From Candidatus Latescibacterota bacterium (lineage in GTDB: Bacteria; Latescibacterota; UBA2968; UBA8231), in contig CBDBIJ010000131.1 of NCBI GenBank assembly GCA_965205655.1, positions 1 through 10,785 of the forward strand: 10,785 nt of DNA. The letters are read 5' to 3'. Under the pieces are notes generated by a model. That model was given only the letters and a program-made list of their open reading frames with translations. It ran no database searches and was not told where the DNA came from. Positions 1 through 10,785 of this stretch are shown here, piece by piece. Each line of letters starts with the position of its first letter. Positions within the stretch are counted from its first letter, which is position 1. The position numbers were made by a program, and so were the translations under genes.

Positions 1-52
1 GTCGTCGGCGCCTGAGGCGCACGCGAGAGATGGGGCACACGCCAGGGGGAAG

Positions 53-793
53 GTGGCGTTCGTAACAGGCGGAGCCTCGGGTATCGGTCGCGCCACCGCC
101 CTGCTGTTCGCGCAGAGGGGGGCGAAAGTAGCGATCGCCGATGTGAACGAAGCAGGCGGTGAAGAGACAGTGCGACAGGTGGAAGAGGCCGGCGGCGAGG
201 CCTTGTTTCTGAAAGCCGATGTCTCCAGTAGCAAGGAGGTCGAGGCTGCGGTGCGCAAGGTCGTCGAGAGCTACGGGAGGCTGGATTGGGCCTTCAACAA
301 TGCCGCCGTCAGGTCCGACGACCATGCGCTCACGGCCGACTATTCAGAAAAGGAGTGGGACAGGATCGTGGGCACCAACATCAAGTCCGTATTCCTGTGT
401 ATGAAGTACGAACTCCGTCACATGGTCGAGCGGGGCGAGGGCGTCATCGTGAACACGGCATCCGTTCACGGCCTCGTCGGCGCCGGACATGGCATCAACG
501 CCTACGTCGCCAGCAAACACGGCGTCGTCGGTCTGACGAAAGCCGCCGCATTGGAGTACGCGGACCAGGGGATCAGGATCAACGCCGTCTGCCCCGGGCA
601 TATCGAGACACCAATGATCGAGCATCTCGTGAACGATCCCGCCTGGATGAGTCGGACGACCGCTCAGTATCCGATGCGGCGAATCGGCTCGGCCGAGGAA
701 ATTGCCGAGGCTGTGCTGTGGCTGTGCTCCGACGCGGCGAGCTTCGTCACCGGTCACGCCTTGCCGCTGGAGGGGGGATTCCTGGCTCAATAG
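53..793 (+). CDS. Classical short-chain dehydrogenase/reductase (SDR), probably NAD(H)-dependent; true start uncertain
   Basis: Motifs TGGASGIG (TGxxxGxG), NNAA (NNAG variant), catalytic Ser in NTASVHG, YVASK (YxxxK) and IRINAVCPG. An acidic residue after beta-2 (IADVN) suggests NAD preference. In-frame codons G-K precede the GTG at 53 (GKVAFVTG), so the real start is probably slightly upstream. Confidence 0.93.
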   Translation: MAFVTGGASGIGRATALLFAQRGAKVAIADVNEAGGEETVRQVEEAGGEALFLKADVSSSKEVEAAVRKVVESYGRLDWAFNNAAVRSDDHALTADYSEKEWDRIVGTNIKSVFLCMKYELRHMVERGEGVIVNTASVHGLVGAGHGINAYVASKHGVVGLTKAAALEYADQGIRINAVCPGHIETPMIEHLVNDPAWMSRTTAQYPMRRIGSAEEIAEAVLWLCSDAASFVTGHALPLEGGFLAQ

Positions 794-868
794 CCCCTGC
801 GGGGCCACCTGCAAGGGCATGCGAGAGAATCGGTTGTGTCGGATCGGAGATGAGGGAACGTCCACCCG

Positions 869-896
869 GTAACAGATTTCGGTGATTCTGGTGTTT
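869..896 (+). promoter_or_regulatory. Possible ECF sigma-type promoter for the lipoprotein gene
   Basis: GTAAC (869-873), 17 nt, then GTGTTT (891-896), about 40 nt before the ATG at 934. It resembles the AAC/(C)GT architecture of ECF promoters; pattern match only. Confidence 0.25.
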
Positions 897-933
897 GAGA
901 AGTAGAAATCGATCATCGAAGGAGGTTACCATC

Positions 934-2394
934 ATGAAGACTCAGTTCCTCACAATTTTTCTGGCCGCGAGCCTCGCGCTCGGCCAACTCGCAGGCTGCA
1001 GCGGATCGGGAAAGAATCCAGCGGCTGCCACCGACAGCCCTGAATCTGACGATCTGCTGGTCGATGACGGTTCCGGGCGCGATGGCGGTTCGCCTGCCTC
1101 GAGCCGTCAAGATGTGAAGACGGATCCCGGTCGAGATGGCGACGTCCCCGTATCAAGCTCCCCTGACGAGACACCGGCAGGGGACCCCTCGATTCTCGTT
1201 CCGGCAGAAATCGGTCTCGAGGACCTCATCGACCGCCTGCTGTCTCTGGGAATGTCTGTCGACGAGGTAGGGGAGGAAGTCGGACACCCATACTTCACCC
1301 CTGCGGGCCACCTTCTGTCAGTCAATGGCGAAAACGTTCAAGCCTATAAGTACGAGTCGGCCGAGGAGGCCAAGAAGGAAGCCGCACAGGTGTCACCGGA
1401 CGGCAGCAAGGAGGGGATCAACTTCATTCGTTGGCCCGGTCCTCAGCACTTCTACGCTCTCGATCGCTTCGTTTTCGTCTACATCGGGGAAAACGAAGAT
1501 GTGATCGGCGGGCTGAACGGAGCCTTCGGCGGTCCCTTCGCAGGACCTGGAATCATCGTCTTCGATCCCGAACCGCTGCCGGTCGACGAACCGCTGCCGG
1601 TCGAGCCGGCGGGTCCGGACCGTGACCAACCGATTGCCGATTTCGAGGAGGCGTCACTCTTCTTCGCGACGACTCCCGAGGAGGTCGAGCGTCTGATCGG
1701 GGCAGTGCAGGAGCCCGGGCTCGCCGACGAGCTGAAAGACATCGGTCTCGGGCAATACTGGGTGCTCGTCGTGTTTCGAGGCGAGAAGCCCACGTCCGGG
1801 TATGAGATCACCATCGAGGATATCAAGACATTCGAGAGCGAAGTGGAAGTGGATGTTTCGCTGACGAACCCGGCGCCAGACGCGATCGTGGCACAGGTCA
1901 TCACCTATCCGGTGGCGGTCGAGGTCATAGCGATTTCCGAAATCGCCGACCCAAGCCTGATGGACTGGGTCGTCCTCGACCAGAACGGTGAGGTGTTGTC
2001 CAAGCTGGGGGCGATGACTGGAGGTGCCGGGGCAGATGGCGGCTCCAGTGACACCGACATCGGACTCGAGCCCGAACCGCCGCCGACGAACATCCTCTAC
2101 AAGGCCGACATCAGAGGCACGATTTCATCCCTGGAAATAGTGGAGGACGAGAACGGCGAGCGCCTGGTGAGCATGCTGGTTGAAGGCGAAGTCGAGCCGG
2201 ACACGATCGTCGACCGCGCTCGCGTGACGGTTTCGGACGAGACACCAATCGTCGTCGTCGGCAGCGAAGAGGACAGGAACGTGACTGTCGACGAGCTCGA
2301 GCCGGGAATCATGGTGCAGGTCTTGTTCGACGGCCCCGTTAGGGAATCCTACCCGGTTCAGGCATCGGCGGCTGTCGTGGTGATTCTGAAGTAG
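934..2394 (+). CDS. Acidic multidomain lipoprotein (486 aa): unnamed N-terminal domain, PrcB C-terminal-like domain, and YobA/DUF3221-like OB-fold domain
   Basis: Strong RBS AAGGAGGT (919-926) before ATG 934, preferred over the track start at 895. Signal peptide MKTQFLTIFLAASLALGQ-LAGC has the lipobox Cys22. VFRGEKPTSGYEITIEDI...VAQVITYP resembles PrcB_C. DIRGTI...LVEG...V.V.FDGPVRESYPVQASA resembles DUF3221/YobA. Domains were recognised by eye and are separated by Pro/Gly/Ser/Asp linkers. Confidence 0.82.
   Translation: MKTQFLTIFLAASLALGQLAGCSGSGKNPAAATDSPESDDLLVDDGSGRDGGSPASSRQDVKTDPGRDGDVPVSSSPDETPAGDPSILVPAEIGLEDLIDRLLSLGMSVDEVGEEVGHPYFTPAGHLLSVNGENVQAYKYESAEEAKKEAAQVSPDGSKEGINFIRWPGPQHFYALDRFVFVYIGENEDVIGGLNGAFGGPFAGPGIIVFDPEPLPVDEPLPVEPAGPDRDQPIADFEEASLFFATTPEEVERLIGAVQEPGLADELKDIGLGQYWVLVVFRGEKPTSGYEITIEDIKTFESEVEVDVSLTNPAPDAIVAQVITYPVAVEVIAISEIADPSLMDWVVLDQNGEVLSKLGAMTGGAGADGGSSDTDIGLEPEPPPTNILYKADIRGTISSLEIVEDENGERLVSMLVEGEVEPDTIVDRARVTVSDETPIVVVGSEEDRNVTVDELEPGIMVQVLFDGPVRESYPVQASAAVVVILK
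1570..1604 (+). repeat. In-frame 18-bp tandem duplication encoding EPLPVD-EPLPVE in a linker
   Basis: GAACCGCTGCCGGTCGAC (1570-1587) is followed by GAACCGCTGCCGGTCGA (1588-1604). Confidence 0.9.
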
Positions 2395-2421
2395 CGCGTC
2401 TCGATAAACCCTGTATGCCAG

Positions 2422-2457
2422 AGGCCCGCATTCCGTTAGGATGCGGGCCTTTGTCGT
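2422..2457 (+). terminator. Rho-independent terminator after the lipoprotein gene
   Basis: Perfect 10-bp stem AGGCCCGCAT (2422-2431) / ATGCGGGCCT (2441-2450), extendable inward, running into TTTGTCGT about 30 nt after the stop codon. Confidence 0.8.
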
Positions 2458-2595
2458 GTACGGTGCCCGCGCCGGTGTCAACGGTCGGCGTCCGCGCTCG
2501 TACCAGCGCCGCGCAGACCTTTCTGACTGCCGCTGTGAGAGCTATTTTAGAAAGCCGACTCGAGTCGAACCAGAGAAACAAACGCGGATGGTGAA

Positions 2596-4297
2596 TTGAC
2601 CACAACTGCAGAGCAAATCATACACGGCCAGCAACGGCAGCAGCCGACTCCGATGACCGGCGGCGATCTCCTCATCGAGTGCCTGAAGGCGCAGGGAGTA
2701 GGCTGCATGTTCGGGATGCCGGGCACCCAGAATCTGCAGATCTACGATGCCCTCAAGCGCTGCGGCGAGCCCGTCATCGAACACTACCTCGTGCGTCACG
2801 AGTACGCCGCGACGGTCATGGCGGACGGCTATGCGCGCTCGACCGGAGAAATCGGCGTTGCCCTGACGGTGCCGGGACCGGGGGCAAGCAACGCCTCCAC
2901 CGGGTTGCTGCAGGCATTGACCGACTGCGTGCCGGTGTTGTTGATCACCGGCCAGAGCGACAGCCGGCACTACTCGCGGGATCCGAGCAAGATGTTCCAC
3001 GGCCTCGATCAGATGCGCTTCTTCGAGCCCATCACCAAATACTGCGCCATCGCTCACAGCGCTGGGGAGATTCCGCAGGTCGTGGAGAACGCCTTTCGCG
3101 CCATGCGTTCGGGTCGGCCGGGGCCGACGATGCTGGAGTTTCCACAGGATGTGATCACATCTGAGGTGGAGGAAGCGTCGATTCCGCCGCGCGTAGAGAA
3201 GCAGCAGCCAGCTGCGCCGGACGGAGCCGAGCTTCAACGGGCTGCACGTCTGATCGAGCGGGCGGAGAGACCCGCTCTGCTCGCCGGCATGACCGTAGCC
3301 GATGGCGACGCCGGCGATGAGTTGAGAGCGCTGGCGGAGAAGCTGGCGGCGCCGGTGATCGTGTCGCGGCGCGGCAAGGGCGCGCTCCGGGAAGACCACC
3401 CGCTGGCGCTATGTGATATAAGAGGGTTTCGCTCCATGCGAGCTCTGGAAGTGGCGGATTGCACCGTGGCCATCGGCTGCAGGTTCACGTCGATCGACAC
3501 CGGGTACTGGAGCCTCGAGTTTCCGCGGCCCCTCATCCAGCTCGATCCCGAGGAGGCTGAAATCGGGCGCGAGTATGCCTGCGATGTGGGGATCGCCGGA
3601 GATCTGAAGCAGAGTCTGGGCGCGCTGCAGAGGCACGTGAGCGAGAAGAGCCAATGGGCGCCCATGCTTGAGGGTTTGCGGGCGCAGTTCGAGGCCCAAC
3701 CACCACTGCCTCTGCTGCCGGAGATACGACGGGTGCTCCCCGAGGACGGAATCGCGGCCTTCGACGTTCACGCCATCGGCTACTCGTGCTTCGCCGAGTA
3801 TCCGGTCTACGACCCGAGGACCTTTATCTATCCGTGCATCGGCGTCTCTCTGGGGCACGCCTTTCCGGCCGCGCTGGGTGCGAAGATCGCCAACCCCGAT
3901 CGGCCGGTCGTGTGTTTTAGCGGTGACGGCGGCTTCATGATGGGCAGTTTCGAGCTGGCCACGGCGATGCAGTACGGCATCGATGTGGTAACTGTCGTCG
4001 TCGTCGACGGCGCCCTGACGGCCATCAAGGCAGCGCAGCGGAAGCAGTGTGAGGGCCGCACCATCGACACGGAGCTTCACAATCCGGATTTTGTCGAGCT
4101 CGCCAGGTCGTTCGGCGCCTACGCCGAGCGCGTAGAGGACCTGGCGCGCTTCGAGGATGCTCTGCGCCAGGCCCTGGCTTCCGGGGCGCCCGGCAGTGCT
4201 GGAAGTGTCGCTGCAAGGGCGGCAGGAGGAGCTGATGGAGTGGGTGACCTGGCTGCGAGAAGAGCCCCTCCGCGGTCCGGCCGAGGCTTCGCAATGA
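2596..4297 (+). CDS. Thiamine diphosphate-dependent enzyme (acetolactate synthase/pyruvate oxidase superfamily) with a one-base frameshift near the 3' end
   Basis: MTGGDLLIECLKAQGV..FGMPG, RHE (catalytic Glu), MADGYAR, GPGASN, AMRSGRPGP and SGDGGF motifs. Deleting one G from GGGG 4183-4186 gives the family-typical end ALASGRPAVLEV...* with stop 4295-4297. Start is TTG 2596 (566 aa corrected) or ATG 2653 (547 aa). Confidence 0.88.
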
Positions 4298-4644
4298 GAG
4301 TCGTACGGTTCAACGAAGCGGAGCGCTACGAGCCGGAGAAGGACTGGAAGCGGCTGAGTCTGTGTGCCGGCGGTGACATCTCGATCGAGCATTTCGTCAA
4401 GCCTCCCGGCCACGCTTCGCCGAGACACGACCACCCGAACGCCCAGATTCTCGTCGTTCTCGAAGGGAGAATGCTCATCACCACAGATGACGAGGAAGTC
4501 GAACTCGGGAAGGGTGACACCGCCTACATTCCCGGCGACGAGCCGCATGTGGTGACGAATCCACTGGATGAGCCATCGGTGGGCCTGGACATTTTCGTGC
4601 CCGGGCGCTCGTTCGACTTCTGGCTCAAACGGCAGCAAAGCTGA
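4294..4644 (+). CDS. Stand-alone cupin-domain protein (116 aa, Cupin_2-like)
   Basis: The ATG overlaps the corrected stop of the ThDP gene (ATGA, 4294-4297). Cupin motif 1 is PRHDHPNAQILVVLEG and motif 2 is GDTAYIPGDEPHVVTN. Confidence 0.88.
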   Translation: MRVVRFNEAERYEPEKDWKRLSLCAGGDISIEHFVKPPGHASPRHDHPNAQILVVLEGRMLITTDDEEVELGKGDTAYIPGDEPHVVTNPLDEPSVGLDIFVPGRSFDFWLKRQQS

Positions 4645-4659
4645 GAGAGGAGATAGATC

Positions 4660-5682
4660 GTGAAAATGGCCATGCTCCACGGTCCCCGGGATCTGCGGAT
4701 CGATGAACAGGAACTGGATACGACGAACCTGGCTGACAATGAGGTTTGGGTGGAAACGGAGATCACGGCGCTGAAGATCGGCACTGACCGAGGCAACTAC
4801 GAGGGCGCCGAACACGTCCCCGGGGCTCCGCAGGAGTATCCGCGCTGGGTCGGAGACAGCAATCTGGGAGTCGTGCGCGGGGTGGGCAACAAGGTGTCGC
4901 GATTTCAGATCGGCGACCGCGTCGTGTCCCGCAAGTTTCACCAATCAGAGTACGTCGCCCCGGAAATTGGCGGAGAGCACCTCGTAAAGGTTCCGGAGGG
5001 GGTGGACTCGGAGGACGCGGTCTGGTCGCACCTCTACGCCCTGAGCTCTCTGTGTTACACGAAGGCGCTGTTCATGCCGGGCGAGAACGTGGCAGTGGTC
5101 GGGCTCGGCGTTCTCGGCCTGGGAGCTGTCGGAGTGGGTCAGGCGATCGGAGCCCGGGTGGTCGGCCTGGCAAACAGCCCCGTGAGGATGGAGATGGCAA
5201 AGAAGGTGGGCGCCCACGCCTGCTTCATGTCCGACGACGCTGATCTCAAGAAGAAACTGGACGAGTTCACCGACGGCGTGGGGATCGATCTCGTCATTCT
5301 CACGGCCAACCCATGGCCGGCATTTCGCACCTCGCTGGATGTCGTACGGAACAGCGGGCGGGTCTCGGTGGTCAGTCTGCTCGGGCGTGGCGAGGAGAAG
5401 CTCGAGTCCAATCCCCTGCCGATGGACCTGTTCTATATGAAGGGCATTTCCATCATCGCCGTGTCATCTCAGCCCGGCTACCTGTTTCCCGACGGCAGCG
5501 GCGACCGCTATGACGGGATGAAGCGGTGCAGCCATATGCTGTCTCTGATGGCAGACGGCAGGCTCGAGCCGAAGCAGTTGATTACCCACCGGCTCAACTA
5601 CACAAAAATGAAAGAGGCCTACGAGATGATCTACCACCGCGAGAAAAACATGCTCGGCGTCATTTTCCGGTGGCGGGATTGA
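4660..5682 (+). CDS. MDR-superfamily (alcohol dehydrogenase-like) oxidoreductase lacking the canonical zinc ligands
   Basis: RBS GAGAGGAG before GTG. GroES-like N-terminus (LHGPRDLR...EVWV...GTD...IGDRVV), Rossmann motif VVGLGVLG, and C-terminal LITHR...EAYE...GVIF.W. Confidence 0.9.
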   Translation: MKMAMLHGPRDLRIDEQELDTTNLADNEVWVETEITALKIGTDRGNYEGAEHVPGAPQEYPRWVGDSNLGVVRGVGNKVSRFQIGDRVVSRKFHQSEYVAPEIGGEHLVKVPEGVDSEDAVWSHLYALSSLCYTKALFMPGENVAVVGLGVLGLGAVGVGQAIGARVVGLANSPVRMEMAKKVGAHACFMSDDADLKKKLDEFTDGVGIDLVILTANPWPAFRTSLDVVRNSGRVSVVSLLGRGEEKLESNPLPMDLFYMKGISIIAVSSQPGYLFPDGSGDRYDGMKRCSHMLSLMADGRLEPKQLITHRLNYTKMKEAYEMIYHREKNMLGVIFRWRD

Positions 5683-8507
5683 CCCAGACCGCCGAACTGA
5701 ATCTGGGTGACCGCACGGCACCCGCGCCCACAGCAGGGAAGAAAGCATACCTGCTCGACGGCATGGCCCTCGTCTACCGGGGCTACTTCGCCATGATCAA
5801 GAATCCACCGAGGACGGCGACGGGGATGAACACGGCCGCTGCCTTCGTGTTCACATCCACCCTCCTCGAGATCATGGACAAGTACCAGCCGACACACATG
5901 GCCGTCGCCTTCGATACTCCCGTACCGACCTACCGCCACGAGGAGTTCCCCGCGTACAAGGCCCAGCGGGAAGAGATGCCAGACGACCTGTCGCAGGCCC
6001 TGCCTGCCATTTTCCGGCTGTGCGAGGGCTTCAATCTGCCGGTCATTCGGGTCGACGGGTGGGAGGCGGACGACGTTATCGGCACCCTGGCGACCGCAGC
6101 CGAGCCGCTGGGTTTCGACACCTACATGGTGACGCCGGACAAGGACTTCGCCCAGCTCGTGTCCGAGCACACCTTCATCTACAAGCCCGGCAGGGCGGGC
6201 AGGGACACTGAGATTCTCGGCGTTGGTGAGGTGCTCGAAAAATGGCAGGTCGAGCGGGTCGATCAGGTGGTGGACATTCTGGCGCTGATGGGCGACTCGG
6301 TCGACAACATTCCGGGCGTTCCCGGCATCGGACAGAAGACGGCGCAGAAACTCATCGCCGAGTTCGACAGCGTCGAGAATCTCCTCGAGCACGTGGACGA
6401 GATAAAAGGGAAGCGACGTCAGGTACTGGAGGACAACAGGCAGAATGCCCTGCTGTCGAAGAGACTGGTGACGATTCAGCGCGACGTGTCGCTGGACGTT
6501 ACGATGGAGGATCTGATAAGAAAACCGCTCGATGAGGATGCTCTGAAGGAACTGTTCGGCGAGCTCGAGTTCAAGATGTTCGGCAAGAGGCTGTTCGGCG
6601 AGGGATTCGACACGAGCCCTCAGAAGGTGACGGTGCGGCAGGACGGCAGCGGCGATGGCGGCGTCCAGGAAGAGCTCGACCTGGATCTGAAAACCATCGA
6701 CACCGTGGAACACGACTATCGCCTCGTGGAAGATGTAGACGCGTTTGCAACTCTCATGCGAGAGCTGGAGAATCGCGGTTCCTTCTGTCTCGATCTGGAG
6801 ACCTCGAGTCTGAACCCGAAGGCATGCGATATCGTCGGCATGGCCGTCTCATATGAGCCTCACACCGGATTCTACGTGCCCCTTTCAGGTGATGGTGGAT
6901 CGGATACCGGCTTCACTCTCGACGATCTGCGGCCGGCTCTGGAGAATCCCGCCATCGAAAAGATCGGTCACAACCTGAAGTTCGATTTGCTCGCTTTGCG
7001 CTGGCACGGCGTCGAGGTCAAGGGCAAGCTGTTCGATACCATGGTCGTGGCGTTTCTGGCCACCCCGGATCTGCGGCGCGGCCTCGACTATCTGTCACAG
7101 GCGCTGCTGGGTTACAAGCCGGTGCCGATATCGGCGCTTCTCGGGGAAAAGGGAAGCGAGCAGCGAAGCATGGCCGAGGTACCTCTCGAGGAGGTCACCG
7201 AATACGCGGTCGAGGACGCCGATCTAACACTGCAGCTGAGCGAGATCCTTCGGGGCGAGATGGAAGAGAAGAACCAGACGCGCCTCTACGAAGAGGTGGA
7301 GTACCCGCTCATACCGGTGCTCGCCGCTATGGAGCACGCGGGTATTCGCGTCGACGCCGATGTCTTGAGAGACCTGTCAGAAGAGATGGCAGCCGATATC
7401 GAGGCTGCGGCAAAGCAGATAGAGGAGCTGGCCGGCGAGCCGTTCAACCTGAACTCGCCGAGCCAGCTTGGCACGATCCTGTTCGACAAGCTGAAGCTCG
7501 ATCCCCACGCGCGGCGAACGCAGAAGAGCAAACAGTACAAGACCGATGAGCTCGTTCTGACGAAGCTCTCCCACGAACATGAGATCGCCCGTCAGATCCT
7601 CGACTACCGCCTGTGCACGAAGCTGAAGTCGACGTATCTCGACATGCTGCCGGGAACCATCTTCCCGCAGACCGGGCGGGTGCACACCTACTACGAGCAG
7701 GCTGTCGCCGCCACCGGGCGCATGCAGTCCAGCAACCCGAATCTCCAGAACATCCCAATCCGTACCGAGCGGGGTCGCGAGATCAGGATGGCCTTCGTGC
7801 CGGGCGGGGACGACTACACGCTGCTGACGGCGGACTACTCACAGATCGAGCTTCGCGTCATCGCGGAAATGAGTGGCGACGAACGGATGAACCGGGCCTT
7901 TCGGACGGGAGAGGATATCCACACGGTGACCGCGAGTCGGGTGTACGAGGTGCCACCGGATGAGGTGACCGACGACATGCGGCGCAAGTCGAAGACGGTC
8001 AACTTCGGCATCATCTACGGTATTTCCGCTTTCGGGCTGTCGGAGCGGCTCGGTCTGCCGCGCGGGACTGCCTCGGAGATGATCGAGCATTATTTCGAGG
8101 AATACCCCGGCGTGCGCCGGCATATGGACGAGGCGATCGAATTCGCCAGAGAAAACGGATATGTCGAGACGATGATGGGAAGGCGTCGCTACTTGCGGGA
8201 TATCAACTCCCGCAGCGCTGCGGCTCGCAAGGCGGCGGAGCGCAACGCCATCAACTCGCCGATTCAGGGTACGGCGGCGGACATGATCAAGCTGGCGATG
8301 GTGAAGATCCACGAGGCTCAGGTGGAGAGGGGGTGGAAGACGAAGATGCTGCTGCAAGTTCACGACGAGCTGGTTTTCGATCTGTTCCGCGAGGAGGAGG
8401 TGGAGGTGAAGGAGGTGGTCGAGGACGCCATGAAGACGGCGATTCCGATGTCGGTGCCGATTGAAGTGGAGATGGGAACGGGGGAGAACTGGTTGGTGGC
8501 GCATTGA
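5679..8507 (+). CDS. polA: DNA polymerase I (5'-3' exonuclease, 3'-5' exonuclease, family A polymerase), about 942 aa
   Basis: 5' nuclease: LLDGMALVYR, YKAQR, EADDVIGTLA, DKD, GDSVDNIPGVPGIGQKTA. Proofreading: ExoI DLET, ExoII HNLKFD, ExoIII YAVED. Polymerase: motif A DYSQIELR, motif B RRKSKTVNFGIIYG, motif C VHDEL. Start is inferred at TTG 5679, overlapping the upstream TGA; the track start at 5526 lies deep inside the MDR gene. Confidence 0.98.
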   Translation: MTQTAELNLGDRTAPAPTAGKKAYLLDGMALVYRGYFAMIKNPPRTATGMNTAAAFVFTSTLLEIMDKYQPTHMAVAFDTPVPTYRHEEFPAYKAQREEMPDDLSQALPAIFRLCEGFNLPVIRVDGWEADDVIGTLATAAEPLGFDTYMVTPDKDFAQLVSEHTFIYKPGRAGRDTEILGVGEVLEKWQVERVDQVVDILALMGDSVDNIPGVPGIGQKTAQKLIAEFDSVENLLEHVDEIKGKRRQVLEDNRQNALLSKRLVTIQRDVSLDVTMEDLIRKPLDEDALKELFGELEFKMFGKRLFGEGFDTSPQKVTVRQDGSGDGGVQEELDLDLKTIDTVEHDYRLVEDVDAFATLMRELENRGSFCLDLETSSLNPKACDIVGMAVSYEPHTGFYVPLSGDGGSDTGFTLDDLRPALENPAIEKIGHNLKFDLLALRWHGVEVKGKLFDTMVVAFLATPDLRRGLDYLSQALLGYKPVPISALLGEKGSEQRSMAEVPLEEVTEYAVEDADLTLQLSEILRGEMEEKNQTRLYEEVEYPLIPVLAAMEHAGIRVDADVLRDLSEEMAADIEAAAKQIEELAGEPFNLNSPSQLGTILFDKLKLDPHARRTQKSKQYKTDELVLTKLSHEHEIARQILDYRLCTKLKSTYLDMLPGTIFPQTGRVHTYYEQAVAATGRMQSSNPNLQNIPIRTERGREIRMAFVPGGDDYTLLTADYSQIELRVIAEMSGDERMNRAFRTGEDIHTVTASRVYEVPPDEVTDDMRRKSKTVNFGIIYGISAFGLSERLGLPRGTASEMIEHYFEEYPGVRRHMDEAIEFARENGYVETMMGRRRYLRDINSRSAAARKAAERNAINSPIQGTAADMIKLAMVKIHEAQVERGWKTKMLLQVHDELVFDLFREEEVEVKEVVEDAMKTAIPMSVPIEVEMGTGENWLVAH

Positions 8508-8530
8508 TGAGGGTCGCATGTCTGGGGTGC

Positions 8531-8667
8531 GGGCGGTCCGGTGTGTCACGCTCACTCATTCTCGCAGCGCCATCCAGGCGCTGCTCCGAGGTTTTCGCTC
8601 GCAGGCCGTCATCCTGACGGCCGGACTGCGAGCTCTCAATCCGTTCGCGCGACACACCGGACCGCCC
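8531..8667. repeat. Structured extragenic repeat element, copy 1 (137 bp between terminal inverted repeats; similarity extends to about 8514-8697)
   Basis: GGGCGGTCCGGTGTGTC (8531-8547) and GACACACCGGACCGCCC (8651-8667) form a perfect 17-bp inverted repeat. Internal hairpins lie at 8564-8584 and 8597-8633. Segment 8583-8646 matches 10668-10731 at 63/64 positions. Confidence 0.92.
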
Positions 8668-8787
8668 TTTGTCCGCGAATATCAAGTAATCAGCAAGTTA
8701 CACATTCACCAGGTCTCTCGCGCAGAAATCGATGACGGCGGGCGCTGTGGTGGTCTCGCGACGGCCTGAACAGACGAGGATATCACG

Positions 8788-9360
8788 ATGGCAGTTGTGA
8801 ATGATTTCGAGGCTGGTCCTGAAGGTTGGTGCTCCTACGACTATCATGCCAGCATGGTCGCCGGTGCGAACTACTTTGTCCTGACTACGTGGGAGGAAAG
8901 CGGTAGTGTCGGTGATTCGGGGTCCGTGTGGGCGGATCACACGCGTTGGAGCACTGACGTCCCGGAGAGACCCGTTTCCATCCTGCCGCTCATCCTGTAT
9001 CGCAACTGGCTCGGCGAGCCCCCGATCGATCTGCGCGGGTCAGGGCTCTCCGTCCAGCTCAGGGGAGACGAACTGAAGCTTGGCGACGCGGAGTGCTACT
9101 TCTGGGCCCACGCCAGCGGTACCCGCTGGCATTGCAAGGGTAGGCCAGTCGAGATCTCCGCTGGTCGCTGGGCTGAACCATCCCGGTTCACTCTCGAAAG
9201 CGACGAATCACTTTGGTACCGCAGCTGGGTCCGGGACCCCGCTAAAGCGGCTGATCTCGACACCGTGCTCGGGGGCGCCGCGAGCTACGGTTTTTCCTTC
9301 GTCGGCTTCACTCAGGAGGTAACTGGAAAGCTGTCGATGGGTCGCTTCGAGATTTCGTGA
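8788..9360 (+). CDS. Hypothetical protein (190 aa), Trp-rich, possibly a galactose-binding-like beta-sandwich (CIA30/CBM11-like)
   Basis: RBS GAGGA (8776-8780) before ATG, and the ORF fills the gap cleanly. It has an N-terminal NDFE...GW, a central DLRG..LSVQLRG and a C-terminal G.L.MGRFEI strand pattern, with 10 Trp and no signal peptide. The fold is inferred. Confidence 0.75.
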   Translation: MAVVNDFEAGPEGWCSYDYHASMVAGANYFVLTTWEESGSVGDSGSVWADHTRWSTDVPERPVSILPLILYRNWLGEPPIDLRGSGLSVQLRGDELKLGDAECYFWAHASGTRWHCKGRPVEISAGRWAEPSRFTLESDESLWYRSWVRDPAKAADLDTVLGGAASYGFSFVGFTQEVTGKLSMGRFEIS

Positions 9361-9387
9361 GAGTTCTTCCGAAACGTTCAGCCTTGT

Positions 9388-10429
9388 TCACTCTCCGGTC
9401 GATGGGATTTCTGTCGAATCGAGACCATCGGCCAGCGGCAGCGGCACCTGCGTCCCGGTCTTGTGAGAGATATGCATGGCCGTGATCACCTCGAGCGCCT
9501 TGAGCCCGTCCCGACCGGTCGAGACGCTCTCCCCGATTCTCCAGCAGGCAGTCGACACTCTCGCGCGCCGCCGCGTGGAATGAGTTGGAGAGACGGGCTG
9601 CGTCGGGCATATCGGGAATGGGTTCGAGGTCAAAGTGGGCACCGTAGCCCCCGTCCGGCTCCTCGACCAGCGGTCCGTACTCCCAGATGCCGCGACGGTC
9701 GCAGAAATTGATCCGTCCGGCGCTTCCGGCGATCGAAGCATGACCGAGGGTTTCTTTACGCTCGACGATGCAGTTGATGAAGATGACGATGTCTTCGCTG
9801 CAGGCGATCATCCCCGCTCCGCCGGGGTCGACGACGGGTTCGTCGTTGAGATAGCCGGAGACGAGCAGGGGTTCGGCTGGCGCGAGGTAGAGCGCACCGT
9901 CTACGACGTGCGTGCCATTGTGTAGCAGCGGGCGGCATCCGTCCCAAGTTACCGTCTTCATTTTGCCAACCGCTCCTGCGTCGATCATCTGTTTGAGCCT
10001 GCGATAATGCGGCAGGAAGCGGCGTGTGTGCTCCGTGATCAGCCGTGCTCCGGCGCGCTCACACGCCTCCACCATGGAGCGGCCGAGGGCCACGCTGATA
10101 GCCAGCGGCTTCTCCACCATTATCACCTCAATTCCGGCCTCGGCCGCGTCGATGACGGGTTGGTGGTGGTAGAGGTTGTGCGTGGTCACACTGACGACAT
10201 CCAGGTTCGCCTTCTCGTACATGTCCACGGCGGTGGGATAGCGGTGCTCCGGCGCGATTTCCCACTCTTCGCCGAACTGTTGCAGCCGCTCGGCGTTAAT
10301 GTCTGCTACGGCTACCAGCTCGGCATCTTCGCAGCAGCGATAGCCGCCAGCGTGAGAATTCGTCCGGGCTCCCAGGCCGGCCACAGGTCCGGCTCCGACT
10401 ATCCCTACTCTGACTTTCGACCTTGCCAT
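9388..10429 (-). CDS. Gfo/Idh/MocA family oxidoreductase (346 aa after correcting a one-base frameshift)
   Basis: RBS GGGAG, Rossmann motif VGIVGAG, LVAVADIN, DVVSVTT, EKP motif, HTRRF.P and HNGTHVVD. Deleting one base from CCCC 9531-9534 joins DCLLENR to ESVSTGRDGLKALEVITAMHISHKTGTQVPLPL, the family-typical C-terminus, and removes the overlap with the 8788-9360 gene. Confidence 0.9.
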
Positions 10430-10576
10430 ATGATATGCTCCCGTCGCAGTAATCTCGGCTCATGGCTCATTCGTTGCCAGCCCCCTGATGTCGTTACTCT
10501 GAGCTGAATGGGTCAGTCTGCGTCCAGGACGTAGCTCGCGTCGGCTGCAGTATCTTGCTTCGCATGAACAAGGTGG

Positions 10577-10752
10577 GGGCGGTCCGGTGTGTCGCGCTCC
10601 ACTCATGATCCGAATCGACCTTGTGCGATTCGGCCACATCCCTGTGCTCGCTCGCCATCCATGGCTCGCTCCGAGGTTTTCGCTCGCAGGCCGTCATCCT
10701 GACGGCCAGACTGCGAGCTCTCAATCCGTTCCGGCGACACACCGGACCGCCT
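10577..10752. repeat. Structured extragenic repeat element, copy 2 (176 bp; similarity extends to about 10560-10781)
   Basis: Perfect 18-bp inverted repeat GGCGGTCCGGTGTGTCGC (10578-10595) / GCGACACACCGGACCGCC (10734-10751). It has the same core and orientation as copy 1, plus an extra 40-nt two-hairpin module at 10607-10646. Confidence 0.92.
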
Positions 10753-10785
10753 TTGCCTGCCAACATCAGGTGGTCAGCTAGGCTT

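What the first reader, a model, noticed from the sequence alone, without database searches (positions are those of the whole stretch)
10607..10707. Hairpin loops read GGA on the minus strand: candidate CsrA/RsmA-binding RNA built into a repeat
Seen on the minus strand of copy 2: GGCCGTCA-GGA-TGACGGCC (10689-10707), GCCA-TGGA-TGGC (10654-10665) and CACA-GGGA-TGTG (10635-10646). A fourth hairpin (10610-10633) has the near-motif ACAAGGT in its loop. Copy 1 has GCAGCGCC-TGGAT-GGCGCTGC (8564-8584) and GGCCGTCA-GGA-TGACGGCC (8604-8622). The stems differ from each other while the GGATG loop motif is constant. Established: CsrA/RsmA binds GGA in hairpin loops (SELEX consensus RUACARGGAUGU), as in CsrB and RsmY/Z; 10636-10645 minus reads ACAGGGAUGU, matching that core. 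Inference: a dispersed, possibly mobile CsrA-titrating RNA or binding cassette. The constant loop could instead be a ssDNA recognition site for an HUH nuclease. csrA is not in this window.
Basis: partly seen in the sequence, partly recalled or inferred. Interest (0 to 1): 0.75.

Follow-up and report, generated by a model that had tools for sequence, protein, structure and literature searches.

The report
Mobile repeat whose loops track CsrA
The hairpins belong to a small gene-less repeat found in many bacterial groups, whose loops read like binding sites for the RNA regulator CsrA mostly in genomes that encode CsrA, which hints that it binds CsrA as RNA, although neither transcription nor binding has been shown.

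Summary
They belong to a dispersed 140-185 nt gene-less repeat: 7 full copies in this genome, relatives in about ten phyla. It has three invariant junction motifs, a ~24-bp outer stem and two hairpins whose stems vary freely but stay paired. G-U bias marks the GGA strand as the folded one (147 vs 62).

A search that left the loops free gave a natural experiment. csrA was found in 27 of 37 genomes with GGA loops and 3 of 35 without; in Thermodesulfovibrionia, 20 of 21 against 0 of 16. Only three of those switches are independent on a tree (p 0.25). Three Bdellovibrionota genomes go against the trend.

This genome has no csrA hit, but its contig ends inside flgL, which precedes fliW-csrA in 5 of 5 relatives examined.

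A dedicated sponge gene is unsupported: no promoter or terminator, random orientation, no RNA data. The scan had already noted this core and other GGA-loop repeats; the listings shown mention no csrA test.

The parts
10577..10751 (-). Repeat copy 2 (long form, four inner hairpins); the folded strand is the minus strand
10577..10597 (-). P1 outer stem, one arm of copy 2 (pairs with 10734-10751)
   Evidence: (I11)
10734..10751 (-). P1 outer stem, other arm of copy 2
   Evidence: (I11)
10602..10607 (+). Junction motif 1 (family consensus CTCATT-CTC), here split by the inserted module
10608..10646 (-). 39-nt optional module, present in 4 of 7 copies: hairpin 10610-10633 (loop not conserved) and hairpin 10635-10646 with a CsrA-consensus loop (GGA at 10641, 19 nt from the P2 GGA). 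The second hairpin recurs in an unrelated repeat family of relative G020
10654..10665 (-). P2 hairpin of copy 2, loop AUGGAU (GGA at 10660)
10670..10676 (+). Junction motif 2, TCCGAGG; also kept in genomes without csrA (the search pattern required it)
10682..10718 (-). P3 long hairpin of copy 2; inner stem 10689-10707, loop AGGAU (GGA at 10699)
10723..10728 (+). Junction motif 3, AATCCG
8531..8668 (-). Repeat copy 1 (basic three-arm form), 24 nt behind the polA stop: P1 arms 8531-8552 and 8647-8668, motif 1 8555-8563, P2 8564-8584, motif 2 8585-8591, P3 8597-8633, motif 3 8638-8643

Best explanation
A non-autonomous dispersed repeat (MITE/ERIC-like passenger core) whose purine-rich strand folds as a three-way-junction RNA closed by a ~24-bp stem. 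In hosts that encode CsrA, its two apical loops have been shaped into CsrA binding sites. SHOWN: the multi-copy family, the fold with covariation, the strand, insertion polymorphism, DDE-type MITE ends with target duplications in Thermodesulfovibrio, and the loop-csrA association. INFERRED: (1) copies are moved as DNA by transposases acting in trans; the partner in this genome is unknown. (2) The GGA strand becomes RNA by read-through from neighbouring genes in the roughly half to three quarters of sites where that strand is transcribed. (3) CsrA dimers bind the loops, which shields the transcript from nucleases or makes the insertion tolerable, so GGA variants persist and seed new copies where CsrA exists and lose the motif where csrA is lost. 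(4) The sequence-free, length-conserved P1 may be an RNase III substrate that releases the unit as a small stable RNA and a weak distributed CsrA sink.
For: Loop consensus C-(A/C)-N-GGA-N-G with free N positions, from 102 P2 loops, fits the SELEX consensus RUACARGGAUGU and the CsrB repeat CAGGA(U/A/C)G (PMC7652899, passages) and the CANGGANG hexaloop (PMC4894983, passages). Loops are bimodal by genome. csrA in 27 of 37 GGA genomes vs 3 of 35 non-GGA; 20 of 21 vs 0 of 16 in a class sample. All three switches on the RpoB tree go with csrA. Two further within-phylum contrasts agree: G575/G125 vs G296 and, by record title, Nitrospinota G121 vs G084. Two non-GGA genomes have intact flgK-flgL with no fliW/csrA in the 3.6-3.8 kb behind it (G084, G118), so the trait follows csrA better than flagella. 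G-U 147 vs A-C 62 on the GGA strand. Two of the seven flagellin-family leaders in this genome have a perfect CsrA-type hairpin just before the start codon. RNase III is present.
Against: No RNA data and no binding data. Independent contrasts are few: 3 same, 0 opposite, 1 tie, sign test p 0.25; five concordant contrasts would still give only about p 0.06. Three Bdellovibrionota genomes with 2-3 csrA genes carry 24 copies without minus-strand GGA in P2, although Bdellovibrio CsrA represses hag (PMC13443453, passages). 10 of 37 GGA genomes have no csrA hit; 8 of 11 such genomes have flagellin, but a gap at flgL was shown only for G128. This genome's own csrA was not found. csrA and flagella are largely confounded: flagellin in 2 of 24 non-GGA genomes. 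Orientation is random (19/18/16/16), and loops inverted to the other strand are tolerated (3 of 19 copies in G004; 1 of 21 in G085). G-T wobble also stabilises ssDNA, so strand bias alone does not prove RNA.
Confidence: 0.55

Rival explanations
1. Historical linkage: GGA and non-GGA loops are element subfamilies that spread in a few lineages, and the match with csrA comes from a handful of events or from another factor of the flagellar regulon.
For: Only 3 independent switches in the tested class (p 0.25); csrA and flagellin are largely confounded; the Bdellovibrionota exception; tolerated loop inversions.
Against: The same subfamily scaffold (shared P2 and P3 arms) has GGA loops in csrA-positive G070 and other loops in csrA-negative relatives. 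Within one genome many different P2 stems all keep the GGA, e.g. 26 of 26 listed in G209 and 18 of 18 in G211. The varying positions are the ones CsrA leaves free. G084 and G118 are flagellated, lack csrA and lack GGA loops.
Confidence: 0.2
2. Each copy is a domesticated, separately transcribed CsrB/RsmY-like sponge RNA gene.
For: Two to three loop GGAs plus junction GGAs on one strand in 140-185 nt; the P2 and module sites lie 19 nt apart, near the 18-nt optimum cited in PMC4894983; association with csrA.
Against: No promoter or terminator match in 8400-10785. No excess of -10-like hexamers before P1 on the GGA strand (14 vs 12 of 65) and no U-tract after it (9 vs 15). Sites are polymorphic between congeners. 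The scaffold persists without loop GGA where csrA is absent. No Rfam Csr/Rsm hit.
Confidence: 0.12
3. The fold and loops are ssDNA signals for an HUH or other nuclease that mobilises the element (REPIN/RAYT-like).
For: Invariant junction motifs with sequence-free stems suggest recognition of a single-stranded fold; purine-strand mismatches also suit ssDNA; most copies show no target duplication (11% vs 5% control).
Against: No PF01797 hit in this genome (84% complete). No recurring nuclease or transposase among 384 neighbouring ORFs. Loops differ completely between hosts. One lineage moves the core inside DDE-type MITE ends. It does not explain the link to an RNA-binding protein. It could still hold for the junction motifs, though not for the loops.
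Confidence: 0.13

Closest known systems
Bacterial MITEs with folded transcripts: ERIC/IRU, Correia (NEMIS), Chunjie (review PMC10969869, passages read)
   Same: Short, gene-less, intergenic, multi-copy and strongly folded. In Thermodesulfovibrio a ~205-bp form with terminal inverted repeats and ~9-11-bp target duplications. RNase III and RNase E act on Correia and ERIC transcripts according to that review.
   Different: The conserved part is an internal three-way junction shared across phyla; the closing stem is free in sequence; in this genome no outer IS-type ends or target duplication were found. The word CsrA does not occur in the main text of that review.
CsrB/CsrC/RsmX-Y-Z sponge RNAs
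   Same: Several hairpins presenting A(N)GGAN on one strand; loops match the CsrB repeat and the SELEX consensus.
   Different: Multi-copy and mobile; only 2-3 loop sites; no promoter or terminator; occurs in fliW-type hosts, where such sRNAs were proposed to be rare (PMC4682653, passages); no Rfam match.
TD-1/TD-2 motifs of Treponema denticola (Weinberg 2007, PMC1950547, passages read)
   Same: Multi-copy (28 and 36) structured motifs with covarying, modular stems and unclear function in a non-gammaproteobacterial host.
   Different: No Rfam hit to them at E up to 5 (window) or E up to 1 (20 related loci); reported from one species only; the passage read draws no CsrA link.
REPINs / RAYT-associated REP doublets (recalled)
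   Same: Inverted arms around a spacer, intergenic, often close to stop codons.
   Different: The arms here are not conserved in sequence; no Y1 transposase was found in the genome or beside copies.

Membership tests
MITE (non-autonomous DDE-derived element) | Short, no gene of its own, multi-copy, intergenic | tested here: met
   7 full copies in own genome; up to 40 pattern matches per genome in Thermodesulfovibrionia; neighbours unrelated
MITE (non-autonomous DDE-derived element) | Conserved terminal inverted repeats with target-site duplication | tested here: inconclusive
   Met for the Thermodesulfovibrio form. Not found for the window's copies or for P1 ends generally (TSD 11% vs 5% control); the empty sites in genus g12 show none
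MITE (non-autonomous DDE-derived element) | Autonomous IS with the same ends | tested here: inconclusive
   26 TIR loci inspected by eye of their longest ORF; none looked like a transposase between the ends, several cut by contig ends; no family scan run on them
CsrB/RsmY-type sRNA | Several unpaired A(N)GGA motifs in hairpin loops on one strand | tested here: met
CsrB/RsmY-type sRNA | Own promoter and intrinsic terminator at a conserved locus | tested here: not met
   (sigma-70-type consensus scans only)
CsrB/RsmY-type sRNA | Match to an Rfam Csr/Rsm model | tested here: not met
CsrB/RsmY-type sRNA | Host encodes CsrA | tested here: inconclusive
   No hit in own genome; contig C25 ends inside flgL; flgL-fliW-csrA in 5 of 5 relatives examined; csrA in 21 of 36 family relatives
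CsrB/RsmY-type sRNA | Transcribed and binds CsrA through GGA | not testable with these tools
   No RNA holder listed; binding needs an experiment
REPIN/RAYT system | Y1 HUH transposase in the genome, flanked by the repeats | tested here: not met
   genome 84% complete
REPIN/RAYT system | Sequence-conserved palindromic arms | tested here: not met
   117 distinct P1 arms among 131 copies; 11 of 47 pairs with compensatory change among the 7 own copies
TD-1/TD-2 motifs | Match to the Rfam model | tested here: not met

The most novel reading that the evidence does not exclude
A cross-phylum mobile RNA scaffold that adapts its loops to the host's CsrA. It is cut from read-through transcripts as a stable ~130-180-nt RNA and acts as a distributed, transposon-spread CsrA sponge in FliW-type bacteria thought to lack Csr RNAs; it could be the raw material from which CsrB/RsmY-type RNAs arose.
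Probability: 0.2. Interest if true: 0.85.

Novelty: new variant of a known kind. Interest (0 to 1): 0.63.

Why it matters
If the loops bind CsrA, small mobile elements are co-evolving with a global RNA regulator and scattering up to dozens of its binding sites per genome, in phyla where CsrA was thought to be checked by FliW rather than by RNA. The family comes with its own control, the same fold with and without GGA loops in close relatives, so a long-open question (do non-gammaproteobacteria have CsrA-titrating RNAs, and where do such RNAs come from) can be tested with one binding assay and one RIP-seq.

Tried and rejected
Rfam: no meaningful hit for the window (E up to 5) or for 20 related loci (E up to 1). 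HUH Y1 transposase in own genome: none. Recurring mobile gene beside copies: none among 384 ORFs; one own copy lies about 360 nt behind an IS256-type transposase and the partial copy behind an IS630-type one, taken as incidental. Plasmid collection: no match. Viral contigs: one hit without hairpins, taken as chance. Promoter, terminator and target-duplication signals at P1 ends: none above controls. Genome-wide scans for GGA hairpins and clusters: no enrichment. Sequencing runs: no RNA holder listed; contigs of four runs showed no joint that skips either copy; neither is evidence on expression. A within-Planctomycetota contrast was dropped because G125's phylum sample consisted of small genomes that do not fit its record title. 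No non-GGA version turned up in csrA-negative members of the window's own family; the element was simply not found there, so that gives no contrast. The two junction GGAs were not counted as CsrA evidence, because the search pattern required them and genomes without csrA keep them. The careful tree did not finish; the quick trees are reported. Rows left out: L130 and L188 (little or no folding, taken as chance) and viral L190 from the csrA test; 24 single-match genomes of the class sample; 9 of the 37 class genomes from the tree (7 not submitted, 2 without an RpoB hit).

Full report
Observation. Every quoted hairpin is at the stated place. They lie in two copies of one repeat, about 8531-8668 behind polA and about 10577-10751 in front of a Gfo/Idh/MocA gene. 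Copy 2 folds far better than shuffles on both strands. Rfam has nothing for it. The genome (G000, 4.0 Mb, 84% complete) holds 7 full copies and one partial module. The lineage is probably Latescibacterota; this is an inference from element variants shared between family relatives and records so titled. The fourth hairpin's 'near-motif' loop is not conserved and is no evidence.

Anatomy. On the strand shown in the window the order is: P1 arm, CTCATTCTC, hairpin P2, TCCGAGG, long hairpin P3, AATCCG, P1 arm. Among the 7 own copies 11 of 47 predicted pairs show compensatory change, nearly all in P1. Among 131 distinct copies from all loci, arms pair with their own partner far better than with another copy's: P1 0.91 vs 0.56, P2 0.95 vs 0.52, P3 0.88 vs 0.59; 117 P1 arms are distinct. 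P1 reaches a median 24 bp from the junction (10-90%: 21-28; 106 copies). Isolated mismatches in 153 copies are G-T 147 times and A-C 62 times on the GGA strand, in GGA and non-GGA copies alike (copies are related, so the p value overstates). Four own copies carry a 39-nt insert with one more CsrA-type hairpin; that hairpin also occurs in a differently built repeat of relative G020, so modules appear to be swapped between repeat families.

Distribution and mobility. Neighbouring genes are unrelated and no transposase or nuclease recurs. Orthologous sites are filled in some congeners and empty in others. In Thermodesulfovibrio the core sits inside a 203-205-bp element with terminal inverted repeats and target duplications of about 9-11 bp (the label 'IS4-like' is recalled). 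No such ends were found around the window's copies, so their mobiliser is unknown.

The CsrA test. Loop content is bimodal by genome. GGA loops read C-(A/C)-N-GGA-N-G with free N positions (102 P2 loops; P3 similar, 89 loops). This fits RUACARGGAUGU and CAGGA(U/A/C)G (PMC7652899, passages) and CANGGANG (PMC4894983, passages). Of 72 genomes tested for PF02599, 27 of 37 with GGA loops and 3 of 35 without had csrA. In a 151-genome sample of Thermodesulfovibrionia, 89 had csrA and 37 had two or more core matches; csrA was in 20 of 21 with mostly GGA P2 loops and 0 of 16 without (for G209 and G224 only the listed copies were seen; 24 single-match genomes left out; six genomes overlap with the first set). 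On quick RpoB trees of 28 of these genomes the loop state changes three times and csrA follows each time: independent pairs 3 same, 0 opposite, 1 tie, p 0.25. Two more contrasts agree (G575/G125 vs G296; Nitrospinota G121 vs G084 by title). In the window's family the GGA pattern occurs in 9 of 36 relatives, 8 of them csrA-positive, against a base rate of 21 of 36 (Fisher p 0.05).

Against it. Three Bdellovibrionota genomes with 2-3 csrA genes hold 24 copies without minus-strand GGA in P2. Ten GGA genomes lack a csrA hit; 8 of 11 such genomes have flagellin, and only for G128 was flgL shown to be cut by a contig end. csrA and flagella mostly go together (flagellin in 2 of 24 non-GGA genomes); those two, G084 and G118, have flgK-flgL without fliW-csrA behind it, which favours csrA but rests on two incomplete genomes. 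Loops inverted to the other strand occur. Orientation of GGA copies to flanking ORFs is even (19, 18, 16, 16 of 69; crude ORF calls); in this genome the GGA strand is sense at 3 of 7 sites.

This genome's csrA. PF02599 and FliW were not found. Contig C25 ends inside flgL after flgK, and in 5 of 5 relatives examined flgL is followed by fliW and csrA. Two of seven flagellin-family leaders have a perfect CsrA-type hairpin just before the start codon. An assembly gap is the likely explanation (inference).

Mechanism. Best reading (0.55): a DNA-mobilised passenger core that is selected as RNA on its GGA strand when read through, with loops tuned to CsrA in hosts that have it. CsrA protection against RNase E is established for flhDC and CsrB; RNase III cleavage at MITE inverted repeats is established for Correia elements (PMC10969869, passages); RNase III is encoded here. 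Applying either to this element is inference. The scaffold must have a CsrA-independent role, since CPR and flagellum-less Nitrospirota keep it. Rivals: historical linkage (0.2), ssDNA/HUH signal (0.13), dedicated sponge genes (0.12).

Comparison. It works like a folded MITE of the ERIC/Correia kind carrying CsrB-like loops, but is a member of neither a named MITE family nor the Csr sRNAs by the tests run. Nine literature searches listed no paper describing this element or CsrA sites in bacterial MITEs. I read passages only of PMC13443453, PMC4383904, PMC1950547, PMC4682653, PMC5694010, PMC10969869, PMC7366521, PMC2267715, PMC7652899, PMC9788540 and PMC4894983, and no supplements; motif lists in supplements (Weinberg 2007, Cozzuto 2008) and papers outside the library could hold it. 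The hosts examined use fliW-type CsrA, for which sRNA antagonists were proposed to be rare (PMC4682653). Earlier notes of this scan report what looks like the same core in Thermodesulfovibrionia and GGA-loop repeats in other groups; they are unchecked leads, and the short listings shown mention no test against csrA presence.

Verdict. A real, apparently undescribed cross-phylum structured repeat; new variant of a known kind. Its link to CsrA is supported by comparative evidence of modest phylogenetic depth and is untested at the bench. Interest 0.63.

Noticed in passing
G000 C109 ~5155-5330, C110 ~6545-6720, C81 ~35467-35586 (parts on C18, C135): A second repeat family, related to the G020 repeats, with different ends; two copies seen carry a hairpin whose loop region reads ACAGGAUGU, matching the CsrA SELEX core.
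   Followed up: partly
G000 C69 ~6220-6330, minus strand: Intergenic cluster of about five GGA motifs, two in CsrA-type loops, ending in a hairpin plus U-run just before a gene; a candidate genuine Csr-type sRNA or CsrA-controlled leader.
   Followed up: no
G000 C76 ~8200 (-) and C9 ~5207 (-); also C46 ~935 (-): CsrA-type hairpins just before start codons: two flagellin genes and one unidentified gene.
   Followed up: partly
window 9531: Contigs of three of four runs lack one base here; the odd C-terminus of the Gfo/Idh/MocA ORF (9308-10429) is probably an assembly frameshift.
   Followed up: partly
window ~4185-4280: The TPP-enzyme ORF appears fused to a cupin (2596-4644), probably through a frameshift near 4190; a separate ATG for the cupin lies at about 4274.
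   Followed up: no
L193 (G034 C94) vs L057, L192: At an orthologous site the P1 arms remain while the core is replaced by unrelated sequence.
   Followed up: no
G004 C216, C341, C519; G012 C18; G085 C118: Copies in which a hairpin loop is inverted, putting GGA on the other strand; suggests template switching between stem arms.
   Followed up: partly
G000 C44 and C109 copies, right flank: Both share a short G/C inverted motif and an A-rich tail beyond P1, perhaps remains of an outer element end.
   Followed up: no
G067, G101, G104: Bdellovibrionota genomes with 2-3 csrA genes and 10-15 flagellin-family hits whose copies lack GGA loops.
   Followed up: partly
window 8788-9360: 190-aa ORF without a Pfam match between the two copies.
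   Followed up: no
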